Source of the DNA: Candidatus Thorarchaeota archaeon
GTDB taxonomy: Archaea > Asgardarchaeota > Thorarchaeia > Thorarchaeales > Thorarchaeaceae
DNA length: 47,633 nt
Assembly (NCBI GenBank): GCA_048884965.1
Contig: JBHLQH010000024.1
Span: 1-47,633, forward strand
Direction: 5' to 3'
The notes beneath the pieces are model-generated. The model saw only the letters and a list, made by a program, of their open reading frames with translations. It ran no database searches and had not been told where the DNA came from. Shown in pieces: positions 1 to 47,633 of the stretch (the stretch's first letter is position 1; each line of letters begins with the position of its first letter). The position numbers and the translations under genes are program-made.

Positions 1-1
1 T

Positions 2-2245
2 GACTATAATATGCGAGAGACCTCACTCACTATCGTAACGACAAAGGACTCTATCAACGATAATTTCGAAGAAGTAGGCTTTAGTAGATATCAAGGTATC
101 TCTGAACGATATTGGATCACTATCGATTCAACTCAAATCTTGGATAACAACGTTGACACTGTCTATGACTCTTTGGACAATCTAAGAAGACAATTTGAGC
201 AAGAAGCATTACCTTATGCGATTGTATCCTCCTTTGGTCTTAGAGAGGCGGTCCAGCAATATCAAGCTTGGGCATTGTCAATGACAACCCTGTCTCTAGC
301 ATTCTCCATTCCGACAGTGATTATGGGGATACTGCTCATATATTATAATACGAATCTGATGAGTGATGAAACCAGAAGGGATATCGGTACTATAAAGACA
401 CGAGGAGCTTCAGGGTGGCAAGCTTTCAATTGGATCATAAGTAGCGCAGTCTTTACAGGTCTAATAGGAAGCGTCGGTGCTATCGCATTAGGAACAGTTT
501 CTGCGATACTCTCATCCACTGTAAAAGTATTCTTCATCTTTGACTTATCACAGCTGGCGAATCTAGCTCTTATCGTAAGTCCAAATGCACTGATTGCTGT
601 TTTCGCATTCTCATTCGGAGTTGGGCTTATAGTAGCGTTCCCAATAGCAATCAAATCGTTCCTGATGACTGCTACGGAAGCTCACTCGATGTTAGAACGA
701 GACGTACTACTATCTAGAGAGAATCTTGGCAGTCCATTAGCAGAATTGATTATCCTAGGAATATCAGGCTATATCCTGATTCCAATTCTCTCTTTGATGT
801 CAATGATGAGCTATTATGGGATGTTCCAGATCTTCTTCCTGATTCTACTAATTCCGATGATGGGCCTGTTTGTGATTTCATTCTCAAGATTGCTCGCTCG
901 ACCAGTAGCAAGTACAAAGGCATCAATCATTCGTAGAATAGGAAAGAGAACAGCAAAGGTCGGTACAAAGGTGATGTCAAGAACATTGCTATCATACAAG
1001 AAAAGTGAAGCAATGGGTGTTGTATTCATCGCGATGGTCTTTGTGGTTGGAGTGTTGTCTGGTATTTCAGCAAGTACTGCAATGACGCATACTGATTCTG
1101 TTTTTAAATTCCATACAGGCTCGGATATTGCGATTACCGTCAAGGGAGGTCTGGAGAACGTCACTTTGGATCTCGTAGAGAACATCACCATGGTAGATGG
1201 TGTTGCTTCTGTTTGTCCAATTCTCAAGGTTGATCAATATGTGGCATACTGGTCGTATGATTGGAATAGAAGGACATTCTATAACCAGACTATGACAATC
1301 TACGGAGTAGATCCTACTGCCTGGTTGGAATCAGCATTCTGGCTACCATACTTCACACTAGCTTCAGCTCCCAATGTGGCAGTTTCAAGAATGCTAGAGA
1401 ACGAATCCTTCGTCATCTCCTCATTCAGACCAATTGATCACTATGTAGGAGAAACCTTCAACCAAAGACCCGTTTATGGAGAGGATATCTCGCTCTGTCT
1501 CAGAACCCCTGAATGGATCAATATCACAGATATGAAGATAGTAGATGTCTTGGGAGCGAGTGAGGAAGTCTATTCTAGAAAATACCTACAAGGCGAACCA
1601 GATTTGAATGAGTTTGTTGTTGTGAATCTGGATTTCCTCCAGAGGTATCTCAATACATCGGTTGTGAATAAATTCCTAGTTAAAATCGACCCAGGTGCTA
1701 ACTACACAGTAGTCATGAGAAACCTCTATGATATCGCACCGAATAGCTTCGAAACGATTGAATCAGCATACACAGGGATTGATGAAGTTCAGAATTCAAG
1801 GGCAGGTCAGGTAATATACGGTGTCTATACACTTAATGTCCTGTTCACGATATTCTATCTTTCAATTGGAATGGTAATCGTTGCATCAGTAAGAATACAC
1901 TCTTTACGAAAGCAATTCTCAGTCTTGAGGGCTTTAGGAACTGATGCAAGGGAAATAACACGATCTGTCCTGATTGATACAGCACTTAGTGTGTTAATCG
2001 CCCTCGGGATAGGTTCATTGATAGGATTGATACTGGCCGCATTCTCGATCAATATGCCACTGATTTATTATGGAACAACAACATTGCAAATGTGGCAGCG
2101 TCTTCCTGTCTTTCTGAGTATACCTTGGGTGACGCTTGGTGTAATCATTTCTGTTAGCTTTGCGTTTGCATTGCTAGCATCATATCTAGTCACAAAATCA
2201 ACTCTGAAGAAGAACATTGCAGAGGAGATACAATACACGGAGTGA
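2..2245 (+). CDS. FtsX/MacB-type ABC transporter permease (5'-truncated by window edge)
   Basis: Frame is open upstream of the ATG at 11. Two TM bundles with FtsX motifs RRDIGTIKTRGAS and RKQFSVLRALG flank a large extracytoplasmic domain. Directly upstream of an ABC ATPase. Confidence 0.85.
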   Translation, partial: DYNMRETSLTIVTTKDSINDNFEEVGFSRYQGISERYWITIDSTQILDNNVDTVYDSLDNLRRQFEQEALPYAIVSSFGLREAVQQYQAWALSMTTLSLAFSIPTVIMGILLIYYNTNLMSDETRRDIGTIKTRGASGWQAFNWIISSAVFTGLIGSVGAIALGTVSAILSSTVKVFFIFDLSQLANLALIVSPNALIAVFAFSFGVGLIVAFPIAIKSFLMTATEAHSMLERDVLLSRENLGSPLAELIILGISGYILIPILSLMSMMSYYGMFQIFFLILLIPMMGLFVISFSRLLARPVASTKASIIRRIGKRTAKVGTKVMSRTLLSYKKSEAMGVVFIAMVFVVGVLSGISASTAMTHTDSVFKFHTGSDIAITVKGGLENVTLDLVENITMVDGVASVCPILKVDQYVAYWSYDWNRRTFYNQTMTIYGVDPTAWLESAFWLPYFTLASAPNVAVSRMLENESFVISSFRPIDHYVGETFNQRPVYGEDISLCLRTPEWINITDMKIVDVLGASEEVYSRKYLQGEPDLNEFVVVNLDFLQRYLNTSVVNKFLVKIDPGANYTVVMRNLYDIAPNSFETIESAYTGIDEVQNSRAGQVIYGVYTLNVLFTIFYLSIGMVIVASVRIHSLRKQFSVLRALGTDAREITRSVLIDTALSVLIALGIGSLIGLILAAFSINMPLIYYGTTTLQMWQRLPVFLSIPWVTLGVIISVSFAFALLASYLVTKSTLKKNIAEEIQYTE

Positions 2246-2254
2246 TAGGCAAAC

Positions 2255-3130
2255 ATGTCAGAAAACTTAGAGGAACTTGCACTCGAAAACAAGATAGTCG
2301 TAAGAGACCTCATGAAAGTCTACAAGAGGGGAATGAAGGAAGTCATAGCTCTTCGAGGTCTTGACTTTGAAGTTGGAACAGGAGAGTTCCTTTCAATCGT
2401 TGGACCCTCTGGCTCTGGAAAGTCAACTTTACTGAAAATGCTAGGGGCTCTAGATAAACCAACGGCAGGTTCGATTCTCTATGACGGACACAGTGTGACT
2501 CTTCTTGATGACAGACGGTCAATGCTATACAGGCGACAAAAAGTAGGCTTTGTATGGCAAACGGGAAATCTCGTTCCGGGGCTGAATGCTTTGAACAATG
2601 TCATGTTACCGATGCGGCTTGCTGGTGCCCCAAAGGCACCATCAACTGAGAGAGCGAAGATGCTTCTTGAAACAGTAGGCCTTCAACATAGAATAGGTCA
2701 CAAGCCACATCAGCTCTCGGGCGGGGAGAACCAACGTGTAGCAATCTGTGTGGCTCTAGCTAACAAACCTGAACTTCTCTTGGCGGATGAAGTAACTGGT
2801 GAGCTTGATACAGAAACTGCTGAGAACGTAATGAATACCCTGAAGACTATGAATGAGGATTTCCAGACGACAATCGTCAATGTCACTCACTCTCCTAGAG
2901 TTGCATCATATGCAGATCGAGTGTTAAGAATCCGGGATGGACTAATTGAGGGACAAAAGCACACAATCTTTGGAGATATCACAGAAATCGATGCAAAAGG
3001 ACGGATGGTCATTCCTGAAACTGTGCGTCGATTAGCAGGGATTGGAAAACGTGTTGTACTTAAAGTCACAAATGAAGGTCTTCTCATTACACCTCTTGAG
3101 ATGGAGGAAAACAATCACGAGAATCAATAG
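2255..3130 (+). CDS. ABC transporter ATP-binding protein, LolD/MacB family, with C-terminal AbrB/MraZ-like extension
   Basis: Walker A GPSGSGKST, signature LSGGENQR, Walker B LLLADE, H-loop VTH. C-terminal segment IDAKGRMVIPETVRR resembles AbrB/MraZ. Confidence 0.92.
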   Translation: MSENLEELALENKIVVRDLMKVYKRGMKEVIALRGLDFEVGTGEFLSIVGPSGSGKSTLLKMLGALDKPTAGSILYDGHSVTLLDDRRSMLYRRQKVGFVWQTGNLVPGLNALNNVMLPMRLAGAPKAPSTERAKMLLETVGLQHRIGHKPHQLSGGENQRVAICVALANKPELLLADEVTGELDTETAENVMNTLKTMNEDFQTTIVNVTHSPRVASYADRVLRIRDGLIEGQKHTIFGDITEIDAKGRMVIPETVRRLAGIGKRVVLKVTNEGLLITPLEMEENNHENQ

Positions 3131-3267
3131 TTGCATCCATCCACCACTCAAAGTAGAAGGTATTTATGAGTGGTGAATCCTTCGTTATCTGAAAGGATTC
3201 TGTGGAATTTGAGTATTAGTTACCAAGATTGTCATGAGAGGAAGAAAAGAAAGGAGTAACAAGAACC

Positions 3268-6027
3268 TTGGCACTTCTCGGATATTCGGATGGTCAAAAG
3301 AGGCAACGGAGATTGATCACTCTCTTCTGCTTCATGATCACAAGCTCGATATTCATGAGCACCTTGGTTTTTGTTGATTCATATTCACTGTACAGATGGA
3401 ATGAAGATGTCAATGTAGGACCCGCTGCTATAATTGTTAGCGGCCAAGGATACATGGAAAATCAAGTAGCAAAGATAGCTAATGTTGAGGGTATCACAAA
3501 AGCGGCTCGGTTGAATGGAGCTTTCTTCAACATAGAATCGATGTACAAGCATTTGAAATGGAGCCAAGGACTCGAAGCAGTGGTGTACAACGAGGCATTT
3601 CAAGCAGCGTTCCCCAGTATATTCAGCTTCATCGAAGGAAGAGCACCTGAAAATGAAAATGAGGTCGCTGTGTCGATGTTAGCAGTGAATCTTCTCTATC
3701 TTGAATTGAATTCTCCAGTAAACTATTCGATCGATTTTACAGAATCATCAACAAACGCAATCGTAGTGGGAATCTATGATCATGGGAGTCTCAATACATC
3801 GCAGACATGGATGTATAGACGAGGTGATTTCATGATTCACTCCTCGTTTTATACTACTTACACCTTCGATTTAGTCTATGCGGATATTGACAGATCAAGA
3901 ATAACGCCAACAAATCCAAAAGGTGCATTGATGTTCTTGAATGAGGTCGAAGTAGCAATCTATGATATTGACCCCAGTTACAAGTTCACAGGTAGGTCTC
4001 GCTACACAGTATTCAATTCACTCGTGATGGGTATTGAGGACTATGACGAATATCTAGGGAATCTGAGATTCACTCAACTATATCGAACGGGTGGCCTTTT
4101 GTTACTAGGGTTTTCCACTATATATCTTGCAATAAATTATGTGCTCAAGCAAAGAGCCTTCGAAACGAATATGCTTATTGCCCGTGGAGCTTCTATTAGA
4201 AGAACTCGATTTATGGTTAGCATCGAGCTAGTCATTTCATCAATTCTTGCCGCACCAGTTGGGATACTATTCGGCATTATAATGAGTCGGGTAGCGATGT
4301 CAGCAACAGGATACCTCCAATTCGATTTCTCACGAATCCTGACCCAACCTATCCTAATCAGCATAGAAACAATCCTCTATTCTATCCTAATTGGAATAGG
4401 TGCTCCACTCATACTGCTGATTTCCCAAGAAACTGAAAGATCAAGATACTCCACTTCAGAAGCAAAACCAAGCAAGTTTGCACGAATAGTTGAAAGTTTG
4501 AATTTCATCAGCAGCGATGCAGTCTTGCTGGCATTCAGCGTCTTACTACTAGCTGCACTCAATTCGGGAGGCACCATTGTTGCTGCGAATCCAGTCTTCT
4601 CAGCGATGATTGTGTTGTTGCCTTTTGCACTGTTCTTCTCACTTACAAGTATACTACTCAAAGCACTCCGGAGAGGTACACTCTATGTATCCAGAGCCTT
4701 CAGCAAAATCTTTGGAAAGATTCCTTCTGCAGTAGGAATAAGAAAGATCGAGAAGCAATCATCCACATCACTCTTGTTGGTAATCGTTCTTGTTCTAGCA
4801 ATGAGTCTGAGTTGGAACTATGCAATCAATTCCGCAACCTTGCCCACAACTAGATTGAACCAAACCAGATTCGCAGTTGGTGGAGACATCGCATTTCATC
4901 TAGATTCTGACGCAACAGAAATGTGGGATGACTTTATTGGAAATGCAAGTTTCTTAGAGGCATCATCTGTTGGTTCACTTGTAACCGAATTTCCACTATC
5001 TCTATCATCTGGAACAGAGGGACTCTATGACTTCGTTTGTATTCAGCCAGAAGAATATCTCAAAGTAGGATACGATTCACAAGGTTCAGAACTAAACTCA
5101 TCTGTGATTTCGGATTATCTCATTCAACTTCAAATGACAGAAGACGGAGCGATCATAACTCAAGATATTGCTGAGAGTTATGGACTAACAGCAGGAAGTG
5201 TCCTCAGAGCATTCTGGCAGAATCGTTCTGAAACTGAAACTATCGAATTCAGCATCATAGGAGTTGTTGATGCGATCCCGGACTCCCTGACCTTCTCGCA
5301 AGGCTATAATCCGTATCCAGGACTTAGTTGGACATATCAAGTTGGAGCAAGTAGAATCTGGGTGAATCAGAATTTCATGGAAGCAATCATAGATTCGATT
5401 CCAGACATCAATTACGTCTATTGCATGAGAATGCCCAAAGGAACAAACACTTCACTATTTGTTTCGCAACTCCTTGAAATTGAAGCAAGTGAAGCTATTC
5501 TCAACGATGAATGGGTTTCTGCAGAACTCGAGGTGGAAAAGTACCTTTCTCAGGAAAGTTACGAGTTAGATCGTGCCTCTGATTCACTATTTACAATACT
5601 TAGCATAACTACAATATTTGGAACCTTTACAGTTTACTCCTTTGAAGGCATTAGATCCAGAAGAAGAGAGATCGCACTCCTTAGATCTCTGGGTGCTGAT
5701 ACATCACTGGTCCTGAAAACTCAAGTCAGTGAGATGACAGTCTTGACACTGATGAGTATCCTGTTGCTGCTAATCTTTTCCCCTATTTTAGCAGTCAACA
5801 CACTTATCTCCGCTGTGAGAACCTATGGAGGTGTATCTTACATCTTCCCCTCAGTACTCTCGGTGGTGTTTCCTTGGCCCCTGCTCTTCTCCATACTGTC
5901 CTTCTTTATAGGATGTGTAGTCATATTCATTTTCTTCATAGCTTTTCTTGGAGCTAAGATTAGTTTGAGTGAGACTCTGAACTATACGTGGACAGAGGCA
6001 GGACCATACACAGAGGAGGTGTACTAA
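3268..6027 (+). CDS. FtsX/MacB-type ABC transporter permease
   Basis: 919 aa. FtsX motifs ETNMLIARGAS and RRREIALLRSLGA, two extracytoplasmic domains. TTG start preceded by AGGAG. Confidence 0.85.
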   Translation: MALLGYSDGQKRQRRLITLFCFMITSSIFMSTLVFVDSYSLYRWNEDVNVGPAAIIVSGQGYMENQVAKIANVEGITKAARLNGAFFNIESMYKHLKWSQGLEAVVYNEAFQAAFPSIFSFIEGRAPENENEVAVSMLAVNLLYLELNSPVNYSIDFTESSTNAIVVGIYDHGSLNTSQTWMYRRGDFMIHSSFYTTYTFDLVYADIDRSRITPTNPKGALMFLNEVEVAIYDIDPSYKFTGRSRYTVFNSLVMGIEDYDEYLGNLRFTQLYRTGGLLLLGFSTIYLAINYVLKQRAFETNMLIARGASIRRTRFMVSIELVISSILAAPVGILFGIIMSRVAMSATGYLQFDFSRILTQPILISIETILYSILIGIGAPLILLISQETERSRYSTSEAKPSKFARIVESLNFISSDAVLLAFSVLLLAALNSGGTIVAANPVFSAMIVLLPFALFFSLTSILLKALRRGTLYVSRAFSKIFGKIPSAVGIRKIEKQSSTSLLLVIVLVLAMSLSWNYAINSATLPTTRLNQTRFAVGGDIAFHLDSDATEMWDDFIGNASFLEASSVGSLVTEFPLSLSSGTEGLYDFVCIQPEEYLKVGYDSQGSELNSSVISDYLIQLQMTEDGAIITQDIAESYGLTAGSVLRAFWQNRSETETIEFSIIGVVDAIPDSLTFSQGYNPYPGLSWTYQVGASRIWVNQNFMEAIIDSIPDINYVYCMRMPKGTNTSLFVSQLLEIEASEAILNDEWVSAELEVEKYLSQESYELDRASDSLFTILSITTIFGTFTVYSFEGIRSRRREIALLRSLGADTSLVLKTQVSEMTVLTLMSILLLLIFSPILAVNTLISAVRTYGGVSYIFPSVLSVVFPWPLLFSILSFFIGCVVIFIFFIAFLGAKISLSETLNYTWTEAGPYTEEVY

Positions 6028-8846
6028 TGTTTCTGATGTCACGGCTTACATCTAAAACACCGCAGTTATTGGTAACGCTCCTAGTATTCTCACTTTCATC
6101 AGGAGTCCTTGGAGGCTTACTTTTCTATATGGACTCGACGAGCTCAGAGGTCTTAGAGGAGATGACTGAGTACTTGCCTGTGGATATGGAAATCAAGTGC
6201 ACACAGACATTCTATGAAAGCACAGCCATAACATTAGACACTATTCTAGATGTGGTAAAGGAGCAATCAATAGTTGAAACAGCAGAAGCAGTCATAGCCA
6301 TAGAAGGGTTCGATAGGCTACTTCCAGAGGGGCAATTCCGAAGCTACGTGTATCTTGGAGTGGACGATTCTTTCTTCACTTCGTTTGGCGATTCCATCGA
6401 GCTCCTGCCAGAAGCTCTACCACTCTCTCAGAATTCATGCTATATTGAATCAGCTCTATTTGAATTCTATAATCTTGAGATAGGAAGTACATACACTGCT
6501 AATGTATTCTATCGCGATGCAAACTATCAGACACATCGTGATAACCGCACTTTCATCATCGCAGGGCAATTCAAATCTTCATTCTTCACAACTGACTCTG
6601 AATCAGAAGCAGACCCGTCGTCATCGCTCCGACTCATCACCACAAAAGATGGAATGCAAGATCATTTTGGTTTTGTTGGTCAATCTAGTACAGATGGCAT
6701 TTTTGATAGAATCTGGATGAAGTTTGATTCGGATTTTATACTTGAAAATAATCCAAATGTCGTTGAATCCGCGTTGGATGACATAAAGAAGAAAATTGAG
6801 CAAAGAATCCTTCCATTCGCATCTGTAACTGAATTCGAGATTCTCGGAGTCGTTTATGGTTACAATTCATGGGCATCAACAATGACCGTAATCGCTCTAG
6901 CATTTTCTATACCGACCCTTGTCATGGGCATGATGCTCGTCGTAAATAACTCTCAACTCAATGAAGATGATAGGCGTAGAGATTTGGGCACCTTGACCAC
7001 ACGTGGTTCATCAGGGTGGCAATCGTTCAATTGGGTTCTTAGCAATGCATTGGTCACGGGAATCGTTGGTAGTTTTGGTGCAGTGCTCACAGGGGCACTT
7101 TCTGCGATATATTCAGGAGGCGTGAAGGAGTTTCTTCAATTTGACAATGCTAACTCATTGAACTTCAGCCTACTCTTGGAACCAACATCAATAGCGGTCG
7201 TTTTCCTATTCTCTTTCACATTGGGATTCATAGTCGCACTTCCTAGTGCCATTAAGGCTCTCCTTATGACTCCAGAAGAAGCGCACCTGATTATTGAGAG
7301 AAGTGCACTTCAGGGAATTGAGAAATTCTCCAATCCACTATGGGAAATCCTTGCAGTCGCAGTTTCAGGATATCTCATCTTCCCGTTGCTATCCATGGTC
7401 CTCTATGGGAATTTTCCGCCAACGACATTTCTCCTCTTTGCTATCGTGATAATCTCCATGTTTGGAGTCTTCATATCATCTTTCACACGGATTCTTTCAC
7501 GACCCACATATATTTTGAAATCAAGGATATTGGGTGTCGTCCGCAAACCATCACTTCGAGCCATCTCGGTAATGATATCAAGATATGTAAGATTGGTAAA
7601 GAATAGCGAGTCACTTGCTGTGATGTTCATTGCATTGATGTTCACATCGGCGCTATTCTCAAGTATTTCAGCAGTCACAGGTGCAACCCATATGCGGGAG
7701 TTGTACCTTTTCGACACAGGCGCAGATGTTGTGATTGATGCAATTGATAACTATGAGAATGTAACATTGGATCTTATCCAGAACTTCACAGCGATTGATG
7801 GGGTTCTAAATGCTAGCGGTATGCTAAGTACTGCAGCACATGTTTCATATCTTCAGATAGTTCAAGGGGAAGTCCTGCGTAGAAGCATTCCTCTCTCCAT
7901 CTATGCGGTTCAGCCAAACGAATGGGCGGTCTCGGCATATCTACGATCCTATTTTGCAATGTCTCAAGAGCCGAAAGAAAGCCTATCTTTGCTTGCGGAG
8001 AATGAAACGAATGTAATTTCAACGTTTATGCCGTATCTATACATCACTGGAAATACGCCTCTCTACCATCCAAATTTAACAATTAATTTTGTAGGACCTC
8101 CAACAAATGTGACCTTCTTTGGTAACTTCAGCTACAACTATACGATTGTTGATTCCTTCTCTAGCAGCTATTCACTGAATTCTGTGAACTATATGCCCGG
8201 TGAAGCGCAATCCATTGATTTCATTATAATGAACTTGACCCGTGTTCATGCCCTATTGAATACATCACGAATTAGTAGATTCTACTTAGACATTGATGAT
8301 ACAAAGAATGTTACACAGATAGTTGAAGAACTACGTGCTATTGCTCCATCGAGTCTTCAAGTGATATCGACTCAAGAACGGATTGACAATCTATTAACTT
8401 CAAGAACTAGTCAATCGATAAATGGAGTATACAGTCTGAATGTGATCTTTGCACTGACCTACTTGGTGATAGGAATTACCATCATCAGTGTTGTGAGAAC
8501 ACATCGACTTCAAAAATACTACTCCATTCTTCGGGCGTTTGGTTCACACACAAGATCAGTCCTCTCTTCAATCGTGCTGGACTCGTTCCTTAGTGTGTCA
8601 GTAGGTTGCTTGATTGGATTATTCCTAGGACTGTATCTATCCAATCTAATTTTGCAACTGCCGCTTGTATTTCTGGGGCTATCTGGAGATATTACTTGGA
8701 CAAGGTTGCCAATTGAGCTGATTCTTCCATCATTCCTCATAGGAACTATACTATTCATCGGGTATGCTTCGGCAATCCTCTCAGTCATAGTTACGACAAG
8801 AAGAGCACTATCTGGAAACATTGCTGACGATTTCCGACATGAATAG
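6027..8846 (+). CDS. FtsX/MacB-type ABC transporter permease, paralog of the first permease
   Basis: Start reassigned to ATG 6027, which overlaps the upstream TAA (TAATG) and follows a GGAGGTG SD. Motifs RRRDLGTLTTRGSSGWQ and YSILRAFG closely parallel the gene at 2..2245. Confidence 0.85.
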   Translation: MFLMSRLTSKTPQLLVTLLVFSLSSGVLGGLLFYMDSTSSEVLEEMTEYLPVDMEIKCTQTFYESTAITLDTILDVVKEQSIVETAEAVIAIEGFDRLLPEGQFRSYVYLGVDDSFFTSFGDSIELLPEALPLSQNSCYIESALFEFYNLEIGSTYTANVFYRDANYQTHRDNRTFIIAGQFKSSFFTTDSESEADPSSSLRLITTKDGMQDHFGFVGQSSTDGIFDRIWMKFDSDFILENNPNVVESALDDIKKKIEQRILPFASVTEFEILGVVYGYNSWASTMTVIALAFSIPTLVMGMMLVVNNSQLNEDDRRRDLGTLTTRGSSGWQSFNWVLSNALVTGIVGSFGAVLTGALSAIYSGGVKEFLQFDNANSLNFSLLLEPTSIAVVFLFSFTLGFIVALPSAIKALLMTPEEAHLIIERSALQGIEKFSNPLWEILAVAVSGYLIFPLLSMVLYGNFPPTTFLLFAIVIISMFGVFISSFTRILSRPTYILKSRILGVVRKPSLRAISVMISRYVRLVKNSESLAVMFIALMFTSALFSSISAVTGATHMRELYLFDTGADVVIDAIDNYENVTLDLIQNFTAIDGVLNASGMLSTAAHVSYLQIVQGEVLRRSIPLSIYAVQPNEWAVSAYLRSYFAMSQEPKESLSLLAENETNVISTFMPYLYITGNTPLYHPNLTINFVGPPTNVTFFGNFSYNYTIVDSFSSSYSLNSVNYMPGEAQSIDFIIMNLTRVHALLNTSRISRFYLDIDDTKNVTQIVEELRAIAPSSLQVISTQERIDNLLTSRTSQSINGVYSLNVIFALTYLVIGITIISVVRTHRLQKYYSILRAFGSHTRSVLSSIVLDSFLSVSVGCLIGLFLGLYLSNLILQLPLVFLGLSGDITWTRLPIELILPSFLIGTILFIGYASAILSVIVTTRRALSGNIADDFRHE

Positions 8847-8860
8847 TCCAGAATGCTATA

Positions 8861-9394
8861 CTATCCGAGGTCAAGTGTAGCTAGATATTTTGCGAAGGCC
8901 CCATCAATCATCGATACAACAATAGCATAACAAACGAAAAACACTATCTGCTCGAGCATCATTCCGGAAACCCAGAGAACATAGAAGGGGAACAAAGGAA
9001 GATGCACGACATAAAGAATTACTAGGAGAATCACTCCGAGGCCGAGCTGACGATCCAATCTTCTATTCTGCTTCTCATGCCAAATCCGCACCGTAAGGAT
9101 CCTATTCAGCATCCCGTAGATAAACGCCAAACCAATCAGTCCAAAGAATATCAGCACAATAAGAACCACTGATGCTGCAAAGGGACTAGTGATGAGGTCA
9201 GGTGCGTCAAAGACTGAGATGACTACTAGGTTCATCAATGATGACAAGGTACTTAGAATCAACTGAGTACCTAGAACTAGTACAGTGGTCATGATAACAA
9301 ATGGCAATCCGTGGATGAGATACAGACGAGATTGTCCCTTAGGACCGCTCGTTTTTGCATCGAAATCTCCAGCCTTGATACTTTTCTCCGCCAT
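8861..9394 (-). CDS. Hypothetical integral membrane protein (about 4 TM)
   Basis: 177 aa ORF with four hydrophobic stretches, filling the gap between neighbours. Confidence 0.65.
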   Translation of the reverse strand: MAEKSIKAGDFDAKTSGPKGQSRLYLIHGLPFVIMTTVLVLGTQLILSTLSSLMNLVVISVFDAPDLITSPFAASVVLIVLIFFGLIGLAFIYGMLNRILTVRIWHEKQNRRLDRQLGLGVILLVILYVVHLPLFPFYVLWVSGMMLEQIVFFVCYAIVVSMIDGAFAKYLATLDLG

Positions 9395-9484
9395 TCTAAC
9401 CCGCTAAATGCATTTTCTATGTTGGATTTAAGCTATTCTACATAAGGTCTATATTGGATGACTCTTTTTTGTGGTTGGAAAAAA

Positions 9485-9721
9485 ATGAGCTACTTAGAAT
9501 TGCCGTGGTCTTATTCTGCTGCTATCATTACATTTGGAATATTCTTCTTTTCCTTGAATGTGTATATCTTTACCTTGATTATGAGTCACCCGTTCGCAAG
9601 TCCTTTGTGGATAGTTCTTGCAGGGGTTGGTTTGATTGGATTTGCTTTTTCCCTTAGAATGGCTAGGATACATCAGGAAGAACTAGTCCTTAAGAAGCAG
9701 GAGGAGCAAGGTCTAAGCTAA
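9485..9721 (+). CDS. Small hypothetical membrane protein (2 TM plus charged tail)
   Basis: ORF 9458..9721, more likely starting at ATG 9485 (MSYLELPW). Two hydrophobic helices followed by RIHQEEL...KKQEEQ. Confidence 0.6.
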   Translation: MSYLELPWSYSAAIITFGIFFFSLNVYIFTLIMSHPFASPLWIVLAGVGLIGFAFSLRMARIHQEELVLKKQEEQGLS

Positions 9722-9800
9722 TTCAGTCAATCCAATATCAAGAATGCCCTCTACTAACAATGAAAATAAATTGATGCGCTTCCATAGCACAATAAAGTGA

Positions 9801-9830
9801 GAAACGCGAAGAGCTAACTCACCGCGTTTC
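9801..9830 (-). terminator. Hairpin downstream of asnS, putative terminator
   Basis: GAAACGCG (9801-9808) pairs with CGCGTTTC (9823-9830), with an inner GAG/CTC stem. Lies 7 nt beyond the asnS stop. Confidence 0.4.
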
Positions 9831-9837
9831 ATAAAGC

Positions 9838-11145
9838 TTAGGGATACACTCTAGTGACTGTCCGCGGAAATGGAACACAATCACGTATATGCTCCAGCTC
9901 AAGCATCCAAGAAATCAAGCGATCCATTCCAACGCCAAAACCAGAGTGCACTACACTACCGTATCGTCGGATATCTATGTACCACTTGTACTTCTCAGGA
10001 TCGTCACCAATCCTTCTAAGGTTGTCAAGTATAAGCTCAGCTTGATCCTCACGCTGACTTCCTCCTATGATTTCTCCATAGCCATGCGGAGCTAGAAGAT
10101 CATCGTTCCTATATGTTCGAGGATCATCTGGGTTGTGCTTCATGTAGAAGGACTTGATCTCTTTCGGATAGTACTCGATGAAGAGGAATGTATCTCGATC
10201 TTTCGATAGAATCTCCTCTGCTTCAGTCCGAATGTCCTCACCCCATTCGATTTTCAGTCCTGCTTCTTGGCATACCTCAATGGCCTTGTCATAGGTCATC
10301 CGTTCAAAGGGGGGCTTAATTTTCAGGAGACGTTCAGGATTCACGCCTAGTTCTTCTAGCTCATGAGGGCGGTTCTTGACTACTTCATGGCACATGTAGC
10401 TGATGAGTTCCTCTTGACGCTTCAAGTTGCACTCATGATCACACCATGCTTCTTCAACCTCAAGATGCCAAAATTCCGTGAGGTGCTTACGAGTTCGAGA
10501 CTTCTCTCCCCTAAACGAGGGTGCTAGGATGAACACCTTCTCCATTGCATACAGTTGTGGTTCAAGATGCATCTGACTTGTTTGAGTTAGATAGATTGGT
10601 TTCCCAAAGTAATCTACTTCGAAGAGCTCTGCGCCTTCTTCGCCCATGGTACTCACGAACATTGGAGACGTAGTTTCATAGAATCCTTGTTCTCGAAGGT
10701 ACGCACGCGCTGCACGAAAGACCTCGTCCCTTACTTTCAGAACGTTACTCATCTGGCGAGACCGCATCCATAGGTGTCTATTATCATTTAGGAATTCAAC
10801 GCTCTGATCTTTGGTTATTGGGAAGTCTTCCGCAAAATGCAAGACCTGAATATTAGTAACTTGAACTTCATAACCACCAGCTGCTCTTGAGTCAGCCTTT
10901 ACTTCACCCTCCAACGTCACGAGGGATTCCACTAGCATCTTGCTAGCAGCATCGAATTGCTCTTCGCCTACTGCCGCTTTCTTAATTACCGCTTGAACGA
11001 GTCCTGATGGGTCACGAAGAGTGACAAAGACCATCTTACTCTGAGCTCGAGTCCGATGGACCCACCCACGAAGATGGACAATTTTTCCTTCGTGATGACC
11101 ATCAAGAACGTCACGTATCTTGATGAATTCCATAATAGTCACCAT
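9838..11145 (-). CDS. asnS: Asparagine--tRNA ligase
   Basis: N-terminal OB fold (LRGWVHRTR, FVTLRD), motif 2 FRGEKSRTRKHLTEFW, GEIIGGSQRE, motif 3 HSGFGVGMDR, PFPR. EFW and IIGGSQRE favour AsnRS over AspRS. Confidence 0.92.
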   Translation of the reverse strand: MVTIMEFIKIRDVLDGHHEGKIVHLRGWVHRTRAQSKMVFVTLRDPSGLVQAVIKKAAVGEEQFDAASKMLVESLVTLEGEVKADSRAAGGYEVQVTNIQVLHFAEDFPITKDQSVEFLNDNRHLWMRSRQMSNVLKVRDEVFRAARAYLREQGFYETTSPMFVSTMGEEGAELFEVDYFGKPIYLTQTSQMHLEPQLYAMEKVFILAPSFRGEKSRTRKHLTEFWHLEVEEAWCDHECNLKRQEELISYMCHEVVKNRPHELEELGVNPERLLKIKPPFERMTYDKAIEVCQEAGLKIEWGEDIRTEAEEILSKDRDTFLFIEYYPKEIKSFYMKHNPDDPRTYRNDDLLAPHGYGEIIGGSQREDQAELILDNLRRIGDDPEKYKWYIDIRRYGSVVHSGFGVGMDRLISWMLELEHIRDCVPFPRTVTRVYP

Positions 11146-11193
11146 AATCTCGCAGTCCAGTCAAACATGACTTGGACTATCCCTTCAGGATTT

Positions 11194-11229
11194 TCAAAAA
11201 GATAAAAGGATGACGGCCGATGTCGGCCG
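11194..11229 (-). terminator. GC hairpin plus U-rich tract, putative terminator of the 11249..13153 gene
   Basis: CGGCCGA (11214-11220) pairs with TCGGCCG (11223-11229), followed on the minus strand by TCATCCTTTTATCTTTTT. Confidence 0.55.
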
Positions 11230-11248
11230 CCAAGGAATCTAACCAAAA

Positions 11249-13153
11249 CTAACGGTACTTGACAAACCAGATGAGAACACCAGCAATGATCACAATACCA
11301 GCTAGTGCTCCTACCATCAACAGCATAATACTAGCTGTTGAGATCGAAACAACTACCTGTACGGTTGAACTCGCAGTATTCCCACCTATATCGGTTACAA
11401 CGAGGACGACCTCATGAGTTCCTGCACTCAATCCAGCGAAATCAAACACGATCGTATTAGATGTCCAATCAGCACTAACAATCAATCCGCCATCAACAGA
11501 GATGGTGTATGCATCTTTGAAATCATCTGTGACAGTCCAGTTCCTTACTATTCTTTGATCGCCTTGAGCATAACTGACTGTTGGAGGTTCGTATACGAAA
11601 ATGGGAGCCATATCATCGACCAGAACAGTGACAGTCACTTCATCAGTGACCCAATTTCCGCTTGTGTCATTCACCCATAACGTATAGTTATACACTCCAA
11701 TCGCAAGAATCGAAGAGATCGTATACGAATAGAATGGTTCCTCCTGATTCAGAGAGCCATTTGCCACACTTACTCCGTCTTCGTACAGACTAAAGGAATC
11801 CATGTTAGTTTCAGTGATGTTCCAACGAAGGATCTTTCCGGTTAGGGTATAGTAGAATTCGAGATCTTCAGGTCCGCTGAGGACAGGAGTCACGTTCTCA
11901 TAGACTCGGAGAGAAACGATATCTTCAGCAGTGTTATCGTTAAGATCAGTTGCGACAAGCTTCAACTCGTAAACGCCAATCTTGTATCCAGTCGCATTGA
12001 AGGTAAAGTATGTCTGATTGGTCCATGTCACAGTTGTGTTCAAATCATCATCCACATAGAACCTGAACTCTGCGGGATACTCATCACTAATGTTCCAAGT
12101 CAGTGTAATGTTCGCAGTTCCTACTAGAACCTCTTTATCGCCAGGGGATTCAATAGCGGGAGCACGAAGATCAGTGTTGACTGTGGTGAAATTGTATGAG
12201 TACGAACCCAAGCCAATTGGAGAGCCAAGGTAGGATACTGTCCAATTCACATATGCGACAGGGAGATCCAAGAATCTCACTGTGCCATTTGTAGGAGTGT
12301 ATTGATAATAGAGCTCGGTACCATTCTTGTAAGTAACGTTCACTAATGCTCCTTCAAGAGGAGCAAGGGTAGTTTCATAATAGGTGAATACCTCAAGATC
12401 ATAGTATTCAGGCAGCCCTGCAAATGGACCGATTGTCTGGTGGACTAGGAGAGTTGTGCCATCAGTAGTGAAATTCTCAGCGACAAGCACAGTTCCTGTG
12501 TAGATGCCTGATGCTACAGTCACATAGTAGGTATAATTGCCAATGGGAATATCAGTCACGTTGGCGATTCCATTTGTACCTAGGATGAATTGTGAGTAGA
12601 TGGTGCTGGAATCTCTAGAGTAAATAGTGAAGTTTAATCCTTCCCCAGGAGCGTCATCGATATCAGTGACAGTGACCAAGATATCGTCATCATCATCTTC
12701 CCAATCGAGATTGCCTATCTTGAGGCTTGAGTAGGCCTCAGGTCCATCTGATACCATGCTACCATTCAATGATATTCCTGGTGCGGCTGACCATGTCACA
12801 TTCCACTCAAAAACACCTTGTGGAACATCGTAGAAGATTGCTGAACCATCTCCAACCGTAAGCTTGGAGGCATACTTGGAGCTATCAGTGGTATTGTAGA
12901 GTGTAACATTTGCCTGTGATATCTCGAAGGTACCATTAAAGACATAGAACTCAAAATCATCATCATTGAACAACTGATCATAGTTGATCGTCCTATTCTC
13001 AACAACCAAGTTGGTCGCTGCAACCGCCCTTGGTGAGTCAACTGGTGTTGTGATATAGGTAGTTGAATACTGAACAACAGCCATTGGCATCACAGTACTG
13101 CTTAGTACCAAGAGGGCTAGGAGAAATGTGAAAGTCTTGTGTTTATTGTTCAT
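11249..13153 (-). CDS. Cell-surface glycoprotein with Ig-like beta-sandwich domains and C-terminal TM anchor
   Basis: Signal peptide (MNNKHK plus hydrophobic stretch), many N-x-S/T sequons, repeated Y-x-L-x-x-x-D-x-x-GN Ig-like motifs, C-terminal TM helix followed by KYR. Confidence 0.75.
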   Translation of the reverse strand: MNNKHKTFTFLLALLVLSSTVMPMAVVQYSTTYITTPVDSPRAVAATNLVVENRTINYDQLFNDDDFEFYVFNGTFEISQANVTLYNTTDSSKYASKLTVGDGSAIFYDVPQGVFEWNVTWSAAPGISLNGSMVSDGPEAYSSLKIGNLDWEDDDDDILVTVTDIDDAPGEGLNFTIYSRDSSTIYSQFILGTNGIANVTDIPIGNYTYYVTVASGIYTGTVLVAENFTTDGTTLLVHQTIGPFAGLPEYYDLEVFTYYETTLAPLEGALVNVTYKNGTELYYQYTPTNGTVRFLDLPVAYVNWTVSYLGSPIGLGSYSYNFTTVNTDLRAPAIESPGDKEVLVGTANITLTWNISDEYPAEFRFYVDDDLNTTVTWTNQTYFTFNATGYKIGVYELKLVATDLNDNTAEDIVSLRVYENVTPVLSGPEDLEFYYTLTGKILRWNITETNMDSFSLYEDGVSVANGSLNQEEPFYSYTISSILAIGVYNYTLWVNDTSGNWVTDEVTVTVLVDDMAPIFVYEPPTVSYAQGDQRIVRNWTVTDDFKDAYTISVDGGLIVSADWTSNTIVFDFAGLSAGTHEVVLVVTDIGGNTASSTVQVVVSISTASIMLLMVGALAGIVIIAGVLIWFVKYR

Positions 13154-13289
13154 CCAATGTCACTCTCGTTAGCGTAGACGGACTCTCTAGTGTCATCTCA
13201 CTACTTAGCGGCTCGAAGCCTGCATGAAGCATAAAAGGGTTTTCATAGACTTAGTGTTGTATCAGCGCATGGGAGAATGGCAAATTGAG

Positions 13290-14123
13290 TTACACCCTTT
13301 CGTTCACCCAACTTATCATATCAGCAAGAACCTGCTCCCCACCTTCATCCTCGAAAGGTTCGTGGTAGAGTCCCTCATATAACTTCCAAGTCTTATCTTT
13401 TGATGAGATCCTATCAAAAAACTTCTTATTCTCCTCAGGAATGAGAATCATATCCTCGCCAGTCTGCAGCACTATGATTGGAAGCGTGATATCCTCAGCC
13501 CTATTGAAAATCTTCTCTCGCATTCCTAGACCTTCCATAGCAAAGCGAGGAGTCGCTTTGTCGAACCGTAGTGGGTCTTCCTTGTTTCGCTTCACTACCT
13601 CAGGATTGCGAGCAATGAGGTCAAGATCCAATCCTGTATCAAAATACTGCTTGACATTCAACTTCGACAAGCCTTTTGCAATCGTCCTTGTTGCTGCACT
13701 TATCTTAAGTCGTTCAGATACAGCTGGACATGGAGTGATAAGACCATCAATTCCATCTGAATGCGTTAGAGTATATTGGTACGCCCAGAGGCTACCAAGC
13801 GAATGACCGTACATGAAGAACTTGTCATCCGGGTGAGAAAGCTTGAGATAAGAAATCAACGAGTCCAAATCTTGAACATATTCATCAAAACTATCAACAT
13901 GGCCCTTGGTACCTGTAAACTTGCCAAAACCTCTCATATCAGGAGCATAGAACAGAAAACCATTCTTCGCAAAGTATTCACCAACATAGGATATCGTTCC
14001 ACTATGTGCTCCAAGTCCATGAAGCCCTAGAACAATTGCTTTGTGCTTGGAATCAGGTGTCCAAATTCTCATGAACATTTGAGTTCCATCATATCCTAGA
14101 TATTCTCCTTCTTCATATGTCAT
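13290..14123 (-). CDS. Alpha/beta hydrolase, lysophospholipase/monoglyceride lipase family
   Basis: HGLGAH, DMRGFG, nucleophile elbow GHSLG, catalytic Asp (GED) and His (LYHE). Confidence 0.88.
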   Translation of the reverse strand: MTYEEGEYLGYDGTQMFMRIWTPDSKHKAIVLGLHGLGAHSGTISYVGEYFAKNGFLFYAPDMRGFGKFTGTKGHVDSFDEYVQDLDSLISYLKLSHPDDKFFMYGHSLGSLWAYQYTLTHSDGIDGLITPCPAVSERLKISAATRTIAKGLSKLNVKQYFDTGLDLDLIARNPEVVKRNKEDPLRFDKATPRFAMEGLGMREKIFNRAEDITLPIIVLQTGEDMILIPEENKKFFDRISSKDKTWKLYEGLYHEPFEDEGGEQVLADMISWVNERV

Positions 14124-14380
14124 TGAATACCACGCTCTTTGGGATTATCTTCTAAGAGTACTCTTACTTTTGTGGTTATTGGTGGATTGCTTTCATAACT
14201 CTATGCATTTCTATATCGGGGATATTGGCAGCAATTCATTACAGATACAGAACACCAAAGGAAGGCACAACGATTCTAATCTCTAGAATTATATTCTTTC
14301 ATGTTGAAATTTAGTTGCAGATATTTTCGTAATATCAGCTGGGCAGTAACAGGTTGCAGCGTCGTTGGAGAAATGATAGT

Positions 14381-17300
14381 ATGAAAAGACAGGTGTCACT
14401 ATTTGTAATAGTAATGATTCTCGCACAGGTTGTAGTAATCGTTACACCACCTATGCAAGAGAGGTATATTGAGCAATCCAGAACACAGTCAAACTATGTG
14501 GCTTTGTATGATCCCTCAGATCCAACATCAGTTAAGGCACACAATCACTTTCTGAAGCTTGTGAGTACAAGCGGTCTAGAACTCCAATCCTTGGCTGTAA
14601 GTAGAGCTACGAATCTAATCCAGCTCTTGGATTCATCGACTGCAGATGTGTACATGTACTTCTTCCATGGCTCATCTGAAGGACTAAACATCAACGGGGA
14701 GGAAGTTGATTGGAGTGAACTTGCAATGCATATTGAAGGAGCAAATGTGGGCAGCCACTTCTTCGCAAGTTGCTATTCCTCCATACTTGAGGGAGTGACC
14801 CATAAGAACGTGAGGGGATTCGAGGGCACAGTAGACTACATGATTGGAAGTGCGACAGTTGCCATCTTCTTGAAGAGAATCTTATCGAATCCGGAACAAG
14901 TAGAGGCCCTAAATGAAAAGATAACGCATGAAATCAAATCAGCAACAAATGAATACACACAACGTCTGTTAAATCCGATTGAACCACTTGAAGCTTTGAG
15001 TTTCAGAAATCATCTGTGTGATCTAATCTCAGCAGCTACTACAACATATACACTCTATAATATCATCCAAGAAATCATTGAAGCATGGGGAGATATGGCA
15101 GATGGAGGATCCAAAATAGAGTTCCTTTTGCAAATCTTGAAAATACTGGGAATTAATTTTGATGGAGAGGACAGGCCTCAAGGTCTTTATGATTATACTT
15201 GGGAGATGGAGTTTCAAGATGCCTTAAGTCATGGAAAGGTTGCGATGGGCTTATGGGTTGGAGTGGTTGAGCATGCATACTACGAAAATGATTTGCCATT
15301 TGACATATATGCCCGAACGATTCAGGTTCAATTTTGGGTTGAAGCTTCAGTCTATAGAACCTTCTTCACTCCTACAGCACCACCAATCCCAATAGAATTC
15401 GAATACAATACTCAAGGACACCTCTACATCGAATTCCTACTTGATTACTTGGCATCAAATGCAACGAATCCTGATGCAATTATTGATAGCAGCTACAATG
15501 GACTCCTGTTCCGATCAACCGAAGGAAGCCCCACTTCTGGTACTGAGCAATTGTTGGGATATGCAGCAGTTCCTGGACCATACGGTGAAAGAATTATAGA
15601 GGCATGGTTTGGTTGTCCCGCTTTGGGAATTCCATTACCTTTACGAATCTACGGTGACCAACACGCAGGAGTAAGTGGCTCTGTTACTCTAAGTCTAGAT
15701 AGAATACATTCAACAATTCCGAAACTAGAACTACCATTGAAGATAGGTGCTGATCTATGGGGTATCTATACTCTAGCAGATTCTGGTGTTCGTTTCACTG
15801 CAACTTTTTCACCATGGGCGAAATTCGGAATTGACACTACCGTCAACACAACTATTGTGAAGATAGATGTTAATGCTTGGGTGAAAGTGAGCATTCCAAT
15901 GGAAACATCACTTGTATGGGATGATGTGGGGATGTGGTTTGATTATCTCTATATCTTCTATCCGGTCATGGAAGTTCAGGTCAATGCAGCATTTGAATGG
16001 ATTCCGGAATTGTCATTTCTGGATGGAAACTTGACATTGTTGGATCTGACAGGACCAAACGCTCTGTTTTTTGGATCGGATACATTCGTGAATGAGGATA
16101 GATCTACAATCGCGAACCCGGCGTTCTATTTTGACGGAACTGATGCTACAGCTTTGCAGATACCACTGAATAATGTAATTGATCTTTCATTTCTTGCATC
16201 GACGATATCTCAAAGTATAGTCGGAGGTACCGTATCAAAGGTAGACGGAAGTGTCATGGATAGAACTGCACCCGGAATTGAATTTATCACAGCGAATGAT
16301 GCTGGTGATGATGTGAGCTGGGCTCAGCCAAATCAAGACTATGAGAGCTATGGAAATGGGCCAGTTATCAACTTCATTACATCAATACTCGACCCACTTG
16401 GAGAAGCAATAGATGGATTGATCAATCCTGGAGAGTACAATGATGTTAATTCAATCAACTGTTCAGTGGTCTATCAAAACCCTATTGCACTTTCAGGAGA
16501 TAACGCAACATTGGACCTGTACACATTTGATCCTCATGAAGGACTGAATGTTGACAGTGAAGTAACAAGTGTTCTAGTAGGAATCGATCATGATCCAACA
16601 TTCTACAGCTATAATTCTACGGAAGAGAATTACGAGATTCAGTTAGACTACTACTATGATAATCATCTCACCGGTGAAGTTGCATACAGAGTGTTTACTG
16701 CAGGAAAATCAAATGCAGTTTATTTCCAACTGCAATTATCGTACAGACTTGCGCTCGGTTCATGGATAGCTTTCTATGACAGCTCGGATCATCTAGTTGG
16801 AACTCTAAGAGGTTCTAGCGGTTGGAACAAATCTATATCTATACAATCACCAAGCGCAATTGGAAGCATTCTCAAGATGAGTGTTTACGTTGGTGAAACC
16901 ATTGATGGAGTGCCGATACCAGATGAGTGCTTTGTTAGAGTCGAAAGTGGGGAATGTTACTATGGTAATTTCTGGGACTCCAAGGATAGTGATAGCTCGG
17001 TCACAGGCTTCATAGAGAAAGATCAGGAGAATGAGTACCCTGATGGATATGGATTAGGGCCTTTCATCCCAGATCATGGTCACATCGCGAGATGGACAGT
17101 GCATATGGATCTTATGCAAAGGATGACACAGGGAGCTCTAGAGCCAGGTTGGCATAAATTCTATGCAATTGCGCGGGATTCTAGTGGATTGCTAGGAACC
17201 ACCATCAAATGGTTCTATTTAACCTGCCCAGAAGATACCTATGCGCCGGATTTGATTGATGTTTCGCCAGCTCTTCATACTGGTACTGAGGATTATCATA

Positions 17301-20185
17301 AAGGCATCAATACAGATACAACCCTTACTTGGACATTGACAGAAGCAACCAGTGTGATAACATATGACTTTGAGTACACACCATTCCAGAGGACATACGA
17401 CCTGAGTAGTGGATTTGATGCTGATTATGGTAGTAACATTCGAATCTCAAGAACATATAGTCATATATTGAACACCCATGGGTCGGGAATCTCAACTAGA
17501 TATACCTACAAATTCCCCAGCGGTAGTGGCTATACTATGCCTCCTGATTCCAATGCGGCAATCACTCTTGATTTCAAACCACTCTCCACAGATTGGCGTA
17601 TCAAGGTGAGAGTAGTTCTGGATGATGGTTTAGATACGGCATATACGATTTCCTATGAACCCCAATATTCAGGGATTAGCATTCAAGATAATGTTGTAAC
17701 TGTCGGTGCTAGCTTCATCTTCAGCAATCAGTGGAACACCGCACATCTAAATCCAAAACGAATACTTAGAATGTTCATTCCAGCTGTCGATATTGCCGAG
17801 ATACCCTATCTCGTTTTTCGCGGTGATGTAATGGTTGACAATATCAAAGTCGATAATGTTCTCTTGGAGGACTTTGAGGATGGAGATACTGCAAATTGGA
17901 TTATGGGCGATGTGGTACCCCCTGATGCATATATGGTCAATGAAGTTGATTGGACAAAGCCCCATCTATTGAATGAGATGCAACTCAGTCATGTATCCTC
18001 TTCGGGAAATGACTATACCTATGAACTACCTATTGCAGTCAGTGAGTATCTGAGTGGTCAACTTGAGTGTGAGCTCATCTTTGAGATACGAGCTCGAGAT
18101 TTTGGAGGGAATATTCAATCAACGACCTACTGGCTATTGCTATATGTTGATCTACTTACTGAGTTCTCATTCGTCGAGCCAGATACATCTCAGTATGCGA
18201 TTCCGGTTGATTCGTACTTGCCAATCGAGGTATCTGCAAGTGATGGAAATGGTTTGGAAAACATAGATTTCCGAATCATTGGCTATACATCATACTCCGA
18301 TATGCAGTATGATGGAGGAACAGGACACTATCTTGCCTCATGGGATACTACTAATCTTGATGATGGGTTGTATACAATTCAAGTAATTACAATGGACAAG
18401 TTTGGGAATGAGAATTCCTACCTTCTCAATGTCCATATCTATCATCCAATTGATGCAACGATCATGTTCCTACAACCGGGAGTAGGAGCAATAGTGAGCG
18501 GCAATAGTGTCACTGTCAAGGTATCAGCTATTGATGAGAACATCCTCGTACTCTGTCAGTATAGCATTGATTTAGTGAACTATGTGGATATGACTATCGA
18601 GTATGGTCCTGATGGCATAGTATGGTATAGAGCTTCATGGGATACGACAGGACTGACGGATGGATCATATGATATAACCATTCGAACCACAGATCATTAT
18701 GGAGATCATACCTACAAAACTCGAAGTGTCTACATTAACAATCCTGTGGATGCTATTCTCACATGGTATAGTCCTCAGGACCATGAAGTTGTTTCAGGAT
18801 CGGTTCTGATTAAAGTGACCGCAAGTGATGCCAATTATCTAACTCAGGTCAGATATCGCATCGATGATGGCTCTTTCGAAACGATGGCATTAGACAATGG
18901 ATACTATGTCGCAGATTGGAATAGTGATACAGCAGAAAATGATGTCTTTCATGACATATTCATTGAAACCACAGATTTCTGCGGAGGTGTCACGCTTTTC
19001 TGCAGAACAGTAAAAGTGCATAGAGACGTTGAGGCTACTATCCTTATCAGAACTCCATCTGCAGGAGTTGATGTATCCGGTAATGTACTGATAAAGGTAG
19101 AAGCAGATGATGAAAATGGTCTTACTGCTGTACAATATTCCATAGATGGAACAAACTATGTCTACATGGATATGCAGTATGGTCCAGATGGCGTTGTGCA
19201 GTATGTGAAATATTGGGATACGACTGTAAAGACTGATGGATGGTACACAATCACCATTCGAACAACTGATTCTTGGGGTGAACATAGCTACAGGACGCGT
19301 GATGTATATGCCACCAATCCTAAACCAGCAATACTCACTTGGTACACCCCTTCATCAGGACAAGTTGTCAGTGGCACAATACAGATCAAGGTCACAGCTT
19401 CGGATCCGAATGTCTTGAGTACGGTTCGATATAGTATCGATGGCGTGGGCAGTTATAGTATGACTCTGAGTGGAGGATACTATATTGCTAATTGGAACAC
19501 AGATTCTGCAACTAATGACCAGAATCATGAGATTCGAATCACAACCACGGATATCAAAGGTGGCACTAACACCTTCTCAAGAACAGTTCATGTGCATAGA
19601 TCGTATAGTGCTTCACTTACGTGGAGCAATCCCACATCAGGAGCGACTATAACTCGAACCATAACCATCAGTGTTTCAGCAAGTGATCCAAATGGTCTTG
19701 ATCAGGTCAAATGGAAGGTCGATGGTGGAGCCTTATCTAGCATGAGCTATAGTAATGGTTACTATATCGCAACGTGGAATACACTGACCAGCTATGACAA
19801 CCATTGTGGGTTGCATTCTCTAGCCGTGCGAACTATCGACGACTATGGCGAATGGAACGAGTTCTCAATCACCATAACCATTGACAATATCCATGATGTG
19901 GGTTCGGTTTCAATCCTATCTCCGACAGCAGGTAGCACAGTCAGAGGACCAATAGTTGCCATTCGTGCTTCCGCATCAGATCCAGATGGCATTTCTCAAG
20001 TTCAATGGAAGGTCGATAGCTCTGGTTGGACTACAATGAATTTAGTTAGTGGCTCTTACTGGGGCAATTGGGACATTACTGGCTACTCGGTTGGATGGCA
20101 TGTGATCTATGTAAGGCTGACCGATGAATTTGGCGATACGGTTACGGCATCAATCTCAGTTAAGATTGGGACTAGCAGAATATAG
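14381..20185 (+). CDS. Giant secreted multidomain protein: N-terminal caspase/CHAT-like domain, beta-rich core, seven C-terminal Ig-like repeats
   Basis: ORF 14354..20185. ATG 14381 gives signal peptide MKRQVSLFVIVMILAQ. FFHG...FFASCYS motif near the N-terminus; about 95-aa repeats (V-x-ASD-x-NG...Y...WDTT...DG-x-Y-x-I-x-I-x-TTD) at the C-terminus; no C-terminal TM. Confidence 0.75.
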   Translation: MKRQVSLFVIVMILAQVVVIVTPPMQERYIEQSRTQSNYVALYDPSDPTSVKAHNHFLKLVSTSGLELQSLAVSRATNLIQLLDSSTADVYMYFFHGSSEGLNINGEEVDWSELAMHIEGANVGSHFFASCYSSILEGVTHKNVRGFEGTVDYMIGSATVAIFLKRILSNPEQVEALNEKITHEIKSATNEYTQRLLNPIEPLEALSFRNHLCDLISAATTTYTLYNIIQEIIEAWGDMADGGSKIEFLLQILKILGINFDGEDRPQGLYDYTWEMEFQDALSHGKVAMGLWVGVVEHAYYENDLPFDIYARTIQVQFWVEASVYRTFFTPTAPPIPIEFEYNTQGHLYIEFLLDYLASNATNPDAIIDSSYNGLLFRSTEGSPTSGTEQLLGYAAVPGPYGERIIEAWFGCPALGIPLPLRIYGDQHAGVSGSVTLSLDRIHSTIPKLELPLKIGADLWGIYTLADSGVRFTATFSPWAKFGIDTTVNTTIVKIDVNAWVKVSIPMETSLVWDDVGMWFDYLYIFYPVMEVQVNAAFEWIPELSFLDGNLTLLDLTGPNALFFGSDTFVNEDRSTIANPAFYFDGTDATALQIPLNNVIDLSFLASTISQSIVGGTVSKVDGSVMDRTAPGIEFITANDAGDDVSWAQPNQDYESYGNGPVINFITSILDPLGEAIDGLINPGEYNDVNSINCSVVYQNPIALSGDNATLDLYTFDPHEGLNVDSEVTSVLVGIDHDPTFYSYNSTEENYEIQLDYYYDNHLTGEVAYRVFTAGKSNAVYFQLQLSYRLALGSWIAFYDSSDHLVGTLRGSSGWNKSISIQSPSAIGSILKMSVYVGETIDGVPIPDECFVRVESGECYYGNFWDSKDSDSSVTGFIEKDQENEYPDGYGLGPFIPDHGHIARWTVHMDLMQRMTQGALEPGWHKFYAIARDSSGLLGTTIKWFYLTCPEDTYAPDLIDVSPALHTGTEDYHKGINTDTTLTWTLTEATSVITYDFEYTPFQRTYDLSSGFDADYGSNIRISRTYSHILNTHGSGISTRYTYKFPSGSGYTMPPDSNAAITLDFKPLSTDWRIKVRVVLDDGLDTAYTISYEPQYSGISIQDNVVTVGASFIFSNQWNTAHLNPKRILRMFIPAVDIAEIPYLVFRGDVMVDNIKVDNVLLEDFEDGDTANWIMGDVVPPDAYMVNEVDWTKPHLLNEMQLSHVSSSGNDYTYELPIAVSEYLSGQLECELIFEIRARDFGGNIQSTTYWLLLYVDLLTEFSFVEPDTSQYAIPVDSYLPIEVSASDGNGLENIDFRIIGYTSYSDMQYDGGTGHYLASWDTTNLDDGLYTIQVITMDKFGNENSYLLNVHIYHPIDATIMFLQPGVGAIVSGNSVTVKVSAIDENILVLCQYSIDLVNYVDMTIEYGPDGIVWYRASWDTTGLTDGSYDITIRTTDHYGDHTYKTRSVYINNPVDAILTWYSPQDHEVVSGSVLIKVTASDANYLTQVRYRIDDGSFETMALDNGYYVADWNSDTAENDVFHDIFIETTDFCGGVTLFCRTVKVHRDVEATILIRTPSAGVDVSGNVLIKVEADDENGLTAVQYSIDGTNYVYMDMQYGPDGVVQYVKYWDTTVKTDGWYTITIRTTDSWGEHSYRTRDVYATNPKPAILTWYTPSSGQVVSGTIQIKVTASDPNVLSTVRYSIDGVGSYSMTLSGGYYIANWNTDSATNDQNHEIRITTTDIKGGTNTFSRTVHVHRSYSASLTWSNPTSGATITRTITISVSASDPNGLDQVKWKVDGGALSSMSYSNGYYIATWNTLTSYDNHCGLHSLAVRTIDDYGEWNEFSITITIDNIHDVGSVSILSPTAGSTVRGPIVAIRASASDPDGISQVQWKVDSSGWTTMNLVSGSYWGNWDITGYSVGWHVIYVRLTDEFGDTVTASISVKIGTSRI
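18161..20182 (+). repeat. Seven tandem Ig-like domain repeats (about 95-98 aa) within the giant protein
   Basis: Repeats 2 and 4 share a YGPDG insert. Repeats 3 and 5 share AILTWY and end in V-x-VHR. This indicates duplication of a two-domain unit. Confidence 0.75.
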
Positions 20186-20195
20186 CTGTCCCAAT

Positions 20196-20216
20196 CCTCC
20201 CTTTTTATTTGGGAGG
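20196..20216. terminator. Hairpin with T-rich loop between convergent genes
   Basis: CCTCCC (20196-20201), TTTTTATTT, GGGAGG (20211-20216). Confidence 0.4.
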
Positions 20217-20234
20217 TCGTTGTGAGAAAGCATA

Positions 20235-21011
20235 TCATAGTCCAAATGCAAACGAGTTCATGGAAAGTGATCCATAGATATACCCGTCAGCGAATAATTG
20301 CACAGTATCCGTGGGTTCTGTTGCCCCAAGTGCATAGAGTAGTGGGTAGAAATGATCAGGTGTAGGATGAGCTTTTCTCGCGATAGTATCAAGCCGCAGA
20401 TAGTTCACGACTGAATCATGGTCTTGATTCATTATGAAGGAATCCATTTTTCTGGCGAACTCGATATTCCACTCATATCCTCCATCCGGCATGTTCCAAT
20501 TCACTAGCTGGAGATTGTGAACTAGGTTGCCGCTCCCAATGATTAGGACATCTTCGGCTCGTAGTTCCTTCAACATACTCATTATTTCATAGTGATATCT
20601 CGGTGGTTGCGTGTAGCTAATGCTCAGTTGGAGCGTTGGAATATCTGCATCAGGATACATCCTCTTGAGAACGCTCCAAGTTCCATGATCAAGACCCCAA
20701 TCAGTATCAAGCAATGCTCCAGTCGAAGAGCTGATTCTCTTAGCTAGGGGTACATTCCCCGCTGCGGGATACTGCTGCTGATAGAGCACCTCAGGAAATC
20801 CATAGAAATCATGAATCGTGCGAGGGTGCTCAACTGCAAGGACTTTTGTGTTAGGGATATACCAATGCGCAGAAATAGAGAGAATAGTATCAGGCCTTGG
20901 AATAAGCTTTACAACACGTTCCCAGTCTTTTGTGAATCGATTGTCCTCAATCGCGTTCATGGGAGATCCATGCCCAATGAAAAGCACAGGCATCAAAGGC
21001 TTTTCTTTCAT
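20235..21011 (-). CDS. ygiD: 4,5-DOPA dioxygenase extradiol (LigB superfamily)
   Basis: FIGHGSPMNA, ISAHW, HDFYGFP, GLDHGTW, GSGNLVHN, AHPTPDHFYPL. Confidence 0.9.
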   Translation of the reverse strand: MKEKPLMPVLFIGHGSPMNAIEDNRFTKDWERVVKLIPRPDTILSISAHWYIPNTKVLAVEHPRTIHDFYGFPEVLYQQQYPAAGNVPLAKRISSSTGALLDTDWGLDHGTWSVLKRMYPDADIPTLQLSISYTQPPRYHYEIMSMLKELRAEDVLIIGSGNLVHNLQLVNWNMPDGGYEWNIEFARKMDSFIMNQDHDSVVNYLRLDTIARKAHPTPDHFYPLLYALGATEPTDTVQLFADGYIYGSLSMNSFAFGL

Positions 21012-21178
21012 TTCATATCACATCTGAAGCAGCAACGTGAACTTCCTTATTGATGATATAATGACATTGCTATGGCAAAACTCCAATCCTAGAATAGCCA
21101 AGAAAAATATTCGAGAAATTTATAACAGCAAGGGATTGTATACCTTATGCTCGTGCTGGACGGAGTGGAATACTGAGG

Positions 21179-21853
21179 GTGGGATTATCTATAGCTTTCG
21201 TGGTGTTGATAATTATCTTCTTTGGGGGAGGATACGCCAGCGCTGCAAACACGCAAGGTCTTTCTTGGGGCATATCTGTCGGTGAAAGAATAGATTACAC
21301 TCTAAATACCTACTCGGAGGGAATGGAATCGGAATTATTTGATAACATTACAGTCGATTGCTACGTCACTATTGAATCTCTTCCAGAAATTCCTACTATT
21401 GTGACGGCAATTCCAATATTATTACCGCAGTATTATAATCAGTCCTTTTCAAATGGAACGGAGTACTCATTCCCATGGATTGCAGTCCCAATAGGCAATT
21501 GGACTCTGATATCAGAACTGCTTGTACCAGCCATTTCTTCTGTCACTAATATAACCATAATAGACACTCCATCAGATTGGGGTTATGAAATCGACTATGA
21601 ATCTCGCTCTAGTAATATGACTGAGATACTTCTAATATCCAAATCTGATGGTGCATTGAACCACATCAAACTAGAAGTAGCTGCATTTGTTGGAATGCAA
21701 TATTACAGTGTCGAGATAACTAGAAAGGGGTGGTTTGCTCCACTTGATACGCTCCAGACAATCTCTATCATCATCACATTGGCAAGCGTTGGAATTATCG
21801 TTGTTTTTGGTATAATGATAATCAGAAATAGGTCGGCAGCAAGCTTCAGCTGA
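21179..21853 (+). CDS. Secreted, C-terminally membrane-anchored hypothetical protein (paralog of 28947..29651)
   Basis: Signal peptide, sequons, C-terminal TM. Motifs WGISVGE, VPIGNW and KSDGAL are shared with the paralog. Confidence 0.7.
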   Translation: MGLSIAFVVLIIIFFGGGYASAANTQGLSWGISVGERIDYTLNTYSEGMESELFDNITVDCYVTIESLPEIPTIVTAIPILLPQYYNQSFSNGTEYSFPWIAVPIGNWTLISELLVPAISSVTNITIIDTPSDWGYEIDYESRSSNMTEILLISKSDGALNHIKLEVAAFVGMQYYSVEITRKGWFAPLDTLQTISIIITLASVGIIVVFGIMIIRNRSAASFS

Positions 21854-21980
21854 TAATATCATATTTGCACATCTGAAACGTGTATTGAAGATGAGCCAAA
21901 GCGGATGGAAATATCTTAAGCTGACTTGTAATGGTAGGAGAGAAGATTTACCGTCTAGTTCTTGTTGACTTATTGCACAG

Positions 21981-22028
21981 CTTTATAAGGGCTCTTTATA
22001 AAGCCCTTTATAAGCAGTCCCTTATAAG
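21981..22028 (+). promoter_or_regulatory. Array of four TATA-like boxes upstream of tbp
   Basis: CTTTATAAG 21981-21989, CTTTATAAAG 21994-22003, CTTTATAAG 22006-22014, CTTATAAG 22021-22028. GAGGAG SD at 22031; ATG at 22049. Confidence 0.75.
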
Positions 22029-22048
22029 TAGAGGAGATTCGTCAAATT

Positions 22049-22633
22049 ATGCCCAGACCGCAACCAAAGACAAAGATTGAGAATGTCGTCGCTTCAGTTA
22101 TTCTAAACCAGCGACTTGACTTGGATGAGATTGCTGCAACCATGCCAAATGTTGAGTTTGACCCAGAGCAATTTCCAGGTCTTGTCTACAGACTCAAGAA
22201 ACCGAAGACTGCCACCCTGATCTTCAACTCGGGCAAGATGGTCTGCACTGGCGCTAAGAGCGAGAAGGAAGCCAAGCGCGCAGTCCACCGAATTGTGAAG
22301 AACATCAAAGAGGCAGGAATTGAGATCACTGGTAAGCCTATCATCGTCGTGCAGAATATTGTTGCAAGTGCTAGTCTAGGTGCAGAACTCAACCTGGAGC
22401 TTGCTGCAATGAAGCTTGAGAATACGCTCTATGAACCAGAGCAGTTCCCAGGACTAATCTACCGAATGCGAGACCCCAAAGTTGTTATCCTCCTATTCGG
22501 ATCAGGTAAACTTGTTATTACTGGTGCCAAATTCGAGCCTCAAATCGATGAGGCTGCAGAGAAGGTCATGGATCGACTTCTTGAGCTTGGCGTGATGCGA
22601 GTACCCGAAGGCGAAGACTGGGATATCGAGTAG
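22049..22633 (+). CDS. tbp: TATA-box-binding protein
   Basis: Two direct repeats: IENVVAS..DPEQFPGLVYR..LIFNSGKMVCTGAK and VQNIVAS..YEPEQFPGLIYR..LLFGSGKLVITGAK. Acidic C-terminal tail. Confidence 0.98.
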   Translation: MPRPQPKTKIENVVASVILNQRLDLDEIAATMPNVEFDPEQFPGLVYRLKKPKTATLIFNSGKMVCTGAKSEKEAKRAVHRIVKNIKEAGIEITGKPIIVVQNIVASASLGAELNLELAAMKLENTLYEPEQFPGLIYRMRDPKVVILLFGSGKLVITGAKFEPQIDEAAEKVMDRLLELGVMRVPEGEDWDIE

Positions 22634-22655
22634 TTCATTAGATTTAATATACAAC

Positions 22656-22690
22656 ACCCTGGGACATGCTCCCGGGGTACTTCATTTTCT
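22656..22690 (+). terminator. GC hairpin plus U-rich tract after tbp
   Basis: ACCCTGGGA (22656-22664) pairs with TCCCGGGGT (22670-22678) with one G-U pair, followed by ACTTCATTTTCT. Confidence 0.55.
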
Positions 22691-22835
22691 GGATTGTAGT
22701 TATTCTGTCGAACTTAGCGTAGCAAAATGTCACATCATGCAAAACATTATTATTATAGTATTATTTCCTAATATAATATCATAGAATGCTTTGAATCCTT
22801 AACTTTCTCTCTAAAATCTGAGCGGCGATGTTACA

Positions 22836-24143
22836 ATGCAGTATCTTCCTATCGAATTCGTTCTTGAATCATCAGCGATATTTGCAGGAGTGATATTTGC
22901 TCTTGTCGCACTCTTTGGTATCTACTACTACTCCACTGATATTCAATATCGACGTTGGGCTCTTACTCACCTATCTTTCTGGATAGCTTTCCTCCCACCA
23001 AATCTCTTCGTCGGTCTGCCGTACATCGGTGATTTCTTCAGTATGGTTCTCAAGGTGTATGCTTCGATTCTCTTGCTTCGAGCTTTCAACTATCGTAGAT
23101 TGTCCAATATTCGCAATAGTGTGGTCCATCCAACAATATTCGTAGGAATCGCCTTGTTCTGGTTGCTTGTTTCATACTTCGGACTCCCTTCTAATACTTC
23201 AGCTATTCCTACATCGATGATAATGGCGTTTACTTTCTTCTACGTAGCTAGAGAGATCCTCTACAACAAGAAAGATCGCAGCAAGATTTGGATCTCAGCC
23301 GGAGTATCATATCTCCTCTGGGCAGTAGCAAGTCTCCCGATGATATTACTCCCGCTCTCAGCAGAGGTGATCATTGCAGGGTATGTGCAGTTTATCGCGC
23401 AAGCAGCAGTCATGATCACGATGTTCCTTGCCTTCATTGGCTCAACCAGAAGAAGGGTTGTAGAGAACCTACGCTTGACCACAATCTTTGCAAGTATGCT
23501 CTCTCATGACCTTCGCAATTTCCTTAATGTCGCACAAGGTGCAGTCGACCTGGTTCAGGTCACTGATGACGAGTCCGTAGAGATGCTTGAAACGGTTCAG
23601 AAATCACTTAGCTCTGCCGCGGACTTCATGAATCGTATCAGAAGCGCATGGATTGATCTAGGCTCACATTCCAACCATGTTGTGGACTTGGATCTTTGTG
23701 AAGTTGTTAATGATGTCGCTAGTAGAGCCATAAAGGAGCATTCACTAAGAGTAGAGCAAATAGTGACCGAAGGGCTGGAGAGATGCTACATAAGCACAAC
23801 TCCATTGATTTCTCAGGTAATTTGGAACATTGTTGACAATTCAATTCGTCATGCACATGGCAATCCTGAAATTGAGATATTCGCTAGGGCATCAAACTCG
23901 ATCATCCTAGCCATCTCGGACAGAAGTGGTGGGTTGTCACACGTACTCAAGAAGAAGCTCCTCTCAGACGAGGAGGTCAATAATGGATTTGGGATAGGAC
24001 TAATGCTTGTCAAAGAGATAACCAGTATTTATGGAATACCGATTGAAGTCGAGGACAGGGTGGAAAATGATGAAGTCGTTGGCCTTACTTTCAGATTGCT
24101 TCTTCCCCACTCTGGAGGAGTTCCTACGAAGAAGGAAATCTGA
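22836..24143 (+). CDS. Membrane-bound sensor histidine kinase (about 7 TM plus HisKA/HATPase)
   Basis: H-box SHDLRN, N-box NIVDNSIRH, degenerate G1 box ISDRSGG, G2 box GFGIGL. Confidence 0.8.
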   Translation: MQYLPIEFVLESSAIFAGVIFALVALFGIYYYSTDIQYRRWALTHLSFWIAFLPPNLFVGLPYIGDFFSMVLKVYASILLLRAFNYRRLSNIRNSVVHPTIFVGIALFWLLVSYFGLPSNTSAIPTSMIMAFTFFYVAREILYNKKDRSKIWISAGVSYLLWAVASLPMILLPLSAEVIIAGYVQFIAQAAVMITMFLAFIGSTRRRVVENLRLTTIFASMLSHDLRNFLNVAQGAVDLVQVTDDESVEMLETVQKSLSSAADFMNRIRSAWIDLGSHSNHVVDLDLCEVVNDVASRAIKEHSLRVEQIVTEGLERCYISTTPLISQVIWNIVDNSIRHAHGNPEIEIFARASNSIILAISDRSGGLSHVLKKKLLSDEEVNNGFGIGLMLVKEITSIYGIPIEVEDRVENDEVVGLTFRLLLPHSGGVPTKKEI

Positions 24144-24176
24144 AACTTCCCGTCCCTCCGTAATTGAACCCTACCT

Positions 24177-25436
24177 TTAGAAGAAGGACAACGTTAGGGG
24201 AGGAATTGAAATTACAAGTACAATCATCGCCAGTACGAAGAGCAGTATTCTTGATTTCGATACTGGTACTGTATCATCAAGTGCACCAGGGTGGCCAGCG
24301 CCAGATGATAAGGCAAACACTAAGATAGCCATCAACCAGAAACCAACGATGAACATTACAATCATTGCACCATATCCAACATACTTGTGTATCTTCTCAT
24401 CCATGATAGCGCGAAGTGCATGGCCTCCATCAAGCTGACCGGCAGGAAACAGATTCAATGCGGTTACTAGACATCCAACCCATGCTGCAAATCCAACCGG
24501 ATGTAGATAGATTGTTCCACCTTCTGGTATGAAACCAACAAACAAGAACTCTAGTAGATTGAATAGAAGTGGGACCTCTAAAGAGCCAGACATGTTAGGA
24601 TATGCCGCATCAATTGCAGCAATCTGCTCAGCAGTAACAGGAACAGACATCAAGAACCCAATGACGAGAGCGATTACCGTCACGATGAATCCAGCATATG
24701 GACCTGCTAGCCCAAGGTCAAGAAGATCGCTCCTGTTCTTAGGTGGGCTTTTCTGTTGAATGAATGCACCAAAGGTACCACCAATCTGTGGTAGCCCTGG
24801 AATGAAATACGGGGGTGTTGCTTCAATTCCACGATGCTTTGCCATCTGATAATGTCCCATCTCATGAGTACCAATTATCCCCATTAAGGCAAGCATGAAA
24901 ATACCGGTCGTGAATATTACATCCCAAATAGTGTAGCCTTGGGGATAAAATAGTGCAAGAAAGACCTCACTTGAGGCTTGAAGGAACCCTCCAAGAGCTA
25001 TTGATGCCAGAGTGGCTATGAAGAGGGCTTTGTTTATACGAGTGTCACTTTTTGGTTGTCGTTCCTCAGGTATGAACCGTGTATAGTATATGCCTTCTTC
25101 CTTGTCTTTCCACCGAATTATAGGCCATACCTTTAGATCCTTGGAGCGTTTATGTATTCGCTCAAAGACTTCTCGCTGTACTTCAGGATCTGGAACATTT
25201 CCAATCCTCACTTGTGCAGTAGGTTCCTGTTCTGAATCATCCCTATATCGCTCGATGAATGCTTCAGTGGACTCAGGATTCATACTACCCTTTCTCTTCC
25301 ATCGATAGAGAAATGTAGGCATGCCATATTCCATTTGGCTGGCAAGAATCTCAAAGTCCTCTTTTAGGATCGCTTCCATCTCGGTAAATGTTGGATAGCT
25401 TAGGACTCGGCTATATGATGAATCATCAACGGACAA
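24177..25436 (-). CDS. Site-2 protease (peptidase M50) with soluble N-terminal extension
   Basis: HEMGH, GTFGAFI, LAGP, NLFPAGQLDGGH. Start uncertain (TTG). Confidence 0.9.
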   Translation of the reverse strand: MSVDDSSYSRVLSYPTFTEMEAILKEDFEILASQMEYGMPTFLYRWKRKGSMNPESTEAFIERYRDDSEQEPTAQVRIGNVPDPEVQREVFERIHKRSKDLKVWPIIRWKDKEEGIYYTRFIPEERQPKSDTRINKALFIATLASIALGGFLQASSEVFLALFYPQGYTIWDVIFTTGIFMLALMGIIGTHEMGHYQMAKHRGIEATPPYFIPGLPQIGGTFGAFIQQKSPPKNRSDLLDLGLAGPYAGFIVTVIALVIGFLMSVPVTAEQIAAIDAAYPNMSGSLEVPLLFNLLEFLFVGFIPEGGTIYLHPVGFAAWVGCLVTALNLFPAGQLDGGHALRAIMDEKIHKYVGYGAMIVMFIVGFWLMAILVFALSSGAGHPGALDDTVPVSKSRILLFVLAMIVLVISIPPLTLSFF

Positions 25437-25517
25437 GGTTTCACATACTCCACAGTCTGAGGATTGTTCCGAGGTTCACTGCTAAGCCTATAAGAGTATC
25501 CGCTTGTGCATATAGCT

Positions 25518-27473
25518 CTAAATTTTGAGATTATTCGCAACCTGAAATGCATCATGGATGCAATCAAGGAGATTCATATGTCCTTTAACAGATCCTACAA
25601 GAGTCACCTTGCCTTTGGTGAATGGTAACGGATCATTTTCATCATTGATGGGCACACCAACTCGTCGTAATTTCTCAACCAATCGCATTCGAGGTTCTGG
25701 AGATGTGGCAACAATAACTGTATCTGCTTCGATCATTGAAACGGCATCACCATAGTTTATCATGACATACTTTGAGGTAACTTGGGATATATCAGCTCGT
25801 TCATGGAAATGAACACCTCTATCACGAAGCGCTTTGATAATCACCCATCTTGTTGAGCGACCTATGTCCTCTCCAATGCGATCTTCAAGAACAAAGAAAT
25901 CGACTGATTTTGCTTTTCCAGAAGCATAGAGTGCCGCATGACAACCTAGAGAGTTTCCTCCAATGACAGATGTTCGTCCCAGATTTTCCCCACCTGATGC
26001 GAGAACATCAAACGCGGAGGTTACATTTGGGCCTTCCACTCCATCTATTGGTGGAGCACCTGCTATCATTCCTGCTGCAATGACAATATGATCAAAGTCC
26101 GCAGATGTAAGATCAGCAAGAGTCACTTCATGTCCTAGATTGATTGTGACTCCTAAACGCTTTAGCTCTCTCTGCATATGGATAATATACGATGCATGTT
26201 CTCCACGTAACGGTACTCTTGCAAGGAGTCTAAGGATGCCACCTAGATGAGGTTCTTTCTCAAATAGTGTTACAGAGAAACCCCGTATTGCGAGCACTCT
26301 TGCAGCCTCCATTCCCGATGGGCCGCCGCCTACAACGGCAATGTGTCCAGTACCACTGGGACCAAGAGGTCTTTCTGATTCATATCCTGCAAGTGGATTA
26401 ATGGCGCATATCACTGGCTCCAGCAAGAACACTTTATCCAAGCAACCTAGGTTGCACCCGATGCAATTGCGTATCTCATGTTCCCTATTAGTTCTGACTT
26501 TCTCCATGAATTCAGGATCTGCAATGAATCCTCTAGACATTCCAATGAGCTTTGCCTTGCCACGTTTCAATATGCTCTCAGCTACAGTAGGACTATTGAT
26601 CCTGTTGCAGGCGACGACAGGTACTTGGACGACTTCAGCTATCGCCTCAGCAAGATATGCATAATGTCCTCGTGGAACATCCATCGTCGTTTGCGGAACA
26701 TGTGTTTCATGCCATCCTCCAGTGACATTGATACAATCAACTCCTGCATCTACTAACCACGGAGCTAGAATTCTATTATCTGCTAGTGTATTTCCCTTCT
26801 CAACGAAATCCTCACCACTCAATCTATAGAAGATTGGGTAGTTATTCCCAACATGAGATCGAACAGAATCAACTACTTCTATGGCGAACCGTGCTCTAGC
26901 ATGCAAATCCCCGTTATATTCGTCCCTTCGTTTATTTGTCGCCCGTGCGAGGAACTGGTTAATGAGATAGCCTGCAGATCCTATGATCTCAACTGCATCG
27001 AATCCGGTATCCTTTGCTCTTGCAGCAGCCAACCCGAAATTCTCAACGGTCTGTTTTATCTCTGTTTTTTTCAAGGGACGAGGAGTTGATTTGAAGAGTC
27101 GGCTAGGTTCAGCTGAAGCAGATACAGGGGTTTCACCCAAGAATAACGGGTGTGAATACCGACCAGCATGATACAGTTGGGCCGCTACTGGAACTTCATA
27201 CTCGTGAATCGCCGTTACTAGATTCCCAAGTCCTTCGAGGTGGGTGTCATTGCTAATCCCTATCATAGTAGGCCCACTTCTTGCCAGAGGCTCGGTATAG
27301 CAACCTCCCACAACGATAAGCCCTGGCTTGTATCGTGCTCGCGTCGTATAGAACTCAATGAGTCGGTCATTGACCTTTCCGTCATCTGAGCAATAGCCAA
27401 GATGTGTGGCAAGCATAACTGCTCGATTCTTTAGATGAAGTCCATTGATCTCGATAGGCTCTAGTAGTATCAT
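25518..27473 (-). CDS. NADH:flavin oxidoreductase, 2,4-dienoyl-CoA reductase (FadH)-like
   Basis: OYE TIM barrel (QLYHAGR, GSAGYLINQF, TNKRRDEY), 4Fe-4S motif CIGCNLGC..C, FAD motif GGGPSG, DIGRSTRW. Confidence 0.85.
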   Translation of the reverse strand: MILLEPIEINGLHLKNRAVMLATHLGYCSDDGKVNDRLIEFYTTRARYKPGLIVVGGCYTEPLARSGPTMIGISNDTHLEGLGNLVTAIHEYEVPVAAQLYHAGRYSHPLFLGETPVSASAEPSRLFKSTPRPLKKTEIKQTVENFGLAAARAKDTGFDAVEIIGSAGYLINQFLARATNKRRDEYNGDLHARARFAIEVVDSVRSHVGNNYPIFYRLSGEDFVEKGNTLADNRILAPWLVDAGVDCINVTGGWHETHVPQTTMDVPRGHYAYLAEAIAEVVQVPVVACNRINSPTVAESILKRGKAKLIGMSRGFIADPEFMEKVRTNREHEIRNCIGCNLGCLDKVFLLEPVICAINPLAGYESERPLGPSGTGHIAVVGGGPSGMEAARVLAIRGFSVTLFEKEPHLGGILRLLARVPLRGEHASYIIHMQRELKRLGVTINLGHEVTLADLTSADFDHIVIAAGMIAGAPPIDGVEGPNVTSAFDVLASGGENLGRTSVIGGNSLGCHAALYASGKAKSVDFFVLEDRIGEDIGRSTRWVIIKALRDRGVHFHERADISQVTSKYVMINYGDAVSMIEADTVIVATSPEPRMRLVEKLRRVGVPINDENDPLPFTKGKVTLVGSVKGHMNLLDCIHDAFQVANNLKI

Positions 27474-27481
27474 CTTACCAC

Positions 27482-28318
27482 CTATCCATAAAAATTATAG
27501 AAATGGTCAATTGTGATGGGGCCTCGATGTTGAAGTCCTTCATCATAATGAGTGGGTAGAAGTCCCTGTTCTGAGAATTGGTCCTTTGTTATGCCTTTAC
27601 TAATCGCATCCTTGACAGCATCTCGGAGATCTGAAAGGAAAGAGATGTGCTTCTCCAACTCCTTATTATCGCATAAAGGTCCGTGTCCAGGAATGATTAG
27701 GTCATAATCCTCTAGTACTATAGTTTCCAAGACTGATATCCATTTATCAGGATCACACGAGTGGTCTGCAGCATAGGGAAAGACTCCACTGAAGATGAGA
27801 TCACCAATGAAAAGAATATGTTCAGGTTCTACAGATACTGTGCTAGAGCCTGCGGTATGCCCACCGCGATGGACTATCTTCAGGTCTCGAGAGCTTCCAA
27901 CTATTAGGCCATCTTCAAACACTATGTCAGGGAGTTTTAGTTCTAGATTCTGGATGGCATTCCACAATTCTGGACGTTCATCTCTTCGCGATTTCATTGA
28001 CTCGATAATGGCATCTCGTTTCCAGTGACTCTGTAGGTTCTCTTCGCAAATTAACCGCATCTGCGATGAGCCGATGCGACATACTTCACCTAGTCCTTGC
28101 GCCCCGAAGACGTGGTCACTATGGCTGTGGGTGTAGATAAGTTTGGTAACCTTTCTCTCAAACTCCGTTTCAGCCCACTGCCGAACCTGATCAGTATAAG
28201 TGTGTACCATTCCTGCATCGATGAAGACGATCTGGTCATCCAGCACAACAAGACCAAAGTTACCCCCGGTCTTGCCTGTTAGGTCCGCATAGATTCTGTC
28301 TGAAACCTTATCGAGCAT
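27482..28318 (-). CDS. MBL-fold metallohydrolase
   Basis: IDAG, THSHSDHVFG, GHT, GDL, PGHG. Confidence 0.85.
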   Translation of the reverse strand: MLDKVSDRIYADLTGKTGGNFGLVVLDDQIVFIDAGMVHTYTDQVRQWAETEFERKVTKLIYTHSHSDHVFGAQGLGEVCRIGSSQMRLICEENLQSHWKRDAIIESMKSRRDERPELWNAIQNLELKLPDIVFEDGLIVGSSRDLKIVHRGGHTAGSSTVSVEPEHILFIGDLIFSGVFPYAADHSCDPDKWISVLETIVLEDYDLIIPGHGPLCDNKELEKHISFLSDLRDAVKDAISKGITKDQFSEQGLLPTHYDEGLQHRGPITIDHFYNFYG

Positions 28319-28387
28319 ATCGAATGCTCAAGGGCTTTTCCTTCATATAGTTGCGCCTTTGCCTCTTGAAATCGCGGTTCCGAAAGA

Positions 28388-28834
28388 TCATGTGCTTGTC
28401 GCTTGTTTTCGATGTTTGATGTACATCATCACCATCCACAAAATTAGAACCAAGACGCCAACGGTTGCTAGAATGAGATAGACAATAAGTAAGACCATTG
28501 GAGTATCCATGATGTCATAGACCATAATGTCAGCATAGACTGCAAGTTGCATGCCGACAAAGATGATGTTGATTGCTCCGATAATCGATAAAGCTAATGG
28601 ATTGGCTCCAGCACTATAAAGCGATCGTAGCATCTCAACAGCAACCACTGCAATCAGCAAAGCAGATAACCACATGAGAGTGAAGGCTCTCAATCTCTGA
28701 TCAGGCGTCGCTATCATAAGAAGAGATGTTGAGAAAAAGAGAATTACATTGAAGATGTTCAATATGCTATAGATCATCCCATAGACCTTTGCTCTTTCTA
28801 TTGACGATACGCGAATACTTTCCTCCATTTGCAA
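28388..28834 (-). CDS. Hypothetical 4-TM membrane protein
   Basis: Four hydrophobic helices and a basic C-terminus; GGAGG upstream on the minus strand. Confidence 0.65.
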   Translation of the reverse strand: MQMEESIRVSSIERAKVYGMIYSILNIFNVILFFSTSLLMIATPDQRLRAFTLMWLSALLIAVVAVEMLRSLYSAGANPLALSIIGAINIIFVGMQLAVYADIMVYDIMDTPMVLLIVYLILATVGVLVLILWMVMMYIKHRKQATST

Positions 28835-28899
28835 ACCTCCAGAATATATAGAATAGTATATTGAACAAATAGAGATATGACTTTTGATTCTTATAAATT

Positions 28900-28933
28900 A
28901 AAAAAGAGAAGAAAGGTGTGCTTGAAGCACACC
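28900..28933 (-). terminator. Perfect inverted repeat plus U tract, putative intrinsic terminator
   Basis: Minus strand reads GGTGTGCTT-C-AAGCACACC then TTTCTTCTCTTTTTT, 13 nt past the stop of 28947..29651. Confidence 0.65.
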
Positions 28934-28946
28934 GCGAGATGAGGTA

Positions 28947-29651
28947 TTATTTCTTGTTGGCAATCCCCGCGATTATACATAGAACAGCAACAACGCCGAT
29001 CACAAGAATCAGATTGTCCTCAACGAACCCAAGGATGTCATCAACAAGAGATGGTTGAGGTGGATCAAGTCGATCTAGAATGAGATTGATATTCGAATCA
29101 ATACCCCCAAAGGTCAAGTTGTACAGGGCAAGAGAGCCATCAGATTTGAACCAAGTCATATTCATTAGGAATAGATAACCAGTTTCCACAAGCTCAATAT
29201 TAAAGCCGAAGTGCGTGGTATTCTCGACGACAGTGTCATCCACCAGAAATGACAGGTATGAGAAATAGTCGCCCATTAGGCCAGGAGCATTCTCAGAGAT
29301 GATTTCCCAATTTCCAATGGGCAGAACAACTGGAGTGTCAAAGTAGGTAGAGAAAGCAGAGGAATGGATTGACTCTAGGTCGCTATAATCAGTATACATT
29401 ATCTTGTGCCCTACGTCAATATCACTCACAGCAGTGATAGTTGATAGATTGCAGAGAGATGTAATATTGATGTAGACATTTCTAGAATCCTGCAAGATAT
29501 CATAATCGATTATCATCTTATACTCGGATAAATCGCCAACACTAACAGCCCATTCCCAACCATGCACATTTTGAGCGTTTGCTATTGGTAATGTGACAAA
29601 CATAAGAGCAAAAATGAGCACTACAAGCTTCTTAGATTTCATTGTGATCAT
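28947..29651 (-). CDS. Secreted, C-terminally membrane-anchored hypothetical protein (paralog of 21179..21853)
   Basis: Signal peptide MKSKKLVVLIF..ANA, motifs WAVSVGD, LPIGNW and KSDGSL, C-terminal TM followed by KK. Confidence 0.7.
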   Translation of the reverse strand: MITMKSKKLVVLIFALMFVTLPIANAQNVHGWEWAVSVGDLSEYKMIIDYDILQDSRNVYINITSLCNLSTITAVSDIDVGHKIMYTDYSDLESIHSSAFSTYFDTPVVLPIGNWEIISENAPGLMGDYFSYLSFLVDDTVVENTTHFGFNIELVETGYLFLMNMTWFKSDGSLALYNLTFGGIDSNINLILDRLDPPQPSLVDDILGFVEDNLILVIGVVAVLCIIAGIANKK

Positions 29652-29770
29652 CTCTAATGGAGTTTTAAAAAGAGAATGTTATCGTACTAATGAATAAATC
29701 TCCTATGACCCATAGGCGTCCTGATTGATAGACCAAGATAATATGGAAGGGGCATATAGAGCCCCTAGAG

Positions 29771-31393
29771 TTAGGCAAAAGCCCAGACCATTGTCATTAG
29801 AGCCACTGCCAATGTCATCAGTATGGCAACCACTGCACCGTATCTTATAACATCACCTTCAATCCCTATCTGATCGACGACAGCTGCTGCATTCTGTATC
29901 TTTGCTGGACTGAGAACACTGGCGAGACCACCACCAATTCCACTCGATGCTGCAACGACCATTGAGTTCGCTCCGATTAGGGTACTTGCCTGATGGTGGT
30001 ATCCAGTAAACATAGCGATTGCAGAAGTCTCAGATCCAGAGATGAATCCTGCTAGAAGACCTATGAATGCGGCCGTCAGTGGGTACGCTAGTCCAATTGT
30101 TCCTGATGTCAACGTGGCAAGAAGGTACACCATGTTATTTGTTGGGTCGAGTCCATTGATTGGATCCGTCGGATTCAACCATATTCCTGTGCTGATATCA
30201 GGTATCCAGCCACTGAAGTTCATGACCTCAGCCATGGCAAAGAAGATAGCCGCTGCCAGTACGGGACGCGGTGCACGTTTTGCGAACTTCTTCATTGTAT
30301 TCTTCATCACTTCCGAATCTCTATTGAAGAAGGGTATTGACAGGACTACTGCGACAAGCATCAGAAAATACGCCTGCCAAAAGAATCGAGTCTTTATCGC
30401 AAAGGGATATGCTCCTACTTGTACAGGAAGAGCTAGATCAGTAAATAGGATATCCTTGATGAACGGAATAAGATTGGTCACAAGACATAGAATGACCAGA
30501 ATCAACCAGGGAATACTTGCCCGTAATAACGACATCTTACTCTCTACTTCTTGATCCTCAGTTGTTAGGATGCTTCTATCAATCATTGGTTTCCGACGGA
30601 TTCTAAGATATAATGTCAAAACGCCAATCACAGCAGCGCCTGCAAAGACATTTGTCAGAACTGTTTGGTCAATGAGCTGTGAATTGGCTATGATTGCTAC
30701 AACACCAGCAGTGACACCAGATAGCACAGCCAATCCCATACCCTCACGATCTTTCAGTAATGCCTTCCCACCTGCAATCCATAGCATCGAGATTGCGATT
30801 CCAGTCGTAATGACAGGCATATACCAAGCAAATACAGAGCTTGTTTGCCAGAGAGGATACTCCATTCCGCTTACATTGAAGAACTCAGTATTGAAAACCT
30901 GAGCCGGAACTCCCAATAGTGCGAAAGTCGTTAGTGGATCATACCCGATTGCAGGCAATGCAACTGCAACTAATGGGGAGAATCCTAGGGCAAGCATGAC
31001 TGGTGGAAGCATAGATACGGGTGTTGCACCGATTCCAACAAGAAAGAGACCCAATCCTAGACTGATCAGCATGATCTGCATCGGCTTGCTTCCGCCACCG
31101 AGTGTCTTGAAGAACACAATCAGTCGTTGTAAGGAGCCGGTCTCTTGCATGTAGGTCATCATCAGAATCGAAGTCAAAACCATTAATGAGATAGGGAATG
31201 ACTTGACAATTCCCGCAATGCTGGCTACAAGCGCAATTCCAATATCAGTTTGAAATGCAACAATTGCAATCAGCACTGTAACTAGCCACACAATCACTCC
31301 AGTAGTATCAGCTGCTTTGTGTAGAAAAACAAGCAGAATGAATGCCAAGATGATTGGAGAGATTATCAGTAAGAAACCAAGTATAGGGTCCAT
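29771..31393 (-). CDS. lctP: L-lactate permease family transporter
   Basis: 540 aa polytopic protein with ALGFSPL, TFALLGVP, GFISGSETSA and GGGLASVLSPAKIQNA, typical of the LctP family. Confidence 0.75.
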   Translation of the reverse strand: MDPILGFLLIISPIILAFILLVFLHKAADTTGVIVWLVTVLIAIVAFQTDIGIALVASIAGIVKSFPISLMVLTSILMMTYMQETGSLQRLIVFFKTLGGGSKPMQIMLISLGLGLFLVGIGATPVSMLPPVMLALGFSPLVAVALPAIGYDPLTTFALLGVPAQVFNTEFFNVSGMEYPLWQTSSVFAWYMPVITTGIAISMLWIAGGKALLKDREGMGLAVLSGVTAGVVAIIANSQLIDQTVLTNVFAGAAVIGVLTLYLRIRRKPMIDRSILTTEDQEVESKMSLLRASIPWLILVILCLVTNLIPFIKDILFTDLALPVQVGAYPFAIKTRFFWQAYFLMLVAVVLSIPFFNRDSEVMKNTMKKFAKRAPRPVLAAAIFFAMAEVMNFSGWIPDISTGIWLNPTDPINGLDPTNNMVYLLATLTSGTIGLAYPLTAAFIGLLAGFISGSETSAIAMFTGYHHQASTLIGANSMVVAASSGIGGGLASVLSPAKIQNAAAVVDQIGIEGDVIRYGAVVAILMTLAVALMTMVWAFA

Positions 31394-31397
31394 ATAT

Positions 31398-32402
31398 TCA
31401 CACTCTCTTTTCTAGAAGTCCTAAACTCCAAGCCCACTTGATTTGCCGTTCTATTCCTTCCTCCATAGTGACCTTTGGAGCCCACCCAAGGAGTCGTTTG
31501 GCCAAAGCATTCGAATACCAACGGTCCTCGTCCATACTCTGAATCGTCTGCATATGCCAGAGGAAAGTGTTCTTTCTGCGATTCTTAATTGGACTGAGTA
31601 AGCCAATTCCAATCTTTGCCACACTGGTGGGAACTCTCCGCTTTGGAATATTCACGCCAAGCTTTTCACCAAGGAAAGTGATTAGCTCATTATATTTCAT
31701 GGGCTTATTGGGACATATGATTAGGGTACTATTGAGCGCTGCATTGGATTTTACAGCAAGAACAAAGGCTTCTATTACATCATCAACATGAGTGTACATG
31801 ATATGCTTCTCACCGTCACCGGGCAGAACAGGTACCTCTTTGTTGTTGATTGCCTCAATAAGTTCCATCGCCGTATAATTATCACCTTCACCCATAACCC
31901 CGGTGGGACGAAGGATAATATGGTTGAGTCCTGTATCGCGAGTAATTTCACGGATAGCCTTCTCAGCCATGACCTTGCTCTTTGAGTAATCAAACTGAGG
32001 AAGTAGTTCGGTATCTTCATTCCCAGGGGGGTATCTAACAGGTCCGATGACTTCAGTCGTCGAACCATAGATGAATCGCTCAACATCTGTGCCAACACAT
32101 GCATTCATGAGATTCCGTGTACCCTCGACATTCACCTGGTAAAGCAAGTCAACATCTGATGGATAGAAATCAAAGTATGCGGCTAGATGTATAACAACTT
32201 GAGCTCCCTCAACAGCCTTCTCAAGTCTATCGTCATGAAGCAAATCAGATTCTCTAAATTCCACGCTTTCAGGAAGACCTGCAGTATTGCTCGTTGATCG
32301 AACAATTGCGATGATATCATGTCCTTCCTCAACTAAACGATTCGCAAGTTTCCGCCCAATGAATCCAGTTGCTCCTGTCAACAAGACTTTCATATAGCGC
32401 AC
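31398..32402 (-). CDS. NAD-dependent epimerase/dehydratase (extended SDR)
   Basis: TGATGFIG, VIHLAA, NVEGT, YSKSK, LRP, HVDD. Confidence 0.88.
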   Translation of the reverse strand: MRYMKVLLTGATGFIGRKLANRLVEEGHDIIAIVRSTSNTAGLPESVEFRESDLLHDDRLEKAVEGAQVVIHLAAYFDFYPSDVDLLYQVNVEGTRNLMNACVGTDVERFIYGSTTEVIGPVRYPPGNEDTELLPQFDYSKSKVMAEKAIREITRDTGLNHIILRPTGVMGEGDNYTAMELIEAINNKEVPVLPGDGEKHIMYTHVDDVIEAFVLAVKSNAALNSTLIICPNKPMKYNELITFLGEKLGVNIPKRRVPTSVAKIGIGLLSPIKNRRKNTFLWHMQTIQSMDEDRWYSNALAKRLLGWAPKVTMEEGIERQIKWAWSLGLLEKRV

Positions 32403-32527
32403 CTAGATGCTAAAGCCTAGCTTCTAGCATTTATCTCTTACCGACAGACCAGAATTGCCCATAGAATCAGAACCCTCATTAAGCTTCAGGATTACTCAGA
32501 CACAAGAATAAGTGGTGGAAAGGATAA

Positions 32528-33784
32528 TTGGGTTCGGAGGAGCAATCACAAACGGAGGAGAAGGGGCGCGTCGAAGAATCAGAACGCTGGCAAGTCTGGC
32601 TTGACGCAGCAAGGCTAAGCAAGAAGAATGGAAAGCTCCATGAGGCAGAAGCAGGATATCGATTGGTCATCGAGCTGAATCCAAGATCAATAGAGGGATT
32701 TACTGAGCTATGCGCATTGCTCCTTCAGCAACGCAGAGAAACGGAAGCAGAAATCATTGGCAAACAGCTCATTAAGCTCACCGGTGGTAAAGGTCTCTCA
32801 TGGTCACGCCTTCGTGGGCAACTCAGAGAGAAGTACATTGACAGAGAAGCGGCAGTGAAGATAGAAGAGCAATCCAAAGAGCCCTCAAAAGTCCATAAGG
32901 AAGATAAAATAGACAAGCGCGAGCCTTCTATGTCGTATCCCTCACAACAAGCTCATACAATGCATGAGAAGCAACCATTTCCAGAATGGAAAAAGATGGG
33001 ATCTCCTGAGCTTATGGCAGATAAAAGACCCTCATCAACTAGAACTTCGCCTGAACCTAGGAAACCAAAATCGCAACGACCTCAATCCCAGCAACCACCT
33101 CGTCAGAAGGAAAAATCCGCTAGCTTGGCAGACACATCTGGGAGAACCTCAACAGAATGGCTTGAATTCGCACAGCTATATTCGAAACAGGGCAAGTATC
33201 CTGATGCAGAGAGAGCATTAAGGAGTGCCTTGACTCTGGACTCTGCAAATAAAGCGGCTCTCTTGCTTTTGGCAGAAGTACTGTATAAAAGAGAGAAATT
33301 CGAAGAGGCGGTTGATATCTTCGATGAAGTGATTGTTTTTGACCCCCGAAATGCACGTAATCACTATCTACTTGGTATGTGCCATATGAGCTTGAATAAT
33401 TATTGGGAAGCAAGTCAAGCATTCTACAAGTGCGTTGCACTAAATGAACGATTCATCGATGCATGGGCTGAGTTGGGTATTGCCCTTTCAAAGCAAGGAC
33501 GCCATGCACAAGCACAAAAAGCCTTCCTCAGGGCCCTTAAGGAGCGAAGAAGCAATCCACGATTACTATCATTCTATGGATTATCTTTGCTTGAGGAAGG
33601 AAAGCTTGATCGAGCCGAGAACGTTTTAAGAATGGCCATTGGTGCGAATCCAGATTTCGCTCCTGCGTGGGAGCAGCTCTCAAGAGTGCTCACACTGGAA
33701 GGTAAACATGAACTAGCAAACCAAGCTAAGCTGAAAGCAAGAACCATTGCATCCAGAACACAATCATCTGTTCTCTTGGAGTAA
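32528..33784 (+). CDS. Tetratricopeptide repeat protein with internal low-complexity linker
   Basis: About 2 N-terminal and about 6 C-terminal TPR-like repeats (e.g. AWAELGIALSKQGRHAQA) separated by a P/S/Q/K-rich segment. Confidence 0.8.
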   Translation: MGSEEQSQTEEKGRVEESERWQVWLDAARLSKKNGKLHEAEAGYRLVIELNPRSIEGFTELCALLLQQRRETEAEIIGKQLIKLTGGKGLSWSRLRGQLREKYIDREAAVKIEEQSKEPSKVHKEDKIDKREPSMSYPSQQAHTMHEKQPFPEWKKMGSPELMADKRPSSTRTSPEPRKPKSQRPQSQQPPRQKEKSASLADTSGRTSTEWLEFAQLYSKQGKYPDAERALRSALTLDSANKAALLLLAEVLYKREKFEEAVDIFDEVIVFDPRNARNHYLLGMCHMSLNNYWEASQAFYKCVALNERFIDAWAELGIALSKQGRHAQAQKAFLRALKERRSNPRLLSFYGLSLLEEGKLDRAENVLRMAIGANPDFAPAWEQLSRVLTLEGKHELANQAKLKARTIASRTQSSVLLE

Positions 33785-34510
33785 TTCATCAATCATGGGC
33801 AATATCTCACCAGCTTTTCCTGAAAGATGAACATCTACAAAGGAAGTGATTGGTGTTTCCTCAAGATTCACTTCGATTATCTCCCCACCATTCTGTTTGA
33901 CAATGAATGGAAAAGAAGCCGCAGGTTGCACAAACCCTGAAGTTCCGATCACTATGATTACATCAGCATTATTCAGCTTGAAATAGACAGTCTGCATTAC
34001 ATCCGAGTCAAGACTCTCTCCAAACCAAACTACATCAGGACGGAGGTAAGAACCACACTCAGGACACAATGGCACATCAACTGGAGGCGAAACCAGATTC
34101 GTGTTATAGTTGCATCTAGAGCATTTTAACCCGAATATATTACCATGTACCTGTGTAAGATTCTTAGAGCCACTTCGTTGATGCAGATTATCTACATTTT
34201 GAGTGATTACATGTTTGAGAATGCCCTTCGATTCCCATTTGGCCAAAGTCAGATGTGCAGGATTAGGTGTGCATTCCTGAATCAGTGCTTGTCTCCATTG
34301 ATACCACTCCCATACCAACTTTGGGTCTTTGGCAAATGCTTGCGGCGTGGCAAGTTCCATCGGATCATAATTTCGCCAGAGACCATCCTCACCTCTGAAT
34401 GTTGGTACATTTGATTCTCGGCTAATACCAGCTCCAGTCAATGCGACGAGATATGCTGCATCATCGATAATACACGAAGCATTCCAAATCTCTTCATTAA
34501 CAGAGTCCAT
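33764..34510 (-). CDS. cobB: NAD-dependent protein deacylase, Sir2 family
   Basis: TGAGISRES..PTFRG, PNPAH, TQNVD, HG, CxxC..CxxC, RPDVVWFGE, GTS. Confidence 0.93.
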   Translation of the reverse strand: MDSVNEEIWNASCIIDDAAYLVALTGAGISRESNVPTFRGEDGLWRNYDPMELATPQAFAKDPKLVWEWYQWRQALIQECTPNPAHLTLAKWESKGILKHVITQNVDNLHQRSGSKNLTQVHGNIFGLKCSRCNYNTNLVSPPVDVPLCPECGSYLRPDVVWFGESLDSDVMQTVYFKLNNADVIIVIGTSGFVQPAASFPFIVKQNGGEIIEVNLEETPITSFVDVHLSGKAGEILPMIDELLQENR

Positions 34511-34598
34511 AATCTGATGTACGTGCCGTCATCCTTATATTGTCCTTCTTAACAATGATGAATAGTAAACCATAGTAAATTTTCAAGAGGGTCTTATC

Positions 34599-35039
34599 GT
34601 GTCTAATAGTGGAGCTGACAAACGGCGAAAGAGAAGGACTTGGCTCATGCCACAGGAAGTAGAGGTATGGTATGTACTTCCAGCAATAAGGCGTGAACTG
34701 ACACGAACGATGATTGACAAAGGAATCCCTCAAAAGCAAATTGCACAGATGCTTGGAGTCACAGAGCCTGCTGTGACCCAGTACAAACTCAACAAGTCAA
34801 AGCGATCACGCGGAGACCAAGTGGACATCCCTGAAAAAATATTACCTGAAATCAAGAAATCCGCTGAAGTAATTATCAACGCATGGGATAAGAGAGATGA
34901 GGGTGAGTACGTCTACGAGATTATGACCCGCGAGATCAACAGGCTCATTGAGGTCCTTCGCGATGCAGGGACCTTGTGTGATGTGCACAGGGAATACTGC
35001 GCACATGTTGATGGCGAATGTTCAGCATGTAAGGACTGA
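34599..35039 (+). CDS. Archaeal HTH transcriptional regulator (COG2522-like) with C-terminal Cys/His cluster
   Basis: PQE..VLPAIRREL, HTH QKQIAQMLGVTEPAVTQY, C-terminus CDVHREYCAHVDGECSAC. Ends 5 nt upstream of iscS. Confidence 0.8.
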   Translation: MSNSGADKRRKRRTWLMPQEVEVWYVLPAIRRELTRTMIDKGIPQKQIAQMLGVTEPAVTQYKLNKSKRSRGDQVDIPEKILPEIKKSAEVIINAWDKRDEGEYVYEIMTREINRLIEVLRDAGTLCDVHREYCAHVDGECSACKD

Positions 35040-35044
35040 GATTC

Positions 35045-36259
35045 ATGGCATATTTCGATAATGCAAACTCCACGCAAGTGGACGAGAGAGTAATCGAGGC
35101 TATGCTACCATATTTTCGGGAGCATTATGGGACAGCAGGTCTCGAGTTGAGTCATACACAGGATGTAGGAGCAGTAACTGGTCTTGAGAATGCAAGGAAA
35201 ATCATTGCAGACTCAATCAATTCGGACTCTCGAGCTATTGTCTTTACATCGGGCACCACAGAATCAAATAACCTTGCAACACGCGGTGTTGCGAGAGCAA
35301 ACAAGAGTACTGGAAAGCACATCATCTCTTCACCCATTGAAGTGCAATCTGTGTTGAAGTCCCTAAAGCGCTTGGAGGATGCAGGATATGAGATTCAATT
35401 TCTAGATGTGGATGAATACGGCATCATTAATCTAGAGCAGCTAAAGAGAATCATCAGAGATGATACGGTCTTAGTTACTATTCAACATGGGAATGGCGAG
35501 ATAGGAACAGTTCAACCCATTGAAGAGATTGCTAAGATCACCAAGGAGAGAAAGGTGCTTTTCCACACTGATGCATCTCAGACATACATGAAGATCCCTA
35601 TTGACACTGAGAAGATTCAGGTAGACCTAATCACCATAGATGGGCATCTCATCCATGGACCAAAGGGAGCAGGTGCTCTCTATATTAGAAGAGGCACGCG
35701 TATCGATAGACTCCATGAGGGTGGAGATGAGGAGAGACGATTGCGTCCGGGGGTCGAGGATATTCCAGCAATCGTTGGTTTTGCAAAGGCGGTAGAGATT
35801 TGGAACCCGGAGGACTCAAAGAAGCTTGTCGATCTAAGTTCCTATCTGAAGGAGCAAGTTATCAAGCGTATGACAGATATCAGATTCACAGGACATCCAG
35901 AAAACAGAATCCCGGGTCTCTTCAGTATGCTCGTTGAGTTCATCGAAGGAGAAAGCATGCTTGTGCAGCTGGATATGTTTGGCTATTCTGTATCAACAGG
36001 TTCAGCATGCTCATCAAAGACCCTTCAAGGAAGCCACGTGCTCAAAGCAATCGGTTTGCCACCAGAGCTGTCCCATGGGTCTCTGAGGGTCTCGTTCTCA
36101 CGATTGAATACCTTCGAGGAGATTGATGGGTTTATTGACACATTGGTTCCGGGAGTGGAACGATTGAGGGAGTTCAGCCCCATCCGACATGGAGAGTATT
36201 TTGCCAACACGGAAGAAGAGGATGACCATCATCATGATGTGCCAGAGGATGATTGGTAA
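35045..36259 (+). CDS. iscS: IscS/NifS-family cysteine desulfurase homolog lacking the PLP-binding Lys
   Basis: YFDN, FTSGTTESNN, NGEIGTVQP, HTDASQ, GPKG, STGSACSS, SHVL, GSLRVSF. The canonical S-x-H-K motif reads DGHL. Confidence 0.88.
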   Translation: MAYFDNANSTQVDERVIEAMLPYFREHYGTAGLELSHTQDVGAVTGLENARKIIADSINSDSRAIVFTSGTTESNNLATRGVARANKSTGKHIISSPIEVQSVLKSLKRLEDAGYEIQFLDVDEYGIINLEQLKRIIRDDTVLVTIQHGNGEIGTVQPIEEIAKITKERKVLFHTDASQTYMKIPIDTEKIQVDLITIDGHLIHGPKGAGALYIRRGTRIDRLHEGGDEERRLRPGVEDIPAIVGFAKAVEIWNPEDSKKLVDLSSYLKEQVIKRMTDIRFTGHPENRIPGLFSMLVEFIEGESMLVQLDMFGYSVSTGSACSSKTLQGSHVLKAIGLPPELSHGSLRVSFSRLNTFEEIDGFIDTLVPGVERLREFSPIRHGEYFANTEEEDDHHHDVPEDDW

Positions 36260-36321
36260 TGTCACAAAGGAAAAGTCCTAAAGAAGAAACTATTGGAATA
36301 AGAATGTAGGGAGACACACCA

Positions 36322-36702
36322 ATGTATTCAGATAAAGTCCGCGAGAACTTCACAAAGCCTCAGAACATGGGAAAGATGGAAGATCCTGATGGTGTTGGCG
36401 AGGTCGGGAACCCCGTGTGCGGAGACATGATGCGGATCTATATCAAAGTCGAAAACGATGTGATTGAGGATATCAAGGTTGAAACCTTTGGTTGTGTCGC
36501 GGCAATTGCAACTTCCTCCATGACGACACAAATGGCAAAGGGAATGACTTTGGAAGAGGCGAAGAAGCTCACACGAGGACAAGTCGCTGAAGCTCTTGAT
36601 GGATTACCACCGCAGAAGATGCACTGTTCGAATTTGGCTGCTGATGCATTACACAAGGCAATTGAAGATTTTGAGTCAAAGCAAGTCAAAAAGCAGGAAT
36701 AA
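36322..36702 (+). CDS. iscU: Fe-S cluster assembly scaffold IscU/NifU-N
   Basis: YS..V...F..P.N.G, GNPVCGD, FGCVAAIA, LPPQKMHCS. GGAG SD 8 nt upstream. Confidence 0.93.
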   Translation: MYSDKVRENFTKPQNMGKMEDPDGVGEVGNPVCGDMMRIYIKVENDVIEDIKVETFGCVAAIATSSMTTQMAKGMTLEEAKKLTRGQVAEALDGLPPQKMHCSNLAADALHKAIEDFESKQVKKQE

Positions 36703-36969
36703 GCTTAAGGAATGTCGAATTCCTTTGGGTATCCAGGCTTAGTTTCATCCCCTCTGCCAGATTTTGGTAGCTTGAACTCCCTTTCCTGTTGCCAGACTGT
36801 TGCGGTCCGACCAAGCTAGAGGACCACCGTATAGATGCTGGTTTTATAATTTGATTTCTCAAGCAATTATCCCCGTTCTGGCATATTAATGAATATGTTC
36901 TTTGAAGGTCGAATTTAGGTTCATGTTGCAGGTGATTGAAACAATTCATCAGATATGAAATATCGAACC

Positions 36970-37009
36970 GAAATGGAAAAGACCGCAGCTATTATACAGT
37001 AAGCTGCGG
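36970..37009 (-). terminator. Hairpin plus U-rich tract after the phospholipase gene
   Basis: CCGCAGCT (36983-36990) pairs with AGCTGCGG (37002-37009), followed on the minus strand by TCTTTTCCATTT. Confidence 0.55.
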
Positions 37010-37022
37010 CATCAGCTACTAT

Positions 37023-38021
37023 CTAAGGTAGGAATGGTGGTCTCGGAAGAGGATGACTACTTGAATCATTTGGATCATAACCTCGAGTGATCTCATAGAG
37101 GTCAGACCAACCATCATTATCACTGTCCATCTTGTTCGGATTTGTGTGATAGAAATTCACTTCAGTATTATCATCCAAACCATCATTGTCAGAGTCTGAA
37201 TCCAATGGATTTGTCAAGTTGGCTATTTCATCACCATCATTAAGATTATCACCATCAGAGTCAGAATTCCATGCCAAAGTTCCTTGTTGTACCTCTTCGG
37301 CATATGTAAGACCGTCACCATCAACATCGATGGACGAATCAAGTAGATGGTATGCAAACAGAAGAAATCCTGCAGTGAGACGCAGTGCTATAGGCATAAG
37401 AATCTCTGAAACATCCTTGTAGTATTTGGCAAGACACTGGCTCTGATACTGTGTAGAAATGTGACAAGCATAGTCAACCCAACCAAATACAGTGCTAGGA
37501 TTATGATGAATACCACTTTGGGAGAATGTGAATATCGCGTCATTGACACCCGAAGATAGTGTTCCCTCATTGTCGTGACAATACTCCTCATATTCGTCGT
37601 GTTGAAACAGTCCCAAGAGGATAACATCAGAGTGCCCTGGTATCATTAAATCCTGTAAATGGTGAAGAGCGAATCCTACCCAGAAAAAGGCGTCTTCGTA
37701 TTCACCAGCATTGTAGGAAGAGATGGCATCGTTCATACCCCAAGTTGCTACATCCCCAGCAGGAGGATGGAAGAATACTCCAGCGTGGAACCAAGCTTCT
37801 TGATAGTGCCATCCTCGCATAAGATTCTCAGCATCATTGTCAGCCCACAGATTACCTTCTCTAATCTTACCCAAATTGGATCTTAGACCAGAAATGTCCA
37901 GATTGTATTCATTTTCCAGAATATCTAATGCTTTCCCTGTAAGACTGTAGTGAGTTGTTCCATACATCGCAGCAACTGGCTGTACCTGAATAGATAACGT
38001 CAAGATACACATCAATGCCAT
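37023..38021 (-). CDS. Secreted zinc-dependent phospholipase C / S1-P1 nuclease-fold protein with C-terminal TSP3-like Ca-binding repeats
   Basis: Zn-ligand pattern TH..WAD..H..GFALHHLQD..PGH..HDEYE, then four DxDxDG repeats (DVDGDGL, DSDGDNL, DSDNDGL, DSDNDGW). Confidence 0.75.
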   Translation of the reverse strand: MALMCILTLSIQVQPVAAMYGTTHYSLTGKALDILENEYNLDISGLRSNLGKIREGNLWADNDAENLMRGWHYQEAWFHAGVFFHPPAGDVATWGMNDAISSYNAGEYEDAFFWVGFALHHLQDLMIPGHSDVILLGLFQHDEYEEYCHDNEGTLSSGVNDAIFTFSQSGIHHNPSTVFGWVDYACHISTQYQSQCLAKYYKDVSEILMPIALRLTAGFLLFAYHLLDSSIDVDGDGLTYAEEVQQGTLAWNSDSDGDNLNDGDEIANLTNPLDSDSDNDGLDDNTEVNFYHTNPNKMDSDNDGWSDLYEITRGYDPNDSSSHPLPRPPFLP

Positions 38022-38441
38022 CGCAGGTATAATATATCGTTTTGTTCTTATTTTCCTTCAACTCCATTACCAACGATTTCCATATTAAAATGGAAGTATG
38101 ATTCTTTCATCCCGTAGCATAATAATACTATTCCTTAGAATCTGAAGAATGTCTAAATCTGTACATGATATCTTCTGAGCAATTCATTGCAAAAGCAATC
38201 TTCCTTGGTTGTTCCATTTCTTTGAGAATTCTGTTGTCATATCGAAATGTCTGCATAATATGACGATGCATCAGTGTAAAGCCCTCAATCTCCATACCAA
38301 TAGCGATTCATGACAAGTTAATGGTATAATCCATAAACATAGAATTGTATGTGATTTCTCCGAAGTATGCAACGTTGCGTCAAACATTCTGAATTTATTA
38401 TAGAAGATAGATGTCATACCTGAATGTGAGGCTTAGATAAG

Positions 38442-39377
38442 ATGAAACTGACATTTAGTGATATGCGAATCACAACTGCTTTTGTGTTGGTTTTCCTCAT
38501 AGTAACACCTCTAGAAATATCAGCTGTGTCAACCTTTCAGGAATCGTCTGAGGATCTGGAAGGAGTAAGTGTTGCTTTATGGACGGGTCATGGAGCACTT
38601 GAGAGCAGTGTCATTGCTCTTGAGTATTTGTTTGCTTGGATGAATGCTACTGTGATTCCTACAAATGAAACACACATACTAAACGGAGGCCTTGAAGATA
38701 TCGACGTTCTCGTTTTTCCGGGTGGAAGCACAAGTTCGTATTCGTCCTCTCTAGGTTCTGAAGGTAAGCAACTTATTCGTGATTTTATTTCAGGCGGAGG
38801 ATCATACTTTGGTATCTGTGGTGGAAGCCTCTTTGGAACAAGATTGCGTCTGAATCTCTTCAACGGATCATATATCGGACCTACAGCAGGGGAGGGGACT
38901 CGCATGATGAATATGAGTGTTAATAGAGAATCATCTGGTCCAGATCTTACCAGCGAGCCTGAAACCTATGAACTTCTTTACTGGAACTCAGCGTACTTCA
39001 GTGCGGATAATATGACAGGTATCATTCCAATTGTAACATATCCTTCAAATGGTGAAGCCGCAATGATTGCCTTTCATTACGGATTTGGCACAGTCTTTCT
39101 CTCAAGCCCTCATCCAGAGTATGAAGAGAATGATGATCGAGATGGAACCACAGATTTCGATTATTATGATGATCAGGATTCAGAATGGGGACTCCTGCTA
39201 AAGGTGACGAAGTGGTTAGTGGATGATTCACCTGAGCCCAGTACAACACTTCCACCTACTGAATCGATAACAGACTTGTCAGACAGGGATATTCCCGAAG
39301 TGACTATCATCTACACGATCATAGGTGTGATCGGAGTAATTGCGATTATTACGATAGTTATTCTCAAGCATCGCTAA
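38442..39377 (+). CDS. BPL-N (class I glutamine-amidotransferase-like) domain protein, secreted and C-terminally membrane-anchored
   Basis: VFPGG, IRDFISGGGSYFGICGG, LSSPHPE. Signal peptide, P/T-rich stalk, C-terminal TM. Confidence 0.8.
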   Translation: MKLTFSDMRITTAFVLVFLIVTPLEISAVSTFQESSEDLEGVSVALWTGHGALESSVIALEYLFAWMNATVIPTNETHILNGGLEDIDVLVFPGGSTSSYSSSLGSEGKQLIRDFISGGGSYFGICGGSLFGTRLRLNLFNGSYIGPTAGEGTRMMNMSVNRESSGPDLTSEPETYELLYWNSAYFSADNMTGIIPIVTYPSNGEAAMIAFHYGFGTVFLSSPHPEYEENDDRDGTTDFDYYDDQDSEWGLLLKVTKWLVDDSPEPSTTLPPTESITDLSDRDIPEVTIIYTIIGVIGVIAIITIVILKHR

Positions 39378-39523
39378 CATCGTAGAGAAAAGAATAGATA
39401 CCTACGTTCATTTTTCCGAGGTGTTTAGAAAAAAGAATCCCTTACGACCAATCAATGAAGAGAATAGTACTATTACGGGAGCTTGTTTATATCCCACCTT
39501 TCTCATAACATATCAATTGAAAA

Positions 39524-40747
39524 TTGAGGATGAAAGAACCTGATACTCATCTCTCTCAAAAGCCACGTTATCTTTTCCTTGATAACATAAAGGTCCTATT
39601 CACCATCTTAGTGATATATTGGCATGTGATGGTTACATATGTCGATGCGGGGTGGTGGTACTACAAGGAATCAAATCCGACTGATCCTATCAGTTACATT
39701 TTCCTTCTATTACTGGTGTCAATTGGAGGTATATTCCAAACCTCGTTGTTGGGCTTGTTCTTTCTACTAGGAGGATACTTCACTCCAAATAGCTATGACA
39801 GAAAGGGCGGCTATCTTTTCTGGAAAGAACGCATCATTCGAATCGGAATCCCTCTTCTACTATATGTCGTTCTAATCAATCCGCTTATGATCTACACTCT
39901 ATCCCTATTGGATGTACCTCCCTGGAATACATCACCCTATCTCCAAGGATCGTTCTTTGATTATTACTTTATCAGGTTCCAAACATGGGAGGGTATAATC
40001 GATTTCTTCTCATTTGGGGGACCAATGTGGTTCCTCAGAGTTCTTCTGCTCTTGACAGCTGTCTACACACTAGTACGACAGATTATGAAATTCGATTCGG
40101 TGCAACGAAGAGTACCAAAGGAAATTGCAATCCCAAGATTCGCCTATTTACTACTTCTAGCTATTATGCTGGGTCTACTCACTTTCATAGTTCGCATCTT
40201 CCTGCCCATTGATGACCGTCCTTTAGAGATACCGTGGGGACAACTCATTCAATATTTCATGATGTTCAGTGTTGGTGTAATTTGTGTGCGCAATAGATGG
40301 TTCGAGAAGATAACTAAAAAGCAAGTCCAAATCTGGCTGGTCGCAATCATTATCTCCATGTTTCTAGTCTATCTCGACTTCTTTCTTATTCTGGGAGTCG
40401 AGGCAGATCTTTCGGTTTTTTCAGGAGGATTCAATATTCATGCGCTTCTCTTTTCCATTGTGGACAATGTGATTTGCATGGGTGTGATCTTTGTCCTGAT
40501 CAAGGTATTCTATGCGAAATTCAGCAACCAGGGATCCTTGCTTCGTAGCTTCTCAAATAATGCCTATCACATGTATCTTGTTCATCCACCAATTCTTGTT
40601 TCACTATCTCTTGGATTTGCGTTTCTTGAACTTAATCCCATTGCAAAAATCGGTCTGGTGTTTCCTCTAGCTGTACTCTTATGCTATCTAACAAGTCAGC
40701 TTGTCATCAGCAAGGTGCATTTGAATAGGCGAGCTTCGTCAGTATAG
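39524..40747 (+). CDS. Acyltransferase-3 family membrane protein (OpgC/MdoC-like)
   Basis: RYLFLDNIK..VIYWH, LFFLLGGYF, ERIIRIGIP, PMWFL, YHMYLVH. Confidence 0.85.
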   Translation: MRMKEPDTHLSQKPRYLFLDNIKVLFTILVIYWHVMVTYVDAGWWYYKESNPTDPISYIFLLLLVSIGGIFQTSLLGLFFLLGGYFTPNSYDRKGGYLFWKERIIRIGIPLLLYVVLINPLMIYTLSLLDVPPWNTSPYLQGSFFDYYFIRFQTWEGIIDFFSFGGPMWFLRVLLLLTAVYTLVRQIMKFDSVQRRVPKEIAIPRFAYLLLLAIMLGLLTFIVRIFLPIDDRPLEIPWGQLIQYFMMFSVGVICVRNRWFEKITKKQVQIWLVAIIISMFLVYLDFFLILGVEADLSVFSGGFNIHALLFSIVDNVICMGVIFVLIKVFYAKFSNQGSLLRSFSNNAYHMYLVHPPILVSLSLGFAFLELNPIAKIGLVFPLAVLLCYLTSQLVISKVHLNRRASSV

Positions 40748-40866
40748 AGCGGTCTACTCCTTCTTGCATAGCTGTGTGTCCACAAGGATGCATGCTTGCA
40801 GAGTGAACAGACTTAATACTAGGAACGAACCCCGAGTACTGTCATCAGGAAACGGAGAGATTTGAC

Positions 40867-41685
40867 TTGATACACACCAGACCTCTTCTTGTATGGATAA
40901 TTGCCATTGTCCCCCTAACGATTGCTTTCAGTGCGACAAGTGAAGCAGGATGGGTTCTTCTACTCTTCCCAGCAATGGCGATTGTTGGAACTCTAATTGG
41001 TTTTCTTCTTGCGCCAATTTTCTTGTGGATCTACAAGAAAGCCATCGGAAGAAATCAAGTATTTGCATTCCATGAGAAATCTTCTGATGCAGGTCCTCAT
41101 GGGATGTTCATGGGATTGTTCCCAGCATTGATGGCAACCAACTTTGCGCTAAGCCTGATATTCAATCCTGTTATAATGGAAATCGTATGGTTTCAAGAAT
41201 ACTATCTTCAATGGAATGGAATCATTTTCCTATTCTTTAATTTGGGAGGATACCTTCAAGCTCCGGCATTTGCTCTCTTTGCGGCTGCATGGATTATTCA
41301 AGATTCTGGGATGATAACAATGGACAAAGGTGAAGCAAGCGCAGGGATTGGACCTACTGAGCTTCAATCTGTTGGTAGATGGTTCTTGTCGTTCCTGAAG
41401 GGTTATGCTGGGATAGGAGTAGTATTAGCGTTGTACCAATTCACCTTCGAATTTCTTGCAATCTACACTACTCAAGTCCATTATTCAGCAGTCATCTTTC
41501 TAGTCATACTCCCTGTCATCAGCTCGTTGTGGGTGATTCCTGCGATTGTCCTAGTAAACGCTTCTCATGGAATGAGACAGAATTATATCATGAGCATTGC
41601 CAAGAGAATGGGAATCGAGGATGAGTTCGAAGCAAAGATCATAATGAAAGAAAATCAAGAACCAAACAAATTGATGACAGATTAG
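40867..41685 (+). CDS. Hypothetical polytopic membrane protein
   Basis: 272 aa with about 6 TM; DSG and SVGRWF..FLKGYAG segments. Start uncertain. Confidence 0.65.
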   Translation: MIHTRPLLVWIIAIVPLTIAFSATSEAGWVLLLFPAMAIVGTLIGFLLAPIFLWIYKKAIGRNQVFAFHEKSSDAGPHGMFMGLFPALMATNFALSLIFNPVIMEIVWFQEYYLQWNGIIFLFFNLGGYLQAPAFALFAAAWIIQDSGMITMDKGEASAGIGPTELQSVGRWFLSFLKGYAGIGVVLALYQFTFEFLAIYTTQVHYSAVIFLVILPVISSLWVIPAIVLVNASHGMRQNYIMSIAKRMGIEDEFEAKIIMKENQEPNKLMTD

Positions 41686-41686
41686 A

Positions 41687-42622
41687 CTACTCTATCACTA
41701 TCTTATCCATGAAATCAAGTGATGGGTGTTCAGGGTCTGGATGGACATTCTTGTCCCAATAGAGTTCGTCACAGAAGTGATGATTGAAGAGAGTGACAGA
41801 CCTTCTTTGTCCGAGAGTCTCATAGAGTCGATCCACCAAGAATGTCGTGGGATAGCATTGCGTGAGATATCCGACCTCTGGATCATCAAGATGCTTTAGA
41901 GCATCATATGAGACACAGTTTGTGAATTTGCAGACATGCATATTTTCATCGAACACATACACTGCAAAATCCATATGCTTCGCCTCAGACCAATTCTTGA
42001 TAGATTCTTCTCGAAAGCTTTTCACAGTTCCTTTGATCTTTTCCTCAACAGGTAGCTGGGAACGATAGAGTACAAAGTCCTTGTATAGTTGGATGCCATC
42101 TTCTCTCCCTAAGACATCGATCATTGCTTTTATCCGATGATATCTTGGAACTGATACGCAACCAACATTCTTCACTCTAGGGACAGTCACTGTCGCATCC
42201 TTGGCATCTTGAGAGACTGCCAAACCCAGATTCGCATATACAAATCCAAATATGAGTCGATACAAACTAGGAAACTGATCAATCGTTGGATACTTTTCCA
42301 TGTACTCTGTGAAGTCACGATTTCCCTCATCGGCATGTGGGGCTTCAGCTTCGCCTTCAAGTCGCAATTCAATAGCTTCAACAAATCCAACTATTATATC
42401 AGGCCGCACCATTTGAACGAATTCCAGCATATTGTGTGTATCAGCAAAAACTACATCTATTCTGCCAGAGGGATTCGTTTCACTTGAAGCATCGGGGTCG
42501 TATGCTTTGTAAACTTCATACTTCATTTCCTCAACTGTACACTTCCAATGTATTGAATGACCTCTTCTACGCAACTTTAATTGCATCGACGAAATTTCGT
42601 TTTTGTCCTGCTCGATGTTCAA
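41687..42622 (-). CDS. Protein with C-terminal L-2-amino-thiazoline-4-carboxylate hydrolase-like domain
   Basis: Three-Cys pattern FTNC..EVGY..C..RSVTL....FCD resembles the ATC_hydrolase family. Confidence 0.6.
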   Translation of the reverse strand: MNIEQDKNEISSMQLKLRRRGHSIHWKCTVEEMKYEVYKAYDPDASSETNPSGRIDVVFADTHNMLEFVQMVRPDIIVGFVEAIELRLEGEAEAPHADEGNRDFTEYMEKYPTIDQFPSLYRLIFGFVYANLGLAVSQDAKDATVTVPRVKNVGCVSVPRYHRIKAMIDVLGREDGIQLYKDFVLYRSQLPVEEKIKGTVKSFREESIKNWSEAKHMDFAVYVFDENMHVCKFTNCVSYDALKHLDDPEVGYLTQCYPTTFLVDRLYETLGQRRSVTLFNHHFCDELYWDKNVHPDPEHPSLDFMDKIVIE

Positions 42623-42684
42623 ATCACATATAAAAGCCTGAATTCATATTGAAGTGCAGTGCATTTTCAAATGGAGGGAAATGA

Positions 42685-42930
42685 ATGTCACTTGATAGGG
42701 ACTCGGATTTCAAGAGATACGGAATATGTGTGATACAATTTGTAGCATATATGACTCTAGAAGCTTTGCAGATTGTTGGTTATGCTGTTTCCAATCCTGC
42801 TTTGTTCCCGCTATTCATTTTATTCTTCGTATTTATTCCCCTCATATCATTTGTAGCGTGGTGGTATGTCGGGTATAGAGGAAGTAGAGCTATCAATCCT
42901 CCTTCGAATCAACCATTACTTGACCCATGA
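42685..42930 (+). CDS. Small hypothetical 2-TM protein
   Basis: 81 aa, two hydrophobic helices, GGAGG upstream. Confidence 0.45.
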   Translation: MSLDRDSDFKRYGICVIQFVAYMTLEALQIVGYAVSNPALFPLFILFFVFIPLISFVAWWYVGYRGSRAINPPSNQPLLDP

Positions 42931-43318
42931 AGTAATCTTGGAATTGCCTCCAATCGATAGATTCTACGGAAAGCTTCCACCAAGAGTGATGAGGATTTTG
43001 AACAGCAAGTATGCATTCACAAAGAGGAGTAGTATGATCATGCAATGTGCGCAATCGAAACCCGATTCCTCCGGTCCATATGCAGGGGCAGTACTATATT
43101 CCATAGCAGATAATTTGCAATAATGCATATTTATGCTATATCCCTCATTCGAAATATTTGAGCGATCATTGGTGAGAAGATGACCAGGCACGCGGTCTGA
43201 TTCAATCCAAAAGACGCGAACATGCTAATGCACACACAATATCAAACCTTGAGCTGGAGAGAATGATACCAAATGGATAAATAGAGGACGCTTCAGAAAT
43301 CATATGAGTTGAGCGTGG

Positions 43319-44110
43319 ATGGGTAGTCAGAGAATTCTAAGATACGCATTCGTGTTTTCATTCCTATGTGTGTTCCTGTTGTTGCCCCTTGCACATGCTC
43401 AGACGACTCTTACTATTAATCAGCGCTTGAATAACGAATTTCTCTTCGGACGAGAGAGCCAGTTCTATGAGCCCAACCTCTATCAGATAACCCTTGAAGA
43501 AGGCAATTGGACACTGGTCATAACAAGCTACACTGATTTAGAGGTAAAGGTCACTATTGCAACATATTCCAACATGACAGGTGTCATTGAAGAAACTAGT
43601 TCAATGTATGCTGAGCTCTTGATACTTTTGTTCTATGTACCTTCCAGTGGCATCGTATATATCGAAGTCGAGGAAGCCTCTAACCATGGAGATATTTCTG
43701 GCGTCTATAATATAGGTGTATACGATGAAGAGCATCTTGCATCCGCGACCATTGATACCTTTACTATTCCATCCTCTATTATAATTCCATTCAACATCGA
43801 GCCCATTCTCCTGTTCAGCATTGCGATTTTTGTGATTGGCGTAGCTGTTGTGTGTGTCGTATGCTTAAAGACAAAGTCCAGCTTAGACAAAGTGCAAAAT
43901 CAGATCATCCAAGCACCTCATGCCGCAATTCCACAGAAATATCAAGGCAGAGTCGAGGGAGATGACGGATTACGGGCGGTTCGGGTTCCAGTTAACTGTC
44001 CGTCCTGCAATGCACCATTGTCATCGGAAACAATCGACTGGGTAGGACCACTAGAAGCGAAATGCACGTATTGCGGAGCAACAGTTCGAGCCAAATTCGA
44101 AAGGATATAG
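43319..44110 (+). CDS. Single-pass membrane protein with extracellular beta domain and cytoplasmic zinc ribbon
   Basis: Signal peptide ending AHA, beta-rich domain, TM helix, C-terminal CPSC..CTYC. Confidence 0.75.
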   Translation: MGSQRILRYAFVFSFLCVFLLLPLAHAQTTLTINQRLNNEFLFGRESQFYEPNLYQITLEEGNWTLVITSYTDLEVKVTIATYSNMTGVIEETSSMYAELLILLFYVPSSGIVYIEVEEASNHGDISGVYNIGVYDEEHLASATIDTFTIPSSIIIPFNIEPILLFSIAIFVIGVAVVCVVCLKTKSSLDKVQNQIIQAPHAAIPQKYQGRVEGDDGLRAVRVPVNCPSCNAPLSSETIDWVGPLEAKCTYCGATVRAKFERI

Positions 44111-44175
44111 GAAAAATCCAGCGTTGATGCATGAAATCAAATACTCCGCTCTATGTGTCGAATATGGTTGTAAGG

Positions 44176-44940
44176 ATGGACCTGCGTCTTAGCGGTAAGA
44201 AATACCTAGTAACTGGAGCCTCAAGAGGGCTTGGATTCGCAACAGCTGAAGCACTAGTCAAAGAAGGTGCATATGTCATAATCTGCGGACGAACTGAAGA
44301 AACACTAAAGGTGGCAGCTAAGACGCTTGGCAGCAAAGTTAGGTTTGTAGTAGCAGATATCTCGCAACATGAAGATATAGACCGACTTCTAGAGAATATA
44401 GAAACCACCGAAGGCATACTTGACGGGGTCTTCATTAACGCAGGAGGACCGCCAGCTGGCACCTTAGAAAACCTTACCGAAGATGAGTGGGAAGATAGCT
44501 TTAACCTTGTACTTATGAGCGTGGTTCGAATCACTCGTGGGGCGATCCCACTTCTATTAGGAGCCACAAGTCCTTCGATTCTCTATAATACCTCATCATC
44601 AGTAAAGCAACCTACCAAGAACTACATCTTGGCAAATTCATTGCGTACATCTGTCATCGGTTTGATGAGAACGCTAGCTGATGAGTTAGGTCCTATCGGC
44701 ATTAGAATCAATGCAATATGCCCAGGAAGTTTCAATACTTCACCAAGTGGGAAAACTAGAATTGGACTGGACGATCAGAATGAATCACTTCAACCGCAAA
44801 CCGAAGGCATTCCTCTAAAGAGAATTGGCGAACCTCACGAGTTTGGGGCTGTTTCAGCATTCCTACTTAGTCCGGTGGCAAGCTACATCCATGGAACGCT
44901 ATTACTTATTGATGGTGGTAAGTACCGAGGGTCAATGTAA
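44176..44940 (+). CDS. SDR oxidoreductase (BKR-like subgroup without canonical YxxxK)
   Basis: Likely start ATG 44176 (MDLRLSGKK; ORF track starts at 44131). TGASRGLG, NAGGPP, LANSLR, NAICPG, ASYIHG..IDGG. Confidence 0.85.
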   Translation: MDLRLSGKKYLVTGASRGLGFATAEALVKEGAYVIICGRTEETLKVAAKTLGSKVRFVVADISQHEDIDRLLENIETTEGILDGVFINAGGPPAGTLENLTEDEWEDSFNLVLMSVVRITRGAIPLLLGATSPSILYNTSSSVKQPTKNYILANSLRTSVIGLMRTLADELGPIGIRINAICPGSFNTSPSGKTRIGLDDQNESLQPQTEGIPLKRIGEPHEFGAVSAFLLSPVASYIHGTLLLIDGGKYRGSM

Positions 44941-45156
44941 GAAACTGAATACTTCCCTTCTATGGTTGTGAGAGTATATGGTGACTAAGGCAAGCACACC
45001 GTTCATTTAGGAATAGATCTTGATCAGGTGAGAGGAAAGAAAAGGTGGATTAACCGAAGCAACTTCTACTACTTGGTCTTTTCACAAACTCTGAAACATA
45101 TTGAAAATCCCACATAGGTTTATCTCACGGGAATTGATACATGCTTACTGAGCAAA

Positions 45157-45828
45157 ATGAGAAAGAGATCGATGTGCATCTTTTTTGTTCTGTTACTTGC
45201 TGTTGCACTAATAGCTGGCGGACTCTATGCAGTCATGTCCCAGACAGAACTAGTGGAATATGATGAAACGGTGGTTTTCTTGGAGGATTATAATCCAACT
45301 GCGCAGAATATCTCAATCTACTATGATGTATGCTTCCACAATGTATCATTCAACGTGGTCGATGATCCTGGATTTATGATCAAGATACACTATAAACTCA
45401 CAGTCCTAGTTGAGGGAGCAGTTGGAAAGAACACAAACCTCCAAGTGACGAACAGCACGCATGGACGGTACGTGACGATTCAGATATTAAAGGAGAATCC
45501 TTCTGACATATGTGCACTACATGCAGGCGATGCGGAAGCTTTTGTGAATGTCACCATCAACAGAGCATATACTCTTGACATCGAAGCATCAGCAGGAGAT
45601 GGGAACATCAACCTAACAGCTAGCGAAGCAACTTTTGACAATATCTATTTCCACCATGGTATCAATTGTGCAGGGAACAATGGGATTGATATCACGAACT
45701 CTTCAATCTATGAGGACCTAACCTGCCAAGTATCTACTGGCCGCTATTGGGTAAGACTAGATAGTGTACTTGTTCGCGGAACGATATCTTGTACCCCCGA
45801 AGGAAGTGGAACACTAGTAGTGCTGTGA
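45157..45828 (+). CDS. N-terminally anchored beta-rich hypothetical protein (DUF4097/adhesin-like)
   Basis: N-terminal TM, then short beta repeats (GDGNINL, STGRYWV, GSGTLVV). Confidence 0.55.
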   Translation: MRKRSMCIFFVLLLAVALIAGGLYAVMSQTELVEYDETVVFLEDYNPTAQNISIYYDVCFHNVSFNVVDDPGFMIKIHYKLTVLVEGAVGKNTNLQVTNSTHGRYVTIQILKENPSDICALHAGDAEAFVNVTINRAYTLDIEASAGDGNINLTASEATFDNIYFHHGINCAGNNGIDITNSSIYEDLTCQVSTGRYWVRLDSVLVRGTISCTPEGSGTLVVL

Positions 45829-46118
45829 TTGCCAATCAATACTCAGAGGAATTTCCGGTTTGACTTGATGCCCTAGATTCCTTAATTTACTAAATCCTTT
45901 TCCAGCCAATGATGGAACGAAATCAAAAGAGTTATTGAAGCACTGGAATAGTTGTTGAATACAAAGGATGAATACTTAACGTTTCATTTCAGATTCGACA
46001 AAAGTAGTAAAAAAAGCACTCAGATGTGAAAATATATTACACTAGTAATCTATGTTGAAATGCAGTAAATCAGACCTGTAGTATAATATGGGTCATATTT
46101 CTTGTAGCTGGAATACGA

Positions 46119-46370
46119 ATGAGAAGAGGTAGTCTGAAGGGATTTGCAGGGAGCATTACTAGAGTCGTCAACATAAAAGGTACAAAAGAGGAATTTTTCA
46201 TTAAGGGTCATGAAAATTCGACCTTTGAGGAAGCGATTCGACAATCATGGCCATATGAAAACAACGATCTAAAGAAGAAATGGAAAGTAGTTGCTTCATC
46301 AGGGGAAGATCTCACAAAACGAAAGATCTCAAGCTATGATGAAACTGTCATTCTTGAGTTCCTCTCATGA
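46119..46370 (+). CDS. Small protein with putative ubiquitin-like beta-grasp fold, no C-terminal GG
   Basis: 83 aa. By-eye correspondence to ubiquitin: ENSTFEEA vs PSDTIENV, WKVVASSGEDLTKRKISSY vs QRLIFAGKQLEDGRTLSDY, ETVILEF vs STLHLVL. Confidence 0.5.
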   Translation: MRRGSLKGFAGSITRVVNIKGTKEEFFIKGHENSTFEEAIRQSWPYENNDLKKKWKVVASSGEDLTKRKISSYDETVILEFLS

Positions 46371-46523
46371 AATATGCCAAATTGCATCATGATCACTGAT
46401 CTCCAAATCGGATATCAGAGAGCATAAGACGTTTTTATCATGCAAAGAGATGTATCAAGATTCAGGTCACTCTAGGAAAATCATAAGCATAATGATAACG
46501 TATGCTTCCTCTCTTGTTGAGGT

Positions 46524-47558
46524 TCAACTCAAGAAACAGTGAGGGTCTTTTGAAAAAGCATCGCCGCTTTCGCCAAATGCAACTCCTCTGCAGCCTCCAC
46601 AGATGAGAACTTTTTCGCATTGATTGCAGGCAAGATTTGATCTGTTTCTCAAGCGGTTCATTATTGGAGATGAAATCCAAATATCAAGCAGACTTGAATC
46701 AAAGACATTTCCAGCTTCTATGGGGAGCCTGCGACAGGGATAGACTGTTCCGTCCGTAAGTACATCTAAAATTAATTGACCTGCGGAACAACCTGCAAAG
46801 TCATTCTTAGAGGGTTCAACGATTTCCCAAAGGGGATCTCGTTTAACAATCTCAACGAGACAATTTTTCGACATACGCTCAAGTCGCTCAAATGCATCAT
46901 TTACTTCTGATGCTGATAGATTCTCTGAGTCTATTTGACAACCATTCCCTAGTGGTATGAATCGACCAAAAGCCACTCGTTTAACTCCCAAGCTCTCAGC
47001 GAGCTCAATCAGAGATTCAAGGTCACGAAGATTTCGCTTCATGAGTGTGAGCATGACAGTCACTTCGATACCTGCGCTGACGAGCAGTTCAATCCCACTT
47101 GTAGCAGATTCAAATGATCCTGGACCTCTAATGGAATCATGAACACTCTTCATTCCATCCAAGCTGACCTGCACATAGCGAACCTTTGATTTCTGTAGCT
47201 CATGTGCAATATCCTTCGTTATCAATGTCCCATTCGTCAAGACACGGGGAACCAATCTTTCTCGAATTAGATGCTGAATTGCCCTGATTAGATGAGGCCA
47301 GAGGAGAGGCTCGCCGCCTGTTAGATATACCGTCCCTTCAACCTTGCCAATCCTTAGGATATCCTTGAACTGAGAAATGATGCTCTGAAACCTATCAAAG
47401 CTCAAATCATCTGTCCAAGATTCACTATAACAATGAGAACATCTAAGATTGCATTGCTCAGTTACGTGAAGTTGTAGAGCAAATGGCTGAGAGGAACTCC
47501 GAATAAAGATGACGGGAGTTTCAGAAAGAAGAACGCAATCCCTATTGACGCCATCCAT
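46524..47558 (-). CDS. Radical SAM/SPASM domain protein, putative peptide maturase
   Basis: CNLRCSHC, TGGEPL, LTNG, QVSLDG. SPASM: CSAG..DGTVYPC..GN..CNQC-x5-CGGCR..DPHC. Confidence 0.92.
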   Translation of the reverse strand: MDGVNRDCVLLSETPVIFIRSSSQPFALQLHVTEQCNLRCSHCYSESWTDDLSFDRFQSIISQFKDILRIGKVEGTVYLTGGEPLLWPHLIRAIQHLIRERLVPRVLTNGTLITKDIAHELQKSKVRYVQVSLDGMKSVHDSIRGPGSFESATSGIELLVSAGIEVTVMLTLMKRNLRDLESLIELAESLGVKRVAFGRFIPLGNGCQIDSENLSASEVNDAFERLERMSKNCLVEIVKRDPLWEIVEPSKNDFAGCSAGQLILDVLTDGTVYPCRRLPIEAGNVFDSSLLDIWISSPIMNRLRNRSNLACNQCEKVLICGGCRGVAFGESGDAFSKDPHCFLS

Positions 47559-47561
47559 ATT

Positions 47562-47633
47562 CTAGCCACCGCACCCTCCACATCCTCCACAACCTCCACA
47601 TCCTCCGCAGCCACTACAGCCACTGCATCCACC
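47562..47633 (-). CDS. 3' end of an unannotated Cys/Gly-repeat ORF (...GGCSGCSGCGGCGGCGGCGGCGG*), candidate RiPP precursor; 5'-truncated by window edge
   Basis: Minus strand reads ggt gga tgc agt ggc tgt agt ggc tgc gga gga tgt gga ggt tgt gga gga tgt gga ggg tgc ggt ggc TAG. Variation is mostly at third codon positions. The stop lies 3 nt before the radical SAM ATG. Confidence 0.8.
   Translation of the reverse strand, partial: GGCSGCSGCGGCGGCGGCGGCGG

Follow-up and report, generated by a model that had tools for sequence, protein, structure and literature searches.

Genes and features at the end of the window

The window, i.e. the whole stretch of DNA analysed (47,633 nt), is the complete contig C24 of genome G000. 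At its end two genes form a module on the minus strand, of which the window has the 3′ part: the gene of a protein that we call the carrier is followed by the gene of a radical SAM/SPASM enzyme. The features are listed below, the last one lying on another contig (C64) of the same genome.

47565..47633, minus strand: last 23 codons of the carrier gene (GGCSGCSGCGGCGGCGGCGGCGG), C-terminal Cys/Gly tail; exact 72-nt match in sister contig L104
47562..47564, minus strand: TAG stop codon of the carrier gene; read from the sequence
47559..47561, minus strand: 3-nt spacer AAT between the carrier stop and the enzyme ATG; read from the sequence
46524..47558, minus strand: complete radical SAM/SPASM gene, 344 aa plus stop, ATG at 47558-47556; Pfam domain matches
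47430..47453, minus strand: CNLRCSHC, the C-x3-C-x2-C motif for the SAM-binding [4Fe-4S] cluster, codons 36-43; alignment
46536..46790, minus strand: SPASM region, codons 257-341; Pfam and alignment
C64:12008-12928 (genome G000), plus strand: N-terminal 307 aa of the carrier; 303/307 residues identical to the sister protein P0191

The arrangement described in the original prediction, a Cys repeat whose stop codon is 3 nt from the ATG of a complete radical SAM/SPASM gene, was confirmed from the sequence. The reading frame of the tail runs off the contig end, a condition that would account for its omission from the ORF track. Its 23 residues (two Gly, then two CSG and five CGG units) are C, G and S only, with 7 Cys strictly spaced by 3 residues and each immediately preceded by Gly.

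The tail uses TGT and TGC in a 4:3 ratio and GGA, GGT, GGC and GGG 7, 3, 3 and 1 times, respectively, a codon choice close to the background usage of the window. The self-identity of its DNA at period 9 is only 0.77, and the orthologous tails keep the peptide while differing at third codon positions. As had been proposed from the synonymous codon variation, selection at the protein level is supported by these sequence patterns.

In the 4.09-Mb genome there is one Cys-periodic ORF of this kind, the one described here. A search for a continuation of the repeat on another contig of the same genome, by shared 12-mers and Cys-rich contig ends, gave nothing useful. In NCBIfam the tail resembled only heterocycloanthracin cores, weakly and below threshold (E 0.14), a likeness that we dismissed as compositional.

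The carrier protein

By sequence comparison, the fragment in the window is the C-terminal end of a membrane protein of the DUF2207 family, 493 aa long. The sister contig L104 (99.45% identical over 1,646 nt) encodes an identical enzyme, preceded by the 493-aa ORF P0191. In the genome under study a profile search located the first 307 aa of the carrier at one end of contig C64. The gene is split between two contigs, with the 163 codons for residues 308-470 lost in the assembly gap between them. The original prediction had placed a leader outside the window and asked for the full ORF beyond the contig end. The rest of the gene does lie outside and was recovered (L104 and C64), but it consists of 470 residues of membrane protein, and the product is a large protein rather than a leader plus core.

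The match to PF09972 (DUF2207) reached 27.1 bits at C64:12161-12553 and 24.4 bits on P0191, against a gathering cutoff of 24.4 bits. In the ESM-Atlas the nearest fold to the carrier was a DUF2207 cluster, the best match aligning 318 residues to a PF09972+PF20990 cluster with TM 0.43. Among 41 wider relatives of the carrier, PF09972 was matched by 14 and PF20990 by 4 (best E 1e-10). P0191 had no match to the C-terminal membrane domain PF20990 at E<=0.1, the ortholog P0001 taken alone gave a sub-threshold DUF2207 match in Pfam (E 0.058), and an hhalign comparison of the Asgard carrier profile with bacterial DUF2207 carriers, based on shallow alignments, aligned the expected region at only 1.5% probability.

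The predicted layout would begin with an N-in signal anchor and a beta-sandwich ectodomain (about 190 aa). A TM helix would then lead into a basic loop in the cytoplasm and a helical hairpin, followed by a C-terminal domain (about 100 aa), also cytoplasmic, that ends in the (Cys-Gly/Ser-Gly)7 tail. Hydropathy and charge, in a simple hydropathy scan, place the tail in the cytoplasm, and we infer that it faces the compartment where the radical SAM enzyme works. The structure model of the carrier is of medium confidence (pLDDT 68, with the tail below 50).

In the Asgard orthologs the tail terminates membrane proteins of 290-520 aa. A word-based homolog search with the carrier gave 3 matches, swamped by low-complexity candidates. 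The carrier profile trimmed of its tail, run against 1.84 billion proteins, gave 68 matches, of which 66 were new; 35 of these 66 have a Cys/Gly tail at the end, and most of the others are fragments.

The enzyme and its association with Cys/Gly tails

The enzyme matches the Pfam families Radical_SAM (E 1.7e-24) and SPASM (E 1.9e-9). In an alignment of 14 homologs C36, C40 and C43 are invariant, as are the seven Cys of the SPASM region (C257, C275, C311, C314, C320, C323 and C341), as expected from the sequence for two auxiliary [4Fe-4S] clusters; three clusters in total are predicted. No RRE was found in the enzyme by Pfam and structure-profile matches. Its radical SAM domain begins at residue 32 in Pfam. 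The matches to SkfB, CteB and SuiB begin past the RREs of these proteins, at residues 98-125 of their chains, against positions 17-20 of the query profile, and no substrate-recognition domain was recognisable. The closest solved structures are those of SkfB, PqqE, CteB and anSME.

When ranked by NCBIfam models the enzyme scored 185.4 bits on ACGX (TIGR04340, cutoff 400 bits), 175.8 bits on SbtM (TIGR04082, cutoff 350 bits) and 158 bits on AhbD (cutoff 500 bits). An ortholog scored 180.8 bits on the ACGX model. As no curated NCBIfam cutoff was reached, the chemistry of the enzyme is not transferable from a known family. On sequence grounds it is assigned to an uncurated clade, whose members adjoin Cys/Gly-tailed membrane proteins. 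Its nearest homologs are named Candidatus Thorarchaeota, in agreement with the Asgard origin that had been thought probable. A complex prediction that combined the enzyme with the C-terminal 89 residues of the carrier, SAM and three 4Fe-4S clusters scored 0.02 and gave no verdict on binding.

The enzyme is held (E<=1e-70) by 7 of 400 Asgard genomes, in all of which (7/7) a Cys/Gly-tailed ORF is directly upstream. The tail-trimmed carrier profile recovered 9 Asgard genomes, i.e. the same 7, G185, in which both carrier and enzyme are present, and one whose carrier ends at a contig edge; every judgeable Asgard carrier is accompanied by the enzyme. Metagenomic orthologs have the same arrangement, and P0002, found on one contig only, is a single 851-aa frame in which carrier, tail and radical SAM/SPASM enzyme are fused. 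Of the RRE/PqqD, peptidase and exporter genes that the original prediction had asked to look for, none is conserved: across the window, C64, L004, L014 and L016 no third gene is shared, either of these kinds or for a methyltransferase.

Among relatives of the enzyme at 28-40% identity the partners are DUF2207 proteins of 290 aa and 500-740 aa, TPM-domain proteins, and bacterial ORFs of 49-55 aa made of a hydrophobic helix and the tail, with no leader, such as those at L018:3303-3452 and L021:3304-3471. Because the carriers vary in this way (DUF2207, TPM, helix-plus-tail), the tail is the sole element common to all carrier types. The pair spans Asgard archaea and several bacterial phyla, gut Bacillota included, with many anaerobic bacteria among its hosts. 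The claimed coupling of the repeat to a radical SAM/SPASM enzyme thus stands, being conserved in homologs and broader than proposed. In a tree from which the reference Ahb/NirJ sequences were left out, the tail-linked enzymes fall in three supported clades (8 rows, SH-aLRT 100; 19 rows, SH-aLRT 99, with 18/19 paired; 6 rows), apart from a tail-free clade of 47 rows. One relative, L020, has no tail neighbour.

Putative modification of the tail

The conserved pair points to an undescribed modification of the cytoplasmic tail of a membrane protein. We infer the tail to be the substrate of the enzyme, which probably modifies its Cys oxidatively, with thioethers or SbtM-like thiooxazoles as the putative chemistry. 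A modified Cys-rich protein tail had been only the fallback of the original prediction, and it is the reading that the evidence favours, the modification being predicted. In the proposed mechanism a cytoplasmic enzyme would take the flexible tail of the membrane-anchored carrier as substrate, and a 5′-deoxyadenosyl radical would drive oxidation at or beside Cys. Two outcomes may be considered: sactionine-type thioether crosslinks from Cys-S to Gly-C-alpha, or an SbtM-like thiooxazole ring at each Gly-Cys. Speaking against the proposal, the C-x-x-D/Q acceptor motifs of ranthionines are absent from the tail, in which Gly would be only a putative sactionine acceptor. Either product would give a rigid or metal-binding appendage.

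The alternative that survives best is that the unmodified tail is a metal or Fe-S site, the enzyme being linked to it otherwise (docking, receipt of a cluster or of electrons, or a lipid or cofactor substrate). Periodic Cys are typical ligands of metals, and Cys-x-x-Cys repeats are a classic means of binding metal or Fe-S clusters. Membrane proteins with a strict (CGG)4-stop tail are widespread (63 GTDB genomes), and a radical SAM enzyme of this type was near such a tail, within the fetched stretch, in 8/63 genomes and absent in 55/63. As most of these tails are without the enzyme, the tail has a role independent of it. The original prediction had itself listed, as an outcome speaking against it, a large unrelated protein with a generic tail; half of this was observed, since the ORF is large and (CGG)n-stop tails are common and mostly enzyme-free. 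The lack of an RRE also suits an unmodified tail, and metal binding is suspected as the end function in the CrpA paper too (PMC13692751). Nevertheless, the pairing persists through full replacement of the carrier, down to the helix-plus-tail ORFs of 49-55 aa, and the closest families of the enzyme are maturases of Cys peptides; strict co-occurrence and fusion fit an enzyme-substrate pair, yet they also fit a stable complex. On balance we regard an unmodified metal site as unlikely.

A classical RiPP, i.e. a short leader-plus-core precursor with a (C-x-G)n core matured by the radical SAM/SPASM enzyme, cleaved and exported, was the main claim of the original prediction and is now very improbable. 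Partners of RiPP size do occur with some bacterial relatives of the enzyme, and the enzyme resembles sactipeptide and ranthipeptide maturases, having both the C-x3-C-x2-C motif and a seven-Cys SPASM region. However, in this genome as in every Asgard ortholog the tail is the end of a membrane protein, the enzyme lacks an RRE, the surroundings have no conserved gene for an RRE, PqqD, a peptidase or an exporter, and the short bacterial partners carry a hydrophobic helix instead of a leader. At the window locus a short precursor is contradicted by the full-length gene in L104 and C64.

Still less probable is that the enzyme belongs to the tetrapyrrole pathway (AhbC/AhbD/NirJ type) with a coincidental tail beside it. 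AhbD is its third-best NCBIfam match, and one homolog is labelled 'AdoMet-dependent heme synthase' by its source. Yet the enzyme scores 158, 129 and 126 bits on models of this type, whose cutoffs range from 500 to 650 bits, whereas archaeal homologs without the tail reach 295-334 bits on the AhbD/NirJ/AhbC models and make up the separate 47-row clade, and the tail neighbour is conserved in every ortholog. Low scores, separate clade and conserved neighbour contradict this identity, and the grouping with heme enzymes that the original prediction had listed as speaking against it is not seen.

A noncoding DNA microsatellite or an assembly artefact, suggested by the position at the extreme contig end and by the period-9 arrays reported there by Tandem Repeats Finder, has practically no chance of being correct, as the same 72 nt are present in four other assemblies or runs, codons are scrambled synonymously within and between orthologs that keep the peptide, and the frame runs on into a conserved 493-aa protein.

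To place the predicted modification of the tail, we compared the pair with known systems. To our knowledge, radical SAM/SPASM maturases have been studied almost exclusively on small peptides. Proteins are known as substrates in a handful of cases, namely QhpD, anSME and, since 2026, CrpC. anSME abstracts the C-beta hydrogen of a Cys in a full-length protein, recognises C/S-x-P/A-x-R and forms one formylglycine per protein. Its structure (PDB 4K36-4K39) has the same compact RRE-less radical SAM plus SPASM architecture, but its target motif is absent from the tail.

CrpC of Methanococcus voltae, an archaeal SPASM radical SAM enzyme, installs ranthionine thioethers on the Cys-rich 28.8-kDa CrpA (PMC13692751, 2026). 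In both cases an archaeal radical SAM/SPASM enzyme is beside a protein-sized partner with Cys in a C-terminal repeat, and CrpC modifies a protein, not a peptide, as is predicted here. CrpC, however, has an RRE and is a member of TIGR04463, while our enzyme is RRE-less and TIGR04463 is not among its best 25 NCBIfam families (all at least 72 bits). CrpA is soluble, with 17-residue repeats and C-x-x-Q/D acceptors, whereas the carrier is a membrane protein with a 3-residue repeat and only Gly/Ser as acceptors.

SbtM, the second-best NCBIfam match, oxidises Cys or Sec in a conserved Gly-Cys motif with loss of 4 Da (PMC9204691). All the Cys of the tail follow Gly as in that motif. On the other hand the score lies far below the cutoff (175.8 against 350 bits), the match is restricted to profile positions 195-516, the N-terminal ~195 residues of SbtM are missing from the enzyme, and the SbtM substrate is a selenopeptide instead of a membrane-protein tail.

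The ACGX-repeat system (TIGR04340, rSAM_ACGX) was reportedly defined computationally by Haft. Its partners are small peptides of A-C-G-X units. Like the pair described here, it combines short-period Cys repeats, in archaea, with a radical SAM/SPASM enzyme that lacks an RRE, and the alignment of our enzyme to its model, the best in NCBIfam, is end-to-end; the score is nevertheless below the cutoff, and the partner here is a membrane protein of 493 aa with a (C-G-G)n tail.

Another tailed family, the TIGR04222 membrane proteins (Ser/Gly/Cys at the C-terminus), is genetically linked to MNIO (DUF692) enzymes, a bioinformatic proposal in which the tail protein is often, not always, beside the enzyme (PMC12452194, 2025). 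These proteins too are integral to the membrane, have a large extracytoplasmic domain and end in an unstructured Gly/Ser tail with interspersed Cys. There, however, the enzyme is O2-dependent, the hosts are mostly aerobic Actinomycetota and the tails are predicted to be periplasmic, whereas here the radical SAM enzyme is O2-sensitive, the carrier is DUF2207 and its tail is predicted to be cytoplasmic. TIGR04222 had no match in the ortholog P0001 at E<=10, nor had MNIO (PF05114) in the genome under study (95.7% complete).

A more specific version of the tail modification, possible but doubtful, is that each Gly-Cys becomes a thiooxazole, or that a ladder of Cys-to-Gly thioethers is formed, giving a poly-heterocycle that is tethered to the membrane and binds copper or iron as a chelator, an anaerobic radical-SAM counterpart of MNIO. 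If true, it would offer a first way into the function of the very common Gly/Cys-rich tails found on DUF2207, TPM and TIGR04222 proteins, and it would suggest an aerobic (MNIO) and an anaerobic (radical SAM) solution for modifying Cys-rich tails.

In the literature searched there was no description of a Cys-Gly-tailed membrane protein paired with a radical SAM enzyme, and no papers were found on DUF2207 or ACGX with radical SAM. If the tail is modified as we propose, the substrate classes would gain the flexible, cytoplasmic tails of integral membrane proteins, and the enzymes would form a clade in which substrate recognition needs no RRE. The pair would also bear on what DUF2207 and TPM membrane proteins, and their Gly-rich tails, do in the cell. 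As the carriers are interchangeable, the ORFs of 49-55 aa would be natural minimal substrates for biochemistry.

Tail and full-length carrier gene

The original prediction of a Cys-Gly repeat beside a complete radical SAM/SPASM gene was confirmed by translation and by matches to both domains. The features are the following:

47633-47565 (-): C-terminal tail of the carrier, GGCSGCSGCGGCGGCGGCGGCGG, by translation
47564-47562 (-): TAG stop of the carrier gene, followed by AAT and then by the enzyme ATG at 47558
47558-46524 (-): enzyme ORF, 344 aa, from its ATG to its end (Radical_SAM, E 1.7e-24; SPASM, E 1.9e-9)

C36, C40 and C43 of the enzyme and its seven SPASM cysteines showed no variation in 14 homologs. 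Within the tail, the Cys codons TGT and TGC are mixed 4:3 (53:50 across the long ORFs of the window), the self-identity of the DNA at period 9 is just 0.77, and third codon positions vary among five orthologous tails in which the peptide is kept. This argues, as had been proposed, for selection on the tail peptide at the protein level and not for a DNA microsatellite.

The Cys-periodic tail ORF occurred once within the 4.09-Mb source genome and, since the window is the entire contig C24, it is truncated by the assembly. The exact enzyme protein sequence was present on four further public contigs. One of these, the sister contig L104, carries the exact 72-nt tail, with 99.45% identity across 1,646 overlapping bases, and on it a complete 493-aa gene (P0191) ends in this tail, 3 nt ahead of the enzyme ATG. 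A search of the source genome with a carrier-family profile from which the tail had been trimmed located the missing N-terminus: at C64:12008-12928 (+), 307 codons at the contig end match residues 1-307 of P0191 (303/307). Therefore, the carrier gene is split over two contig ends, with residues 308-470 missing in the assembly gap between C64 and C24. Extension beyond the contig end thus gave a large protein, by which a short leader-plus-core RiPP, the first reading of this locus, was ruled out.

The C64 piece, with 27.1 bits (cutoff 24.4), was the sole match to Pfam DUF2207 (PF09972) in the source genome; P0191 scored exactly at the cutoff, 24.4 bits. The AlphaFold model of the orthologous carrier P0001 had a mean pLDDT of 68 (about 90 in the beta-domain, <50 in the tail), and its closest ESM-Atlas neighbour was a DUF2207 + DUF2207_C cluster (318 residues aligned, TM 0.43). 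In a profile-profile comparison with bacterial DUF2207 carriers, the expected region of the Asgard carriers was aligned at a probability of only 1.5%, from shallow alignments. By hydropathy and charge, the carrier would begin with an N-in signal anchor and an acidic ectodomain; a TM helix, then a basic loop and a helical hairpin would follow, with the C-terminal domain and the tail in the cytoplasm. By the same measures, short carrier relatives have one TM helix, a K/R-rich stretch and then the tail.

Separate assemblies from this population end at the tail or slightly upstream of it (window, 0 nt; L105, 54 nt; L103, 72 nt; L102, 237 nt), only L104 spans the region, and about 489 nt are absent between C64 and C24. 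Differences between strains, or low coverage of the C-terminal half of the carrier, may account for these breaks. Upstream of the carrier on C64 there are three genes, none of which recurs at orthologous loci:

L236:3060-4385: 441-aa class-I methyltransferase
L236:4465-4962: ATC-hydrolase-like protein
L236:5982-6428: 148-aa protein without a family

An 83-aa ORF convergent with the enzyme gene (window 46119-46370, +) is annotated as a gene on three sister contigs; it had no significant Pfam match (JmjC, E 0.04) and was not kept beside orthologous carrier-enzyme pairs.

Pairing of carrier and enzyme

Seven of 400 Asgard genomes, the source genome among them, contained the enzyme at E ≤ 1e-70, and in all seven a Cys/Gly-tailed protein was directly upstream on the same strand. 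Carriers were 493-520 aa long at Thorarchaeota/Njordarchaeota-type loci and 291-297 aa at two more distant loci. A carrier-profile search of the same 400 genomes found nine: those seven, G185, in which a tailed 321-aa carrier adjoins the enzyme, and one with a carrier cut by a contig end. Neither a judgeable carrier without the enzyme nor an enzyme without the carrier was found in this set. Metagenomic orthologs have the same arrangement and, on one JGI contig only, carrier, tail and radical SAM/SPASM protein are fused in one 851-codon frame (P0002, L225:3001-5556); an in-frame ATG five codons past its tail might allow the enzyme to be made separately too. Searches of six further species from the genus did not find the module, which makes it an accessory one.

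No third gene, be it for an RRE/PqqD-like protein, a peptidase, an exporter or anything else, was conserved beside the pair at the loci examined; its neighbours (carboxypeptidases, an aminotransferase, a C39-like peptidase, a methyltransferase and others) were each limited to one locus or lineage. In 1.84 billion representative proteins, a tail-trimmed profile of the Asgard carrier retrieved only 68 relatives, 66 of them new, of which 35 terminate in a Cys/Gly tail and the remainder are mostly fragments.

Enzyme homologs with 28-40% identity are common. Among 80 GTDB species-genome loci, a Cys/Gly/Ser-tailed ORF ended just upstream of the enzyme in 14 and was nearby in four, and L030 fell marginally under the filter. 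In a maximum-likelihood tree the tail-linked enzymes formed three supported clades (8 Asgard rows, SH-aLRT 100; 19 bacterial rows, SH-aLRT 99, 18 of them paired; 6 Asgard and bacterial rows); a separate clade of 47 rows lacks tails. Because the backbone between the three clades is weak, we do not claim a single origin. Sampled members of the tail-free clade scored 295-334 bits on the AhbD/NirJ/AhbC models, and the tail-linked enzymes reached no NCBIfam family at E ≤ 1e-58. The upstream protein is large, which is part of what the original prediction had named as speaking against it, but homologous enzymes do have tailed neighbours, and the enzyme itself stands apart from the AhbD/NirJ-like homologs.

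Bacterial carriers were bona fide DUF2207, DUF2207_C-only or TPM-domain proteins and, at two loci, uncalled ORFs of 49-55 aa directly upstream of the radical SAM/SPASM gene:

L018:3303-3452: one hydrophobic helix and a (C-x-G)n tail ending in CGD
L021:3304-3471: the same organisation

These two loci, one in a Wallbacteria genome and one on a JGI contig, have two spermine-synthase-like membrane proteins upstream and PspA and DUF350 downstream, flanks that hint at a membrane-stress context.

All that the enzyme partners share is a membrane anchor with a Cys/Gly(Ser) tail after it, the chief reason for regarding the tail as the probable target of the enzyme. The conserved pairing gives genetic support to the fallback reading, a modified Cys-rich protein tail, which is well supported at that level; the modification itself is predicted from sequence. 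That the tail merely binds metal, unmodified, we consider unlikely.

Enzyme family and candidate chemistry

The enzyme is compact, with a radical SAM core that begins at residue 32. Its profile matches to SkfB, CteB and SuiB start downstream of the RRE (RiPP recognition) domains of those proteins, and those to anSME start at the anSME N-terminus. As in CrpC/CrpA, QhpD/QhpC and anSME, it would be a Cys-directed radical SAM/SPASM maturase with a predicted protein substrate. Unlike members of the curated families tested, it scored under every cutoff (at best ACGX, 185 bits against 400; SbtM, 176 against 350; AhbD, 158 against 500), so it belongs to none of these three. Searches of the open literature found no work on DUF2207 combined with radical SAM.

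The enzyme could form thioethers on the tail, as sactisynthases and CrpC do on their own substrates. CrpC puts ranthionines on the 28.8-kDa protein CrpA (PMC13692751), whereas the tail here has no C-x-x-D/Q motifs and would offer as acceptors only Gly C-alpha or Ser. Alternatively, the enzyme could oxidise tail Cys to thiooxazole, as SbtM does with Cys in Gly-Cys (-4 Da; PMC9204691); each Cys of the tail is preceded by Gly. Thiooxazole is also formed by MNIO enzymes, in bufferins. Both chemistries fit, and computation does not choose between them.

Other tailed proteins

We scanned all GTDB species genomes for a strict (Cys-Gly-Gly)4-stop and obtained at least 120 stretches. Among the matches listed, 63 genomes had a readable tail ORF, and eight of these had a radical SAM gene of the enzyme's type within the fetched stretch, at most 650 nt from the tail ORF in seven; the genomes without it were mostly aerobes (Streptomyces, mycobacteria, Chryseobacterium, cyanobacteria, Planctomycetota). 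The motif is therefore a generic one among membrane proteins, with some function that does not depend on the enzyme. Membrane proteins of TIGR04222 with Ser/Gly/Cys tails, often but not always beside MNIO enzymes, have been put forward as MNIO substrates in a 2025 survey (PMC12452194); in contrast, P0001 had no TIGR04222 match and the source genome no MNIO match.

An unrelated zinc-ribbon multi-pass membrane protein with a like tail (P0004, ENA, 550 aa, …CSGCSGCSSCSSCGGCGGCGGCGD) appears to be another carrier type. In a Betaproteobacteria MAG, two tandem 300-aa-class proteins, each Gly/Cys-tailed (L066:4009-4959 and 5047-5937, -), are beside one radical SAM/SPASM gene; a single enzyme may thus have more than one tailed substrate. 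Right after the radical SAM gene of L021, a called 56-aa ORF of (A/V)ATASQ repeats (4493-4663, +), with CCCLT repeats on the opposite strand, probably reflects low-complexity DNA and does not encode a second substrate.
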